Assembly (NCBI GenBank): GCA_965217775.1 | Contig: CBDCJH010000002.1 | Coordinates: 4,800,001 to 4,864,000, forward strand | Origin: Acidobacteriota bacterium | GTDB lineage: Bacteria; Acidobacteriota; UBA6911; RPQK01; JAJDTT01 | Direction of reading: 5' to 3' | Length of the DNA: 64,000 nucleotides | Shown: positions 1 to 64,000 of the stretch, in pieces | How the letters are laid out: each line of letters starts with the position of its first letter | How positions within the stretch are numbered: position 1 is the stretch's first letter | Position numbers and translations under genes: made by a program | The notes under the pieces: model-generated | Told to the model about the DNA's origin: nothing | The model's input: the letters and a program-made list of their open reading frames with translations, nothing else | The model's database searches: none

Positions 1-1
1 T

Positions 2-982
2 TGCACTCCCGTCTGGGTGATGCGTCAGGCGGGCCGCTACCTGCCTGAATATCGGCGGTTGAGGGAACGTTACACGCTCCTGGAGATCTGCAGTAACCCG
101 GAGTTGGCGGCCGAGGTGACCCTGCAGCCGATCCGGCGTTTCGATCTGGACGCGGCCATCATCTTCGCGGATATCCTCCTGCCGCTGAAGGGAATGGGCC
201 TGGATTTCCGGTTCGCCGCGGGAGAGGGTCCCGTCATCTCCGAGCCGGTGCGGAGTCCGGAAGCGGTCCGGGCGCTCGACACCATGGATCCGTGGCAGCA
301 CCTGCCCCACGTCATGGAAGCACTCCGCCTCGTGCGGCGGGAGTTGGACCCTGGACGGGCTCTGATCGGATTCTGCGGGGCGCCTTTCACTCTCGCCAGC
401 TACATGATCCAAGGGGGCCGCTCCAAGAACTTCCAGGAGACCAAGAAGTTCATGTACGCGCATCCGGACGCCTGGAAGGAGCTGATGGGGAAGCTGGTGG
501 AAGTGCAGGCCGCCTATCTGAATGCGCAGATCGACTCGGGAGCCCAGGCGGTCCAGCTCTTCGACAGTTGGGCCGGCTGTCTGGGTCCGGCCGACTACCG
601 GGAATACGTCCTTCCCTTTTCTCGAGCGCTCTTCCAAGGGTTACGGCACCGGCGGGTCCCTCTGATCCACTTCGGCACCGGCACCGGCGCCCTCCTGGAG
701 GACATGAATCAAGCGGGAGGAACGGTGTTGGGTGTCGATTGGCGGGTCGAACTCGGGCAGGTATGGCAACGCCTGGGTTCGGGTCAGGCCATCCAGGGGA
801 ATCTGGACCCCCTCGCCCTGATGGCCCCCAGACCGATCCTGAAGCGGAAGGTGCGGGAGGTGCTGGCCCAGGCCCGGGGACGCCGGGGGCACATCTTCAA
901 CCTGGGCCATGGCGTTTTGCCGCCCACCGATCCGGACGCCGTGGCGGCCATGGTGGACTGGGTCCGGGAGGAATCAAAGTGA
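2..982 (+). CDS. hemE: uroporphyrinogen decarboxylase (5' end lies outside the window)
   Basis: PVWxMRQAGRYLPEYR, GAPFTLASY, QGNLDP and HIFNLGHG motifs; frame is open from the window start. Confidence 0.97.
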   Translation, partial: CTPVWVMRQAGRYLPEYRRLRERYTLLEICSNPELAAEVTLQPIRRFDLDAAIIFADILLPLKGMGLDFRFAAGEGPVISEPVRSPEAVRALDTMDPWQHLPHVMEALRLVRRELDPGRALIGFCGAPFTLASYMIQGGRSKNFQETKKFMYAHPDAWKELMGKLVEVQAAYLNAQIDSGAQAVQLFDSWAGCLGPADYREYVLPFSRALFQGLRHRRVPLIHFGTGTGALLEDMNQAGGTVLGVDWRVELGQVWQRLGSGQAIQGNLDPLALMAPRPILKRKVREVLAQARGRRGHIFNLGHGVLPPTDPDAVAAMVDWVREESK

Positions 983-1014
983 TCGTTTTCGGCGGGGATT
1001 TCATCAAGAAAGGA

Positions 1015-1623
1015 ATGGACGTCCAACCGAGGACCCCGGCCGGCATTCTCCGATTTCGATTCGGGTGCATGATTCTGTTCCTGGTCCTCTTCGGCGGTAT
1101 GGAGCCGGGCGCAGCCGGCCCGGACTGCGAATCGATCCTTCCCGGTCTGAAGGTCCCAGCCAAGCTCAAGACCCGGGGAAAGCCGAAACGTGGACGCTGG
1201 GAGAACGTGGACAAGGTCATCACCCGGGTGCGGGAGGCCGTCCAGGACAAGGACTGTTCGCTGACCCTGGAGCAGTTGTTCCGGGTTCGCCGCCAAGAGA
1301 TCTTCTTTCCCTTGACCAACAACGTGCTCAGAACGATCCCGGAGGAATCCCTGCACGGTGTGTCCGTCTACTCCAACGACGCCGAGCGGCTGGGAGAATT
1401 TTCGAACATCGTGCCGTACCACCGCAGCGGAGGACTCTACGCCGTAAGGGGGTACACGCTGCACTATTTCCAATACCAGGATGCGGAGGGCGGCCTCCAC
1501 TCCAGCGGCACTGATCTACTGTTGGACAACTTTCTGCTAAAGTGGACCGAAATCAAGGATCGCGTCGTGATCTCCACTCCATCCCCGTCCGCAGGGGATC
1601 TCCAGCTTAGACAACGGCAATGA
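1015..1623 (+). CDS. hypothetical protein, probably exported (start uncertain: 979, 1015 or 1069)
   Basis: 3' part of ORF 292..1623; AAGGA before ATG 1015; hydrophobic MILFLVLFGG stretch; ATGA overlap with next gene. Confidence 0.65.
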   Translation: MDVQPRTPAGILRFRFGCMILFLVLFGGMEPGAAGPDCESILPGLKVPAKLKTRGKPKRGRWENVDKVITRVREAVQDKDCSLTLEQLFRVRRQEIFFPLTNNVLRTIPEESLHGVSVYSNDAERLGEFSNIVPYHRSGGLYAVRGYTLHYFQYQDAEGGLHSSGTDLLLDNFLLKWTEIKDRVVISTPSPSAGDLQLRQRQ

Positions 1624-2654
1624 GCAGACCGGTGCATCGATTTCCCGGCGATCAGGCAGGAAGGCTTCTCCTTTTCCTGTTCCTGTTCTGCTCCCAGGGA
1701 TGGGCCTGGACGCTGTTGGGGCAGGAAGCCGAATCCGGCACCACCAGAATCGCCTATGGCCGCGGATACGTGGACGGCCGCCGGTTGGGAGAAAGTGATC
1801 GGGCGGCTCAGCATTACTACGACATGGCCAACAAGCGAGCCTTCCAGCGGTTGGATCCGGGGTTCGATCCGGAGCGAGACGATCCCGACGTTTATCGAAA
1901 CGCCTATCGCCGCGGTTTCGAAGCCGGGTACGACGAGGGGTACTATCCCGACCGGCCGCGCTCCCGCCGGCGTGGCCCGGACTTGGAACCGGATGGCCCC
2001 GAGACCCGATCGCCGGCTGCGGCGGATTCGGAATCCAAACTCCGGGTCCCGGCCGGGACCGAGATTCGCATCCGAATGAAGGAACCGCTCACGACCAGAA
2101 CCCACAAAGTCGGCGATACTTTCTCAGCCCGGGTGATTCAGAGTATCGACGCCGGGAGGGGAAGGGCCATACCCAAGGGTGTCGAGGTGCGCGGCTCCAT
2201 CTCCCAATTGGTGCGGGCCGGCCGTATCCGGGGCCGGGCCCGGATGAACCTGCACTTCAAGGAGTTGCGCTTCAGAGACGGACGAGTGGTTCCCATGGAT
2301 GCCCAGATGGCTTCTGTGGTGGAGCCGCGCAAGAGGAGCGTCCCCGATGAAGAAGGCACGCTGGAGGAGCCTGGGGAAAAGGGCCGCGATGCCGGCAAGG
2401 TGGGGGCCTCATCCGCCATTGGTGCGCTGATCGGCCTGATCGGCGGCGGCAAGGAAGGGGTCGCCGTGGGGGCGGCCGCCGGAGCTGCAGTGGGAGCGGC
2501 CGGGATTCTGGTGACCCGGGGGAGGGACATCGTGATTCCGGTGGGAACTGAAATAGTCATTCGGCTGAGCAGGGATCTCGACATCCCCGCGTCGCGCCGG
2601 CCCCCTCCTCGTCGCCGCGAGGAGCATTTGCCCGCCAGCGACGACGCCCTATAA
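1620..2654 (+). CDS. exported protein with TrbI/VirB10-like beta domain and glycine-zipper hairpin
   Basis: signal-like LLLFLFLFCSQGWA; VPAGTEIRIR..GDTFSARV..IPKG; GAAAGAAVGAAG zipper followed by RGRDIVIPVGT. Confidence 0.7.
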   Translation: MSRPVHRFPGDQAGRLLLFLFLFCSQGWAWTLLGQEAESGTTRIAYGRGYVDGRRLGESDRAAQHYYDMANKRAFQRLDPGFDPERDDPDVYRNAYRRGFEAGYDEGYYPDRPRSRRRGPDLEPDGPETRSPAAADSESKLRVPAGTEIRIRMKEPLTTRTHKVGDTFSARVIQSIDAGRGRAIPKGVEVRGSISQLVRAGRIRGRARMNLHFKELRFRDGRVVPMDAQMASVVEPRKRSVPDEEGTLEEPGEKGRDAGKVGASSAIGALIGLIGGGKEGVAVGAAAGAAVGAAGILVTRGRDIVIPVGTEIVIRLSRDLDIPASRRPPPRRREEHLPASDDAL

Positions 2655-2791
2655 CCCGCATTTCTCACCAGGCCGCTATGCTTATGCTGAAAAAGAATTC
2701 ATTTTTCAGCATTTACCCGGCTATTGCCAAGGTCTCTCAGGGACAGACTGCGCTGGGCGCGATCATCGCGCCCCCTGGTGAGAAATGCGGG
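2655..2791. mobile_element. MITE-like element family A, short copy
   Basis: 18-bp terminal inverted repeat CCCGCATTTCTCACCAGG / CCTGGTGAGAAATGCGGG; second copy at 29478-29717. Confidence 0.85.
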
Positions 2792-2839
2792 TATTAGGCT
2801 GAAGACTCTTCAAATCCCAAGCGCCAAACTCCCAGCAGA

Positions 2840-4735
2840 TCAGGCGACGTATTCGGCCAGGAATTCCTGCAGCGCTTCCAGGTAGGTCTCGATCGTCCGC
2901 GACTTCCTCCAACCGTGCCCTTCACCGGCGAAGCGATGGTAGATATGGGGCACTCCCCGCCCCGCCAGAGCTTCGGCGATCCGGTCCGATTGGCTGGGGG
3001 GCACGACTTCGTCGTCTTCGCCCTGAAAGAGTGCGACCGGATCCCGGATCGACCCGGCCCGCCCCAACGGCGAGCGGTCCCGGTAGACGGACTCGTCCCG
3101 GGGGAGGAGGCCCACCAACGAGTCCAGGTAGTGCGCCTCGAACTTGTGCGTCTCCTGAGCCAGGGCGAGTAGATCGGAGACGCCGTAGAGGCAGACTCCG
3201 GCTCGGAACAGGCCCGGATAGCGGATCAGGCACAACAATACGGTGAGCCCCCCGGCACTGCCTCCCAAGACGACGAGCCGATCCGGGTCGGCCTTCCCGC
3301 TGGAGACCAGGTATTCGGCAGCGGACCGGGCATCCTCGACATCGGCCACTCCCCATCGACCCTTCAAGGCATCCCGATAAACGCGGCCGTAACCGGAGCT
3401 GCCCCGGTAGTTGAGATCCAGAACCGCGAATCCCCGGCTGGTCAGGAAAGGGATTTCGAAACGGTATTCGACCAGGGCCTGGGAGGTGGGACCACCATGG
3501 ACGCGAATGACCGCGGGGGCCGGAGCCGTTCGCCGGTACGCGGGATTTCGAGGACGGTAGAACAAACCTTGACAGTCCGGGGGTTGCGGAAGGTCGACCT
3601 CTGACCCCACGCTCCAGGAAAGGGGACGGGGATGGCCCAGATAGACTGCTTCCGGCGGTTCCGGAGTCACCTTGGACCAGATCGAGACCGCTCCATGAGC
3701 TGAAACCGTGAGGACCCGCGGCGGAAGCAGCGGGGAGGAGCCAACGAGTGCGATCCGCTCACCGTCCGGGGCCGGCGAGAGTTGGCTCAACGCCGAATAG
3801 CGGGAGAGGTTGCCATCAACCGGTTGGGATCGCCTCTCCTCCAGGTCCACCCGCACCAGCGTTGCGCGGCCCCGACTCAGCCGAATCGCGTAGACGGCAT
3901 CGGCCGACGGGGTCCAGGCGTGGGACCTGAGCCCCTGGATCCAAGCCGGACCGGCGTACTCCGCAGTATCCCGGACCAACGCCCGAAGCGATTCCTTCTC
4001 CAGATCGTAGAGCCAGAGATTGAACCAGCCTTCCCGATCGGAGACGAAGCTCAGGTAGCGGCCGTCCGGGGAAAAGGAGGGTTGGAAGACGGCGACGGAG
4101 CCCGCGGGATCGCCGGCCACCAGCGTCGGTTCCGGTCCATCTCCGGCTGCTGCTCCGGAGCCGATCTCGCCCAGGTAGAGGCCGCTCCCGTCCCAAGGCA
4201 TGTTGGGATGATCCCACGCGGTCCACGCGACCCGGCGGCCGTCCGGATGCCAGGCCGGCTGCATGTAGAAGTCGCGGCCGGACGCAAATTGAACGGGCCA
4301 GCCGGAACCGACCGTCCTCGCCAGCCCGAGGCAGTCGATTCCGTCGCTGAAATGGACATAGACCAGCCTGCGCCCGCCCGGAGATACGGACGGCGCCGCC
4401 GCCTGACCCCACGGAGGCGTAACGGGCACCGATTCCCCTCCGTCCAGCCGGTGGCGAAATATCCTCCCCCCGGAGACGAAAAAGACCTGGTGGCCGGACA
4501 CCGAAAAGTCGCCGCCGCCGTATCCCACCCGGGCTCGGACAGAACACTCCAAGGCCAGGTCCCGGGGCGGGGTCCGGAGGGAATCGCGAACCACCAGGAC
4601 GCCTGTCCCGGAACGTTCTTCCCTCCAGACGAGACCTCCGGAGGCGGTCCATTGGACGTCACTCGGCCGGATCCGTGCCGCCCCATGGCTTGGAGCAATA
4701 GGACTCTTCCACAGTTCACCCGGGCCTCGCATCAT
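2840..4735 (-). CDS. S9 family (prolyl oligopeptidase/acylaminoacyl) peptidase
   Basis: beta-propeller repeats (SPDG), VHGGP, NYRGSSGYG, GGSAGG nucleophile, QGEDDEVV, GEGHG. Confidence 0.93.
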   Translation of the reverse strand: MMRGPGELWKSPIAPSHGAARIRPSDVQWTASGGLVWREERSGTGVLVVRDSLRTPPRDLALECSVRARVGYGGGDFSVSGHQVFFVSGGRIFRHRLDGGESVPVTPPWGQAAAPSVSPGGRRLVYVHFSDGIDCLGLARTVGSGWPVQFASGRDFYMQPAWHPDGRRVAWTAWDHPNMPWDGSGLYLGEIGSGAAAGDGPEPTLVAGDPAGSVAVFQPSFSPDGRYLSFVSDREGWFNLWLYDLEKESLRALVRDTAEYAGPAWIQGLRSHAWTPSADAVYAIRLSRGRATLVRVDLEERRSQPVDGNLSRYSALSQLSPAPDGERIALVGSSPLLPPRVLTVSAHGAVSIWSKVTPEPPEAVYLGHPRPLSWSVGSEVDLPQPPDCQGLFYRPRNPAYRRTAPAPAVIRVHGGPTSQALVEYRFEIPFLTSRGFAVLDLNYRGSSGYGRVYRDALKGRWGVADVEDARSAAEYLVSSGKADPDRLVVLGGSAGGLTVLLCLIRYPGLFRAGVCLYGVSDLLALAQETHKFEAHYLDSLVGLLPRDESVYRDRSPLGRAGSIRDPVALFQGEDDEVVPPSQSDRIAEALAGRGVPHIYHRFAGEGHGWRKSRTIETYLEALQEFLAEYVA

Positions 4736-4869
4736 CCGGATTCCAACGTCGAGTCTCGGCGCACCGGCAGAAACCTGCCTCCCCTGCCTTGCCTCTCTTT
4801 ACCCTTTCCTCTTTACTCTTCTTCCCGGGGCCTTGAACTGGGCCCATTGTATGGTGTTTCATATCGGCG

Positions 4870-6054
4870 ATGAAGATTCACGAGTTCCAAGCCAAGAAGA
4901 TTCTGGCACGGTACGGAGTCAGGATTCCAAAGGGAAAGGTCACCCAAAGTCCCGCCGAAGCCTTTGAAATCGCGCGGTCTCTGGGAGGCGTCGTGGCGGT
5001 CAAGGCCCAGGTCCATGCCGGGGGCCGCGGCAAGGGCGGAGGCGTCAAGATCGTCCGCTCTCCGGAAGCGGCCGAGCGACACACTCGAGAAATGCTGGGG
5101 TCCCGGCTCGTGACTCCCCAGACCGGCCCGGAGGGAACCCGGGTGCGTCAGGTCTTGATCGAGGAAGGGCTGGATATCCGGCGGGAGTTCTATCTGGGTA
5201 TGGTCATTGACCGGAGCCGGGAGCGGCCGGTGCTCATGGCCAGCACCGAAGGGGGCATGGAAATCGAGGAGGTGGCCCGGAAGACACCGGAATTGATTCT
5301 GAAGGAGCATGTGGATCCGGCCTTGGGACTCCAGGGCTTCCAGGGAAGGAATCTGGCCTACGGCCTCGGGCTGGAGAAGAAAGCCGTGGGCCGCGCCGCC
5401 GGGTTCATGAAGGCACTCTCCGAAGCCTTTGCCGCGACGGACGCCTCACTGGTGGAGATCAACCCGTTGGTGCTGACCGGTGACGGAGATTTCTATGCTC
5501 TGGACGCCAAAATGAACTTCGACGACAACGCCCTCTACCGGCACCCGGAGCTGAGGGAGCTGCGCGACTATCATGAAGAGGAACCGCTGGAGATCCTGGC
5601 CCACCGTTCCGGCCTGAGCTACATCAAGCTGGATGGAAACGTCGGCTGCATGGTCAACGGCGCCGGATTGGCCATGGCCACCATGGACATCATCAAGTTG
5701 GCCGGCGGCAGCCCCGCCAACTTTCTGGATGTGGGGGGCGGCGCCAGCGTTCAGCAGGTGAAAACGGCGTTCGAGATCCTGATTTCCGACCCCAGCGTCC
5801 GTTCCGTGCTGATCAACATCTTCGGCGGAATCATGCGCTGTGACACCCTGGCCGAGGGAGTGGTCCAGGCTGCGCGCGAGGTGGGTGTCGGCGTTCCGGT
5901 GGTGGTGCGGCTCGAGGGCACCAACGTCGAGCGAGGCAGGGAGATCCTCCGTGACTCGGGTCTGGATTTCGAAGTCGCGTATGGAATGCAGGATGCAGCC
6001 GAGAAGGTCTGTCGCCTGGCCGGCGCGGCTGCCCAAACATCGGAGAATAGTTGA
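4870..6054 (+). CDS. sucC: succinate--CoA ligase subunit beta
   Basis: MKIHEFQAK, KAQVHAGGRGKGGGV, NGAGLAMATMD, PANFLDVGGGA. Confidence 0.98.
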   Translation: MKIHEFQAKKILARYGVRIPKGKVTQSPAEAFEIARSLGGVVAVKAQVHAGGRGKGGGVKIVRSPEAAERHTREMLGSRLVTPQTGPEGTRVRQVLIEEGLDIRREFYLGMVIDRSRERPVLMASTEGGMEIEEVARKTPELILKEHVDPALGLQGFQGRNLAYGLGLEKKAVGRAAGFMKALSEAFAATDASLVEINPLVLTGDGDFYALDAKMNFDDNALYRHPELRELRDYHEEEPLEILAHRSGLSYIKLDGNVGCMVNGAGLAMATMDIIKLAGGSPANFLDVGGGASVQQVKTAFEILISDPSVRSVLINIFGGIMRCDTLAEGVVQAAREVGVGVPVVVRLEGTNVERGREILRDSGLDFEVAYGMQDAAEKVCRLAGAAAQTSENS

Positions 6055-6924
6055 GTGTCAATCTGGGTCGATTCGACAACCCGAGTCGTGGTTCAGGGCA
6101 TCACGGGCCGTGAGGGCAGCTTTCATGCGGCCCAGTGCCGCAGCTACGGCACTCAGGTGGTCGCGGGCGTCACTCCCGGCAAGGGAGGTTCCCGGCACGA
6201 CGGCCTTCCCGTCTACAACACGGTCCGGGAAGCCGTCGCCGAGGAGGGAGCCAACGCCAGCGTGATCTTCGTGCCGCCCCCGTTTGCGGCTGACGCCATT
6301 CTGGAGGCGGCCGACGCCGATCTGGATCTGGTGGTCTGCATCACCGAGGGAATACCGGCACGGGACATGTTGCAGGTCTGCAGTTTCCTCAGGGGAGGGA
6401 AAACGCGCCTCATCGGCCCCAACTGTCCCGGAATCATCTCTCCGGGGCAGTGCAAGATCGGGATCATGCCGGGGCACATCCATCGTCCGGGAAGGGTCGG
6501 ATGTATTTCCCGGAGCGGCACCCTGACCTACGAGGCGGTGGACCAGCTCTCCTCCAGGGGCATCGGACAGAGCACCTGCATCGGAATCGGCGGCGATCCC
6601 CTCATCGGGACCGGATTCATCGATGTCCTGGAGGCTTTCGCCAAGGACCCGGATACGGACGCGGTGGTCCTGATCGGGGAAATCGGCGGTAGCGCGGAAG
6701 AGGAGGCGGCGGAGTACATCAGGGATCACTTCCGGAAACCGGTGGTCGGATTCATCGCCGGGCAGACGGCGCCACCCGGCCGCCGCATGGGCCACGCCGG
6801 CGCCATCATCTCCCAGGGCAAGGGGACGGCGGCGGAAAAGATGGAGACGATGCGGCGGTGCGGCGTTCGGGTGTTGGAGAGTCCGGCCCAGATCGGCGCT
6901 GCCATGGAGGAAGCCCTGGGATGA
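6055..6924 (+). CDS. sucD: succinate--CoA ligase subunit alpha
   Basis: [28 protein letters not shown] phospho-His motif. Confidence 0.98.
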
Positions 6925-7340
6925 GCCAGTCCACCTTGGGCATCGTCAAGCCGGACGCGGTAAAGGCCGGGTCCCTGGGCGCCATTCTGAAGCGGCTCGA
7001 AGCCGGTGGTCTGACGGTGGTCGGTTTGAAGATGATCCACCTGACCCGGGAGCTGGCGCAGGGTTTCTATCGGGTGCACCGAAACCGGCCTTTCTTCGAC
7101 AGCTTGACGGCCTTCATGTCGGAGGGTCCCTGCGTGGTCATGGTTCTCCAGGGAGAAAACGCCATCGATCGTTGGCGAGCCCTGTTGGGCGCCACCGACC
7201 CGGCCCGAGCCGGTGAGGGCACGATCCGCAAGGACTTCGGCCAGAACATCGAACGCAACGCCGCCCACGGCTCCGACAGCCCCGAATCGGCAGACTTCGA
7301 GATCGCCTACTTCTTCAACGCGTTGGAACTCACCGGCTAG
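6921..7340 (+). CDS. ndk: nucleoside diphosphate kinase
   Basis: [26 protein letters not shown]; ATG 6921 overlaps the sucD stop. Confidence 0.97.
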
Positions 7341-7498
7341 GAGTCTGCGCCGTAGGAATGATCGTAGCGAAAAAGTGGGGAATCGAGGCCAGATTTTCTC
7401 GATTTGGAGGTGCATAGTCGTTCTATTCGCCGAGAAATCGAGGAAATATGGACCGATTCACCGCTTTCGCAGTAGATCAATTTCTACGGCGCAGACTC
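7341..7498. mobile_element. MITE-like element family B (long imperfect palindrome)
   Basis: GAGTCTGCGCCGTAG..CTACGGCGCAGACTC terminal inverted repeat, CTAG on both sides (7337-7340, 7499-7502). Confidence 0.8.
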
Positions 7499-7509
7499 CT
7501 AGGACCCCC

Positions 7510-7731
7510 ATGTTTCAAGACCTGGGAAAAGTCCTGATCTTCCTGGGCTTGGCCCTGGCGGCGGTGGGCTTGTTGCTGACCTGGTTTCCATCGCTGCGGC
7601 TGGGACGACTTCCCGGGGACCTTTTCGTTCGACGCGAAAACTGGAGCCTGCACTTTCCCCTGGTCACCTGCTTGCTGGCGAGCGTCGTCCTGACTCTGGT
7701 CTTCTGGCTGATCCAGTGGCTCCGCCGTTAA
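7510..7731 (+). CDS. DUF2905-like small membrane protein
   Basis: LGRLPGDL..FPLVTCLLASVVLT signature, two TM segments, AGGA RBS. Confidence 0.9.
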   Translation: MFQDLGKVLIFLGLALAAVGLLLTWFPSLRLGRLPGDLFVRRENWSLHFPLVTCLLASVVLTLVFWLIQWLRR

Positions 7732-7890
7732 CAGCCCGTGGCAAAAGTCATCACGGCATTCGACCGTCCCTGCATCCCGGCGGACGGCGTTGCGATTCGG
7801 GCACATACTCCCGGTATGCACCCGAATCGCGCCTTGTCCGGCGGGCGCAGGAACGGTCTCGGTGCTCGCGGGACTTTCACCACGGACTGT
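7731..7890. mobile_element. MITE-like element family C, copy 1
   Basis: ACAGCCCGTGGCAAAAGTC / GACTTTCACCACGGACTGT ends; homologous copy at 58431-58592. Confidence 0.85.
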
Positions 7891-7892
7891 TA

Positions 7893-8915
7893 ATGTCCCC
7901 TGATCGGACCATTACCTTCGCCCGGTTCATGGAGCTTTGCCTCTATGATCCGGAAGCAGGCTACTACCGGCGTGGATCCAAGGTCTTCGGTCCCGGCGGA
8001 GACTACTACACCTCTCCCTATACCCACCCCTTGTTCGCCCAGATCCTGGGAGACGCTCTGGCCTGGTATCTGTCCTGTCTGGACGCGGATGGACCTTTGG
8101 ACCTCATCGAGCTGGGGGCCGGTGAGGGAATTTTGGGAAAGGGCGTGCTGGTTCGGCTGGAGAACCGGCATCCCCGGATCTTCGCACGCGTCCGATACCG
8201 GAGCCTGGAGATTGGAGACGACGGCCTGCCGGAGCGAATCCATGGCGTGGTCTTCTCCAACGAACTGTTCGACGCGTTGCCGGTGCACCGGGTGCGGGTC
8301 TCTCAAACGGAATTGAAGGAGATTTTCGTCCGCTTGGGCGAGCCCATTGCCGAGGTGGAGGGAGAACTCTCCGATCCGCGCATCCTGGAGTACATGCGAC
8401 TCGGATTTCCCCGGTGGCGGGAGGGAGACGTCTACGAGGCGAATCTCCGGATGGTGGAAATCCTGGAAGACCTGGACTGCCGCTTGCAACGGGGTTTCGT
8501 CCTGACCCTGGATTACGGATTCGAGGCCCCGGAGTACGAGGCCATGGCCCGGAGGGACGGAACGCTGCTCTGCTACCATCGCCACCGGGTTCATTCCGAC
8601 CCCTACGTCAATCTGGGCCGTCAGGACCTGACCTCCCACGTCAATTTTCGAGTCTTTCGCGAGACGGCCCGGCGGCTGGGTTGGACCAATCGTCCGCTCC
8701 GAAACCAGCGCCAGTTTCTGATGAAATGGGGCTTGGAGGCCCGGTTGCTGGAAGAGGAGAGGATGGGCCTCCTGCAGGCGGAAAGATTGGAGGATCGGCT
8801 CGGAATCAAGGCCCTCGTCGCTCCCGGGGGAATCTCCGATACGCTCAAGGTGCAGGTGCAGGTGGTCCGCCTCTCGACGGACGGAGGGTTCAACTTTGGA
8901 CCAAGCGGGATCTGA
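7893..8915 (+). CDS. SAM-dependent methyltransferase, MidA/NDUFAF7 family
   Basis: FARFMELCLYDPEAGYY, GDYYTSP, ELGAGEG, SNELFDALP, QDLTSHVNF. Confidence 0.93.
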   Translation: MSPDRTITFARFMELCLYDPEAGYYRRGSKVFGPGGDYYTSPYTHPLFAQILGDALAWYLSCLDADGPLDLIELGAGEGILGKGVLVRLENRHPRIFARVRYRSLEIGDDGLPERIHGVVFSNELFDALPVHRVRVSQTELKEIFVRLGEPIAEVEGELSDPRILEYMRLGFPRWREGDVYEANLRMVEILEDLDCRLQRGFVLTLDYGFEAPEYEAMARRDGTLLCYHRHRVHSDPYVNLGRQDLTSHVNFRVFRETARRLGWTNRPLRNQRQFLMKWGLEARLLEEERMGLLQAERLEDRLGIKALVAPGGISDTLKVQVQVVRLSTDGGFNFGPSGI

Positions 8916-8955
8916 TACAATCCGGTTTCCGCGCCGGAGGTTGTCGGGGAGTGGA

Positions 8956-9032
8956 TGGTGGGCGATACTGGATTCGAACCAGTGACCTCCGCCGTGTGAA
9001 GACGGCGCTCTAACCAGCTGAGCTAATCGCCC
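8956..9032 (-). tRNA. tRNA-Val(CAC)
   Basis: GGGCGATTAGCTCAGCTGG..CCGTC-TTCACAC-GGCGG..GGTTCGAATCC..CCCACCA cloverleaf with encoded CCA. Confidence 0.97.
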
Positions 9033-9067
9033 GAAACAGGGAACTCATTCTAGAAAGTCGAGTCGAA

Positions 9068-10063
9068 GTGAGTCAACTACTGGATCTGATCATCATCGGC
9101 GCCGGACCGGCGGGTCTGGCCTGCGCCATCGAGGCCCGGCAACGGGGTCTGGATTTCTGGGTGGTGGAGCGAGGCTGCCTCGTCAACTCCATCTACAGAT
9201 ATCCGGTCAACATGACCTTCTTCACCACGGCCGATCTTCTGGAAATCGGCGACGTGCCCATGATCATCTCCGCCGACAAGCCCAAGCGGATCGACGGTCT
9301 CAAGTACTATCGCCGGGTCGTGGAGCACTATCAGCTTCCCATTCGGGACTACGAGGAGGTCCTCGCGGTCCAGGGAAGCCGGGGGGACTTCGTGGTGAAT
9401 ACACGGGACCGGCTGGGAAACTCGCACGACTATCACACCCGCCGGATCGTGGTGGCCACGGGCTACTACGACAACCCCAACCTGCTGGGAATTCCAGGCG
9501 AGAACCTGCCCAAGGTCAGCCACTACTACACGGACCCCCATCCCTACTACGGCAAGAACGTGGCCGTCATCGGGGGGAACAACTCCGCGGCCGAGGCGGC
9601 CCTGGAGCTGTTCCGAAGCGGATCGAGAGTGACGTTGATTCACCGGGGCGAGCGCGTGGGAAGCAAAATCAAATATTGGGTGCTTCCCGACATCGAGAAT
9701 CGCATCAAGAACGGAGAGATCCCTGCTCTTTTCTCCAGTCGCGTGGTGGAGATCCGGCCGCAGAAGATCGCGGTCGAGACGCCCGGCGGAATCGTGGAAC
9801 TGGCCAACGACTTCGTCCTGGCCATGACCGGCTATCATCCCGACTCCGGTTTTCTCCGGCAGATGGGAATCCGGGTCGAACCGGAGACCCACATTCCCGA
9901 CCACGATCCCGAGACCCTGGAAACCAACGTCGCCGGCATCTATCTGGCCGGCTCCATCTGCGCCGGGAAGATGACGAACCGCATCTTCATCGAGAACGGG
10001 CGCTTCCACGGCGGCCAGATCTTCAGCCACTGGAACGTTTCCGCACCGGCGGCGGTAGATTGA
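9068..10063 (+). CDS. ypdA: YpdA family FAD/NADPH oxidoreductase (putative bacillithiol disulfide reductase)
   Basis: GAGPAGL, LVNSIYRYP.NMTFF, ATGYYDNPN, HYYTDPHPY, IFIENGRFH. Confidence 0.9.
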   Translation: MSQLLDLIIIGAGPAGLACAIEARQRGLDFWVVERGCLVNSIYRYPVNMTFFTTADLLEIGDVPMIISADKPKRIDGLKYYRRVVEHYQLPIRDYEEVLAVQGSRGDFVVNTRDRLGNSHDYHTRRIVVATGYYDNPNLLGIPGENLPKVSHYYTDPHPYYGKNVAVIGGNNSAAEAALELFRSGSRVTLIHRGERVGSKIKYWVLPDIENRIKNGEIPALFSSRVVEIRPQKIAVETPGGIVELANDFVLAMTGYHPDSGFLRQMGIRVEPETHIPDHDPETLETNVAGIYLAGSICAGKMTNRIFIENGRFHGGQIFSHWNVSAPAAVD

Positions 10064-10109
10064 TCGCCGTCCCAAACGGCGGGTCATTGCCAATACCAGA
10101 CGCAAGCCG

Positions 10110-11447
10110 ATGAAGGGTAGCCGGTTCCGAGTGGCCATCGTCGGACGGCCCAACGTGGGAAAGTCCACTCTCTTCAATCGTCTGACGCGGACCCGCCGTG
10201 CTCTGGTGGACCGTCAACCGGGAATGACCCGGGACCGGATCTGCGGGATGGCCAAGTGGGACGGCCGCAGTTTCGAAGTCATGGACACGGGCGGCATCAC
10301 GCCCGGTGACCGGGAACACATTCCCGAGCAGGTTCTCCGCCAGGTGGAGATCGCCATCCGGGAGGCGGACCTCATCCTCCTGGTGGTGGACGTTCGAGAC
10401 GGCCTCCATCCCCTCGACCAGAGTCTGTGCGCCATGCTCAGGGCACGAGGCAGTGAGCCCCTGTTGGTGGTCAACAAGGTGGAGACTCTCCGCATGGAGA
10501 CGGAGGCGCTCCAGTTCCATGCTCTGGGCCTGAGGCATCTGTTCCCGGTTTCCGCCGAGCACAATCTGCAATTGACGCCTCTGATCGAGGAGATTCTGAG
10601 CCGATTCCCCGAAGCCGTTTCGGGCGCTCCCGAAGCCGAAGAGATCCGGGTCGCCATCGTGGGACGCCCCAATGTGGGCAAGTCCTCTCTGCTGAACCGA
10701 ATCGTGGGAGAAGAACGCTCCATTGTGACCTCCATCCCCGGAACGACTCGGGATGCCGTGGACACGCTGGTTCAAGTGGCGGATCAACGGTACCGATTCG
10801 TCGACACTGCGGGAATTCGAAGAAAGAGCAAGACGGTGGAGGTTGCCGAGAAGCTGAGCGTGATCATGGCTCGCAAGAACCTGGAGCGGGCCGACGTGGC
10901 GCTGCTGGTGCTGGATGCCTCCGACCCCCCCGGCACTCTCGACACAATCATCGGCAGATACGCCCAGGACGCGGGCGCCTCCATTCTGATTACGGCCAAC
11001 AAGTCCGACCTGATGCCGTCCGATGCGGAAACTCGGGCGGCCATGGCCGCAGCCTATCGGGACCGGATGCGGGCCCTGGTTTTCGCGCCCCTGTTCTTCG
11101 TGTCGGCGAAGACGGGAAGCGGCGTCTCCAGGATCTTCGCCCAGGTGGACGGAGCCTACGAGGGCCGGATGATCCGGGTCGTGACCTCCGAATTGAACGT
11201 CTACCTGGAACGGCATGTGGCCACGGCCCTGGCTCCGGAGGGCAGCGGCAGAAAGTCGCGCTTGAAGTACGCCTGTCAAGTGGCGACGGCTCCTCCCACC
11301 TTCGTCTTTTTCACTCGGGGGTCGAAAAAGCTGGATCTTCCCACCCGGCGGTATCTGGCCCGCCGACTCCGGGAGAAATACCATTTTCACGCCACGCCGA
11401 TCCGGATCCTGCAACGTTCCGGGAGGAGGAGAGAGGAGCTATCTTGA
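10110..11447 (+). CDS. der: ribosome biogenesis GTPase Der (EngA)
   Basis: two GRPNVGKS P-loops, DTGG and DTAG G3 motifs, C-terminal PPTF KH-like domain. Confidence 0.96.
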   Translation: MKGSRFRVAIVGRPNVGKSTLFNRLTRTRRALVDRQPGMTRDRICGMAKWDGRSFEVMDTGGITPGDREHIPEQVLRQVEIAIREADLILLVVDVRDGLHPLDQSLCAMLRARGSEPLLVVNKVETLRMETEALQFHALGLRHLFPVSAEHNLQLTPLIEEILSRFPEAVSGAPEAEEIRVAIVGRPNVGKSSLLNRIVGEERSIVTSIPGTTRDAVDTLVQVADQRYRFVDTAGIRRKSKTVEVAEKLSVIMARKNLERADVALLVLDASDPPGTLDTIIGRYAQDAGASILITANKSDLMPSDAETRAAMAAAYRDRMRALVFAPLFFVSAKTGSGVSRIFAQVDGAYEGRMIRVVTSELNVYLERHVATALAPEGSGRKSRLKYACQVATAPPTFVFFTRGSKKLDLPTRRYLARRLREKYHFHATPIRILQRSGRRREELS

Positions 11448-11473
11448 CACCCGAAAAAAGGCGTGCCTATGAT
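11444..11473 (+). promoter_or_regulatory. sigma70-type promoter for ihf-merR
   Basis: TTGACA-18 bp-TATGAT, about 40 bp upstream of ATG 11514. Confidence 0.65.
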
Positions 11474-11513
11474 GATCCGCAGCTTGTGACACCGTCCCCG
11501 TAGCAGGTATCTC

Positions 11514-11780
11514 ATGGTCAAAGCGGATCTGGCTCGTTCGGTCTATGAGGCCCACGGCGGTTTGACTCATCAAGAGTCGAAAGAGATGGTCAAGCTCATC
11601 CTCGACAGCATCAAATCCGAGTTGCTCCGTGGAGAAAATGTGAAGTTGTCCGGTTTCGGGTCGTTCCGCGTGATTTCATTGAAGGCTCGACGCGGTCGCA
11701 ATCCCCAAACCCGAGCCCAGATGCAGCTTGGGCCAAGTCGACGCGTGACATTTCGCCCTTCACGCCTGATCAACGTGTGA
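11514..11780 (+). CDS. integration host factor/HU family DNA-binding protein (IhfA-like)
   Basis: [25 protein letters not shown]; ihfA-merR-tRNA-Pro context. Confidence 0.92.
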
Positions 11781-11790
11781 CTCCATCCTG

Positions 11791-12213
11791 ATGGCCCGAA
11801 AAGGGAAGCTCTTTTACAAGATCGGGGAAGTCTGCAAAATCTGCGACGTTCCCGCTCACGTCCTGCGTTACTGGGAGACCGAATTCCCGCCGCTGGCCCC
11901 CAACAAGAACCGCTCCGGACAACGCATCTTTCGGGAGAAAGACGTGCAACTGGTGGCCGAGATCAAGCGGCTTCTGTACGAAGAGGGATACACCATCGCC
12001 GGAGCCCGCAAGCAGCTCCGCCGAAACGGTGCAAACTTGCGGGCGACGCTCCTGTTTGCCGGACCCGATGGCAACTCTCCCAAGAAACTTCTGACCCAGA
12101 TCCGGGGTGAACTTCAGGACCTGATGAAACTTCTGGACCAGAATCTCGAAACCTCCCACTCGCGGGCGGCGAATCGGGCCCAGCCCACCGGCAACGACGA
12201 GAACGGCGGTTAA
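11791..12213 (+). CDS. MerR family transcriptional regulator
   Basis: [31 protein letters not shown]. Confidence 0.93.
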
Positions 12214-12291
12214 CCCGAATTTCGCGGATCCCTTGGCCGAGCAGCCATAGTCGAGCCCCGTTCGATTGCCGTGACGGCTCTCGCCAGGGAC

Positions 12292-12300
12292 TGTTATACT
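12292..12300 (+). promoter_or_regulatory. extended -10 element for tRNA-Pro
   Basis: TGTTATACT (TGn-TATACT) ending 17 bp before the tRNA. Confidence 0.5.
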
Positions 12301-12317
12301 GGCCATCTTCCACCGGT

Positions 12318-12394
12318 CGGGACGTGGCGCAGTCTGGTAGCGCACCTGAATGGGGTTCAGGGGGTCGGGAGTTCGAATCTCCCCGTCCCGACCA
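12318..12394 (+). tRNA. tRNA-Pro(GGG)
   Basis: CGGGACGTGGCGCAGTCTGG..CCTGA-ATGGGGT-TCAGG..GTTCGAATC..CCCGACCA. Confidence 0.97.
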
Positions 12395-12482
12395 GCATTT
12401 TAGGAGTCATCTCGAGCGGCGGCCCGCGAGTTGCACGGGTTGTCCCCGTCACGGCTCCGATCCTCCGGGTTGGAGGAGCTAG

Positions 12483-14882
12483 ATGCCTTCCGGAGTCCGG
12501 GCCCCTGAATCACCTTCTGATAGTTCGACCGCGTCCCGCCAACGGCCGGAAACGGAATCGCTCTCCCCGGAGATCCCAACCCGTCTGACGTCCGCTCGCC
12601 GATCCTTCCTTTCGCGCCTGCTTGCGGGAACTTCACTCTGGGTCCTGGGAGGTGGCGCCCGAGCGATCCGGAAGGCCGGCGCGACGACTCCCGCCTCCGA
12701 TAACGACGAAGATGTCTTTGCCTACATCGCACGTTCGAAAGGACGATTCGACCCGGCGCTCTACCGGCAAATGCTCGGCTCCGCCAACGATTTCAAGGAA
12801 GGAGACCACGCCGTCGGCGTGGCTGCACTCGACGACCGGTCGCGAGCCCAAGCCCGTGCCCTGCTGGCAAACACGCGCATCGGTGACCTGATCGATCACC
12901 CGGTCTTCGAAGACTCGGTTTCGTCGTACATCGGCAAGGTCGTTGAGCGTGAGATCACCCGATCCCTCGCCGGCTGGACGCTGGCCGATCTGAAACGCTT
13001 CCTGCTCGAGAACGAAGAAGACGCCATCAAGGGCATCATGCCCGGTCTGCCCAGCGACATCATCGGCTGCGTCGTCAAGCTGATGAGCAACGAGGAACTG
13101 ATCAAAGTCGGGCAAAAGGTCTTCAATCCGCTGCCCCACTCCAACCTCGGCGCCAAAGGGTACATGGGCGCCCGCATTCAACCGAATTCGCCCACGGACA
13201 ACGTCGACGACATCCGATGGCAGGTCTTCGACGGGTGGTCCTACGCCGTCGGAGACGTCGTGCTGGGAACCAACCCGGTCTCCAGCGAGGTCGCTTCGGT
13301 CGCCTCCATTCAAGACGCCCTGGCCGAAATCCTGCAGGTGTTCGGCCTGGAAGACGCCTTGCCCCATTGCGTGCTCTCCCATGTCGACGTACAGGCCGCG
13401 GTTGAACGCCAGGACGCCGGATCGACGGCGATCTGGTTCCAGAGCCTCGGCGGCGTCGCGGACGCCAATACGACCTTCGATCTTTCGGTCGAGAAAATGG
13501 TGTCCCACGCCGAGCGGCGGACCGGAAAGTACGGTTTCTACTTTGAGACGGGACAAGGCGCCGATGCCACCAACGGTCACGGCAAGGGCTTCGACATGGT
13601 CATCCACGAGGCGCGCAAATACGGGTTCGCCCGGGCCCTGGTGCACGAGGTGGCCAAGGCGCAACGCGACGCCGGGCGCAGACCGGCGCCTTGGGTGCAT
13701 CTGAACGACGTGGCCGGATTCATCGGGCCGGAGATCTTCCGGACGCGCGAGCAGCTCGTTCGCTGCTGCCTGGAGGACACGGTCATGGGCAAGCTTCACG
13801 GTCTTCCCATCGGCCTCGACATCTGCTCGACGCTGCACATGGACATCGACCTGGACGACCTCAACTGGTGCATCGAGCAGGTGATGCCGGCGAATCCGGC
13901 CTATCTGATGGCGCTGCCGACCAAGAACGACCCCATGTTGAGCTACCTGACCACGGGGTTCCTGGATCACGTCCGGGTCCGCGAGAAATTCGGGTTCAAA
14001 GTCAACGACGTGATGTGGCGTTTCTTTCAGTCCCTGAAGGTGATCGACTCGAAGGGCAGGCCCACGGAGCATTTCGGCCGGCCGACGTGGGTCTATCTTC
14101 AGTATCTGCGGGCCAAGGGCGACCAGCGCCCGGACCGGGAGATCCTGGCCGAGGGCAGGCGCCGGATCGCGGAGATCCGGGAACGCGGCGTGTTCATCTC
14201 GGAGGGGCACGGGAAGAACACGTGGGAGCTGGAGCCTCGGCTCCGGAAGAAAATCCGGTATCTCTACCAGGATTCCAAGGAGTGTATCCGGGCCGAACTG
14301 CCGAAAGACTTCGAGAGCCGGCTTCCCTCGGCGATCATGGTGGGAAGCCGGTCCAGGGACCGCGACGACTACATCCTGCATCCCCCCACCGGAGAGGAAT
14401 TGGATGCCGCCTCGACGTCGATCATTCGCCGTCTCGCCAAAGACCGCGGCGACCGCTACGACGTGCAACTGGTCATCTCCGACGGCTTGAACGTCTACTC
14501 GCTCACCGATGACGGCCACTTGAATCCCTACCTGACGGCTCTTCGCGCCCGCCTCGAAGCCGCAGGCCATGAGGTGGCGCCCGAGCACATCGTGGTGCGG
14601 AACGGGCGGGTTCGCGCGGGATACCGTATCGGCGAGATGCTCTTCGGGAATCTACAGGGGCCGGACCGCAGACGCGCGATCCTGCACGTTATCGGCGAGA
14701 GGCCCGGATCGGGACATCACGCCTTCTCCGTCTACATGACCCGTTCACCGGTCCGCACCTGGGTCCAGGCCGGTGTCACCGACCACAACGTCACCAAAGT
14801 GGTTTCCGGAATTGCGGACACGGCATTGGACCCGGTGACGGCGGCCGCAAACACCGTGAGGATCCTGTCACGGACAGCGTAG
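12483..14882 (+). CDS. eutB: fused ethanolamine ammonia-lyase EutB-EutC with putative Tat signal (start uncertain)
   Basis: EutB motifs RIQPNSPTD, GTNPV, YFETGQG, GFIGPE, LEDTVMGKL; EutC motifs VISDGL, GRV, IGERPG; N-terminal ARRSFL followed by a hydrophobic stretch. Confidence 0.9.
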   Translation: MPSGVRAPESPSDSSTASRQRPETESLSPEIPTRLTSARRSFLSRLLAGTSLWVLGGGARAIRKAGATTPASDNDEDVFAYIARSKGRFDPALYRQMLGSANDFKEGDHAVGVAALDDRSRAQARALLANTRIGDLIDHPVFEDSVSSYIGKVVEREITRSLAGWTLADLKRFLLENEEDAIKGIMPGLPSDIIGCVVKLMSNEELIKVGQKVFNPLPHSNLGAKGYMGARIQPNSPTDNVDDIRWQVFDGWSYAVGDVVLGTNPVSSEVASVASIQDALAEILQVFGLEDALPHCVLSHVDVQAAVERQDAGSTAIWFQSLGGVADANTTFDLSVEKMVSHAERRTGKYGFYFETGQGADATNGHGKGFDMVIHEARKYGFARALVHEVAKAQRDAGRRPAPWVHLNDVAGFIGPEIFRTREQLVRCCLEDTVMGKLHGLPIGLDICSTLHMDIDLDDLNWCIEQVMPANPAYLMALPTKNDPMLSYLTTGFLDHVRVREKFGFKVNDVMWRFFQSLKVIDSKGRPTEHFGRPTWVYLQYLRAKGDQRPDREILAEGRRRIAEIRERGVFISEGHGKNTWELEPRLRKKIRYLYQDSKECIRAELPKDFESRLPSAIMVGSRSRDRDDYILHPPTGEELDAASTSIIRRLAKDRGDRYDVQLVISDGLNVYSLTDDGHLNPYLTALRARLEAAGHEVAPEHIVVRNGRVRAGYRIGEMLFGNLQGPDRRRAILHVIGERPGSGHHAFSVYMTRSPVRTWVQAGVTDHNVTKVVSGIADTALDPVTAAANTVRILSRTA

Positions 14883-14903
14883 ACCTGGAACGAAGGGGCA
14901 GCC

Positions 14904-15818
14904 TCAACTTCGCAGCCGAAGCATCCGAGCCCCGTTGTCGTAGGTGATCCGCCTCAACATCAGGGGATCGGGAAGATACTTCTTCAGCACGTCCAACGAA
15001 CGCTGGGCGATACAGTAACCGCGCGGGTAGGTCGCTCCCTTGCCGTCGTGGCAGTAGCAGTCGCTCCCCCAGAGCAGCTTGCGCGAGTGCCGGGCGACGA
15101 AATCGGCGGCGAAGCCGGGATCCCGGCTGAGGGAGTTGAGTCCCGACCCGGCCGAGAGGTCCCCGAACATGTTGGGGTAGTCGGCCAGGAGCTTGTCGCT
15201 GAGGCCTCCCTTGACGACCCGGCCCTCTCCCCTGCCGTCCCGGCTGATGTTGGCCCACCAGGTTCCCGCATGGCCCAGAAAATTCACCTGCGGATACCGC
15301 TCCAGAATTTTGTGAAACCGGTCCAGGCCGTGGTTGTGCCGGGAGCCGAAATGAAGCAGGACGGGGACTCCGTATTCCCGGGCCACTTCGTAGACCCTGC
15401 GCATGGGAGCGGAGTCGGCGTCCACTTCGAACTTCTGCTCGCCGATGCCCAGAGCTCCTTTCTCCAACTGCTGGCGCAGGGCTTGGACCGCGTCTTCCCG
15501 CTCCGGATCCACGTTGCAGAACGTGACCACCTCTTCCGGATACTTGCGGACGTGACTCCAGGCCGCTTCGTTTCCGCTGATCCTCCCATTCATCCAGCCG
15601 TCTCCCGGGAGCAGGACCGTGGTCCTGACCCGGTGGAACCTCTGGTGCCGCATCAGCGTCTCGGCCGGCCGCCGGTCGAAGTCCGGGTGCTGGTGAATGT
15701 CAAGGATGGGCAGGGGCACGGCAGCCTCGGCCCCAGTGCCGGAAGCGGCCAGCAGCGGGAGACCCAGACCGGCCCCTCCGGCCCGGCGCAACAGCTCCCG
15801 GCGATCGATCCGCATCAT
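14904..15818 (-). CDS. Tat-exported amidohydrolase_2 family protein
   Basis: DRRELL signal, LDIHQH, GIGEQK, PVLLH, FLGHA, DLSA, LLWGSD; 3' part of ORF 14904..17249. Confidence 0.9.
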   Translation of the reverse strand: MMRIDRRELLRRAGGAGLGLPLLAASGTGAEAAVPLPILDIHQHPDFDRRPAETLMRHQRFHRVRTTVLLPGDGWMNGRISGNEAAWSHVRKYPEEVVTFCNVDPEREDAVQALRQQLEKGALGIGEQKFEVDADSAPMRRVYEVAREYGVPVLLHFGSRHNHGLDRFHKILERYPQVNFLGHAGTWWANISRDGRGEGRVVKGGLSDKLLADYPNMFGDLSAGSGLNSLSRDPGFAADFVARHSRKLLWGSDCYCHDGKGATYPRGYCIAQRSLDVLKKYLPDPLMLRRITYDNGARMLRLRS

Positions 15819-17383
15819 GGCGCCTGCTCTTGCCAGCCCAGACCGAAGACCCGCTCTTCTCCCGGATCGTAGAGGCAGGTCACCACGAAGAGATCCTCTA
15901 TGCGGGATCGCTCCGGTGGAATGTTGACCTGGACGTAGGTGAAACCCCGGGCGACCCAGCTGACGTAACCCTCCCGGGGAGAGACCGGCGCCGGGTGTCC
16001 GTTGACTCGAAGTTCGGAGATGCGAGCCTTGGGGTAGGGGATCCGAAGGCGCAGCGAGAGCCCGTTTTCGATCGGCCCGCTCTCCGCCTCCGGCGGGAGC
16101 TCGGATCCGTCGGCGCGGCCCGATAGCAAAAGCAGATGCGCCTTGAATTGGCCGTCCGCATCGGGATGGTCCTTCAGTGCCAACCGGATGGGACCGGCTT
16201 CGATGCTCCTGTGCTCTTCGATTCGCTGGGCGAACCGGGGGAGACTCTTGTCCGAGAGCCAGCGGCGGGCCGCACTGCCGGTGGTGGAGCAGACGAAGAG
16301 AACCATTCCCTCGGTCTGAGGATTGTTGAGTGCGGTGACGATCTGTCCCTGCTTGTTCCAGAGCTCCACCCGGGACCGGCGGCGGGCGGCGGCCGTCTCC
16401 CCATAGGCGGTGACGAAGTGGAGCTCGTTCTTGAGGATGACCCGCGTGGGGTAGCCGGGATAGTACTCCCCGGGCCAGATCTCCCGGCCGATCTCCAGCA
16501 GGCGGCGATGACGCAGGAAGCTGCTCCGTTCCCAAGCATTCTCGTTGGCGAAGGCCAGAGTGTGGTAATGCTCGTAGCCGTAGGTGGCCGCATAGTAGAG
16601 GGGCCTTCCGCTCCACAACTTGGGTCCCAGCTCCTCGAGCTCCGGGCCCCAGTAGATCCGTTCCGCATCCTGCTCCAACTCGTCGGAAGGATAGCCCTCC
16701 GCCAGCGCGGCCTGGTCCATCTGCCGGATGATCTCGTGCTTGTACGACTTCAGGGAGATGTTGGAGTAGGCCGCACCCGAGTTCTCGGCCATGATGTAAC
16801 CGCGAAACTGCATGCCGGTCCCGTGGTAGTCGGCATGGAGCTCCGCCTGGAGTTCGTCCATGAGACTCTTTGCCGCCAAGGCTTCCGGCATCTGTTCCGG
16901 GTACAGGGGTCCCTCCCGGTTCCATTCCTTGTAGGTATCCCGATTGTGGCTGTTGCGCAGGCTTCCGGCCACATAGCCGTCCGGGTTGACCACGGGCATG
17001 AAGGCGATCACCTGCCCCCGGAGAATCTCTCGAGCTCCCGGACTCCCCTTGAGCAGCCAGTCCATGAGATAGAAGATCCCGGTGGCGGCCGAACGCTCTC
17101 CACCGCAATGGAGCGCCGTGATCAGGACATGCTCCTTCTGCTCGGCAGGGGCGTCGGGATCGGTCAGGACGGCCGCCAGCAGCGGCCGGCTCTGGGCCGT
17201 GGTCCCCAGCCTCCGGAGCTTCATGATCCTGGGATAGGCCTTCTCCCATTCCAGCAGCCGGTTCTCGAGTTGGGACAAGGTGGGATGGACGGCCGGACCG
17301 AATTTGGGGCCTGACGGAGCGGCACCAAACGCCGAAAGACCGTAAAGCAGAGCTGCCAGAACCAGACCGGCGGTTTTCTTCAT
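15815..17383 (-). CDS. exported M14-like zinc carboxypeptidase family protein
   Basis: signal MKKTAGLVLAALL; G.T..SRPL, ITALHCGGE, PVVNPDG, ADYHG. Confidence 0.8.
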   Translation of the reverse strand: MKKTAGLVLAALLYGLSAFGAAPSGPKFGPAVHPTLSQLENRLLEWEKAYPRIMKLRRLGTTAQSRPLLAAVLTDPDAPAEQKEHVLITALHCGGERSAATGIFYLMDWLLKGSPGAREILRGQVIAFMPVVNPDGYVAGSLRNSHNRDTYKEWNREGPLYPEQMPEALAAKSLMDELQAELHADYHGTGMQFRGYIMAENSGAAYSNISLKSYKHEIIRQMDQAALAEGYPSDELEQDAERIYWGPELEELGPKLWSGRPLYYAATYGYEHYHTLAFANENAWERSSFLRHRRLLEIGREIWPGEYYPGYPTRVILKNELHFVTAYGETAAARRRSRVELWNKQGQIVTALNNPQTEGMVLFVCSTTGSAARRWLSDKSLPRFAQRIEEHRSIEAGPIRLALKDHPDADGQFKAHLLLLSGRADGSELPPEAESGPIENGLSLRLRIPYPKARISELRVNGHPAPVSPREGYVSWVARGFTYVQVNIPPERSRIEDLFVVTCLYDPGEERVFGLGWQEQAP

Positions 17384-17439
17384 TCTCCCCATTCTCCGCC
17401 GGAATCCACAGGAATCAGCCCGGTCGAGGGCGGACGGGG

Positions 17440-18162
17440 TCATGGACCCGGCCCTGCTTCCTCGGCGACGGCTTTCCGCCCCGTCCGTGAACCGCTCGCC
17501 ATGAACTCCAGAATCGGACCCATGGGTTGGAGACCGGCCACCGCCAGATCCGGATCGTGGGATCTCAGTTCATCGAGTCCATAGTTGCCGGTGGCGACCG
17601 CAATGGTGATCGCGCCCGCGGCGCGGCCGTGCCGGATGTCCCGGGGCGTATCGCCGATGACGAACACTTCGTCGGGAACCAGCGGAGCCGCCAATTCGCT
17701 GCCGCGGCGGATGGCTGTTCGGATCAGCTCCGTTCGATCGCCGGAGTCGGAGCCGTATCCGCCGAAGGGGAAGTAGGAGCTGAGCCCGGCCCTTTCCAGC
17801 TTCAATCGCGCCCCGGTCTCGACGTTCCCGGTGGCCAGTCCGATCAGGAAATCCGGATCCGCCGAAAGCCGGACCACCAGTTCTCGTGCCCCGGCCAGGA
17901 CTTGGAAGTTGGGGCTCCGGCGGATCTCGTCCGGCAAGATGGACAGATAGATGTCGTAGAGCTCCTGTCCGGGTTCATCGTCCAAATCATATTCGGAGAT
18001 GAGTTCCTGAATGATGAGTGGATCGGTTTTTCCGTCGAACCGAATCGAAGTCGAATCGGGCTCGATCCCATACCGAATTTGGAAGGCACGATGCAAGGAC
18101 CGGGTGCCGGCCCCTCCGGATAAGAGTAGGGTGCCGTCGATGTCGAAGAGGACCAGCCTCAT
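17440..18162 (-). CDS. HAD family hydrolase
   Basis: LFDIDGTLL, LATGN, IGDTPRD. Confidence 0.93.
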   Translation of the reverse strand: MRLVLFDIDGTLLLSGGAGTRSLHRAFQIRYGIEPDSTSIRFDGKTDPLIIQELISEYDLDDEPGQELYDIYLSILPDEIRRSPNFQVLAGARELVVRLSADPDFLIGLATGNVETGARLKLERAGLSSYFPFGGYGSDSGDRTELIRTAIRRGSELAAPLVPDEVFVIGDTPRDIRHGRAAGAITIAVATGNYGLDELRSHDPDLAVAGLQPMGPILEFMASGSRTGRKAVAEEAGPGP

Positions 18163-18249
18163 GGCGGCGATTATAGCAGTCGATGGTGAAGCCCAGACAA
18201 GGGAGAGGCTGTCCTTTCGAGCCGCGTCTTGCTCCGCATTGGACCGAAG

Positions 18250-18275
18250 AGGGCACCCACGAGGGGTGCCCCTAC
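18250..18275 (-). repeat. GTAG-type REP element
   Basis: minus strand GTAGGGGCACCCCTCGTGGGTGCCCT: GTAG foot plus GC hairpin; its TAG is the stop of the upstream gene. Confidence 0.7.
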
Positions 18276-19228
18276 GGGTTGACCAGGTTGTCTTCGGTGG
18301 GACGCCTCCCCTCGAGCACCGCCATCATGTCCGCCGCCACCGTCTCCAGCACTCCCCGCTGGGCTCCCCACGTCGCGCTCCCCACATGGGGAGTCAAGAT
18401 CGCGCCGGGGTGGCGGAACAGGGGATGAGAGCGATCGGGCGGCTCGTCGAGGAAGACGTCGAGGGCCACGGCCTGAAGGCGGCCTGTTTCCAGGGCCTCG
18501 TAGAGCAGGTCGTGGCTTTCGATCAATGCCCCCCGCCCCAAATTGACCAGGATCGATCCCTGCTTGAAGCTCCCGATGTTCTCGGAGTTGATGAGTCCGC
18601 GCGTCGCCCGGTTCAGAGGAGCGTGCAGGGTCACGATGTCGGAACTTCCCAGCAACTCGCGCAACGGAACCGCTTCGACGCCGTGGTCCGTCATTTCACT
18701 TGGCGTGAGGTTGGGACCATTCACCAGGACCTTGCAACCGAAAGGCGCGAGCAGCCTCCGGACCTGCCTGCCGATTCGGCCGTATCCCACGATTCCCACC
18801 GTGGCCCCTTGCAGGTCCAGGTTCCGCCTCCGATAGCGGTCTCTCCATTCCCCTTCCAAGAGCACGCGGCGCCAGTGGGGGAGGTTCTTGGCGGCGGCCA
18901 GCATCAATGCGAGAGTGTGCTCCGCCACGGCCCGGGCCATGGCCCCGGGCGTATAGACCACCGGGACGCCCCGCCTGGACGCCTCCGGCACGTCCACCGT
19001 GTCGTAACCGACGCCGGCGCGCCCGATGACCCTCAGATTCGGAGCGGCTCTCATCATCTCCGCATCGATGAGAACCGGTCCCCGAGCCAGGATTCCGGCC
19101 ACCTGGGGACTCATCCGGGCCAGGACTGCGTCCCGGGTGAATTGATCAGAGAACAGAAGCGTGTAGGGAGAGAACAATTCGCGAGCCCACCCCGGCAGGG
19201 GCCCGGTGGAGGCGATCGATTCAGACAT
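18272..19228 (-). CDS. D-isomer specific 2-hydroxyacid dehydrogenase (SerA-like)
   Basis: RAGVGYD, AVAEH, GYGRIG, LVNLGRG, ALDVF.DEP, TPHVG. Confidence 0.94.
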   Translation of the reverse strand: MSESIASTGPLPGWARELFSPYTLLFSDQFTRDAVLARMSPQVAGILARGPVLIDAEMMRAAPNLRVIGRAGVGYDTVDVPEASRRGVPVVYTPGAMARAVAEHTLALMLAAAKNLPHWRRVLLEGEWRDRYRRRNLDLQGATVGIVGYGRIGRQVRRLLAPFGCKVLVNGPNLTPSEMTDHGVEAVPLRELLGSSDIVTLHAPLNRATRGLINSENIGSFKQGSILVNLGRGALIESHDLLYEALETGRLQAVALDVFLDEPPDRSHPLFRHPGAILTPHVGSATWGAQRGVLETVAADMMAVLEGRRPTEDNLVNP

Positions 19229-19264
19229 GAGCAAAATCTCGAACGGCGAGGGGAACCGGGAGGC

Positions 19265-19765
19265 TCAGGCCTCGTCCGTTCGACCGCCCAGGCGATGGTC
19301 CAACATGACCAGGGCCGCCGGATGGTCTCCGATCATCCCGAGTTGAGCCAGGATGTCCTGGATGGTCTTTTCCTCTTCCACCTGCTCCTGAACGAACCAC
19401 TGCAGCTCGACCTCGGTGGGGTAGTCCTTTTCCTCCTGAGCCAACCGATAGAGCTCATGAATGGTCCGCGTCACCGACTGCTCGTGGACCAAGGCCTCCT
19501 CGAACATGACCCGGGGAGATTCGAAATCCGACTTCGGCTCGGCGATGCTGGTGAGCCGGACCCGCCCCCCGCGGTTTTGGACATAGTCGAAAAGGCGCAT
19601 GGCATGGCCCCGCTCCTCTTCGCTCTGGGCACGCATCCAGGCGGCAAATCCGGGCAGGTTCTGCGAATCGCTGTATCCCGACATGGAGAGGTAAACATAT
19701 GAAGAGTAGAACTCACTCTGGATCTGCTGATTGAGGGCCTCTTCGATCTTTCGATTCAGACTCAT
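19265..19765 (-). CDS. ftn: ferritin (non-heme)
   Basis: LNQQIQSEFYSSYVYLSM, EEERGHAM, WFVQEQVEEE ferroxidase residues. Confidence 0.95.
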   Translation of the reverse strand: MSLNRKIEEALNQQIQSEFYSSYVYLSMSGYSDSQNLPGFAAWMRAQSEEERGHAMRLFDYVQNRGGRVRLTSIAEPKSDFESPRVMFEEALVHEQSVTRTIHELYRLAQEEKDYPTEVELQWFVQEQVEEEKTIQDILAQLGMIGDHPAALVMLDHRLGGRTDEA

Positions 19766-19992
19766 GCTTCCTCCTTAAATTGACGTGCGTTCCGGTCCTG
19801 GAGTGTCCGGTTCGTCGATCCGCCGCTGTGAGCCCCGTTCGAAGCACCCGGCAATGGGACGGCCAAGACTCGCAGGCGCCTTTATGATGACACAGAAGGG
19901 GGATCCGTTCGCCGGTCGAATACCGCAACGATTTCTGTCACAGGCTGCTAAAATACCGGTGGCTGGCGGCAAGCTTCTTCGGAATCGGGACG

Positions 19993-20439
19993 ATGTCGGA
20001 CTTGACCACGATTGCCTTGGGCCTTCTTTTCTTTCTTCCTTCCCTGGAGGCTCAATCCGAAGCGGTACAGGTCCGGGGACGGCTGGTCTGCGTCGAAGCC
20101 GGCACCGAGCCGGAGGAACCCATCGAGTGTCCCTCCGAAGCCCCGGTTCGCGCGTTGCTGGATGAGACCGGACGTCTGTACCGGTTCCGCCTTGACGATC
20201 CCAAGGTGTCCATGTTCGACGATCCTCGGGTCCGGACGCGGGAACTCCAGATCACCGGCCGCCTGGACCCATCGGATCGGTTGGAGATCATTCGGGTCAA
20301 ATCCATCGTCGACGGAGGTCTCCATTTCGTCTATTACCGGTGCGAGGTCTGCCACATCACCGCCTACGCATTCGGACCGTGCTGGTGTTGCCAGGACGAG
20401 TTCGAGTTTCGCGAGACCTTGACCCCTCCTCCCCAATGA
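19993..20439 (+). CDS. hypothetical exported protein with C-terminal CxxC...CxCC cluster
   Basis: signal-like N-terminus; YRCEVCH..GPCWCCQ. Confidence 0.75.
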   Translation: MSDLTTIALGLLFFLPSLEAQSEAVQVRGRLVCVEAGTEPEEPIECPSEAPVRALLDETGRLYRFRLDDPKVSMFDDPRVRTRELQITGRLDPSDRLEIIRVKSIVDGGLHFVYYRCEVCHITAYAFGPCWCCQDEFEFRETLTPPPQ

Positions 20440-20493
20440 CGGGACGGGGAATTTGAAACAAGTCGAACCACACTGGAGAAGGGATCGCCAACC

Positions 20494-21549
20494 ATGCTGA
20501 CCGTCGATTCTCACCTGGACCTTGCCTTCAATGCCGTGGAATGGAACCGGGACCTGACCCAACCCATCCATGCCATTCGGGAATCGGAGGCCGGCATGGG
20601 GCAGAAGGGCAGGGGCGCGGGGGTCGTGAGCTTTCAGGAGCTGCGCCAGGGACGGATCGGCCTGTTCTTCGCCACCGTCCACTGCCGGATCGCCTCCCTG
20701 GGGCGGCGGTTCGCAGGTGTGCGCAATCAGGACATCGCCTACGCCAAGGCCTGGGGCGAGTTGGCCTACTATCGGATCATGGAGTCCAAGGGAGTCCTGC
20801 GCCAGATCCGCGACGTCTCGGAACTCGAATCCCATTTGGAGGAATGGGACCGCAATCCCTCCTTCGCGCCGCTGGGATACGTGCTGAGCATGGAGGGATC
20901 CGACCCCATCGTCAGCCCCGGGCAGGTGCCCGAGTGGTGGGACCAGGGCCTGCGCGTGGTCAGCTTGTGCCACTACGGCGTGAGCACCTATTCCCACGGG
21001 ACGGGCGCCCCGGGCGGACTGACTCCGCGAGCCCCTGCGCTGCTGCGGGCCCTGGAAGAGGCGGGAATGATCCTGGACATCAGCCACCTGGCGGAGCAGG
21101 CCTTCTGGGAAGCCCTGGACCAGTTCGGCGGTCAGGTCGCGGCCACGCACAACTGCTGCCAGGCGCTCTGCGAGGGAGACCGTCAACTGAGCGACCGGCA
21201 GATCCGGGCTCTGGTGAGCCGCGGGGGCGTCATTGGAGTCGCCCTCGACGACTGGATGCTCTCACCGCGCTGGAGCGGCGAAGACCAGGACAACAGCTTC
21301 ATCAGCCTGGAGACCGTGACCGACCATATGGACCACATCTGTCAATTGGCCGGCGACGCCCGCCACGCTGCCATCGGATCGGACCTGGACGGGGGATACG
21401 GGAGGGAACAGTGCCCCCACGATCTGCACACCATCGCCGATCTGCGCAAGATTCCCGCCATTCTGGAAAAGCGGGGCTACACCCTGGAGGACGTGACCTC
21501 CATCATGGGAGGCAACTGGGTCCGCCTGCTCCGCGAAACCTGGAGCTGA
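20494..21549 (+). CDS. membrane dipeptidase (M19) family protein
   Basis: VDSHLD, LSMEG, LDISH, ATH, IGSDLDG, GGNW. Confidence 0.93.
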   Translation: MLTVDSHLDLAFNAVEWNRDLTQPIHAIRESEAGMGQKGRGAGVVSFQELRQGRIGLFFATVHCRIASLGRRFAGVRNQDIAYAKAWGELAYYRIMESKGVLRQIRDVSELESHLEEWDRNPSFAPLGYVLSMEGSDPIVSPGQVPEWWDQGLRVVSLCHYGVSTYSHGTGAPGGLTPRAPALLRALEEAGMILDISHLAEQAFWEALDQFGGQVAATHNCCQALCEGDRQLSDRQIRALVSRGGVIGVALDDWMLSPRWSGEDQDNSFISLETVTDHMDHICQLAGDARHAAIGSDLDGGYGREQCPHDLHTIADLRKIPAILEKRGYTLEDVTSIMGGNWVRLLRETWS

Positions 21550-21589
21550 CCGCCGGTCTCACCCCGAGGACGGCGTCCCCGGCACAGCG

Positions 21590-22012
21590 TCAGATCTCCC
21601 AAAACCCGGGAACCGGAACTGCCTCGTCGTCGCCCGGCCAGGGAGGCATGGTGGCGATGACGAACTCCATGGGGCCGGCGCCCATGTTCCGGAACTGAAA
21701 ATGGGTGCCCAGGGGAATGTCCACTGCCGTTCCCGGAGCGACCGGAACGACGCCCCCCGAGGCGGAGTCAGGAGGCTTGCGCCACAGTTCTCCGGTTCCC
21801 CGCAGGAAGTACCAGATCTCCTCCACGCTCCGGTGCCGCACCGGGCTCGACACCTGGCCCGGAGCCAGGCTGCAGTGGACCATGCTCCCACCTTTCAACG
21901 CCGGAAGCAGGCGGATGCGGGACCCGTCCGGCGCCAGACAGTCATAGCCCGGCGCGCCCGCTTCCCGGGCCGGCCGGTCCACCAACCGGTCAGGAATCCG
22001 CCGGGTCTGCAT
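21590..22012 (-). CDS. cupin domain protein
   Basis: APDGS, H.SVEEIWYFLRG.G, IP.GTHFQFRN, TMPPWPG. Confidence 0.88.
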   Translation of the reverse strand: MQTRRIPDRLVDRPAREAGAPGYDCLAPDGSRIRLLPALKGGSMVHCSLAPGQVSSPVRHRSVEEIWYFLRGTGELWRKPPDSASGGVVPVAPGTAVDIPLGTHFQFRNMGAGPMEFVIATMPPWPGDDEAVPVPGFWEI

Positions 22013-22016
22013 GGCT

Positions 22017-23213
22017 TCAGCGCGCCATCATGCGGATACAGACCGGCATGGGAATGTCCGCTGTCTGACCGCTCGCTTCAAGCGCCCCGGTCTCCGGGTC
22101 GATCCGGAAGACCACCACGCTGTCCGAATCCTGGTTGGCCGCCAACAGCCAGGTCCCGGTGGGGTCGATCTGGAAATTCCGAGGCGTCTTCCCCCGGGTC
22201 GACTCGTGTCCCCGAGCCGTCAACTGGCCCGTCTCCTGGTCGACGGAGAAGACCGCGATGCTGTCGTGGCCCCGGTTGGAGCCGTAGAGGAAGCGGCCCG
22301 AAGGATGGACCCGGACTTCAGCAGTGTGGGTGACGCCCTGGAAATCTTCGGGAATCGTGGAGATGGTCTGAAGCGGATCCAGCGTCCCCTTGTCGCCATC
22401 GTAACGGAAGGCGGTCACGGTGGAGCCCATTTCGTTGATCACGTAGCCGAACCGGCCGCTGGGATGGAAAGCGAAATGGCGGGGTCCCGCTCCGGGGGCG
22501 ACCGAAACCGATGGCGGCTCGTTGGGCTCCAGGACACCCGTGGCGGTGTCGAAGCGGTAGACCATGACTTCGTCCGTGCCCAGGTCGGCCGCCACGGCAA
22601 ACCGGTTCCCCGGATCCAGGTTGATGCTGTGAGCGCGCGGACCCGTCTGCCGCACCGGGTCCACGCTGGAACCCTCATGTTGGATCACCGAAGTGGCAGG
22701 ACCCAGGCGGCCTTCAGAATCGATGGGGAAGGAGGCGACGGTTCCGCCCGTGTAGGTGGCCAGCAGCAAGTTGCGGCCGGCCTGGTCCACCACCAGGTGG
22801 CACGGAATGGCGCCAGCCGAGGGCTGCAGGTTCAGGAAGGAGAGCCGGCCGCCGGCAGGATCGATGGCGTAGGCGGAGACGGTCCCCGTCTTTTCGCCTT
22901 CGAAGTCGGCGATCTCGCTGACGGCGTAGAGATACCGGCCGTTGGGATGAAGGGCCAGGAAAGAGGGATTTTCGATTCCCGACACCACAGACAGCCGTTC
23001 CAGAGCCCCCGAGTCGGGATCCATCCGGTAGGTGTAGATCCCCTCGCTGTCGGTCCTGGTGTAGGTGCCGAAAAAGACGAGCAGATCTCCTCCGCTCTCC
23101 GGTTGTTCCATGGTTCCCACCTCTTCCCGAGTGCAGGATGCAGCCCCACCGAGCAGGGTCAGCAAGACCACACCAAGATTCTTCCATCGCTCCCAAGCTG
23201 GCCGACCTCTCAT
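22017..23213 (-). CDS. pgl: 6-phosphogluconolactonase-like lactonase (7-bladed propeller), putative lipoprotein
   Basis: GTYT, NPSFLA, HAH-like RAHS, ADLGTD, GAGPRH, SNRGHDSI, TPRNF; LLGGAASC lipobox-like. Confidence 0.9.
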   Translation of the reverse strand: MRGRPAWERWKNLGVVLLTLLGGAASCTREEVGTMEQPESGGDLLVFFGTYTRTDSEGIYTYRMDPDSGALERLSVVSGIENPSFLALHPNGRYLYAVSEIADFEGEKTGTVSAYAIDPAGGRLSFLNLQPSAGAIPCHLVVDQAGRNLLLATYTGGTVASFPIDSEGRLGPATSVIQHEGSSVDPVRQTGPRAHSINLDPGNRFAVAADLGTDEVMVYRFDTATGVLEPNEPPSVSVAPGAGPRHFAFHPSGRFGYVINEMGSTVTAFRYDGDKGTLDPLQTISTIPEDFQGVTHTAEVRVHPSGRFLYGSNRGHDSIAVFSVDQETGQLTARGHESTRGKTPRNFQIDPTGTWLLAANQDSDSVVVFRIDPETGALEASGQTADIPMPVCIRMMAR

Positions 23214-23375
23214 GACGCCTCCACGCTGCTGGACCACGGAACACGATTGGGAATGGACGATCCCGCCTTCCCTTCCCCCTGTTCTCTCACTCCGTTCCGC
23301 CATGTTACCCTTTTCCGGCCCTCCCGTCGGTCCCGGTCTCGGAGGGACAAAAATCCCAGACCTTTCGAGGGAAAC

Positions 23376-24977
23376 ATGCGGAAACAAACTCCCAGCTTGA
23401 TCGGCATCGCCGTCGCAATCGTTCTTCTGATCGGCCTGACTGCCCCGGGCCAAGCCGGGGCGTCGTCCCACGCCGAACGGATCAAGGGAGGCCGGGAACT
23501 TCACGACCCCGGGCTGCATCTCTTCCTGGACGACGAAGAGGTCCAGGATCGTCCCGGATTCACCCGGGTGGTCCAGAATCCGACCCGGATCCGCCGTGAT
23601 CCGGTGCTGGTGCCGGATCGCCCCTGGGAAGGACACGCGGTGCAGCTCTGGGGCTCGGTCCTGTACGACCGGGAGGAGAAGCTCTTCAAGATGTGGTACT
23701 TCTCCGCCAACACCCCCATGTACCGCCGCCTGGGGCGCGGATACCTCATCTGCTATGCCATTTCCAAAGACGGAATCGTCTGGGACAAACCCAACCTGGA
23801 TCTGGTGCCTGTCGACGGTTCTTCCGCCAACAACGTCGTCTACCCCACGCCGGGGATGCCGGCCTCCTGGGGCATCGATCCCTGGGGCGTGGTGAAGGAT
23901 CCTGACGAGCCGGATCCCGCGCGGCGGTACAAGATGGGCATGTATCAGCAACGCCCCACCGGCGCCGAGTCGGATCTGGAACGCCCCGGCATGAATCGCG
24001 AACAGAAGAACCGGGCGCGGAAAGTCTTGCTCCAGGCCATACGGGACCGGCACGGAATGTACGCCGCGTTCTCTCCCGACGGGATCCGTTGGACTCCGGG
24101 GGAGGAGATCCTGGTCCCCCGGGGCGGCGACGCCGGAGCCATGGTCTACGATCCTCTGGGCGAGCGCTATCTGGCCACGACCCGGCGTTACGGGACCATC
24201 ATGGATCACTTCGTCGTGGGCTGGAAAGGGTATCGCCGCGTGGTCGCCCTCTCCACCAGCAAGGACTTCGTCCATTGGACCCCGCTGAAGACGATCCTCA
24301 AGCCGGACGATCTGGACCATCCCCGGGACCAGATGTACGTCATGACCCCCTTCGCCTACGGGAACCAGTACATAGGGTTCATCGGCATGCTCCACTCCTC
24401 CACCGAGCTGGGACCGACACAACTGGCGACCGCTCGCGATCCGGCCCACTGGCGGCGGGTCGGACGCCGTCAGGAGTTCCTGCCGGTGGGTGCTCCGGGA
24501 AGCTGGGACGGGGCTTGGGCCACACCCTCCGGGAACCCGCCGGTCCTGAAGGGAAACCAGCTCTATCTCTGGTATTCGGGCCGTCCCCAGGCCCACGGCA
24601 CTTCCGGAATGTGGAAGAGCTCCATCGGTGTCCTGACCCTGCGCAAAGACGGTTTCGTGGCGCTGCGCAGCGGCATCCGCGGCGGTGACGTCATGACCGA
24701 GCCGGTGACGGTGACCGGTCCCAAGTTGGTCCTCAACGCCTACTCTTTCTTTGGCGCCGTCCGGATCCGGATCATTCACGACGGCGCGGTGGCACCCGGC
24801 TATTCCTTCGAGGAATGCAACGGCCTGGAAAAGGGGAACGAGACCGACTTTCCGGTGACCTGGGGTCCGGACCGGCGCGATCTTTCCTCCTTCGTAGGCA
24901 AAAAGGTCCGGCTCCAGATTCAGGCCGACAACGCCACCAGCCTCTTCTCCTACCGCTTCGCCGCAACCGCCGAGTGA
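23376..24977 (+). CDS. exported five-bladed beta-propeller protein (GH32/GH130-like fold), function unknown
   Basis: signal peptide; LFLDD, PDRPWE, FKMWY, YAISKDGIVW.KP, SPDGIRW, SKDFVHW, LRKDGF. Confidence 0.75.
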   Translation: MRKQTPSLIGIAVAIVLLIGLTAPGQAGASSHAERIKGGRELHDPGLHLFLDDEEVQDRPGFTRVVQNPTRIRRDPVLVPDRPWEGHAVQLWGSVLYDREEKLFKMWYFSANTPMYRRLGRGYLICYAISKDGIVWDKPNLDLVPVDGSSANNVVYPTPGMPASWGIDPWGVVKDPDEPDPARRYKMGMYQQRPTGAESDLERPGMNREQKNRARKVLLQAIRDRHGMYAAFSPDGIRWTPGEEILVPRGGDAGAMVYDPLGERYLATTRRYGTIMDHFVVGWKGYRRVVALSTSKDFVHWTPLKTILKPDDLDHPRDQMYVMTPFAYGNQYIGFIGMLHSSTELGPTQLATARDPAHWRRVGRRQEFLPVGAPGSWDGAWATPSGNPPVLKGNQLYLWYSGRPQAHGTSGMWKSSIGVLTLRKDGFVALRSGIRGGDVMTEPVTVTGPKLVLNAYSFFGAVRIRIIHDGAVAPGYSFEECNGLEKGNETDFPVTWGPDRRDLSSFVGKKVRLQIQADNATSLFSYRFAATAE

Positions 24978-25039
24978 CATCACTTGGATTCTCTCGGCCT
25001 CGAACGTATCCTCGTGGGCGGAGCGCGGAGACCGATTCC

Positions 25040-25966
25040 ATGAGCCGGACATCAGGAGTGCACAAACGGACGAAGCCCGGAATGCTGGGCGCCGTGGACA
25101 TTCCCTGGAACTCCGATTTTTCTCTGGACCAGGAGCATTTCCGGGGATTGATCCGGCGGCTGCAGACGCTGGGAGCCGGACGGCTCTACATCATGGGAAC
25201 GGCGGGCGAGGGCTACGCCATGTCGGACACGCGCTTTCGTGAGGTGGTGGACGTGTTCGTCGAAGAGATGTCCGGCTCCGGCATCGAGGCCCAGGTGGGC
25301 GTCATCTCACTGTCCATGGAGCAGATCGTGGAGCGGCTCGAGTACGCCCACCGCCAGGGAATCCGATCTTTCCAGATCTCGCTGCCGGCCTGGGGAGCGC
25401 TGGACGACGCCGAGATGATGGGGTTCTTCAAGACCGTCTGCGGCCGGTTTCCCGACTCGGAGTTCCTGCACTACAACCTGGTGCGAACCAAGCGCATCCT
25501 GACCGGCGATGACTACCGGTTGATCCTGGACGAGGTCCCCAATCTGGTGGCCAGCAAACAGAGCTCCACCGACATGAACCGGATCCGGGACTGGATGATC
25601 AAGGCGCCCGAGATGCAGCATTTCATGCTCGAAACCTGCTTCGCCTACGCTTGCCAGTTTGGAGAGTGCTCCCTTCTCTGCAGCATGCACGGGGCGTTTC
25701 CCGGTCTGACCCGCGAGTACTTTGCCGCCGGCCAGGATGGAGACATCGTCCGGGCGCTGGAGATCGCCGAGAAGTTCCGAATTCACGGCGAAGGCCTCTT
25801 CGGTCACCTGAACCGGTCCATGATCGACGGCGCCTACGACAAGCTGATGGTCTGGCTGACGGACCCGACGTTTCCCATTCGCCTGTTGCCGCCGTATGAG
25901 GGATTCACCGGCCAGGAGGCGGAAGTCAGCCTGGAGTACTACCGCAATCAGCGCGGCGAGGCCTGA
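25040..25966 (+). CDS. DapA/NanA-like class I aldolase family protein
   Basis: MGTAGEG, LHYN, Schiff-base-type Lys in VASKQS. Confidence 0.85.
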   Translation: MSRTSGVHKRTKPGMLGAVDIPWNSDFSLDQEHFRGLIRRLQTLGAGRLYIMGTAGEGYAMSDTRFREVVDVFVEEMSGSGIEAQVGVISLSMEQIVERLEYAHRQGIRSFQISLPAWGALDDAEMMGFFKTVCGRFPDSEFLHYNLVRTKRILTGDDYRLILDEVPNLVASKQSSTDMNRIRDWMIKAPEMQHFMLETCFAYACQFGECSLLCSMHGAFPGLTREYFAAGQDGDIVRALEIAEKFRIHGEGLFGHLNRSMIDGAYDKLMVWLTDPTFPIRLLPPYEGFTGQEAEVSLEYYRNQRGEA

Positions 25967-25968
25967 AC

Positions 25969-26820
25969 ATGGGGAGCCACCGGACCTACAACGGCGTTTC
26001 CATGCCTGAGTTCATGTACGGCACCGCCTGGAAGAAGGAGGAGACGACCCGTCTGGTCAAGCTGGCCGTCACCAGCGGCTTTACCGCCATCGACACCGCC
26101 AACCAGATCATCCACTACGATGAGGCCCGCGTGGGAGACGCCCTGCTCGATCTGAGCCGCCAGGGAATCGAACGGGAATCCCTTTTCCTCCAGACCAAGT
26201 TCACATCCGCCGGAGGCCAGGACCATCGGCCCCCCTACGATGCGTCCGCGGACATCACCACCCAGGTGGGGCAATCCTTCCGGAGTTCCCTCCGGCATCT
26301 GCACACCGATCACCTGGATTCGTACGTCCTGCACGGCCCCTACTCGCGGATGGGACTGGGGGCGGAGGACTGGGAAGTCTGGGCGGCCATCGAAGGAATC
26401 TACAAGTCGGCCGGGACCCGGGTGATCGGGGTCAGCAACGTCAGTGCGGAACAGCTCGACGAGCTCTGCCGGCGAGCGGAAGTCAAGCCCATGGTGGTGC
26501 AGAACCGGTGTTTCGCCGTCCTGGGCTGGGACTACCGGGTCCGGGAGATCTGCCGCGCCCACGGGATCGTCTACCAGGGATTCTCGCTCCTGACGGCGAA
26601 TCGCCAGTTCCTGTTCCACCCCCGGATTCGGGAGATCGCCGGCCGTCTTGGGGTCGGCCCGGCTCAAGTGGTCTTCCGGTTCGCCCTGGAGGTGGGGATG
26701 CAGCCCCTCACGGGGACCAGCGACCGGGACCACATGGTCGAGGACCTGGCGGTCCGATCGCTGCGGCTCTCCCGGGAAGAGACGGCGTTCATCGAGACCA
26801 TCGCCCTGAACCGGCCGTGA
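25969..26820 (+). CDS. aldo/keto reductase
   Basis: YGTAW, IDTA, LQTKF, YVLHGP, IGVSN, VQNR. Confidence 0.93.
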   Translation: MGSHRTYNGVSMPEFMYGTAWKKEETTRLVKLAVTSGFTAIDTANQIIHYDEARVGDALLDLSRQGIERESLFLQTKFTSAGGQDHRPPYDASADITTQVGQSFRSSLRHLHTDHLDSYVLHGPYSRMGLGAEDWEVWAAIEGIYKSAGTRVIGVSNVSAEQLDELCRRAEVKPMVVQNRCFAVLGWDYRVREICRAHGIVYQGFSLLTANRQFLFHPRIREIAGRLGVGPAQVVFRFALEVGMQPLTGTSDRDHMVEDLAVRSLRLSREETAFIETIALNRP

Positions 26821-26826
26821 CGCGGC

Positions 26827-28155
26827 TCAGGCCCCTCCGGGAATCGCCCAGTGGCCCTTCCGGTAGCTGCGGGCGAGCAGGGCGTCCGCTTCTTCGTCGC
26901 CCGAGATCCGCTCCACCGCCGGATCGAAGTGGAAGGACCGGCCCACCCTCACGCCGATGTTTGCCAGGTGACAGAGGGAGGTGGACAGGTGCGCCGTTTC
27001 GGCATCGGCCGTGAGACCGGTCTGGCCTCGAATCGCTTTCACCCAGGTGAGGAAGTTACTCGTCATGTCCATTTTCGGAAGAACACTTGGCTGCTTTTCG
27101 AGACGCTTGTTCTCCCCGTCCCAAAGTTGGAACCGCCCCCGGCGGCTGAAGAGCATCTTCCCCCCGGTCCCCAGAAACTCGACGCCGCCGTCCACGTCGT
27201 AGGGATGGTTGGCGGACCAGATCCTCATCTCGAAGACCAACTGCCTGCGCTCCCCGACGCTTCCCTTGCCCGGATAGTCGAAGGTTGCTGTGACGGTGTC
27301 GGGGAACTCCTGGTCGTCGTCGAAGAAGAACTTGCCGCCGGCCACGGCCACCTGGCTGGGATGGACGTCGAGTCCCAGACCCCAGCGGGCCATGTCGAAC
27401 TCGTGGACGCCGTCGTTTCCCAGATCGCCGGTGCCGAAGTCGTACCACCAGTGCCAGGAATAATGGTGCCGGTTCTTCTGGAACGGGACCATGGGAGCCG
27501 GCCCCAACCAGAGGTCGTAGTCGAACCCGTCCGGCGGGGAACCGGGCCGCTCGCGGCCGATGTTGCGCCGCTTCTGGACGTTCCAGGCCTTGGCCACGAG
27601 CACGTCGCCGATGACGCCCTCGTGCAACATTTGCACCGCCTCGACGAACCCCCGGCTGCTGCGGGCCTGGGTCCCGTGCTGAAGGACGCGGCCGGACCGC
27701 CGGGCGGCCTCGACCAAAAGGCGGCCTTCGCGGAGATTGTGGGAGCACGGCTTCTCCAGGTAGACGTGCTTGCCGGCGTCCAACGCCAGGATCGCCGCCG
27801 GAGTATGCCAGTGGTCGGGGGTCGCAATGGTCACCGCGTCGACGGTGGGATCGTCGAGAATTCTCCGCAGATCGTCGACGGGTTGGGCGCCACCGGCCTC
27901 GCCGGAGGCCTGGGCACACCGGTTCTCGTCCGGGTCGCAGACGTAGGCGATCTCGGTGTTGACCCCCTGGGGGAACCGGCCGATGTGGGAGCGCCGGCCC
28001 TGGCCTCCGCAACCGATGACCGCAAAGCGGATGCGGTCGTTGGCGCCGGCCGCCCGGGCCGGGACCGAACTCAGAACCGGGGATGACGCAGCGACAGCGG
28101 CCGCAGCCCCGGACCCCTTCAAGAATTCCCGCCGGTTGACTCCAACTCTTGTCAT
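26827..28155 (-). CDS. Tat-exported Gfo/Idh/MocA oxidoreductase
   Basis: NRREFLK signal, IGCGGQG, ATPDHWH, GKHVYLEKP, GNDGVH. Confidence 0.94.
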   Translation of the reverse strand: MTRVGVNRREFLKGSGAAAAVAASSPVLSSVPARAAGANDRIRFAVIGCGGQGRRSHIGRFPQGVNTEIAYVCDPDENRCAQASGEAGGAQPVDDLRRILDDPTVDAVTIATPDHWHTPAAILALDAGKHVYLEKPCSHNLREGRLLVEAARRSGRVLQHGTQARSSRGFVEAVQMLHEGVIGDVLVAKAWNVQKRRNIGRERPGSPPDGFDYDLWLGPAPMVPFQKNRHHYSWHWWYDFGTGDLGNDGVHEFDMARWGLGLDVHPSQVAVAGGKFFFDDDQEFPDTVTATFDYPGKGSVGERRQLVFEMRIWSANHPYDVDGGVEFLGTGGKMLFSRRGRFQLWDGENKRLEKQPSVLPKMDMTSNFLTWVKAIRGQTGLTADAETAHLSTSLCHLANIGVRVGRSFHFDPAVERISGDEEADALLARSYRKGHWAIPGGA

Positions 28156-28440
28156 TGTGCCTCCTTTTGCCGCGCCAGCGGCCCAGCGCGGAATCCGTAG
28201 CGACTCAGCGAACACTCGCGTTTGTTCTCCTACTCTACACCCTGGGCGAAACGTTGCCACGGCCGGCATCGGCGAGGAGCGGACCACTTTTGCTCAGGTC
28301 ATGTCGCAGACGGGAGGCCCGTTTCTTACAATTAAATTAATGAATCTATAGTCAGCTACACCCAGCCGGAGAGAGGGCAACATCGTCAAGAACTTCGGTC
28401 CAGCATGTCTGCCGATTTCGCCAAAGGAGGTGGACGGTCG

Positions 28441-29398
28441 ATGATCCCGGAACAACCACACCGCGAGCACCAACTCAAACCCTTCGGTTGGACGGGCCGC
28501 GAGGCCGAGTGGATCGCATTGGTCTGCCGTCATAGCGACCTGTTCACCCACTCCCAGTTCTGCACCTACTTGCACGCGCGGCCCAACCGGGCGCGCCAGT
28601 TCGTCCGCTGCTTGCGGAATCGCCGCCAAGCGGTCGAAGTCAACCTGGACGGCCTCCCAGCCGCCGCGCGACCCTGCCGGATCTCCGGCAAAGCCATCTA
28701 CCAAGCACTGGGCATCGAGAACGTGGGCCACCGCTGCACCGCCTCCGCTCCCGTCCTGATGCGGCGGCTGCTGTCACTCGACCTACATCCTGGAGCACCC
28801 GCAGCAGTCGTGGCTTACCTCGGAACAGGAAAAAGTCGCCGCCTTCGATGACTTCGACATTCCCCGTCAGGCCCTCCCCCGTCGTTACTACACCGGAAAC
28901 AAGGCGGTCTGGATCCGTTACTTTGCCCTGGAGCTCCCCCTATCCATCGGGCCCGAGACCGTCACCTTCGTCTACGTGGACCCGGGCTACGACACCGACC
29001 GGAACCTGATGGCCTGGGGATCGAGCCACGCGCCGCTCTGGCGGGCCCTGCGCCGGAAGGGACGCCGGATCCGGGTCGTCGCTGTCGCGCGTGACGAAAC
29101 CCAGTTGGGACGGGCCAACGAGGTCCTGAACCGCTGGACTGAAGGGCACTGGCCGAAGGGCTGCCAGCCGCTCACGTCCGACGAAGAGGAGGAGATAGAA
29201 GAGATTCGTCTGGCGTTCTTTCGGAGTGACTGGACTGCGCTGGAGCGTTGGGGCGGGCCCCAATCGGCCCTTTTCTATCAACGCGACCTGAAGCGCCGAC
29301 CGGCGTTCGAGGGTTCCGAATGCGGATTCCGGATTGACCGAGCGGACACATGGCGCTCGCAGAGGTTGTCGTTCTCTTCTGGAGCAACCCTCCAATAA
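28441..29398 (+). pseudogene. frameshifted hypothetical gene of a type likely carried on mobile elements
   Basis: strong RBS AAGGAGG; ..RRLLSLD continues as YILEHP..EQEKV..RYFALELP..FVYVDPG if one base is removed near 28784, joining ORFs 28405..28851 and 28976..29398. Confidence 0.7.
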
Positions 29399-29477
29399 CC
29401 CGCTTCGCAGTAGTGATTTCCCAGGGTCAGACCAATCTGGCTGGCTCCCAAGCACGCGGTCAGACTGCGCCTCCTTG

Positions 29478-29717
29478 CCCGCATTTCTCACCAGGCCGCT
29501 ACGCGTATGATGAAAAATAATCTGTTTTTGAGCATTTACGCGGATTTTTCCAAGGTTTCTCCGGGACAGACTGCGCTGGGCGCGCGCTCGCTGGTCTTTT
29601 CGCCCTCAGCGCGCACATGCTCCCTCAAACGTAGTTACCACTACGCTCTCGGTCGCGAGCACGCGCTGAGGGCGAAAATCCTGCGCGATCGTCACGCCCC
29701 CTGGTGAGAAATGCGGG
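29478..29717. mobile_element. MITE-like element family A, long copy
   Basis: same 18-bp TIR as 2655-2791, homologous interior, plus about 100 bp internal hairpin. Confidence 0.85.
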
Positions 29718-30260
29718 CTAGAATACGTACCCCACACCGACTGTGGAACGAAGGAGGGGAATCAGTCCGATACGGAATTCCGGAGCCACAAAGAATCTTT
29801 TGCCCAAGAACAGCCGGACACCCAGGCCCCCGGTGAAATTGATACTTCCTTGGTGGTCCCACTTGAACTTGGGGAGTGTGGGGTCGAAATGATGCCTTGG
29901 GTTGGAAAGCCGTGTCCGATACAGAGTGAAACCGAACCCGACGACCAGGTAAGGACTGATGCGTTCGTGCGGCAAAAACTCATACTCGAATACAGGAGTG
30001 ACCAGCAGAGCGTACTCCTTGTAGGTTCCGTATTTCCCAAACATCTTGGCGTGCAATACTTCCACGCCACCGCGGACGTGTGAGCCGGCGGGACCGGTCA
30101 TGGTGACACCCCCTAACCAGGCATGGGGAGGCGTGTCATCCAGCCCGAGCGTGTAACCCGACTGTCCTCGCAGGTAGAGCTTGCGTTTTTCCCCAAAGAC
30201 CGGTTGCAGGAGCAATAGGCAGATGGTGACGAAAAACAGGGTCAAACGTTCAGATGGCAT
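29718..30260 (-). CDS. outer membrane beta-barrel protein (8-strand type)
   Basis: signal peptide, amphipathic strands, SPYLVVGFG, terminal VGVGYVF. Confidence 0.8.
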   Translation of the reverse strand: MPSERLTLFFVTICLLLLQPVFGEKRKLYLRGQSGYTLGLDDTPPHAWLGGVTMTGPAGSHVRGGVEVLHAKMFGKYGTYKEYALLVTPVFEYEFLPHERISPYLVVGFGFTLYRTRLSNPRHHFDPTLPKFKWDHQGSINFTGGLGVRLFLGKRFFVAPEFRIGLIPLLRSTVGVGYVF

Positions 30261-30283
30261 AGGTCACTCCTGATGTGCAGACT

Positions 30284-30775
30284 TCAACGGCGACCGGCAA
30301 AGCCCAGGTAAATGGAAAACCGAAGATTGGGTTCGTGCCCGATGCGGAACTGGGGAGCGATGAAAAATCGGTTATTGGCCCAGACCTTGACTCCCATTCC
30401 CCATCCCAGGCCTCCCCAAGCTATTCCGGAACTTTTGATCAGGTAGGGACGAGAACGATAGAAATTCGCCCCGGCACCGAAAATCATGTGCAGCACGGCA
30501 CGATCCGACAGCCGAGTGAGATCCTTGACGACATTCATGATCAGCATGTGATCCTGGTGATTTCCCTCGGTCATGAACGAATATTCCGGCTCCACGGCCC
30601 AGCCTTGTTTCCCGAAGTAGTGGCGGTACGAAGCTCCGGCGGTTGTGTGTTGGCGGGCTTCCAGGAAACCGGCGATTCCGAAATGAAAGCGCGGTTCCGG
30701 GGCACGAGGCTGAGCTTCCAGGGACAGGCAGACCAACACCATCACCAGAATAGGCATGCAGCCGGTTTTCTTCAT
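30284..30775 (-). CDS. outer membrane beta-barrel protein, paralogue of 29718..30260
   Basis: GGAGG RBS, signal peptide, GMGVKVW..FFIAPQFRIG versus GLGVRLF..FFVAPEFRIG. Confidence 0.72.
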   Translation of the reverse strand: MKKTGCMPILVMVLVCLSLEAQPRAPEPRFHFGIAGFLEARQHTTAGASYRHYFGKQGWAVEPEYSFMTEGNHQDHMLIMNVVKDLTRLSDRAVLHMIFGAGANFYRSRPYLIKSSGIAWGGLGWGMGVKVWANNRFFIAPQFRIGHEPNLRFSIYLGFAGRR

Positions 30776-30829
30776 TTTGATCCTCCCTCGTAACGACGGC
30801 TGCCAGGAAATGCGATTTTTTCGCCCGGA

Positions 30830-31360
30830 TTGGCTCACCGAGGCGGTTCAGACGGGGACCACCCGTACGGTTGGAGTATTGTCACCGGCTTCGAGAACGA
30901 CACCGTCGAGGGAAAGGTGTCGGACCGTCTCCACACCAAACGGCAGTCGATCCGCGACGCGCTCGAGGACGACGCGGTCTTCAACCTGGTCGGTGAGGTG
31001 TTGCCAGCCCAGCGGGGCGAGACGGTCCTTCGGGACTACTACGCTGGAAAGCTGGGAGACGCCGACCTGGAAGAGAGGCTCCACCGGAACGCGGACGAAG
31101 GCCGGTTCCGGAAAAACTGCCAGACCGCGCTGGCGAGACTCGCGTCCAAGAAGCTGAATCCGGACATGCTGGTCAAGAGACGGGCAAGGGCGCAGGAGCG
31201 GCGGATAGTGCCGAAAACCACCGCACGCTTCCTGAAGGATACCGCGGCGCAGGCGGACTTCTCGCTGAAGCCGGTGCGTCGGCTGCCGCACACCTTTCAG
31301 CCAGGAAAAACCCCGCGCGTGGTGATGGACTAAGAGCTCAGGCCCGATTGGCGGCTCGCG
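30830..31360 (+). pseudogene. internal fragment of an SNF2-like helicase (post-HelicC region)
   Basis: DTVEGKV..IRDAL..AVFNLVGEVLP..RRIVP..ARFL resembles the C-terminal linker of DUF3883-type SNF2 helicases; no ATPase motifs; stop at 31331 appears premature. Confidence 0.65.
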
Positions 31361-31427
31361 GGAGTTTCCCTAGAATCGTGAGAGGGACTCGACGCTGATC
31401 GTCACGCGTGGGAGCAATTAGTCTGCG

Positions 31428-31460
31428 GCGTACGCGAGAACGGGACTGTCCCCGTCTCGG
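31428..31460. repeat. palindromic junction motif, copy 1
   Basis: GCGTACGCGAGAACGGGACTGTCCCCGTCTCGG. Confidence 0.75.
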
Positions 31461-31642
31461 TCCCCGCTCTGCGAACGGTTGGAGGCCCGTATTGCTACCG
31501 TAGAAGGCAGCCGCCAGGAGGCATGAGGCATGAAATACTTGCCCCGCGAGGGCACGGAGGGGAGACGTCCCAACCAGGCGCTATACTACGAAGATACTCC
31601 TCACGTCCTGCCCAGCCGGGATGGTGTCCCGAGGATAAGGCC

Positions 31643-32791
31643 ATGACCCGCGTCCCAGTGCCCCCCAAGATGCTTCGCTGGACCTGCGAACGTGCCGGCT
31701 ACGATGTAGTGGACCTCGCGGAGCGCATACCACAGCTCCGGGCCTGGGTGCGACGCGAGAAACAGCCGACGATAAAACAGTTGGAGAAGCTGGCCAGACT
31801 TACGCATACGCCGCTCGGCTACCTGTTCCTCCTCGAGCCCCCGGACGAACGTCTTCCGGTTCCTGACTATCGCACCGTGGCGAGCGCTACGCGAGGCAGG
31901 CCGAGCCCCAACTTGCTCGACACGCTCTACATGATGCAACGCCGACAGGATTGGCTGCGGGAGTCCCTCGTCGAGCACGACAGAGAACCATTAGCCTTCG
32001 TGGCAAGCGTCCGTCTTTCCGACGAGCCGGACGCTGTGGGTCGCGAGATGCGACGGGCGCTCGGCCTCGATGGTGGATGGGCTGCGGGAGTCCGCACCTG
32101 GCAGGACGCCGTGAGCGAGATGCGACGGGCGGTCGAGCGGCTTGGCGTGATGGCAGTGATCAACGGTGTGGTGGGGAACAACACGCATCGCCGGTTGAGC
32201 GTGGAGGAGTTTCGCGGCTTCGCGCTCACCGATCCCTATGCGCCGCTGATCTTCGTGAACGGTGCGGATGCCAAGTCGGCGCAGATGTTCACGCTTGCTC
32301 ACGAGCTGGCGCACATCTGGCTCGGCACAGAGGGGATCTCCGGCTTCGAAGTCTTACTCCCCGGCGGTTCGGACGTGGAAGACTGGTGCAACCGAGCGGC
32401 GGCGGAGCTCCTCGCGCCAGCACGGAAGCTCAGAGCGCGTTGGCGGGAAGTCAAGCGGGAGGTGAGTCGTTTCGAGGAGCTCGCCCGGACGTTCAAGGTG
32501 AGCCCCGTAGTCGCCGCCCGCCGAGCCCTCGACCTGAATCTCGTCGACCGCAGCACCTTCTTCGATTTCTACAAGCGCTACGTCAATCGAGAACGCAAGG
32601 GCGGTACGAAGTCGAGTGGGGGCGATTTCTACAACAACCAGAACACTCGTGTCGGTGAGCTCTTTGGGATTCAGGTGCTGCGCGCAGCGATGGAAGGCCG
32701 TATCGGATTCAAGCAAGCCTATGACCTGACCGGGCTGCGTGGAGGAACTTTCCAGAAGTATGCCAAGCGGCTGGGCGTGGATCTCCCATGA
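31643..32791 (+). CDS. XRE-HTH + ImmA/IrrE (M78, COG2856) metallopeptidase
   Basis: N-terminal HTH (QPTIKQLEKLA..PLGYLFL), FRGFAL, FTLAHELAHIW HExxH, E.WCNRAAAELL, FKVS. Confidence 0.93.
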   Translation: MTRVPVPPKMLRWTCERAGYDVVDLAERIPQLRAWVRREKQPTIKQLEKLARLTHTPLGYLFLLEPPDERLPVPDYRTVASATRGRPSPNLLDTLYMMQRRQDWLRESLVEHDREPLAFVASVRLSDEPDAVGREMRRALGLDGGWAAGVRTWQDAVSEMRRAVERLGVMAVINGVVGNNTHRRLSVEEFRGFALTDPYAPLIFVNGADAKSAQMFTLAHELAHIWLGTEGISGFEVLLPGGSDVEDWCNRAAAELLAPARKLRARWREVKREVSRFEELARTFKVSPVVAARRALDLNLVDRSTFFDFYKRYVNRERKGGTKSSGGDFYNNQNTRVGELFGIQVLRAAMEGRIGFKQAYDLTGLRGGTFQKYAKRLGVDLP

Positions 32792-33312
32792 CGGTGGATC
32801 GGACCTATCTCGTGGATTCGGATGTCTTCATCACGGCGAAGAACCTGTATTACGCGTTCGACATCTGTCCCGGCTTCTGGAAGTGCGTGGTTCATCACCA
32901 CCGGGACGGCCGAGTCTTCAGTGTCGACAGGGTTCGCAGCGAACTTCTCGCGGGTCACAAAAAGGAGGATCTCGTCCGGTGGGTGAGGGACGAAGTCCCG
33001 AAAGGGTTCTTCCTCCCAGTGGACACCGAGGTGGTGGTGCGTGTCTATATCGACATCATGATGTGGGTTCAACGCCATCCGCGATATTTCGACCGTGCGA
33101 AGGCGAAGTTCGCGACAGGCGCGGACGGCTGGCTGGTCGCCTATGCACAGGTTCACAGCGCCACCGTCGTCACCAACGAGCAGAGTGCGCCGGAGTCCAG
33201 GAAGGAGATCAAACTGCCCGATGTATGCGATCAGTTCAGAGTGCGGCGCAACAACACGTTCGCCATGCTTCGGGCGCTGAACGTCCACTTCGATTGGGCG
33301 GCAGACGGCTGA
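32788..33312 (+). CDS. DUF4411 family PIN-like protein
   Basis: YLVDSDVFI.AKNLYY.FD..PGFW, ADGWLVAYA, VVTNE, KIPD-like KLPDVC; ATGA overlap with the peptidase. Confidence 0.9.
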   Translation: MTVDRTYLVDSDVFITAKNLYYAFDICPGFWKCVVHHHRDGRVFSVDRVRSELLAGHKKEDLVRWVRDEVPKGFFLPVDTEVVVRVYIDIMMWVQRHPRYFDRAKAKFATGADGWLVAYAQVHSATVVTNEQSAPESRKEIKLPDVCDQFRVRRNNTFAMLRALNVHFDWAADG

Positions 33313-33435
33313 GTGACCCGGGTCATCCGCAAGCTACCTTCGATTGGAGGCCCACTTGTTGGGGCACGGCTTCGTCCGGGTTCCGCGTGAAGGCCCGTCG
33401 AAGCCATCCTCGCCGTCCTCCCAGTGATGCAGCCC

Positions 33436-33468
33436 GCGTGCGCAGGAACGGGACTGTTCCCATCTCGG
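33436..33468. repeat. palindromic junction motif, copy 2
   Basis: GCGTGCGCAGGAACGGGACTGTTCCCATCTCGG, 28/33 identical to copy 1, same orientation. Confidence 0.75.
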
Positions 33469-33688
33469 CCCTCTGTAATGGCATCCCTGGTGTTGCTGCC
33501 TGCGGAGCACGGAGCAGAAACCACCGTAATGTGCGCCAGCAAGCGACCATTCCAGGGTGGAAAATTCTATGATCGCTGGGAGATCGCGGATTCATCCAAC
33601 GAGAGCAGCGACGGGTCCGCATCGAAGCCGTTCTGGGAGAGGTCGGATGCGGAAGTCAGGAGTCTCGTGAAACCTGGCGGTGCTGAGC

Positions 33689-34153
33689 ATGGGCGACCTG
33701 AGGGTACGGACTGAACGCATCCGGATCGACGCACCGGTCGGTTTGGTCTGGGAGGTTCTGACAGACGTTGAAAGATACGGTGAGTGGAATCCGTTCACGC
33801 CGCAGGCACGGACCGATTTCAGGGTCGGTTCGCACGCACATCTGCTGGTCAGGATGGGGCCGGCGGAGGTGCGAATCACCGAGACCGTCTCCGCGTTCGA
33901 AGCACCCCGGCTCATTGCTTGGGGAAAGGCATTCGGAGCGCGCTGGCTCCTGGCTGCAATGCGGGAGCAGCATCTGGAACCCGCGAGCGAGACGAGCTGC
34001 TTTTACCACAACACGGACCGATTGACCGGCGTGCTTGCGCCGCTGGTGTTGCTTTGTTTTGGCGGTTTTATGCGTGCCGGTTTCACCGATGTCGGCAAGG
34101 GGTTGAAGCGTCGATCGGAGGCGCTGTACAAGAGCTCGAAGCCGCGTGAGTGA
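33689..34153 (+). CDS. SRPBCC (polyketide cyclase/START) domain protein
   Basis: IDAP..VWEVLTD..YGEWNPF, C-terminal GF....GLKRRSE helix. Confidence 0.88.
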   Translation: MGDLRVRTERIRIDAPVGLVWEVLTDVERYGEWNPFTPQARTDFRVGSHAHLLVRMGPAEVRITETVSAFEAPRLIAWGKAFGARWLLAAMREQHLEPASETSCFYHNTDRLTGVLAPLVLLCFGGFMRAGFTDVGKGLKRRSEALYKSSKPRE

Positions 34154-34250
34154 CGATCTTCGAGGGAAACGATCGAGTGATCGATGCGCTTGGCGACTTG
34201 CAGGCCGCCCTCAAACGCATCGTCAAGTAGGACACCTTCGGAAGTGAAAT

Positions 34251-34327
34251 TGGTGGAGACGATGGGATTCGAACCCACGACCTCCTGAGTGCGATTCAGG
34301 CGCTCTTCCGAGCTGAGCTACGTCCCC
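34251..34327 (-). tRNA. tRNA-Ala(CGC)
   Basis: GGGGACGTAGCTCAG..CCTGA-ATCGCAC-TCAGG..GGTTCGAATCC..CTCCACCA; G3:U70. Confidence 0.97.
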
Positions 34328-34359
34328 ACCTGAGAGGGGCCTATCTTAACAGAGAACCT

Positions 34360-34529
34360 CTACAGGAAGTCCGACGCGCAGGGGTAACCGGGGAGCGGTT
34401 GGGCCTGGAGGACGGCCCGGACCACTGCCCGGGCGGTGACTTGGGCCGCAAGAGCCCCGACCAAACCCAGGTCCTGCCCTCGTACCGATTTGGTGGAAAG
34501 TGCGAACAGGGTATCGCCGTCCGACGGCA
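34360..34529 (-). pseudogene. orphan duplicate of the last ~56 codons of the P1 peptidase gene (direct repeat of 35576-35745)
   Basis: about 12 substitutions in 170 bp, frame intact: PSDGDTLFALSTKSVRGQDL..CASDFL*. Confidence 0.92.
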
Positions 34530-34534
34530 CAGGC

Positions 34535-34559
34535 CGAGAACGAGACTGTCCCCATCTCG
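34535..34559. repeat. palindromic junction motif, copy 3
   Basis: CGAGAACGAGACTGTCCCCATCTCG, 23/25 identical to the copy 1 core; 5 bp from the duplication breakpoint. Confidence 0.72.
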
Positions 34560-34663
34560 CGCTCCATCGACCAAGTCATCTAGTCCCATGGCCCTCATGC
34601 GACGTTGCGGCGGGTGATGGCTTTGCGCAAGCTTTCCAGAAAACCTTCGAGCTTCGCTTGGTT

Positions 34664-34867
34664 TCATAGCTCAGAATCCTTGATCTGAGCCATCTTCATC
34701 AGATGCCTCTGCAAACCACGTTTCAGAGTGCCGCCGTGTACCGGGACCGAGATACGAGCGGGAATCCCCATCTTCACGTAGATGTGGTGGCTGCCTCTGA
34801 CTCGTTTCAACTGCCAACCTCGCGACTCGAGCAACCGGCAAAATCGCTTGCCGCTGACGGCCTTCAC
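34664..34867 (-). CDS. hicA: HicA family toxin (mRNA interferase)
   Basis: LESRGW..RVRGSHHIY..ISVPVHG..LKRGL; GTG start overlaps the hicB stop. Confidence 0.92.
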   Translation of the reverse strand: MKAVSGKRFCRLLESRGWQLKRVRGSHHIYVKMGIPARISVPVHGGTLKRGLQRHLMKMAQIKDSEL

Positions 34868-35067
34868 ACGGCAATCTCGATGATTTTGTCTGTCTCGGAG
34901 ACAGGAATATCCTGGATCTCGACAGATAGACACCCCTCGACGGCTTCATAGAGATTACCTAGCAGATCTTCAAACGAGTCTCCCTGAGTCGCACACCCTG
35001 GGATGGACGGCACTTCCGCCCAGTACCCGCCCTCATCTGCTTCATGGATCACGACTTTCAGCTTCAT
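34864..35067 (-). CDS. hicB: short HicB family antitoxin (no DNA-binding domain)
   Basis: AAGGAGG RBS; EGGYWAEVPSIPGCATQGDS.E....N..EA. Confidence 0.93.
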   Translation of the reverse strand: MKLKVVIHEADEGGYWAEVPSIPGCATQGDSFEDLLGNLYEAVEGCLSVEIQDIPVSETDKIIEIAV

Positions 35068-35285
35068 GGTTCCTCCTTGTATTCCGCACCAGCTCACTGT
35101 CAGTCTAGTTTATCTTCCCGCCGGTAAGTACCACAGCTTTGGAAGTTCATCCCGGATCCCGGACCAAGACGTAATCCGCATCCCGGTGGAGGATCTCGGG
35201 TGCCCCGCATAGACCGGCGGAGACTCTCTCGGAGCGGAGCATCTCTTTTGTGGTCTTTCTCCGGGCATTCCCGCAGGGATATTTG

Positions 35286-35410
35286 GGACGGGAGCGACCC
35301 TCCCATGGAGTGCTGCTCAGATGTAAGTTGCGCAGCACTGCCGTGCCGATCATGGAGGCGAAAAAGGGGTTCGCTCCCGTCCAGCTCCGCTCTCCCCCGA
35401 TCGGCACGGC
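35286..35410. other. candidate structured non-coding element (two interleaved 12-bp inverted repeats plus an 8-bp hairpin)
   Basis: 35286-35297 pairs with 35371-35382; 35340-35351 pairs with 35399-35410; 35309-35316 pairs with 35332-35339. Confidence 0.55.
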
Positions 35411-35575
35411 GGGGCCATTCTCACTCCCCTCCAATGGCCTCCCCTTCCGTGTGTCGGCGGCGGGGAACGATAAGCACACTTCAATCAGGGAACCGATCCC
35501 CCACAAGAGATGAGGGGCTGAATTCCTCGTACGCTGTGGCCTTCCGCTGGTCATTCCGCCGAAAAAGGAGAATCC

Positions 35576-36577
35576 CTACAGGAAGTCCGACGCGCAGGGG
35601 TAACCGGGAAGCGGTTGGGCCTGGAGGACGGCCCGGACCACGGCCCGGGCGGTGACTTGGGCCGCCAGAGCCCCGACCAAACCCAGGTCCTGTCCTTGAA
35701 CCGACTCGGCGGAAAGGGCGAACAGGGTATCCCCGTCCGCCGGCATGTGGACGGGACGGATGGTCCGGGCCAGTCCGTCGTGGGCCATCTGGGCGATCTT
35801 GGTCAGGCCCGCCTTGTCGAACTCGGCGTTGGTGGCGATGACGCCCAGGGTCGTGTTCTCACCCTCGCCCCGGCCCCGTGCCGGCAGTCCCCGTTCCCTC
35901 AGGACCGTCATGGTGTCGGCGAAGCCTCGCCCGCCCGCGCCGCGGACCCCCGCCAGGATCCTGCCGGTCTCCGGATCGATGACGTCGCCCACGGCATTGA
36001 CCGCTACCAGGGCCGCCACCACCAGGGGTCCGGCCCGGACGGCCGCCGAACCCAGGCCACCTTTCATGGCGCGTTCGTGACCCAGAATCTTGCCCACGGT
36101 GGCTCCGGCTCCCACGCCGGCGTTGCCCTCGGCGACCGGCCCGGTCCCGGCGTTTCGGCAGGCCCGGCGTCCCAATTCGGGACCCGGGCGGATCGAGGCG
36201 TCTCCCAGCGCCAGGTCGAAGAGAATGGCCGACGGCACGATGGGGACCCGGGCCACCAGCGTCTCGTATCCCACCCCACGCTCCTCCAGGTAACGGACCA
36301 CCCCGGAGGCCGCGTCCAGACCGAAGGCGCTGCCGCCGGAGAGCACCAGGGCGTGGATGCGTTTCACCGAGCGCACCGGATCCAGCAGGGCGGTTTCACG
36401 AGTGCCGGGAGCGGAGCCGCGAATGTCCACTCCGGCCATCATTTCCCGTTCCGGCAGGACGACGGTGACTCCCGTAGGCCGCCGGGGATCGACGGCATGG
36501 CCGACTCGTATGCCTTCGACATCCGTCAGGCCGCCCTCATAGCCGACAGACCCTGATGGATGCGTATCGCTGCTCAT
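35576..36577 (-). CDS. P1/S58 family peptidase (DmpA-like)
   Basis: LTDVEGIRVGH, APGTRET, LSGGSAFGL, GNAGVGAGA, ENTTLGVIAT, DGDTLF. Confidence 0.94.
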   Translation of the reverse strand: MSSDTHPSGSVGYEGGLTDVEGIRVGHAVDPRRPTGVTVVLPEREMMAGVDIRGSAPGTRETALLDPVRSVKRIHALVLSGGSAFGLDAASGVVRYLEERGVGYETLVARVPIVPSAILFDLALGDASIRPGPELGRRACRNAGTGPVAEGNAGVGAGATVGKILGHERAMKGGLGSAAVRAGPLVVAALVAVNAVGDVIDPETGRILAGVRGAGGRGFADTMTVLRERGLPARGRGEGENTTLGVIATNAEFDKAGLTKIAQMAHDGLARTIRPVHMPADGDTLFALSAESVQGQDLGLVGALAAQVTARAVVRAVLQAQPLPGYPCASDFL

Positions 36578-36600
36578 GCCGGAAGTGGACGAATGCGGGT

Positions 36601-37019
<419 letters not shown>

Positions 37020-37116
37020 CCGACGACATTCTATCACCGGAAGATCAGGCGGAACTCGTTTCACGCGATCGCCTCGACGTGCCCGCCGGTTCACATCCCG
37101 CGAGACGAGCAAGTAA

Positions 37117-38004
37117 CTAACGGGAGCGAATCAGGCCCCGGCCCACGGCGCCCGCCTCCAGTCCGATGAGCTCGCCGTAGACCCGGCCGAACTTGACCTC
37201 GGCCTCGAACTTGACGGGTACTCGAAGCGGGTCCCGGGAGTACCAGACCCGCAGCGTCCTCCCCTTGGAGAGGATTCCTCCCTCCACTCGGAGCCGAACG
37301 GTGTCGAAAGCCCCGATCCGGAGCTTGATTTTCTCCCGCTCCTCGACCCGGACCAGCATTTCCTTGAATTTTCCCCGGTCGGCCAGGTGCGCACGGTACC
37401 GGCTCGCGTCCTCCAGCCGATGGAGCCTCACCACGTAGATGGCCGAGAGCAGATCGGTGACCGGTCCCGGAATCCCATCGGACGTGCGGTTGTGAAGCTC
37501 CCGCGGCGGATCCCGGGACACGTCCAGATCGCGGAAGTGCGCGGTGTTCCTGCGATAGTCGAAGACGGAGAGGAGATCGCGCTTACGCTTCCCCTCCCGG
37601 TGCTTCCGGAAGATCCGATAGGAATGGAAGTTCCGGGCGTCGACAATGGATTCGAAACGATTCCGCACCGAAATCTTGGCGACTTCCACCAGCCGGCCTG
37701 CCGAGACGGCCTCCATGGTGATGGTCCAGGCCGGTCTCTTGCGATACCGGGAACGCTTCACGGTGAAGTCCAACTCTCCCGCCTTGAAGGCCGGAGAGGC
37801 GAAAAGGGGCTTCCAGTTGACCTCGTATCGCAGTTTCTCTCCGGCCTGGAAGGGAGCTCTGTAGAGAGTGTCCCGATCCAGCAGAGGTCGCGCCGTTTCG
37901 GACCCGGCCGGGAGCGAGAAACAAAAGCAGGCGGACGTCAGAGCCACCGGAACGGCCCGCAACCAGCGTGCCCACCGCCGGGGCGCGAGCATTCCGCACC
38001 TCAT
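37117..38004 (-). CDS. DUF3108 domain protein
   Basis: PFQAGEKLRYEVNW, DLLSAIY, IGAFDT, VWYSRD..RVPVK. Confidence 0.82.
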   Translation of the reverse strand: MRCGMLAPRRWARWLRAVPVALTSACFCFSLPAGSETARPLLDRDTLYRAPFQAGEKLRYEVNWKPLFASPAFKAGELDFTVKRSRYRKRPAWTITMEAVSAGRLVEVAKISVRNRFESIVDARNFHSYRIFRKHREGKRKRDLLSVFDYRRNTAHFRDLDVSRDPPRELHNRTSDGIPGPVTDLLSAIYVVRLHRLEDASRYRAHLADRGKFKEMLVRVEEREKIKLRIGAFDTVRLRVEGGILSKGRTLRVWYSRDPLRVPVKFEAEVKFGRVYGELIGLEAGAVGRGLIRSR

Positions 38005-38540
38005 CCCATTTTCCAGACGAAAATGATTCCGGCCAGGACCACCGAAATGAGGAAACGGTACTCCCGGTTCCTGAGGAAGAGCTGCCACTGGAAACGAGTG
38101 GTGGTTCCGCTTCCGGCGGCGGCCGGGCCCGGGAACCGGACCGGACAGAATCGGGGCACGCCGGCGGCATAGGCAGCGTAGTCGCCCCCGTAGTGGCTGA
38201 GCATTTCCCGCTCTTCCCGGAGCATCACCGGCCAATAGATGCCCGGAAACAGAACCAGATAGACCAGGAGCAGCCAGAGCTCCGCCGCCGCCACGGTGAA
38301 ACCGAGCCCGGCCAGAAAGGACCCCAGATAGAGCGGATTCCGGGTCAGGCGGTAGGGGCCCGTCCGGGCCAGTCCCCGCCACTTGTCCAGGTGTCCCGAG
38401 GCCCAGAGGCGGATGCATGCGCCCAGCGCCGCCACCGGCATTCCGAACCAGAACAGGTCCGGACGCGGCTGGGCGAACAGGAAGAGGAGGAGCCCGAAGG
38501 CGAGACCGGCGGGAACCCGGATTCTCTGAACCAGGGTCAT
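38001..38540 (-). CDS. isoprenylcysteine carboxylmethyltransferase/PEMT-like membrane methyltransferase
   Basis: IRLWASGH, LARTGPYRLTRNPLYLG, EERE, Y...VPRF. Confidence 0.88.
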   Translation of the reverse strand: MTLVQRIRVPAGLAFGLLLFLFAQPRPDLFWFGMPVAALGACIRLWASGHLDKWRGLARTGPYRLTRNPLYLGSFLAGLGFTVAAAELWLLLVYLVLFPGIYWPVMLREEREMLSHYGGDYAAYAAGVPRFCPVRFPGPAAAGSGTTTRFQWQLFLRNREYRFLISVVLAGIIFVWKMG

Positions 38541-39646
38541 CGGGGCGCCGGTCCTTTCATAGCCGCCGACAACCGCCGGCAGACCGCCCGGAAGACCTGT
38601 TCCACGGAAATGTTCATGCAGATGAACTCCCCGCAGCTCCGCTTGTTGCAGTCCGAGCAGTAGAGGTAACGCTTGACGATCCGATCCTCCGGGTGAAAGG
38701 GTCCGTTGCGCCGGGCGATGGAGGGACCCATCACCGCCACCGCCGGGGTTCCCAGCGCCACGGCCAGATGAAGGGGACCCGTGTCCCCCGCCACCATCAG
38801 GCGGGAGCGCCGGCAGAGAGCCGCCAGTTCCAGGATCGTGGTGGGAAAACTGACCACGGACCCGGGCCGGGAACGATCCCGGATCTCGCCGACCAGATCC
38901 TCCTCTCCCGGACCGTAGGTGAAGAGCACCGGAAGCTTCAGCCGCCGCCGGATCTCGGAGCCCAGGCGGGCGAACTTGCGGGCGGGCCAGAGCTTGGTTG
39001 GCCACCCGGCGCCCGGATTCAACAGGATCGGCCCGCCGCCGCCAACGGCCTGAAGCCGATGGTCGACGTATCGCTTCGCCTCGGCGGGGATCCGAAAAGG
39101 CACCCTGGCCGTGGGCTCCCCGCCGCACCCCAACGACCCCGCCAGTTCCAGGTTCAGATCGATGACGTGGCCATTTCCGCGGGTCCGGACGGTGTCGGTA
39201 TAGAAGCCGGCCGCCGCCGGCTCGCGGCATCGTTCCCGGCAGAATCCCAGCCGTCTCCCGGCGCCGGAGAGACGGGCCAGGAACGCCGACTTGATCAGGC
39301 CCTGAAAGTCCAACGCCAAGTCGAAGCGCTCCCGCCGCAGCGCCCGGATCAGGTGGACCAGATCCAACGCCGTCCGGGGCTGGCGCCGCCAGCGCTTGGT
39401 GTCGGCCGTCCAGATTCGATGGATGCCGGGAACGGTCTCCAGCAGGCCGCGGTAGTGGGGCTCGACGAGCCAGTGGATCTCACAATCGGGGAAGCGGCGG
39501 TGGACCTGCTGTTGGGCCGGCAGGGCGTGAACGATGTCGCCGAGCGCGCCCAACCGGACGATCAGGATCTTTTCCGGGCAGTTCAGAGTGGGTGAGGAGG
39601 CGGGGCGGGGGCTGCCGGAAGCGACGGAAGAGAAGTTTCGGAGCAT
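38537..39646 (-). CDS. waaC: LPS heptosyltransferase I (GT9)
   Basis: ILIVRLGALGDIVH, DFQGLIKSA, K.WP, GDTGPLHLA. Confidence 0.85.
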   Translation of the reverse strand: MLRNFSSVASGSPRPASSPTLNCPEKILIVRLGALGDIVHALPAQQQVHRRFPDCEIHWLVEPHYRGLLETVPGIHRIWTADTKRWRRQPRTALDLVHLIRALRRERFDLALDFQGLIKSAFLARLSGAGRRLGFCRERCREPAAAGFYTDTVRTRGNGHVIDLNLELAGSLGCGGEPTARVPFRIPAEAKRYVDHRLQAVGGGGPILLNPGAGWPTKLWPARKFARLGSEIRRRLKLPVLFTYGPGEEDLVGEIRDRSRPGSVVSFPTTILELAALCRRSRLMVAGDTGPLHLAVALGTPAVAVMGPSIARRNGPFHPEDRIVKRYLYCSDCNKRSCGEFICMNISVEQVFRAVCRRLSAAMKGPAPR

Positions 39647-39679
39647 ACGATGGGCCCCTCGAGACGGAAGCCCATCGTA

Positions 39680-40732
39680 TCACGGGCGTCTCGGAGCCTG
39701 ATCTTCGGTCAACAGCCGTTGGGCCGCCCGGTAGACCTCTCCGGAGTGAATGCGATCGAAGCAGCGCAGATCGATGGGGCACTCCCGGAGCAGACAGGGG
39801 CTGCACTCCACATGCTTGTGGATGACGGCGGCGTTCGGGCTGAAGGGTCCCGTGGCCACTTCGTCCGTGGATCCGAATACCGCCACCAGCGGCACTCCCA
39901 GCGCAGCCGACAGATGCATGGGACCCGAATCGTTCCCCAGAAACAACCGGCACCGGGCCAGCACCCCGATGAGGGTGGAGAGCGAGGTCCGTCCCACCAG
40001 GAACCGGGGAGTCCGTTTCATCCTCTCCCGGACCCGGACCGCAAGCGGCGTCTCCGAACTGGAACCCAGGAGCACGACCTCGGCACCCATCTCCTCGATC
40101 AGACGATCGGCCACCTCCGCGTAACGCTCCGGGAACCATCGCTTGGCGGAACCGAAGGCCGCTCCCGGATTCAGCCCCACCAAGGGCCTGCCGCGGTCGG
40201 CGCCCGCCTCGCTGAGCAGGGAGTCGGCCGACTCCAGTTGCGCCTGGGAGGGGGTGAGATGGATGTCGGGCCGAAAGGAGGAGTCATTCAGATAGTCGAT
40301 GGGCGAGACACCGGCCTGGAACAGCAGATCCAGGTAGTAGAAGGTCTGGTGACGGCCCAGCTCTCCGGTTCGGGGCCGCACGCCCCGAGTCAGCAGGAAC
40401 CGCCGTCCGTCGGTGGTGTAGCCGATCCGATTCGGGATGCGCGCCGTCAGCGCCAGCAGCGCCGCTTCGAAAGCGTTCTGGAAAAGGACTGCCGTGTCGA
40501 ATCCCCGGAGCCGCCGTCCCACACGGAAAACTCCCCGCACCCCCAGGGATCGGTTCCGGAGCGTGACCAGGTGATCCGCCACGCCTTGTCCTTCGAAGAT
40601 CGGAGCCACCCATTCCCGGGCCAGAAGAGTCAACCGGGCCTGGGGCTGCAGCCGGCGCAGCTCCCTCAGGGCCGCCAGCGACATGACGGCGTCTCCAATC
40701 CAGTTGGTGCAGCGAACCAGGACCTGTTCCAT
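39680..40732 (-). CDS. waaF: LPS heptosyltransferase II (GT9)
   Basis: NWIGDAVM, NPGAAFGSAKRW, NDSGPMH, FGSTD. Confidence 0.92.
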   Translation of the reverse strand: MEQVLVRCTNWIGDAVMSLAALRELRRLQPQARLTLLAREWVAPIFEGQGVADHLVTLRNRSLGVRGVFRVGRRLRGFDTAVLFQNAFEAALLALTARIPNRIGYTTDGRRFLLTRGVRPRTGELGRHQTFYYLDLLFQAGVSPIDYLNDSSFRPDIHLTPSQAQLESADSLLSEAGADRGRPLVGLNPGAAFGSAKRWFPERYAEVADRLIEEMGAEVVLLGSSSETPLAVRVRERMKRTPRFLVGRTSLSTLIGVLARCRLFLGNDSGPMHLSAALGVPLVAVFGSTDEVATGPFSPNAAVIHKHVECSPCLLRECPIDLRCFDRIHSGEVYRAAQRLLTEDQAPRRP

Positions 40733-40755
40733 CGCTCCTGCCTGAGTCCCCCGCT

Positions 40756-41796
40756 TCAGTGCGGATGGGGAAGGCCGGCCACCTCATCCAAGAGAAATCT
40801 GCGGTACTCCACCGGATCTTCGGGCAGGGCCTCGATCTTCAATACGAAGATCTGTCCGGCGCCGAATTCCAGGTCCTGGAGCCGGACCGCGTCCTTTTCC
40901 GTCGTCATCAGCGCCTCGGCTCCATTTTCATCCAGGCTCTCCAGGGCCTGGTCCAGATCACTCTGGCTGTACGGATGATGATCGGGAAACAGGAGCTGGT
41001 GCCGGACGTCCATCTGGTAGTGCTCCAGGTCCTGGACGAAGAGTCCGGGGCTTCCGATGGCCGCCAGGGCAATAACCCGCCTGCCCATGAAATCTCGAGT
41101 CCGGAATTGTCTCCGGCTCTTCAGATCGAAGACGCCGACGGCATCATGGTAGAAGTAGGAGATGGGCGTCAGCTTGTTGTGTCTCCGGATCACCGCCTCC
41201 GGATCGTCGATCTCACCCAACAGGTGGGACCGGGTGATGACCACCAGATCGGCGCGGCCCATGGCGGTCAGAGGCTCCCGGAGGCGTCCCGCGGGCAGGA
41301 GCTTGCCGCCGCCGAAAGGATCGGTGGCATCCACCAGCAGGATATCCAGGTTGCGCTTCAGCCGCAGGTGCTGGAAACCGTCGTCCAGAATGTGGACGAC
41401 CCTGTCGCCGGCGTCCCGTTCCACCAAGGTTCCCGAGCGGTGCCGATCCTTTCCGACCGCGACGCGGACTCCCGGAAGCTGACCGGCCAGGAGGAAGGGC
41501 TCGTCCCCGCTGCTGGCCGCGTCGCATAGAACCTTCCTGCCGTCGCTGACCACCAGAGTCGAGTGCTCGGCCTTGCCCCGGTAGCCACGGCTCAGGATGA
41601 CCGGCTGGTAACCCGCCTTCTTGAGCACGCCGGCCAGATAGGCCACGAAGGGCGTTTTCCCGGTTCCCCCCACCGTCAGGTTGCCGACGCTGATGACCGG
41701 GTTGCGAAGGCGTCTGCGCGAAATGACACCGCGCCGGTAGAGCAACGCTCTGACCCGCATGGCCAGGGAGTAGAGTTGGGAGAGAAGAGCCCACAT
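40756..41796 (-). CDS. lpxK: tetraacyldisaccharide 4'-kinase
   Basis: ISVGNLTVGGTGKTP, SRGY, GDEP, LDDGFQH, PAGRLRE, TTEKDAVR. Confidence 0.97.
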   Translation of the reverse strand: MWALLSQLYSLAMRVRALLYRRGVISRRRLRNPVISVGNLTVGGTGKTPFVAYLAGVLKKAGYQPVILSRGYRGKAEHSTLVVSDGRKVLCDAASSGDEPFLLAGQLPGVRVAVGKDRHRSGTLVERDAGDRVVHILDDGFQHLRLKRNLDILLVDATDPFGGGKLLPAGRLREPLTAMGRADLVVITRSHLLGEIDDPEAVIRRHNKLTPISYFYHDAVGVFDLKSRRQFRTRDFMGRRVIALAAIGSPGLFVQDLEHYQMDVRHQLLFPDHHPYSQSDLDQALESLDENGAEALMTTEKDAVRLQDLEFGAGQIFVLKIEALPEDPVEYRRFLLDEVAGLPHPH

Positions 41797-41802
41797 GCGT
41801 TC

Positions 41803-43221
41803 TCAGGAACCGGCGTCGGGACCCAGGTACTCGCCCACGATGCGAACCGTTCGGCCCACGGCGCCTCGATTGTCGCGAAGGATCCGGCGGGCGTTGCGGC
41901 CCAGTCCCCGGCGGGCCGCCATATTCCCCAGGAGTTCCCTCAGCCGCCGGGACAATTCCCCCGAGTCCCGGACCTGCAACGCCGCACCCCCCTCCAGGAA
42001 GGTCCGGGCCATTTCCCGGAAATTGTGCATGTGAGGCCCCACCAGTATGGGCTTGCCGAAGTACGCCGCCTCGATGATGTTGTGGCCCCCCCAGGTCACC
42101 AGACTGCCCCCCACGAAGACCACCTGGGCCAGTTCATAGACGTGGGCCAACTCACCGATGGTGTCCAGGACCAGCACTTCCAGCCGACCGGGAGAGCCGG
42201 CGTCCCGGAAACCGTTGAGGCTGCTCCGTTTCAGGTGCACGAGGCCCCTCTGCCGCAGCAAGTCGGAGATCTCGGCCGACCTCCGGGGGTGTCTGGGAGC
42301 CAGCACCATGCGGAGATGGGAGTATTCCGTTTTGATCTCGTGGAAGGCGTCCAGAAGCTGCTCCTCTTCTCCCTCCCGGGTGCTGCCGCAGACCCAGATC
42401 GGATCGGCTCCGAACAGGCTTCGAATCCGTCGCGTCAATGCTGCCTGTCCGGGGTCCGGGTCCAAGCTGTAATCGTATTTCAGATTCCCGACCGAGCAGG
42501 TTCTGGATCCAACCGATCCCAGTTCGACGATCCGGGCCCGGTCTTGCGGCGACTGCATGCAGAGACGATCCAACTGCCGGAGAAAAGGCCGCAGCGGGCG
42601 CCGAAAGTACCGGTAGCGAGCGAACGACCGGTCGGAGATCCTGCCGTTGACGAGGACCACAGGGACGCCCAACTCATGGGCGGCGACGATGAACCCGGGC
42701 CAGATCTCCGTTTCCACCACCAGGACGGCCGCCGGATCCAAGCTCCTGAGAAACCTCCTGCAGAGCCAGGGCCAGTCCAGGGGAAAATAGAAGATCCGGG
42801 CCCGGTCCCGGAAAAGCTGGCGGGCCAGGCGCTGCCCGGTCTCGGTGGTGGTGGAGATGCACAGTTGAGACGATTTGAGGTTCAGAGCATCTATCAGGGG
42901 GCGAATCGAGTTGACCTCCCCCACCGAGACGGCGTGGACCCAGAGTCGGGTCCGGGCGGAAGGCGGTGAGGAGAAGCATTCGGGAACCATCATCCGCTTC
43001 CGGAAGGGAACGGGACGATGGCCCCTGAGATAACGAAAGAGGCGGAAGGGGAGCCACAGGATCAGGCCCAGGGTATAGGCCAGCGTGTAGACGGCGATCA
43101 ACAGCGATGGAACCGGGGACGGGCCGTCCGAACCGCGGCCGGGACACCCCGGGGCCGAACCGGCATCTCCTTTGCCGGTTCCACGGTTCAGCCGTGGAAC
43201 CTGTTTCGTCAGGGCGATCAC
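41803..43221 (-). CDS. waaA: Kdo transferase (start may be TTG at 43101)
   Basis: WVHAVSVGE, ETEIWP, NGRIS, GNLKYD, GSTREGEE, APRHP, GGHNIIEAA. Confidence 0.95.
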   Translation of the reverse strand: MIALTKQVPRLNRGTGKGDAGSAPGCPGRGSDGPSPVPSLLIAVYTLAYTLGLILWLPFRLFRYLRGHRPVPFRKRMMVPECFSSPPSARTRLWVHAVSVGEVNSIRPLIDALNLKSSQLCISTTTETGQRLARQLFRDRARIFYFPLDWPWLCRRFLRSLDPAAVLVVETEIWPGFIVAAHELGVPVVLVNGRISDRSFARYRYFRRPLRPFLRQLDRLCMQSPQDRARIVELGSVGSRTCSVGNLKYDYSLDPDPGQAALTRRIRSLFGADPIWVCGSTREGEEEQLLDAFHEIKTEYSHLRMVLAPRHPRRSAEISDLLRQRGLVHLKRSSLNGFRDAGSPGRLEVLVLDTIGELAHVYELAQVVFVGGSLVTWGGHNIIEAAYFGKPILVGPHMHNFREMARTFLEGGAALQVRDSGELSRRLRELLGNMAARRGLGRNARRILRDNRGAVGRTVRIVGEYLGPDAGS

Positions 43222-43249
43222 GGACGCATATAATAACTTGTTTCCCGGC

Positions 43250-43279
43250 TTGACACGGGATTGGTCCTGAGGCTAGTAT
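43250..43279 (+). promoter_or_regulatory. sigma70-type promoter of the str operon
   Basis: TTGACA-18 bp-TAGTAT upstream of rpsL. Confidence 0.6.
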
Positions 43280-43418
43280 TCTCGCTCCTATCACGGCGTG
43301 GGTGGGTTGAGTGCGGATGCCTCAAGGGCATCTTTTTTTGTCTTAGGGAGTTGGTTCTGCTCTCACGCCAAGCGTCGAAGACGGCGCCGGTGGGCAGTTC
43401 CAGGAGTGGGTGGCATCG

Positions 43419-43793
43419 ATGCCGACGTTCAATCAGTTGGTTCGCAAGGGTCGTAAGCCGGTGAGAACCAAGACCAAGAGTCCGGCGCTGCAGTCTTGTC
43501 CTCAAAGGCGTGGAGTTTGTGTTCGCGTGTACACGCAGACTCCGAAGAAACCCAACTCAGCGCTTCGAAAAGTGACTCGCGTACGCTTGACCAACGGGAT
43601 CGAAGTCACCACTTATATTCCGGGAGAGGGACACAATCTGCAGGAGCACTCCATAGTGCTCATTCGTGGCGGCCGGGTGAAGGACCTGCCGGGAGTGCGC
43701 TACCACGTGATCCGCGGGACCTTGGACACGGCCGGCGTAGATAATCGCAACAACAGCCGGTCCAAGTACGGCGCCAAGCGCCCCAAGGGTTAG
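43419..43793 (+). CDS. rpsL: 30S ribosomal protein S12
   Basis: [30 protein letters not shown]. Confidence 0.99.
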
Positions 43794-43863
43794 CTGGGTC
43801 TTCAACCGCGGCATCGGCGCCGAATTCTATCGCAGCTTGCATTTGTGTCCAGGAGCCATCGAG

Positions 43864-44334
43864 ATGTCTAGAAGACGGGATGTCCCCAAACGAGACGTGG
43901 CTCCCGATCCCGTGTACAGCAGCCGGTTGGTGAGCCGTTTCATCAATCAGTCCATGGCGCGGGGAAAGAAGAGTGTTTCCGAGAGAAACTTTTACGCCGC
44001 CATGAACCTGATCCAGGAGCGGACGGGAGAAGATCCGTTGAGGATCTTCAAGAAGGCGGTGGACAGGGTCAAGCCCATGGTGGAGACCAAGTCGCGCCGG
44101 GTGGGGGGATCGACCTATCAGGTTCCCATCGAAGTCAGCACCCGGCGGCAGACCTCGCTGGCCATTCGCTGGCTGGTGGGCTATGCCCGGGCCCGTCACG
44201 AAAAGACCATGAGGGAAAGGCTTGCCAACGAGCTCGCCGATGCCGCGAATGACCGCGGCGGAGCCGTACGCAGGAAGATGGACGTGCACCGGATGGCCGA
44301 GGCCAACCGTGCCTTCGCACACTACCGATGGTGA
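43864..44334 (+). CDS. rpsG: 30S ribosomal protein S7
   Basis: [25 protein letters not shown]. Confidence 0.99.
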
Positions 44335-44386
44335 GAGGGAAGGGCTCGATTAACAGCGGGGCCTGCATCGAGGGAAGATCAGTACA

Positions 44387-46495
44387 GTGGCCACTCAGTC
44401 TGCGCTTGAAAGGACGCGAAATATCGGCATCATGGCCCACATCGATGCCGGTAAGACGACGACTACCGAGCGGGTTCTCTACTACACGGGAATCACCTAC
44501 AAACTGGGTGAAGTGCACGAAGGAACCGCCACCATGGACTGGATGCCCCAGGAACAGGAACGGGGCATCACCATCACCTCCGCCGCCACGACCTGCCACT
44601 GGAAGAATTTTCGCATCAACATCATCGATACCCCGGGCCACGTAGACTTCACGGCCGAGGTCGAACGATCCCTGCGGGTACTGGACGGCGCCATTGCCGT
44701 TTTCGACGCCGTCGCGGGCGTCGAGCCCCAGTCCGAGGCCGTCTGGCGCCAGGCGGACAAGTATCGGGTGCCGCGGATCGCCTTCATGAACAAGATGGAC
44801 CGGTTGGGAGCCGATTTTTTCGCCGCTATGGAATCCATGACCCACAAGCTGGGGGCAAACCCGGTTCCGGTTCAGATTCCGTTGGGCCAGGAGGAATCGT
44901 TCGAAGGCGTCATCGACCTGATCTCCCGCAAGGCCATCCGGTACGAAGCCGAGACCTTGGGTGCCAATTTCGTGGAAGGCGAAATTCCTGAGGAATGGCG
45001 GGAGGTGGCGGAGCACTGGCGCGAGAAGATGGTGGAAGCCGTCGTCGAGGTGGACGAGCAGTTGCTGGAAAAGTACGTGCACGGTGAGCCCATCGACCCC
45101 GACTCCCTCAAGCGCGCGCTGCGATTGGGGACCCGCCAGGGCAGCTTCACTCCCTGCCTCTGCGGGGCCGCTTTCAAGAACAAGGGTGTGCAACCCCTGT
45201 TGGACGGCATCGTCGATTTCCTGCCCTCGCCGCTGGAGGTGCCCCCACCGGAGGGAACCGACCCGGTCACCGGAGATCCGGTGGCTCCCCGAGCCTCCCA
45301 GGATGACCCTTTCTCGGCTCTCGTATTCAAGATCATGGGCGACCCGTTCGTCGGACAACTGGCCTTCGTCCGCGTCTACTCCGGATGCCTGAAGGCCGGC
45401 TCGAAGGTCTACAACTCGGCTTCCGGCCGGAAAGAGCGAGTGGGCCGATTGCTCAAGATGCACGCCAACAAGCGGGAGGAACTCAGGGAGCTCGGCGCCG
45501 GTGACATCGCCGCCGTGGTGGGACTCAAGACGGTGGCGACGGGAGACACGATTTGCGATCCGGTCCGGCCCATGTTGCTGGAATCCATGGATTTTCCGGC
45601 TCCCGTGATCTCGGTGGCGATCGAGCCCAAGACGCGTCCCGACCAGGATAGGCTGGGACTCGCACTGGCGAAGCTGGTTCAGGAAGATCCTACTTTTCAG
45701 ACTCACACCGATCCGGAAACGGGGCAGACCCTGATCTCGGGCATGGGAGAGTTGCATTTGGAGATCATCGTGGATCGCCTGCTGCGCGAGTTCGGCGTCG
45801 GCGCCAACGTGGGCAAGCCGCACGTGGCATACAGGGAGAGCATTTTGAGTATGGCTGAAGGACACGGCCGTTTCGTCCGCCAGACCGGCGGCCGCGGCCA
45901 GTACGGCGACGCCAAGGTCCGGGTCGAGCCCCTGGAGCCGGGTGAGTCGGAAAACGGGTTCCTGTTCGAGGATGTGAGCGGCGGCGGTGCGATCCCTCGA
46001 GAATTCGTTCCGGCGGTGAAGGCCGGTGTGCGGGAGGCCATGGAAGGCGGGATCCTGGCCGGCTGCGAGATGCAGAACATCAAGGTGACCCTGTTGGACG
46101 GCTCATCTCACGACGTGGACTCGTCGGAGATCGCGTTCAAGATCGCAGGCTCCCTGGCCTTCAAGGAGGCCGTCCGGAAAGCGGGTCCCATCCTGCTGGA
46201 ACCGGTCATGAAGGTCGAGGTGGTGGTGCCCCAGGAGTACATGGGCGAGGTCATCGGCGACCTCAACGGCCGCCGGGGTCGAGTCGGCCGGTTGGAACCC
46301 CGAGGAGGGAGCCAGGTGATCACGGCCTACGTGGCCTTGGAGACCATGTTCGGCTACGCCACCGGACTGCGGTCGATTACACAGGGGAGAGCGACCTATA
46401 CCATGCACTTCGAGCGTTACGAAGAGGTCCCCAGACAGGTCGTTGAAGAACAGGTGGCGCGAACCCACGGCCGGATTTTGACCCGGTCAGGTTGA
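44387..46495 (+). CDS. fusA: elongation factor G
   Basis: [36 protein letters not shown]. Confidence 0.99.
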
Positions 46496-46559
46496 ACCGT
46501 CCCGGAGGGACATGGAAGCGACGTCGATCAGGATCGACTGAATCGGAAAAGAGGGCGAG

Positions 46560-47747
<1,188 letters not shown>

Positions 47748-47757
47748 GCCCAACAGC

Positions 47758-48084
47758 ATGAACAACGAGAAGATCCGCATCCGACTCAAGGCCTACGACC
47801 ACCGGGTTCTGGACCATTCCACCGGTGAGATCGTGGATATCGCGCGCCGCACCGGCGCCCGGGTCTCGGGACCGATCCCGTTGCCCACCCGCATCGGCCG
47901 TTACACCGTCTTGCGCTCTCCCCACGTGGACAAGAAGTCCAGGGAGCAGTTCGAAATCAGGACTCACAAGCGCCTCGTGGACATCCTCGATCCGACGCCG
48001 CAGACGGTGGACGCGTTGATGAAGCTGGATCTTCCGGCCGCCATCGACGTGGAGATCAAGGCCTACGGAGCCGACAAGGAATAA
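47758..48084 (+). CDS. rpsJ: 30S ribosomal protein S10
   Basis: [24 protein letters not shown]. Confidence 0.99.
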
Positions 48085-48086
48085 CC

Positions 48087-48734
48087 ATGCTCCAAGGGAT
48101 GATCGGCAGGAAAGTGGGAATGACCCAACTCTTCGACGAAGCGGGTCAGGTCATTCCGGTGACGGTGCTTCGGACCGGCCCTTGTATCGTGGTCCAGAAG
48201 AAGACCCCCGAGAAGGAGGGCTACGCCGCACTTCAGCTGGGTCTCATCGAGCCCGGAACCCGGTCCCGGCGTCTCACTCTGGGCGTGAGAGGCCATTTGC
48301 GAAAAGCAGGTTCGCCGCCGACCCGGATCCTGCGCGAGTTTGCGTACGAAGAGACTGAACGGACCCCTTTGAGAGTCGGGGACGAAGTGCTGGTCCACCA
48401 GGTTTTTCAGGCCGACGACACCGTCAACGTCGTCGGCACCAGCAAGGGCCGCGGGTTTCAGGGCGTGATCAAGCGCCACGGATTCGGCGGGGGCCAGGCG
48501 ACCCATGGATCCATGTTTCATCGGGGGCCAGGCTCCATCGGCCAGAGCGCTTCTCCCAGTCGAGTCTTCCCCGGGACCCGCGGGCCCGGGCGGATGGGGA
48601 ACAAGCGGGTCACCATTCGAAATCTACAGGTGGTCAAGGTGGACGAAGAGAACCACCTGTTGCTGGTCAAGGGCTCGGTGCCGGGCAGCCGGGCCCGCTA
48701 CCTCACCATTGTTCGTTCCGGGAGGCGGAATTGA
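48087..48734 (+). CDS. rplC: 50S ribosomal protein L3
   Basis: [24 protein letters not shown]. Confidence 0.98.
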
Positions 48735-49372
48735 CGGAGTCGGCGCCGGAAGTCCAGGTCAGGAATCTGCGCAACGAGGTGGTGGAGACACTGGCCCTCT
48801 CGCAGCAGGTATTCGACTACCGGGCGTCCGAGTCCTTGCTGTGGGAAGCGGTGACCGCCTTTCTGGCAGGCCGGCGCAAGGGTTCCCACTCCACCAAGAC
48901 TCGTGCCGAAGTGCGGGGCGGCGGCCGGAAACCATGGCGGCAAAAAGGAACCGGACGGGCCCGGGCCGGAACCATCAGAAGTCCGCTCTGGAGATCGGGA
49001 GGCGTGACCTTCGGTCCCAAGCCGAGAAACTACGCGCAGTCGCTGTCCAAGAAGAAGCGGAGAGGGGCCGTCAAGCTGGTCCTTTCGGACAAGCTCAAGA
49101 ATGAAAAGCTTCTGGTTCTGGACTCGTTGGAGTTGTCCAACCACAAGACCCGGAAATTCGTGGACGTCATGAGCACCTTCGACCTGACCCGGAAGCTGTT
49201 GGTAGTGGATTCGAGAGCGAACCGGAACCTCTTCCTGAGCACTCGAAACCTGCCGGGAGTCAAGATGGTTCCGGCACTCGGAGTCAACGTCTACGACTTG
49301 CTGAACGCCGAGTTCCTGATGATTAGCAAGGTTTCATTGCTGGAACTGCAGGAGGTGTTGCTGAGGTCATGA
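48731..49372 (+). CDS. rplD: 50S ribosomal protein L4
   Basis: [14 protein letters not shown]. Confidence 0.98.
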
Positions 49373-49665
49373 GCAAGTACGATATTCTCAGGCTCCCCCA
49401 TATTACCGAGAAGGCCGCCATTCAAAAGGATGAGCTCGATGGCCGGATGGTGGTCTTCAAGGTTCGACCCGAGGCCACGAAGCAGCAGGTGAAGACGGCG
49501 GTCCAGGGAATTTTCGAGGTCGAGGTCGAGTCCGTTCGAACCGCCAACTTCAGGGGAAAGGTCAAGAGAATGGGCAAATACCGAGGAAGACGAGCCAATT
49601 GGAAAAAAGCCTACGTGACCCTGAAATCCGGCCAGGACATGCCGGAATTTTTTGACACGGTGTAG
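49369..49665 (+). CDS. rplW: 50S ribosomal protein L23
   Basis: [13 protein letters not shown]. Confidence 0.98.
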
Positions 49666-49670
49666 AACCG

Positions 49671-50495
49671 ATGCCTTTGAAAAGTTATAAGCCCACGTCA
49701 CCCGGCACCAGATTCCGAACCGTTCAGACCGGCGAGGATCTGACCGACATCAAGCCGCTCAAGCGCATGACCCGGGGGAAGAAGCGGATCAGCGGTCGCA
49801 ACAGCGACGGCAAGATCTGCGTCCGGCGCCGGGGAGGCGGCCACAAGCGGCGCTATCGAACGATCGACTTCAAGCGAAACAAGGATGGGGTGCCGGCGCG
49901 GGTCGCCGCCATCGAATACGACCCCAATCGGAGCGCCCGGATCGCCCGGCTCCACTACCTGGATGGAGAGAAGCGTTACATCCTGGCTCCGAACGGGTTG
50001 AAGGTGGGAGACGAGGTGGTCTCGGGACCGGCGGTCGACATCATGCCCGGCAATTGCCTGCCCATCGCCAACATCCCATTGGGAACCATGATCCACAACA
50101 TCGAACTGACCCAGGGCCGGGGAGGTCAGATGGTGCGGTCCGCGGGCGGTAGCGCCCAGTTGCTGGCCAGAGAGGGCAAGTACGCACAGATCAAGCTGCC
50201 CTCGGGCGAGGTGCGCAAGGTTCACGTCCTCTGCCGGGCCACTATCGGCCAAGTCGGAAACGTCGACCACGAGAACGTCTCTCTGGGAAAGGCCGGAGCC
50301 AACCGTTGGCGCGGGCGCCGACCCAAGGTTCGCGGTGTGGCCATGAACCCGGTCGACCATCCCATGGGCGGAGGCGAAGGGAAGAGTTCGGGTGGACGTC
50401 ATCCCACCTCACCCTGGGGTTGGAAGACGAAAGGCTACCGGACCCGAAGGAACAACCGGACCGGCAAGATGATTGTCCGCCGGAGGAAAAAATAG
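49671..50495 (+). CDS. rplB: 50S ribosomal protein L2
   Basis: [21 protein letters not shown]. Confidence 0.99.
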
Positions 50496-50503
50496 GAGTC
50501 CCC

Positions 50504-50788
50504 ATGCCCAGATCGGTTAAAAAGGGTCCCTTTGTGGACGATCACTTGGTCAAGAAATTGCGTCACCTGAATGAAACCAACGAGAGGGCGGTCATCCGGA
50601 CCTGGTCCCGGAGATCGACCATCACGCCGGAGATGGTGGGACACACGATTGCCGTTCACAACGGCAAGAAGTTCATTCCCATCTACATCACCGAGAACGT
50701 CGTGGGACATAAACTGGGCGAGTTCGCCCCCACAAGAAATTTCAGGGGACACATTCGAAGATCTGAGCGCATGGCCAGGATGCGTTAG
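50504..50788 (+). CDS. rpsS: 30S ribosomal protein S19
   Basis: [29 protein letters not shown]. Confidence 0.99.
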
Positions 50789-50857
50789 CGGCAGCGGAAC
50801 GAAATCGACGGGTCCGGCACCGGCCGGACCGGCGGCAAAGGTTGCGGAGCAGGATTT

Positions 50858-51205
50858 GTGGAAGCATCGGCCACGGCAAAATACGTGAAAGGGTCGCCCC
50901 AGAAGGCTCGTTTGGTCATCGACCTGATTCGGGGCCGGAAGGTGGAGGCAGCGCTGGACATTCTCCGTTTTTCGGGGAAGAGGGCGGCTCGCCCCATCTC
51001 CAAGGTATTGCGTTCGGCCATTGCCAACGCCGAGCAGCAATCGTCGATCCTAGACGTGGATGATCTGATCGTGAAGGAGGCCTACGTCGACCTGGGACCG
51101 ACCAAGTGGCGTTTCAGGATGCGCCCCGTTCCCATGGGGCGGGCCTTCCGCGAGCGGCGTCGCCAGAGCCATATTACGATCCGGGTTTCGGACGGAAAGT
51201 CATAG
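50858..51205 (+). CDS. rplV: 50S ribosomal protein L22
   Basis: [25 protein letters not shown]. Confidence 0.98.
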
Positions 51206-51215
51206 GAGGCGCACT

Positions 51216-51869
51216 TTGGGTCAGAAAGTCCACCCGTACGGGTTCCGCTTGGGTTACATCAACACGTGGCGGTCTCGCTGGTATGCGGAAAAGAACTACG
51301 GGGAACTGCTGCATGAGGACCTTCGGATCAAGAAGAATCTGAAGCGGCAGTTCTACCATGCCGGGATCTCCTCCATCGAGATCGAGCGGATGGCGGCCAA
51401 CAAGCTCACGGTCATCGTGAAAACGGCTCGGCCCGGGATCATCATCGGTCGCAAAGGCAGCGAGATCGACAGGTTGAAGAGTGATCTCCAGACCGCCACC
51501 GGACGGGAGGTCTACATCAATATTCAGGAGGAACAGAAGCCCGAGACGGATGCCCAACTGGTGGCCGAGTCCATCTGCCAGCAGTTGTTGCGCCGGGTGG
51601 CCTTCCGCCGGGCCATGCGCCGCGCCGTAGAGACCGCGGTGCGTTTTGGAGCCCAGGGGATCAAGGTCCGGTGCGGAGGGCGGCTCAACGGTGCCGAGAT
51701 CGCCAGAGCCGAGTGGTATCTCCACGGCCGGCTGCCTCTCCATACCTTGCGCGCCCGGATCGACCACGGCTTCGCCGAAGCCTTCACCACCTATGGCGTC
51801 ATCGGAGTCAAGGTTTGGGTCTACAAGGGCGAGGTCTTCGGGACCGAGGGATCGGCCGGGTCCAATTGA
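51216..51869 (+). CDS. rpsC: 30S ribosomal protein S3
   Basis: [27 protein letters not shown]. Confidence 0.99.
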
Positions 51870-51887
51870 ACGGGAGTCATTGAAGTC

Positions 51888-52304
51888 ATGTTGATGCCCA
51901 AGAAGATCAAGTACCGGAAACAGCAGAAGGGGAGAATGACGGGCAAGGCTCACCGCGGCAGCACCATGGCGTTCGGCGAATACGGTCTCAAGGCCATGCA
52001 GCCGGGTTGGATCACCGACCGGCAGATCGAGGCGGCCCGAATCGCAATGACCCGTTATGTCCGGCGGGGAGGCAAAATCTGGATTCGGATCTTTCCCGCC
52101 AAGCCGATTACCAAGAAACCGGCCGAGACCAGAATGGGCAAAGGGAAAGGGGCCCCCATGGGATGGGTAGCGGTGGTGCGGCCCGGTTCCATCCTCTATG
52201 AAATGGAGGGACTGCCCCACGACATGGCGAAGGAAGCCATGCGGTTGGCAGCCAACAAACTACCATTGCGGACTCGTTTCGTGACCCGGCTGGATTCGGC
52301 ATGA
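51888..52304 (+). CDS. rplP: 50S ribosomal protein L16
   Basis: [17 protein letters not shown]. Confidence 0.99.
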
Positions 52305-52498
52305 ATGCATCCAAGCTGAGAGAGATGTCATTGGAGGACCTGGAATCGGAGGGCCAGGCGCTCTCTGAGCAGATCTTCCGGCTGCGGTTCCAAAAGGCCA
52401 CGGGACAACTGGAGAATCGCACCAAGATCCGGCAGATCCGAAGGGATCTGGCCCGGGTCAAGACGATTTTGACGGAGATACGGCAGCAACGGCAGTGA
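52301..52498 (+). CDS. rpmC: 50S ribosomal protein L29
   Basis: [23 protein letters not shown]. Confidence 0.97.
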
Positions 52499-52558
52499 GT
52501 CGAGACGGGGCGGAGTTGCCCGGAACAATTCGCTCCCTGGTCTATCGAGGGAAAGAGT

Positions 52559-52837
52559 ATGGCGACTGAGTCGGTGGAAAGACGGGCGCGAAAAAGGAAT
52601 CGGAAGACCGGACGGGTGGTCTCCGCCTCCATGACCAAGGGAATCGTCGTGGCCGTCGACCGTCTGGTGGCTCATCCTCTCTACAAGAAGACCCTTCGGC
52701 GCACCAGCAAGCACATGGCCCACGACGAGGAGAACGCGTGCCGGCAGGGCGACAAGGTTCTGATCGAGGAGACTCGGCCTCTGAGCAAGCGGAAGCGCTG
52801 GACCCTGGTTCGGGTCGTGGAGAGAGCCAAGGGGTAG
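52559..52837 (+). CDS. rpsQ: 30S ribosomal protein S17
   Basis: [22 protein letters not shown]. Confidence 0.98.
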
Positions 52838-52844
52838 GTGGATC

Positions 52845-53213
52845 ATGATCCAGATGCAGACCGTCCTGAACGTTGCTGACAATTCGGGAGCCCGAAGAAT
52901 CTCCTGCATCTCACCCTTGGGTGGCGACGTGGGACGCGGCGCCAGTCTGGGAGAAGTCATCACGGCCTCGGTGAAGGAGGCCAGCCCCAACGGCGCTGTG
53001 AAGAAGGGCCAGGTGGTGAGGGCCGTCGTGGTCCGGATGCGCAAGGAGAACCGGCGCCCGGACGGCTCTTACATCCGCTTCGACGAGAACGCGGCCGTCG
53101 TGATCAACAACGCCCGGGAACCGGTCGGAACCCGCGTCTTCGGCCCCGTGGCGAGAGAGTTGAGGGAAAAACGATTCATGAGGATCGTTTCGCTGGCTCC
53201 TGAGGTCTTGTGA
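52845..53213 (+). CDS. rplN: 50S ribosomal protein L14
   Basis: [26 protein letters not shown]. Confidence 0.99.
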
Positions 53214-53232
53214 CCGGAGAAGGGTTTTTCGG

Positions 53233-53553
53233 ATGCTCCATGTGAAGGCGAATGACCAGGTTCTGGTGCTGGCGGGGAAAGACCGCGGCAAGACGGGCCG
53301 TGTTCTGCAGGTGATGGCCGATCGGAAACGCGCCGTGATCGAGAGGATCAACATGATCTACCGGCACACCAGGCAGAATCCGCAGCAGAACGTGCAAGGG
53401 GGAATCCTGGAAAAGGAGGCCCCCGTGGCGCTCTCGAATCTGCAGGTGATCTGCCGGGAGTGCAACCAGCCGACCCGCGTGGGTTTCACGCGGCTCTCCG
53501 ACGGGAAGAAGGTCCGAACCTGCAAGAAGTGCGGAGGCACCGTTGACAAGTAG
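53233..53553 (+). CDS. rplX: 50S ribosomal protein L24
   Basis: KOW motif AGKDRGKTG, EAPV..SN, TRVGF. Confidence 0.98.
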   Translation: MLHVKANDQVLVLAGKDRGKTGRVLQVMADRKRAVIERINMIYRHTRQNPQQNVQGGILEKEAPVALSNLQVICRECNQPTRVGFTRLSDGKKVRTCKKCGGTVDK

Positions 53554-53586
53554 CGTGCCGGCAGGGCGGCAACAAGGGTAGAAGCA

Positions 53587-54150
53587 GTGGCTCGGCTCAA
53601 AGAGAAAATCAAGGAAGAGGTGGTCCCGAAGCTGGTGGAGGAGTTCGGCTATGACAACGTCATGGCGATCCCCAGGCTGGTCAAGGTCGTAGTGAATCTG
53701 GGTTTGGGACAGGCGATCCAGAATATTCGGCTGTTGGACTCGGCGGCGTCCGACCTGACCGCCATCACCGGACAGAAGCCGGTGGTGACCCGCGCCAGGA
53801 AATCCATCGCCGGGTTCAAGCTGCGCCAAGGAATGCCGATCGGAGTGATGGTCACCTTGCGGGGAAACCGGATGCTCGAGTTCCTGGATCGGCTCATCAA
53901 TATCGGCCTGCCCCGAGTCCGCGATTTTCGAGGAGTCGCTCCCAATGCGTTCGACGGACACGGCAACTATACGCTCGGAATCCGGGAGCATTTGATATTT
54001 CCGGAGATCGATCTGGGCCGGACCGAGACGACGCACGGGATGAACGTCACCATTGTGACAACGGCCAGGTCGGATGAAGAGGCACGCGTCCTGCTGGCGG
54101 GGCTGGGCATTCCCTTCGGTCGGGAGGAGGACCGCCAGCTGATTTTTTGA
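53587..54150 (+). CDS. rplE: 50S ribosomal protein L5
   Basis: [22 protein letters not shown]. Confidence 0.99.
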
Positions 54151-54228
54151 CAAGCCCGGGGAGGTCTCGCAGGCGAGACTCTCGACCCTGGTTCGTTGCC
54201 GGCGCGCCGGCAGGGAAGGTGTAGGAGG

Positions 54229-54414
54229 ATGGCCCGAAAGGGATTGATTGCGAAACAGAACAGACCAGCCAAGTTCTCCACGCGGCGCTACAACAGATGT
54301 CGGCGCTGCGGGCGTCCTCGAGGTTTTCTACGCAAGTTCCAGCTCTGCAGGATCTGCTTCCGCCAACTGGCCCTGTTGGGAGAGATTCCCGGAGTGATCA
54401 AGGCCAGTTGGTGA
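54229..54414 (+). CDS. rpsZ: 30S ribosomal protein S14, zinc-binding type Z
   Basis: 61 aa, CRRCGR..LCRIC; AGGAGG RBS. Confidence 0.97.
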
Positions 54415-54469
54415 TGCCGTTCCGGCGGCGTCTGCCGATGGTTGCAGGCGGAGGCGAAAGAAGAGTCTC

Positions 54470-54868
54470 ATGTCAGTCACGTATCCCATAGCCGATCTTC
54501 TGACCCGGATCAGAAACGCCCTCCAGGCCGGGCACGATGCGGTCCGGATTCCCCATTCCAAGCTCAAGGCGGAAGTGGTGAAAATCCTTCATCAGGAAGG
54601 ATACATTTCCGGTTACACGAGCGACGGAGAGCCGCCGTTCGAGCGCCTGACGGTCCGCCTCAAGTACGGCCGTGACAAAACGTCCGTGATCCAGATCCTG
54701 CGCTGTGTCAGCACTCCGGGACGCCGCAGATACGTGGGCAGGAACGAGATCCCGCTGGTGCTGGAGGGTTTGGGCATCAACATTCTGTCCACGTCGCAGG
54801 GAATCGTGACCGGGAAGAAAGCCAGGGAGTTGGGTATCGGCGGAGAGTTGCTTTGTGAGGTGTACTGA
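54470..54868 (+). CDS. rpsH: 30S ribosomal protein S8
   Basis: [23 protein letters not shown]. Confidence 0.98.
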
Positions 54869-54919
54869 GAAGGCGGGGCCGGCCGCGTACGGGCCGGTTT
54901 ACGTCCGGAGTAAGACGTC

Positions 54920-55480
54920 ATGTCGCGCGTAGGGAAAATGCCCATCCCCATTCCCAGCGGGGTGAAGGTTTCGGTGCTGGGGGGTCAGGTTCGCGTTCAG
55001 GGGCCGCGGGGCTCCATGTCCACCGCGGTGCCGCGAGGAATCACCGCCGCCGTCGAGAACGGCGAGCTTCGGGTCCGGAGGGGAGGAGACGACAAGACCT
55101 CCCGTTCGCTCCACGGATTGGCCCGTTCGCTGTTGGCGAATTCGGTGACGGGCGTCACCCAAGGCTTCCGCAAGGAGCTGGACATCGTCGGCATCGGCTT
55201 TCGTGCGGAGTTGCGGGGCAAGGTCCTGACCCTGTCGCTGGGCTTTTCTCATACCATCGATTTCCCCGTCCCGGAAGGCATCAACATCCGTGTCGAGCGC
55301 GCCGGCCGCCAGATTCAGAACTACGTTACGACGATTCTGATCGAAGGGGTCGACAAGTACCGTGTCGGACAGGTTGCCGCCAATATCCGGGCCTTGAAGC
55401 GGCCGGATGCCTACAAGGGGAAGGGGATTCGGTACAAGAACGAACAGATTCACCTGAAGGTGGGCAAGAAGGGAGCCTGA
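54920..55480 (+). CDS. rplF: 50S ribosomal protein L6
   Basis: [20 protein letters not shown]. Confidence 0.99.
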
Positions 55481-55485
55481 GGGGA

Positions 55486-55851
55486 ATGGCGAAGAAGGCG
55501 AGTCGGACCTATCGAAGGACCAGGATCCACCGACGGATCCGGAAGCTGCTGTCGGGAACGGCCGAGCGTCCCCGTCTTTGTGTCTTTCGCAGCCTGAAAC
55601 ACACGTATGTCCAGATTATCGACGACCAACATGGGCGAAGCCTGGCGACTGCTTCGACCTTGAAGGTGAACGGCGAGAAACTGGCCAACGGAGGCAATAT
55701 CGAAGCCGCTCGCCGGGTCGGGACCAGCATAGCCCAACAAGCTCTCGCCTCCGGGATTCGCGAAGTGGTCTTCGACCGCGGCGGGTACAAGTATTTTGGC
55801 CGGGTCAAGGCTCTGGCGGACGCCGCCCGGGAGGTGGGGCTCAAGTTCTAG
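55486..55851 (+). CDS. rplR: 50S ribosomal protein L18
   Basis: [20 protein letters not shown]. Confidence 0.98.
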
Positions 55852-55864
55852 ACACGGAGTGCTC

Positions 55865-56356
55865 ATGGCGCAAAAGGACTACAACGAAGAACTGAAGGAT
55901 CAGGTCATCTCCATCAATCGGGTCACCAAGGTGGTGAAGGGAGGAAAGAATCTCAGTTTCAGCGCTCTGGTGGTCGTTGGCGACCAGAATGGAAAGGTCG
56001 GTTGGGGCATGGGCAAAGCGCGCGAGGTCCCGTCGGCCATCCGGAAAGGATTGGAGAAGGCCAAGAAATCCATGATCGGTGTTCCGCTGAAGGGGTCGAC
56101 GATCCACCATGGCATCAAGGGGCGTTTCGGCGCGGGATTGGTCATTCTCAAGCCGGCCCCCGAAGGGACCGGCATCATTGCCGGTGGTCCGGTTCGAGCG
56201 GTGATGGAATCGGTCGGGATCCGAGACGTGGTGACGAAGAGCGTGGGAACCACCAATCCTCACAACGTAGTCAAGGCGACCTTCAATGGGTTGTCCCAGT
56301 TGCGCAGTCCCGAAGCCGTAGCCCTGAGCCGAGGTATTCCGGTGGAGGACCTCTAG
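55865..56356 (+). CDS. rpsE: 30S ribosomal protein S5
   Basis: [18 protein letters not shown]. Confidence 0.99.
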
Positions 56357-56578
56357 GTGACTGAAGAGCGGGAGCCGAAGGGCCGCCGGACGGGGACCAT
56401 CCGAATCCGCTACGTTCGCAGCGCCATCGGGCGATCGAAGCGTCAGAAACTGGTGGTTCGGGGATTGGGGCTGAGGAAGTTGAATCAGGTGGTGGAAAGG
56501 CCGGATACCCGGGAGATCCGGGGCATGGTGGCCAAGATTCCCCATCTGGTGCAGATCGTCGAGGGAAACGAGCGATGA
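56357..56578 (+). CDS. rpmD: 50S ribosomal protein L30
   Basis: RSAIG, LGLRK, IRGM..KIPHLV. Confidence 0.96.
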
Positions 56579-57024
56579 GTCATGCTCTCCACACGTTGAA
56601 GCCGGCTCCAGGCACGCGTCACACCCGCAAGCGGGTCGGCCGGGGACCCGGCTCCGGAACCGGCAAGACCGCCGGTCGGGGCGTCAAGGGTCAGAAATCC
56701 CGATCCGGATACTCGTCCCGAGCCGGCTTTGAAGGCGGCCAGATGCCCCTTTATCGAAGGCTTCCCAAGCGGGGTTTCAAGAACCCCTTCCGCAAACAGT
56801 TCGCGGTGATCAACGTTCGGGACCTGAATCGTTTCGAGGACGGAACCACCGTCGGCCCCGAGTTGCTCATGAAGCGGGGAATGGTCAAGAAGTTGGGTGA
56901 CGGCCTGCGGATCCTGGGCGATGGAGAGCTTGAGCGCAAGTTGATGGTTCGGGCTCACCATCTCAGCCGGCAGGCCCGAGAGAAGATCGAACAGGCAGGC
57001 GGCAGTGTCGAGGTCTTGAGCTGA
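56575..57024 (+). CDS. rplO: 50S ribosomal protein L15
   Basis: [27 protein letters not shown]. Confidence 0.99.
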
Positions 57025-58430
57025 TGGCCGATTTCAGTCCGGTTCTGGGCAGTTTCCGGAACATTTTCCATATTCCCGATCTGCGGAAGCGGGTCCTCTT
57101 CATGCTGGGGCTCCTGGCCGCGTACCGGGTGGGGAGCTGGATCCCGACTCCGGGAGTGGACAGCGGCGCCCTGGAACTGGTCTTCAACCAGCAGGCCGGG
57201 ACCGTCTTGGGCTTCCTGGACATGTTCTCGGGGGGCAACCTGAGCCGGTTCTCCATCTTTGCCTTGGGAATCACTCCCTACATCACCGCGTCCATCATCC
57301 TGCAGTTGCTGACGGTGGTCTGGCCCTTCCTGGAGCGGCTCTCCAAGGAAGGTGAGCTGGGCCGGAAAAAGATCAATCAATACACCCGATACCTGACCGT
57401 GGGCCTCTGCCTGTTTCAGAGCTTGGCCTCCGCCTCGGTCCTGGAGCGGATGGAGGCGGTCCCGGCGGTGGTGCCGTACCCGGGTTGGGGCTTTCGACTC
57501 ATGACGATGCTCACCCTCACCAGCGGGACGACGCTGGTGATGTGGCTCGGCGAGCAGATCTCCGAGCGCGGCATCGGCAACGGGATCTCCCTGATCATCT
57601 TCGCCGGCATCGTGGTCGGCCTGCCGTCCGCGGGCTATTCCCTGTATCAGGACTGGATGCTGGGAACCCGGTCCATAGTCACGATCATCCTCCTCCTGGG
57701 GATGATGGTCCTGGTGGTGATCGGAATCGTGATCGTGGAACGAGGACAGCGCCGGATTCCCATCCAATACGCCAAGCGGGTGGTGGGCCGGAGGATGTAC
57801 GGCGGGCAAGCCACACACCTGCCCCTGCGGGTGAACTCGGGCGGAGTCATCCCGGTGATCTTCGCCGCCTCCATTCTCGCCTTTCCCTCCACCATGGGCC
57901 TGGTCTTCGAGGCCGGGTGGGTCCAGAGCCTTTCCCAGCAACTGCAGCAAGGCTACCCGCTCTACAACCTCATCTACATCGCCGGGATCATGTTCTTCTG
58001 CTTCTTCTACGTGAGCATCATCTTCAACCCGGACGAGGTCGCCGACAATATCCGAAAATACGGCGGCTATATTCCGGGGATTCGGCCCGGCCGGCGAACC
58101 GCACAGTACATCGATCAGACCTTGAGCCGTTTGACGGCCGCCGGCGCCGTCTATCTGGTCCTGGTCTGTTTGCTTCCCGAATTTCTGATGACCGGATTCA
58201 AGGTCCAGCCGATACCCTGGGTGGGCCCGGTTCTGGACAATTTCCTGATCGCCAACAATCTGGATTTCTTCACCAACGGCCTGGGGGTGACCTTCTATTT
58301 CGGAGGGACGTCCCTCCTCATCGTGGTGGGCGTGGGAATGGACACGGTCAAGCAGATCGAGTCACAACTGATCATGAGGCACTACGAAGGCTTCCTCAAA
58401 AAGGGCCGGATCCGGGGAAGAAGGGGTTGA
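57024..58430 (+). CDS. secY: preprotein translocase subunit SecY
   Basis: SIFALGI.PYITASII, WLGEQI, GIGNGISL, IPGIRPG, FGGTSLLI. Confidence 0.99.
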   Translation: MADFSPVLGSFRNIFHIPDLRKRVLFMLGLLAAYRVGSWIPTPGVDSGALELVFNQQAGTVLGFLDMFSGGNLSRFSIFALGITPYITASIILQLLTVVWPFLERLSKEGELGRKKINQYTRYLTVGLCLFQSLASASVLERMEAVPAVVPYPGWGFRLMTMLTLTSGTTLVMWLGEQISERGIGNGISLIIFAGIVVGLPSAGYSLYQDWMLGTRSIVTIILLLGMMVLVVIGIVIVERGQRRIPIQYAKRVVGRRMYGGQATHLPLRVNSGGVIPVIFAASILAFPSTMGLVFEAGWVQSLSQQLQQGYPLYNLIYIAGIMFFCFFYVSIIFNPDEVADNIRKYGGYIPGIRPGRRTAQYIDQTLSRLTAAGAVYLVLVCLLPEFLMTGFKVQPIPWVGPVLDNFLIANNLDFFTNGLGVTFYFGGTSLLIVVGVGMDTVKQIESQLIMRHYEGFLKKGRIRGRRG

Positions 58431-58592
58431 ACAGCCCATGGCAAAAGTCATCACGGCATTCGACCGGGTCTGCATCCCGGCGGACTGCGTTGCGCCTCGG
58501 TCACATAGGGTCGAATATGCTCCCTCACCGCGCCTTGTCCGGCGGGCGCAGCCCCGGTCTCGGTGCTACGCGGGACTTTCACCATGGGCTGT
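58431..58592. mobile_element. MITE-like element family C, copy 2
   Basis: ACAGCCCATGGCAAAAGTC / GACTTTCACCATGGGCTGT ends; collinear with 7731-7890. Confidence 0.85.
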
Positions 58593-58619
58593 AAAGTTCA
58601 ATCTGGAGATCCAATCCTG

Positions 58620-59279
58620 ATGCCCGAGAAATTGGTGACTATTCTGCTCGGCCCGCCCGGAGCCGGGAAAGGGACACAGGCCAAGCGCCTCGCGGGGCGG
58701 TTCGGCTACCTGCATGTCTCCACCGGGGAAATCCTGCGAGAGGAAGTGCGGGCCGGGACCGATCTGGGCAATCGCGTCGAAGTCATCATGAACGCGGGAG
58801 AGTTGGTCCCGGATGAGTTGGTGGCGCAGATCGTGGGAAGGAAGCTGGCGCGAGACACGGGTAAAGGAACTCTGTTGGATGGATTTCCGCGCAACCTCGC
58901 TCAGGCCACCTACCTGAGTCGAATCAGCAACGGTCTTCCGCCATTGGTGATCAATTTGAAACTGAAGGACGCGGAGGTTGTCAGACGCCTCAACGGGCGC
59001 CGTCAGTGTGCCGGCTGTGGTAATATCTACAACCTTCATTATTCCGAGCCCCGGAAGGAGGGCGTCTGTGATTCGTGCGGCGGGGAATTGGTGCTCCGTC
59101 CCGACGACCGCGAATCTGTGATTCGGGAGAGACTGCGAGTCTACTGGGACCAGACTCAGCCTCTGGTCGATTACTACAAGACAAAGGGCCGCTACGGAGA
59201 GGTGGAGGCTTCCGGAGGAATCCGGGAGGTCTTCGACTCCGTCGTTCAGACCATGTCACAAAGTGACGTTCGGTCTTGA
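58620..59279 (+). CDS. adk: adenylate kinase (Zn-lid type)
   Basis: GPPGAGKGTQ, LDGFPR, CxxC..CxxC lid, R.DD. Confidence 0.98.
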   Translation: MPEKLVTILLGPPGAGKGTQAKRLAGRFGYLHVSTGEILREEVRAGTDLGNRVEVIMNAGELVPDELVAQIVGRKLARDTGKGTLLDGFPRNLAQATYLSRISNGLPPLVINLKLKDAEVVRRLNGRRQCAGCGNIYNLHYSEPRKEGVCDSCGGELVLRPDDRESVIRERLRVYWDQTQPLVDYYKTKGRYGEVEASGGIREVFDSVVQTMSQSDVRS

Positions 59280-59310
59280 GGTTCCGTATCGCATCAGGGA
59301 TTTGACTGGG

Positions 59311-60117
59311 ATGATCGTCTGCAAAGGCACGACAGAACTGGAGAGGATGCGCGAGGCCAACCGCCTGGTGTCCAAAACGCTGGATCAGCTGGGGACCATG
59401 GTCCGGCCGGGAGTGACCACGCAGCAACTCGACGCCGCTGCCGAGGACCTGATTCTCCGGAGCGGGGCCAAACCTGCCTTCAAGGGCTACCGGGGATTCC
59501 CCGCCAGCGTCTGCGCCTCCGTCAACAATCAGATCGTACACGGGATTCCCAATGACCAGCCTCTCAGGGAGGGAGAGATCCTGTCCCTGGACGTGGGGGT
59601 CTACTACAAGGGATTCTACGGTGATTCCGCATGGACCTTCTGTGTGGGAGAGATTTCTCCCGAACTGAGGAAGCTGTTGGACGTGACTCGCGAGTCCCTC
59701 TACCAAGGAATCGAGCAGGTGGTGGTGGGAAACCGCATCTCCGACATCTCCCACGGCATACAGAAGTATGTGGAAGCCTACGGGTTTTCGGTGGTGCGAG
59801 AATTCGTGGGCCATGGGATCGGCCGGTTCCTGCACGAGGAACCGCAAGTCCCCAACTATGGTGAGCCTGGAAAGGGCCCCCGGTTGAAGCCGGGCATGGT
59901 CTTGGCCATCGAGCCCATGGTCAACAGCCGGGGACCCGGCGTCAAAGTGTTGGAAGACCGGTGGACGGCGGTGACGGCGGACGGGGGTTACAGCGCCCAT
60001 TTCGAGCATTCAGTCGCCGTGACCGAAACCGGCCCCTGGATCCTCAGCAACTCCAGCGGCAGGACCCGCCACCGGACATCCGGTCCGGATTCGGCGATTG
60101 CAGGGGGTGAAGAATGA
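59311..60117 (+). CDS. map: methionine aminopeptidase type I
   Basis: CASVN..VHGIP, GDSA, GHGIG, AIEPM, SAHFEH. Confidence 0.98.
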
Positions 60118-60227
60118 AGGTTCGAGCTTCGGTCAAGCGAATCTGCAGGCAATGCAGGATCGTCCGCCGCAAGGGTGTGGTCCGAGTCATCTGCAGCAAC
60201 CCGAAACACAAGCAGCGTCAGGGGTAA
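60114..60227 (+). CDS. rpmJ: 50S ribosomal protein L36 (below the ORF-track size cutoff)
   Basis: [37 protein letters not shown]. Confidence 0.98.
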
Positions 60228-60260
60228 TCGTCACCGGAGACGCCGGAGAGAATCAGCGCA

Positions 60261-60635
60261 ATGCGACTAATTGGAGTAAACATACCGGACCGGAAACGGG
60301 TTCTGATCTCTCTGACCTACATCTACGGGATCGGAAGGGCTCGGTCCCAGAAGATCCTGGATGCAGCGAGAGTGGATGTGAACAAACAGACCGGGGACCT
60401 CACCGAAGAGGAGGCCACCAAGCTCCGGCGCGTCATCGAAGACCAGGGGCGGATCGAAGGTGATCTGCGTAAGGAACTCCAGATCAACATCAAGCGTCTC
60501 ATGGATATCGGCTGCTATCGGGGACTTCGGCATCGCCGCGGACTCCCCACCCGAGGCCAGAGAACCCATACCAATGCCAGGACCCGCAAGGGCCCGCGAA
60601 AGATTCGCATCATGCGGAGAAAGAGGGGGCGTTAG
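60261..60635 (+). CDS. rpsM: 30S ribosomal protein S13
   Basis: [32 protein letters not shown]. Confidence 0.99.
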
Positions 60636-60786
60636 CGGCTCGGCGGGCGGCGAGCACCGGGGTAAGGCGGCGATCTGCGCGGCACGCTCTCGGAGGCCGC
60701 GTCTGCGCACGGGAGTCGCAAGCATTTCGAAAAGGAGTCGGCGAAGGGCGTTCTCGACCCAGGGGACCGATTAGAGGAGCAGTCAA

Positions 60787-61194
60787 ATGGCCAAGGGCAG
60801 AAAGACGAAAAGAAGGAAGGGATCCAAGAAGAAGGATCGGAGAGCGATTCTCCATGGCATCGTCCACGTGAAGGCGACGTTCAACAATACGATCATCACC
60901 ATCACCGACCAGGCCGGGAATGTTCTATCGACCGCCACTGCCGGAATGCAGGGCTTCAGGGGGAGCCGCAAGAGCACTCCCTTCGCAGCCTCTCAGGCCG
61001 GGCATACGGCGGCCAATCGGGCCCGTGACCTGTACGGGATTCGCACCTGCGAGGTCTGGGTCAAGGGACCCGGCGGCGGCCGCGAGGCGGCCGTGCGCGC
61101 CATTCAGTCGTCTGGAATCGATATCAAATCAATCCGGGACGTGACGCCTATTCCCCACAACGGTTGTCGTCCGCCCAAGCGGCGCCGGGTTTAG
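60787..61194 (+). CDS. rpsK: 30S ribosomal protein S11
   Basis: [28 protein letters not shown]. Confidence 0.99.
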
Positions 61195-61245
61195 ACCGGG
61201 AGTACTGCATGTCATCGGCTGGTCAGTTCGGGAAGGAGAAAGAGC

Positions 61246-61881
61246 TTGGCACGCTATAACGGTCCTGTCTGCCGTCTCTGCAGACGCGAGGGGATGAAGC
61301 TGTTCCTCAAGGGGAATCGCTGCTTTTCGGAGAAGTGCGCCATCGAGAAACGGAACATCGTTCCGGGCGAGCATGGGCGCGACAGGCGGGGCCGGCTCAG
61401 GATCATGGGTTACGGCCAGCAACTCCGTGAGAAACAGAAGGTCAAGCGAGTCTACGGCGTCCTGGAGCGCCAGTTCCGCAGCTATTTCGCCAAAGCCGCC
61501 AAAAAGAGGGGCGTCACCGGCGAACTCCTGTTGCAGTTTCTGGAACGGAGACTCGACAGCGTCGTCTATCGGCTCGGTTTCGCCACCTCCAGGAGCCAGG
61601 CTCGGCAGTTGGTCCGCCACGGTCATATCCGTGTGAACGGACGACGGGTCGACATCCCTTCCTTCCTGGTCAAGGCGGGGGATGAAGTCTCGTTGCATCA
61701 GAAGATCTGGAACAATCTGCTGGTTCGCGCCGCCTTGGATGCCGCCGCCGGCCGTGGGGTTCCTGCTTGGCTGAGTCTGGAAACAAATCAATTCAAGGGC
61801 CAGGTGTTGGAGTTGCCGACCCGGGAGCATATCTCGTTGGCTATCGAGGAGTCCCTGGTGGTGGAACTCTATTCCAAATAG
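61246..61881 (+). CDS. rpsD: 30S ribosomal protein S4
   Basis: [29 protein letters not shown]. Confidence 0.99.
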
Positions 61882-62040
61882 CCGCCGGCTGAGCGCGGGC
61901 TCGCCGTGCAGGTCCCCCGTGATTTCATCGGGGGTCTGTCGGCACACTGCGGGGATGAGCCATGCCCCCACCAGGGCCGTTGATGCGGGCCGGAGCTTCA
62001 TTGAGGCGGCTGTTCAAAGAATCGTCGGAGACATAGACCC

Positions 62041-63024
62041 ATGGGAGAGTTTCAAAAACCAACCAAGCTCTTTTATGACCCGGACACCTTGACCCCGACT
62101 TCAGGCGACTTCCATGCTCAGCCTTTCGAGCGCGGTTTCGCCACGACGATCGGGCATTCACTGCGAAGGGTCCTGCTTTCCGCCATCGAGGGAGCGGCCC
62201 TCACGGCGGTCAAGATCGAGGGAGTCCTGCACGAGTTCTCGTCGATCCCGGGCGTCCGGGAAGACGTGACCGACATCATCATGAACCTGAGGCAGATCCC
62301 CTTGATTCTGCACTCCAGTGAGGCCAAGACCCTGTACTTCGAGGCCTCCGGAGAAGGGGAGATCAAGTCCGGAGACTTCAAGCCGGACCCGGATGTGGAG
62401 GTGTTGGACACGAACGTCCACATCGCCAGTCTGAACCAGGAAGCCAGGATCACCATGGAGGTGCGCGTCAAGAACGGCCGGGGCTATGTGCCGGCCAACG
62501 AGAACCACGACGAGGACCTGAGTCTGGGTTACATCGCCATGGACTCGGTCCATTCGCCGGTTCGGAGGGCCAACTTTCATGTGGAGGCCGCCCGCCTGGG
62601 ACAGTCGACCGAATACGAGCGTCTCAACCTGGAGGTGGTGACCAACGGCAGTGTCGCTCCGCAGGATGCCGTGGCCCAAGCGGCACAGATCCTCAAGGAC
62701 CACCTGCTCATGTTCATCAACTTCGAAGAGGACTCGGAAGAGGACGTGGTCGAGGAAGACGAGGACCAGGCCGTCAACGAGAACCTGATCAAACCGGTCG
62801 AGGAGTTGGAATTGTCGGTTCGGGCCTACAACTGCCTCAAGAACGCCGGTGTAGAAACCATCGGCGAGCTGGTGGTCAAGAGCGAAACCGAAATGCTCAA
62901 GACCAAGAACTTCGGACGGAAGTCCTTGAGCGAGATCAAGGAGCTGCTGGCCGAGATGGGCCTGGCGTTCGGCATGAATATCGACAGCAAGGGCCGGCTG
63001 GCCCGCGAGACCACGGAGGTCTGA
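62041..63024 (+). CDS. rpoA: RNA polymerase subunit alpha
   Basis: [39 protein letters not shown]. Confidence 0.99.
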
Positions 63025-63029
63025 CGGTC

Positions 63030-63434
63030 ATGAGACACCGTCGAAAGGGAAAAAAGCTGGGGCGGACGGCGAGTCACCGGAAAGCGATGATGCGCAATCT
63101 GGTGACCGAGTTCCTGGACAAGGAACGGATCATCACCACCATCTCCAAAGCCAAGGCGTTGCGTCCGGTGGCCGAGAAGATGATCACATTGGGCAAGCGG
63201 GAGAACTTGCATTCCAGGCGGCGAGCTCTGAGCTTCATCCGGCGCAAGTCGGTGGTGTACAAACTCTTCGACGACATTGCCCCCCGTTTCTCCGAGCGCA
63301 ACGGCGGTTACACTCGCATTCTCCGCCTCGGGTTTCGCCAGGGAGATCAGGCGGAGATGGCTCTTTTGGAGTTGGTGGGGAGTGAGTTTGAACCGGTGGT
63401 GCCCGACAAGAAATCGAAGAAAGCGGCCCGATAG
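63030..63434 (+). CDS. rplQ: 50S ribosomal protein L17
   Basis: MRHR..KKLGRT..HRKAM, R.GGYTRI. Confidence 0.99.
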
Positions 63435-63450
63435 AAGAGACTCGTCTCGT

Positions 63451-64000
63451 ATTGACCCGCCCGCTTCGAAATCGTCCTCCGGACCCTCCTCACTTCCTCC
63501 GATTCACTGCTGGCTGGCAGGGTTCCTGTTTCTCTTCCTCTTCGCTTCTCTCGCCGGATCGGAGAAGTCCCGCCTGACCCTGCAGCATCTCTACGATCCC
63601 CGCACCAAGTTGGACTTCACCGGCTCTCCTCCGGCGGGTCTGCGTTGGTCCCGGGACGGACGCCACTATCTCCACCATCGCAAGCAGTCTTCCACCCTGT
63701 TCACAGTGGACGCCGTCAGCGGAGATTCCCAGATCCTGCTGGATGCGGCGCGACTTCGAAAGGCCCTCTCGGATCCCGATCTCGAGACCTCGAGCAGCGA
63801 CTCCGCCACGCTCGGCCGGTTCCGATTGAGCCCTGACGAGAAGACCATCCTTTTCGATTTCTCCGGGGATCTTTTTCTCTACGATTTGAAGTCGGGAGCG
63901 GCTTCGCGACTGACCCATTCCTCCAAGCGGGAGGAACTGGCCGAGTTCAGCCCCGACGGACGCCTGGTCAGCTTCGTCCGGGAGCAGGACCTCTTCCTGG
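63451..64000 (+). CDS. DPP IV-like S9 peptidase, N-terminal propeller (runs off the window; start codon not identified)
   Basis: open frame reading ..[40 protein letters not shown], preceded by a hydrophobic signal-like stretch. Confidence 0.8.

What the first reader, a model, noticed from the sequence alone, without database searches (positions are those of the whole stretch)
12483..14882. Stand-alone single-chain EutB-EutC ethanolamine ammonia-lyase with a twin-arginine export signal
Seen: one 799-codon ORF holds a complete EutB-like domain followed by EutC motifs (VISDGL, GRV, IGERPG). It is preceded by ARRSFL, a hydrophobic stretch and an ARA cleavage-like site. No eutA, eutT, permease, aldehyde dehydrogenase or microcompartment shell gene is nearby. 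Established: characterised EAL is a cytoplasmic AdoCbl-dependent alpha6beta6 enzyme encoded by two genes, and Tat exports folded cofactor-loaded proteins. Motifs matching the substrate-binding residues (RxQ, N of GTNP, E of FETGQG, GF, D of GLDIC, LxY) appear conserved by eye. Inference: a periplasmic radical-B12 eliminase. Fusion would let both subunits travel on one signal, and export would keep acetaldehyde out of the cytoplasm without a microcompartment.
Basis: partly seen in the sequence, partly recalled or inferred. Interest (0 to 1): 0.75.

Follow-up and report, generated by a model that had tools for sequence, protein, structure and literature searches.

The report
Exported single-chain B12 ethanolamine ammonia-lyase
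This gene encodes both subunits of the vitamin-B12-dependent enzyme that splits ethanolamine as one chain behind a conserved export signal, so an enzyme known only from the cell interior probably works in the periplasm here and in hundreds of other bacterial species.

Summary
ORF 12483-14882 (+) encodes 799 aa: a Tat-type signal (RR 39-40, weakly hydrophobic core, basic c-region, A-R-A), a full EutB domain, a 75-residue linker and an EutC domain.

There is no in-frame start codon between M1 and M97, so the RR motif lies inside the protein.

- **Active site:** the EAL substrate-site residues are kept in 241 of 241 relatives, apart from M476 at 238 of 241.
- **Structure:** the AlphaFold model matches E. 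coli EutB (TM 0.88) and EutC (TM 0.71-0.74).
- **Export signal in relatives:** at least 550 species genomes encode relatives. They carry RR signals, RR or RK signals with a lipoprotein Cys, or Sec-type signals in Desulfuromonadales, including Syntrophotalea carbinolica.
- **Genome context:** TatC and a PduO-type adenosyltransferase are present. No microcompartment shell, real EutA or EutH was found.
- **Synteny:** none is conserved.

Five literature searches found no paper placing this enzyme outside the cytoplasm. Export and activity are inferred, not shown. Earlier notes of this scan reached the same reading on other genomes.

The parts
12472..12478 (+). Shine-Dalgarno-like GGAGGAG, 4 nt before the ATG
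   Evidence: Read directly from the sequence.
12483..14882 (+). Whole gene: 799-codon precursor of the single-chain EutB-EutC ethanolamine ammonia-lyase, stop codon included
   Evidence: It is the only EutB match in the genome.
12483..12665 (+). Predicted Tat signal peptide, residues 1-61. It has a long n-region (1-38), the A-R-R-S-F-L motif (38-43, with RR at nt 12597-12602), an h-region L46-A59 ending in GGGA, a basic R60 in the c-region, and A59-R60-A61 before the predicted cleavage A61|I62.
   Evidence: The sequence is. The features match those listed in passages of the Tat review PMC7317946. R39, R40 and F42 are conserved. The best 19-residue hydropathy is 1.03, against at least 1.6 in 118 of 120 Sec-type relatives. 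Residues 1-64 have pLDDT below 50. The cleavage region aligns with AGAVA|IRD of the S. carbinolica protein. No SignalP or TatP was available.
12666..12764 (+). N-terminal segment of the mature protein (residues 62-94), containing the family-conserved EDxFxYIxRxxGxFD stretch
   Evidence: Consensus of alignment A1. The NCBIfam EutB match starts at residue 83.
12765..14069 (+). EutB (large subunit) TIM-barrel domain, residues 95-529. It holds substrate-site residues R231, Q233, N264, E355, F413, D446, M476 and L486/Y488, and carries an insertion of about 15 residues (about 386-402) relative to E. coli EutB.
   Evidence: Pfam E 1.4e-134. PDB sequence matches: 2qez_A 5.4e-64 and 3abo_A 1.6e-59, with the residue-by-residue alignment. 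Foldseek gives 3abo_A TM 0.88, rmsd 2.2. Residue conservation is 241 of 241, with M476 at 238 of 241.
14070..14294 (+). Inter-domain linker, residues 530-604, mostly helical in the model and conserved within the family. It takes the place of the N-terminal part of free-standing EutC.
   Evidence: Helices 534-544, 551-567 and 585-603 in the model. Consensus of A1. The EutC profiles match only from position 46 of 235 or 54 of 261.
14295..14873 (+). EutC (small subunit) domain, residues 605-797, with VISDGL, GRVRAG and IGERPG
   Evidence: Pfam E 7.3e-30. PDB EutC chains match at 2.7e-10 to 4.3e-10. Foldseek TM 0.71-0.74 to 5ysr_D, 7xrm_B and 3abo_D. D667, R709, E739 and R740 are kept in 239 or 240 of 241 relatives.

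Best explanation
The gene encodes an ethanolamine ammonia-lyase of the adenosylcobalamin (AdoCbl, coenzyme B12) type. The large (EutB) and small (EutC) subunits are one polypeptide, made as a precursor with a twin-arginine signal peptide.

Proposed course; every step is inferred:
1. The chain folds in the cytoplasm.
2. It binds AdoCbl supplied by the genome's PduO-type adenosyltransferase.
3. The TatC-containing translocase carries it across the inner membrane.
4. Signal peptidase I cuts it after A-R-A (A61|I62).
5. In the periplasm it converts ethanolamine, or a close vicinal amino alcohol, to acetaldehyde and ammonia. It does this without a microcompartment, an EutA reactivase or an ethanolamine permease. 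The likely purpose is to harvest nitrogen from lipid head-group breakdown products.

What the sequence shows directly: the domain architecture, the intact substrate site, the obligatory inclusion of the RR motif in the protein, and conservation of an export signal across the clade. Export, cofactor loading, cleavage and catalysis are not shown.
For: 1. Architecture and fold. The model has pLDDT 84 and pTM 0.82. TM is 0.88 to E. coli EutB and 0.71-0.74 to EutC.

2. Active site. The residues aligned to E. coli R160, Q162, N193, E287, F329, D362 and L402/Y404 are identical in 241 of 241 relatives. The M392 equivalent is identical in 238 of 241.

3. Start codon. A GGAGGAG sits 4 nt before the ATG and there is no alternative in-frame start before M97.

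4. Signal features. They match the Tat description read in PMC7317946: the RR-x-F-L motif, Gly residues at the end of a weakly hydrophobic core, a basic c-region residue and an A-x-A site.

5. Conservation of the signal.
- 103 of 121 top homologues fit the RR rule, and 56 of them also have a lipobox-like Cys.
- Of the 18 misses, 3 have RR with a short hydrophobic core and 6 begin inside the core.
- At least 2 of the remaining 9 (P0027, P0056) are truncated gene calls, because their loci L010/L012 and L045 carry an in-frame upstream RR signal.
- In 70 readable genome loci from at least 6 phylum-level labels, 64 have a basic-pair-plus-hydrophobic N-terminus: 31 RR and 33 RK or KR.

6. A second kind of export signal on the same enzyme. 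118 of 120 Desulfuromonadales-type relatives have a strongly hydrophobic Sec-type N-terminus and none has RRxF. This includes the Syntrophotalea (Pelobacter) carbinolica DSM 2380 protein, which is 58% identical to this one. Strains of that species are reported to grow by splitting ethanolamine (PMC3543383, passages).

7. Genome support. TatC scores 215 bits and the PduO-type adenosyltransferase 195 bits. A cobalamin riboswitch lies elsewhere in the genome. TatC is present in 5 of 5 other carrier genomes tested.

8. Precedent. Reductive dehalogenases are corrinoid enzymes exported by Tat (PMC10624902, passage).

9. Weak hint of transcription. In 4 of 4 RNA-library runs laid (2 studies), contigs 90-95% alike cover the 5' end, including the signal-coding part.
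Against: - Nothing here shows export, cleavage, cofactor content or activity. No SignalP or TatP could be run, so the signal call rests on my own rule and on conservation.
- AdoCbl eliminases suffer mechanism-based inactivation, and the known reactivase (EutA) needs ATP, which the periplasm lacks (my own knowledge). The genome has no real EutA.
- Canonical EAL is an alpha6beta6 assembly. Whether a single-chain form assembles, and in what state it would pass through Tat, is unknown.
- Most Bacteroidota relatives have R-K in place of R-R (29 of the 34 that fit the rule). The Tat review says lysine substitution is poorly tolerated. Desulfuromonadales use Sec-type signals. The family therefore does not uniformly need folded export, which weakens the 'cofactor loaded before export' step, though not the extracytoplasmic location.
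- The EutC half scores below NCBIfam's equivalog cut-off (77.6 against 230 bits).
- The gene is accessory. It was found in 9 of 31 related genomes counting this one: 6 of 8 others in the same genus, 0 of 6 in the sister genus. In two same-genus genomes (G008, G011) it lies in two overlapping frames on one contig, which means decay or a sequencing error.
- 7 of the 121 top homologues show no recognisable signal and remain unexplained.
- The RNA-library contigs may contain DNA, and no silent control stretch was laid.
Confidence: 0.65

Rival explanations
1. The protein is a cytoplasmic, or inner-face membrane-associated, single-chain EAL. The RR leader is not used for export in vivo. It could be a relic, a membrane tether or a regulatory segment.
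For: Every characterised EAL is cytoplasmic or inside a microcompartment (PMC5821096, passages, plus my own knowledge). There is no ATP or reactivase outside the cell. RR-plus-hydrophobic N-termini are not rare in this genome: 9.6% by the loose rule and 2.8% by the strict rule.
Against: A relic would not keep R39, R40 and F42 across phyla. It would also not be replaced by lipoprotein-type or Sec-type signals in other lineages of the same clade. The basic n-regions predict an N-in, C-out topology. 0 of 20 signal-less or canonical representatives fit the rule.
Confidence: 0.13
2. The protein is exported, but its physiological role is not ethanolamine deamination. It might act on another vicinal amino alcohol, or serve mainly to bind corrinoid outside the cell.
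For: The family has its own conserved features that canonical EutB lacks. These are an insertion of about 15 residues at 386-402 and conserved cysteines C428/C429 in RCCLED and C463. There is no conserved partner gene to indicate the pathway. The authors of PMC3543383 themselves wondered whether one of the two S. carbinolica copies acts on choline.
Against: All residues aligned to the E. coli substrate site are invariant in 241 of 241 relatives, which argues for the same small substrate and for catalysis rather than mere binding. NCBIfam EutB scores above its cut-off.
Confidence: 0.15
3. The protein is exported but stays anchored to the outer face of the inner membrane by an uncleaved signal, instead of being released as a soluble periplasmic enzyme.
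For: The window's clade has lost the lipobox Cys that 56 of 121 relatives carry, yet it keeps the hydrophobic core. Cleavage at A-R-A is only a pattern match. Lipoprotein forms in Myxococcota, Planctomycetota and Bacteroidota suggest that membrane attachment is the usual state.
Against: A59-R60-A61 is a standard A-x-A site, and it aligns with A-V-A of the Sec-type S. carbinolica signal.
Confidence: 0.05
4. The finding is an annotation artefact: the true start lies downstream, or the frame is not a real gene.
For: The n-region is unusually long (38 residues) and of low complexity.
Against: There is no in-frame start between M1 and M97. The n-region is kept in relatives 87-92% identical. A strong Shine-Dalgarno-like sequence precedes the ATG. 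GC3 of the frame is 0.805. The homology is full length.
Confidence: 0.02

Closest known systems
Canonical AdoCbl-dependent ethanolamine ammonia-lyase EutB + EutC of E. coli, Salmonella and Listeria (PDB 3ABO, 5YSR, 2QEZ)
   Same: Both domains and their folds are the same: TM 0.88 for EutB and 0.71-0.74 for EutC. Every residue aligned to the E. coli substrate site is identical.
   Different: About 31% identity. One chain in place of two genes. An N-terminal export signal. An insertion of about 15 residues and extra conserved cysteines. No eut operon, EutA, EutH or shell proteins in the genome.
[quoted passage not shown]
   Same: Same clade and same architecture. The named S. carbinolica DSM 2380 protein P0290 is 58% identical over residues 39-795. 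That genome has no eutA either.
   Different: Its N-terminus is a Sec-type signal with a strongly hydrophobic core and no RR motif. It sits in a 43-gene cluster with cobalamin synthesis genes, a periplasmic binding protein and membrane proteins, whereas the window gene stands alone. The passages I read say nothing about a signal peptide or location.
Tat-exported cofactor enzymes, above all the corrinoid reductive dehalogenases (PMC10624902, passage)
   Same: A corrinoid enzyme carrying a twin-arginine signal and facing the outer side of the cytoplasmic membrane.
   Different: Reductive dehalogenases are unrelated in fold, carry FeS clusters and use the corrinoid for reductive chemistry, not AdoCbl radical rearrangement. 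No AdoCbl radical enzyme was described as exported in the library I searched.
Signal-less fused EutB-EutC proteins (for example P0142 at 707 aa, P0148 at 693 aa, P0210, P0213, P0218, P0220, P0234, P0260)
   Same: The EutB-EutC fusion order.
   Different: They have no N-terminal extension or signal. They are 29-40% identical to the query. They fall outside the signal-bearing clade on the quick tree.

Membership tests
AdoCbl-dependent ethanolamine ammonia-lyase (EC 4.3.1.7) | EutB large-subunit domain (TIM barrel) | tested here: met
   Pfam PF06751 E 1.4e-134. NCBIfam NF011649 583 bits, above its cut-off of 554. Foldseek 3abo_A TM 0.88.
AdoCbl-dependent ethanolamine ammonia-lyase (EC 4.3.1.7) | EutC small-subunit domain | tested here: inconclusive
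   Pfam PF05985 scores 104.5 bits, above its cut-off of 25.8, and TM is 0.71-0.74 to E. coli EutC. NCBIfam equivalog NF003971 scores 77.6 bits, below its cut-off of 230.
AdoCbl-dependent ethanolamine ammonia-lyase (EC 4.3.1.7) | Substrate-site residues (E. coli EutB R160, Q162, N193, E287, D362, M392 and neighbours). The list is recalled from Shibata et al. 2010, which I could not read. Only the importance of R160 is backed by something I saw, a title in the reference list of PMC10440813. | tested here: met
   They align to R231, Q233, N264, E355, D446 and M476. They are identical in 241 of 241 relatives, with M476 at 238 of 241.
AdoCbl-dependent ethanolamine ammonia-lyase (EC 4.3.1.7) | Two separate subunits forming alpha6beta6 | tested here: not met
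   A single 799-aa chain. The oligomeric state was not tested.
AdoCbl-dependent ethanolamine ammonia-lyase (EC 4.3.1.7) | AdoCbl-dependent conversion of ethanolamine to acetaldehyde and ammonia | not testable with these tools
   Needs an enzyme assay.
Tat (twin-arginine) export substrates | S/T-R-R-x-F-L-K-type motif at the junction of the n-region and h-region | tested here: met
   A-R-R-S-F-L-S at residues 38-44. The motif is as described in PMC7317946. R39 is kept in 107, R40 in 109 and F42 in 93 of 121 homologues.
Tat (twin-arginine) export substrates | Weakly hydrophobic h-region with helix-breaking residues at its end, a basic residue in the c-region and an A-x-A site | tested here: met
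   LLAGTSLWVLGGGA, then R60 within A-R-A. The best 19-residue hydropathy is 1.03, against at least 1.6 in 118 of 120 Sec-type relatives. The features are as described.
Tat (twin-arginine) export substrates | Tat translocase encoded in the genome | tested here: met
   TatC 215.5 bits, one copy.
Tat (twin-arginine) export substrates | Tat-dependent translocation shown, or a trained predictor (SignalP 6, TatP) calling it | not testable with these tools
   No such predictor or experiment is available here.
Eut microcompartment (metabolosome) system | BMC shell proteins, EutA reactivase and EutH permease encoded with eutBC | tested here: not met
   No PF00936 match. EutA gave only a 28-bit partial hit. 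No EutH. None lies next to the gene. The genome is 97.9% complete.

The most novel reading that the evidence does not exclude
A whole clade of adenosylcobalamin radical lyases, found in at least 550 species genomes of Acidobacteriota, Myxococcota, Planctomycetota, Bacteroidota, Desulfuromonadales, rhizobia and others, works outside the cytoplasm.

In the RR forms, coenzyme B12 would be carried through the Tat pore inside the folded enzyme. In the Sec-type forms, and perhaps the RK forms, it would have to be acquired in the periplasm. Radical B12 chemistry would then run in a compartment with no ATP, no reactivase and no microcompartment. Its likely use is to strip nitrogen from ethanolamine released from membrane lipids of prey, hosts or dead cells.

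This would be the first extracytoplasmic AdoCbl-dependent enzyme.
Probability: 0.55. Interest if true: 0.85.

Novelty: new variant of a known kind. Interest (0 to 1): 0.74.

Why it matters
Ethanolamine ammonia-lyase is a textbook cytoplasmic or microcompartment enzyme. Its field assumes three things: a cytoplasmic AdoCbl supply, ATP-driven reactivation, and a shell to contain acetaldehyde.

A widespread exported form would overturn all three, and it raises concrete questions:
- How is AdoCbl loaded and kept outside the cell?
- How does the enzyme survive inactivation?
- What feeds it ethanolamine in the periplasm?
- Does this explain ethanolamine or nitrogen scavenging in soil, marine and host-associated bacteria that have no eut operon?

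It would also add a new cofactor class to the list of Tat cargo. Cultured carriers exist, so the idea can be tested directly. They include Sinorhizobium meliloti (pSymA), Echinicola, Algoriphagus, Archangium and Syntrophotalea carbinolica.

Tried and rejected
- **Conserved gene neighbourhood.** I clustered 641 ORFs within 6 genes of the lyase in the 71 of 80 loci where my pattern found it. The largest cluster occurs in only 5 of 71 loci. Pfam on 131 immediate neighbours gave a miscellany with no eut, shell or aldehyde dehydrogenase family: PhoD-like phosphatase twice, M14 peptidase twice, Fe-ADH once, an amino acid permease once and a solute-binding protein once. There is no evidence of an operon partner.
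tblastn finds it next to the lyase only in the three closest relatives, L005, L006 and L007, out of 80 loci. I rejected it as a family-wide partner.
- **Cobalamin riboswitch near the gene.** There is none in the window. The one in the genome lies about 0.8 Mb away.
- **Promoter and terminator scan.** It found only a weak promoter-like site before tRNA-Pro and nothing informative for the gene.
- **EutA.** The 28-bit hit covers 45 of 475 profile positions, so I do not count it as an EutA.
- **Papers not held.** Shibata et al. 2010 and Bovell & Warncke 2013 could not be fetched, so the list of substrate-site residues rests on recall plus the alignment. One search was a term-syntax error.
- **Supplementary tables.** Predicted Tat-substrate lists, for example those of PMC3305326, could already name this protein and I could not see them.
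- **Sequencing runs.** No run holds half or more of the stretch's words, and the shares say nothing about habitat. The parts of the gene without cover in runs X19 and X20 carry no meaning.
- **My strict motif rule (RR.[FL][LIVMA]).** It undercounts because of RRR runs: 50 of 120 against 102 of 120 for the loose rule. I report both.
- **Complex prediction.** I did not run one, because I make no binding claim.
Full report
**1. The observation**

The ORF at 12483-14882 (+) is real and encodes 799 residues.
- Pfam finds a complete EutB domain (95-529, E 1.4e-134) followed by EutC (605-797, E 7.3e-30).
- NCBIfam's EutB model scores above its cut-off (583 against 554 bits). Its EutC equivalog does not (77.6 against 230).
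- GGAGGAG lies 4 nt before the ATG.
- Read, the frame has no ATG, GTG or TTG between codon 1 and M97. M97 is already inside the EutB domain, so the ARRSFL motif at residues 38-43 must be part of the protein.
- tRNA-Pro lies 88 nt upstream.

**2. The enzyme part**
- Against solved structures, the EutB half matches Listeria and E. coli EutB (5.4e-64 and 1.6e-59), and the C-terminal half matches E. coli EutC (about 3e-10).
- An AlphaFold2 model built on a 25-sequence alignment has pLDDT 84 and pTM 0.82. Only residues 1-64 are disordered.
- Foldseek gives TM 0.88 (rmsd 2.2) to 3abo_A and 0.71-0.74 to EutC chains. Diol and glycerol dehydratases come far behind.
- The residues aligned to E. coli R160, Q162, N193, E287, F329, D362, M392 and L402/Y404 are R231, Q233, N264, E355, F413, D446, M476 and L486/Y488.
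- In an alignment of 241 relatives these are identical in all 241, except M476 at 238.
- That these are the substrate-site residues is my recollection of Shibata et al. 2010, which was not held. Only R160's importance is backed by something I saw, a title in a reference list.
- Family-specific features are an insertion of about 15 residues at 386-402 and conserved cysteines C428/C429 and C463. These are unexplained.

**3. The signal**

Residues 1-61 have the features that the Tat review PMC7317946 lists (passages):
- an RR-x-F-L motif;
- a weakly hydrophobic core ending in glycines (LLAGTSLWVLGGGA);
- a basic residue in the c-region (R60);
- A-R-A before I62.

The best 19-residue hydropathy is 1.03. 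I had no SignalP or TatP, so the case rests on conservation.
- Among the 120 best of 3583 homologues, 119 carry both domains.
- With the query included, 103 of 121 fit an RR-plus-uncharged-hydrophobic-core rule, and 56 of these also have a lipobox-like Cys.
- Of the 18 misses:
  - 3 have RR with a shorter core;
  - 6 begin inside the core;
  - 9 show nothing. At least two of those nine (P0027, P0056) are truncated gene calls, since their genomic loci carry an in-frame upstream RR signal.
- In the larger alignment, R39 is R in 107 and R40 is R in 109 of 121, with 11 gaps.
- Controls: the same loose rule fits 382 of 3975 ORFs of this genome (9.6%), and a stricter form fits 112 (2.8%). It fits 0 of 20 signal-less or canonical representatives.

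**4. Breadth and variants**

The 80 best loci carry labels from:
- Acidobacteriota;
- Myxococcota (Archangium, Vitiosangium, Nannocystis);
- Planctomycetota;
- Bacteroidota (Echinicola, Algoriphagus, Saonia and others);
- Desulfuromonadales and a few more.

Of these 80 loci, my anchor pattern missed 8 and 2 were cut by contig ends. Of the 70 readable loci, 64 fit the rule:

| Group | Fit / readable | Type |
|---|---|---|
| Acidobacteriota | 10 / 11 | RR |
| Myxococcota | 8 / 8 | RR |
| Planctomycetota | 7 / 8 | RR |
| Melioribacteraceae MAG (my label 'Ignavi') | 1 / 1 | RR |
| Bacteroidota | 34 / 38 | 5 RR, 29 RK or KR; typically S-R-K-x-F-L followed by a Cys |
| Loci labelled Limnohabitans | 2 / 2 | RK |
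| Desulfuromonadales | 2 / 2 | KR with a very hydrophobic core |

- Five of the six misses still show an R-R or R-K-x-F motif by eye.
- For L020 and L079 the rule picked an upstream RR, but the real motif is visible in the printout.
- A second search seeded with a Desulfuromonadaceae protein showed that 118 of 120 such relatives have a Sec-type hydrophobic N-terminus and none has RRxF.
- These include the named Syntrophotalea carbinolica DSM 2380 protein. It is 58% identical to the window protein, and its A-V-A|I-R-D aligns with the window's A-R-A|I-R-K.
- The genome paper for that organism called the gene 'an unusual fusion', reported no eutA, and says strains grow by splitting ethanolamine (PMC3543383, passages). 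The passages I read do not mention a signal.
- Sinorhizobium meliloti megaplasmids carry a 53%-identical copy with a T-R-R-D-L-L signal, annotated simply as eutB.
- TatC is present in this genome and in 5 of 5 other carriers tested.

One enzyme clade therefore carries three kinds of export signal. That is hard to explain unless the enzyme works outside the cytoplasm.

**5. Evolution**

I built a quick IQ-TREE tree of 52 rows with SH-aLRT support only. Several branches are long and several rows have odd composition.
- All signal-bearing forms fall in one clade (support 99).
- Signal-less fused forms are successive outgroups.
- Four signal-less, eukaryote-looking sequences nest inside the clade. 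One of them has two C2 domains.

**6. Context**
- There is no conserved neighbourhood.
- This genome has one EutB, a PduO-type adenosyltransferase and a cobalamin riboswitch elsewhere.
- It has no shell protein, no EutH and no real EutA.
- The gene is accessory. It was found in 9 of 31 related genomes counting this one: 6 of 8 others in the genus and 0 of 6 in the sister genus.
- In G008 and G011 it lies in two overlapping frames on one contig, which means decay or a sequencing error.

**7. Expression**

In 4 of 4 RNA-library runs laid (2 studies; two of the runs are labelled sponge metagenome by their record), contigs 90-95% alike cover the gene's 5' end, including the signal-coding part. Examples are X17 record 6 (12338-13996) and X19 record 17 (12300-12720). 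These come from relatives, may contain DNA, and no silent control stretch was laid. I treat this as a weak hint only.

**8. Mechanism and rivals**
- Best reading (0.65): a Tat-exported single-chain AdoCbl EAL. It is loaded with cofactor in the cytoplasm and deaminates ethanolamine in the periplasm, with no shell, permease or reactivase.
- Precedent for Tat export of a corrinoid enzyme is the reductive dehalogenases (PMC10624902, passage).
- Against this reading:
  - there is no direct evidence of export or activity;
  - the periplasm has no ATP or reactivase;
  - the oligomeric state is unknown;
  - the RK and Sec variants show that folded export is not universal in the clade.
- Rivals:
  - not exported (0.13);
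  - exported but with a different role or substrate (0.15);
  - exported but membrane-anchored (0.05);
  - artefact (0.02).

**9. Novelty**
- Five full-text searches found no paper that links this enzyme to Tat, a signal peptide or the periplasm. A sixth, on S. meliloti pSymA, found none either.
- Databases annotate the protein only as EutB.
- Earlier notes of this scan reached the same reading on at least nine other genomes. They are not independent evidence.
- I class the finding as a new variant of a known kind, with high interest for B12 enzymology and protein export.

Noticed in passing
window 14904-15818 (-) and 15815-17443 (-): Convergent with the lyase lies a two-gene unit. The first gene is an M14 carboxypeptidase with a Sec-type signal (MKKTAGLVLAALLYGLSAFGA). 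Overlapping its stop is a 304-aa Amidohydro_2 protein with its own twin-arginine leader (MMRIDRRELLRRAGGAGLGLPLLAAS...AEA). The long 781-aa ORF 14904-17249 is an over-extended reading of the amidohydrolase frame. The pairing with the lyase is seen only in the three closest relatives, L005-L007, out of 80 loci.
   Followed up: yes
P0124 (also P0123, P0128, P0130): Eukaryote-looking fused EutB-EutC proteins nest inside the export-signal clade on the quick tree. P0124 (1110 aa) has two C2 domains in front of EutB-EutC and no signal. This may be a transfer from bacteria into a eukaryote, with the signal lost.
   Followed up: partly
loci L024-L084 (Bacteroidota), N-termini: Most Bacteroidota copies have S-R-K-x-F-L where other copies have S-R-R-x-F-L, followed by a lipobox-like Cys: 29 of the 34 that fit the rule. 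Their genomes encode TatC in 4 of 4 tested (L038, L052, L064, L060). Whether R-K leaders use Tat or the Sec/lipoprotein route is open.
   Followed up: partly
loci L075, L078, L080: Three MAG contigs labelled 'uncultured Limnohabitans sp.' carry Bacteroidota-type copies. L075 and L080 have RK leaders. L075 also has the same Pirin and radical-SAM neighbours as the Algoriphagus loci L052 and L066. The bins may be mislabelled or mixed.
   Followed up: no
G000 contig C1 compared with C2 at about 5.26 Mb: ORFs on the small contig C1 (for example 34838-36559 and 28133-29503) have the same or nearly the same N-terminal sequences as ORFs at C2 5260847-5262568 and 5267902-5269272. C1 may be a near-duplicate of part of C2, which could explain the 7.5% contamination figure.
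   Followed up: no
whole genome G000: The genome is rich in RR-leader proteins: 112 of 3975 ORFs of at least 150 aa by the strict rule. Many have leaders of the kind ...RRDFL... or ...RREFL... followed, about 40-50 residues on, by PHF.P[KR]A[KR] and FLFM.GG.SQ.D motifs. Others continue into what look like dinucleotide-binding N-termini.
   Followed up: no
same-genus genomes G008 and G011: The lyase gene lies in two overlapping frames on one contig (G008: residues 1-656 and 651-799; G011: residues 1-295 and 293-799). This is either a frameshifted pseudogene or an indel error in a single-contig assembly.
   Followed up: no
window 36602-37014 (-): Bacterial RNase P RNA class A, 291 bits. Ordinary.
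   Followed up: no
loci L027 and L031: A PhoD-like phosphatase lies directly next to the lyase in two Bacteroidota loci. PhoD enzymes are classic Tat cargo (my own knowledge) and could release ethanolamine from phosphorylated head groups. Two loci are too few to count as an association.
   Followed up: no
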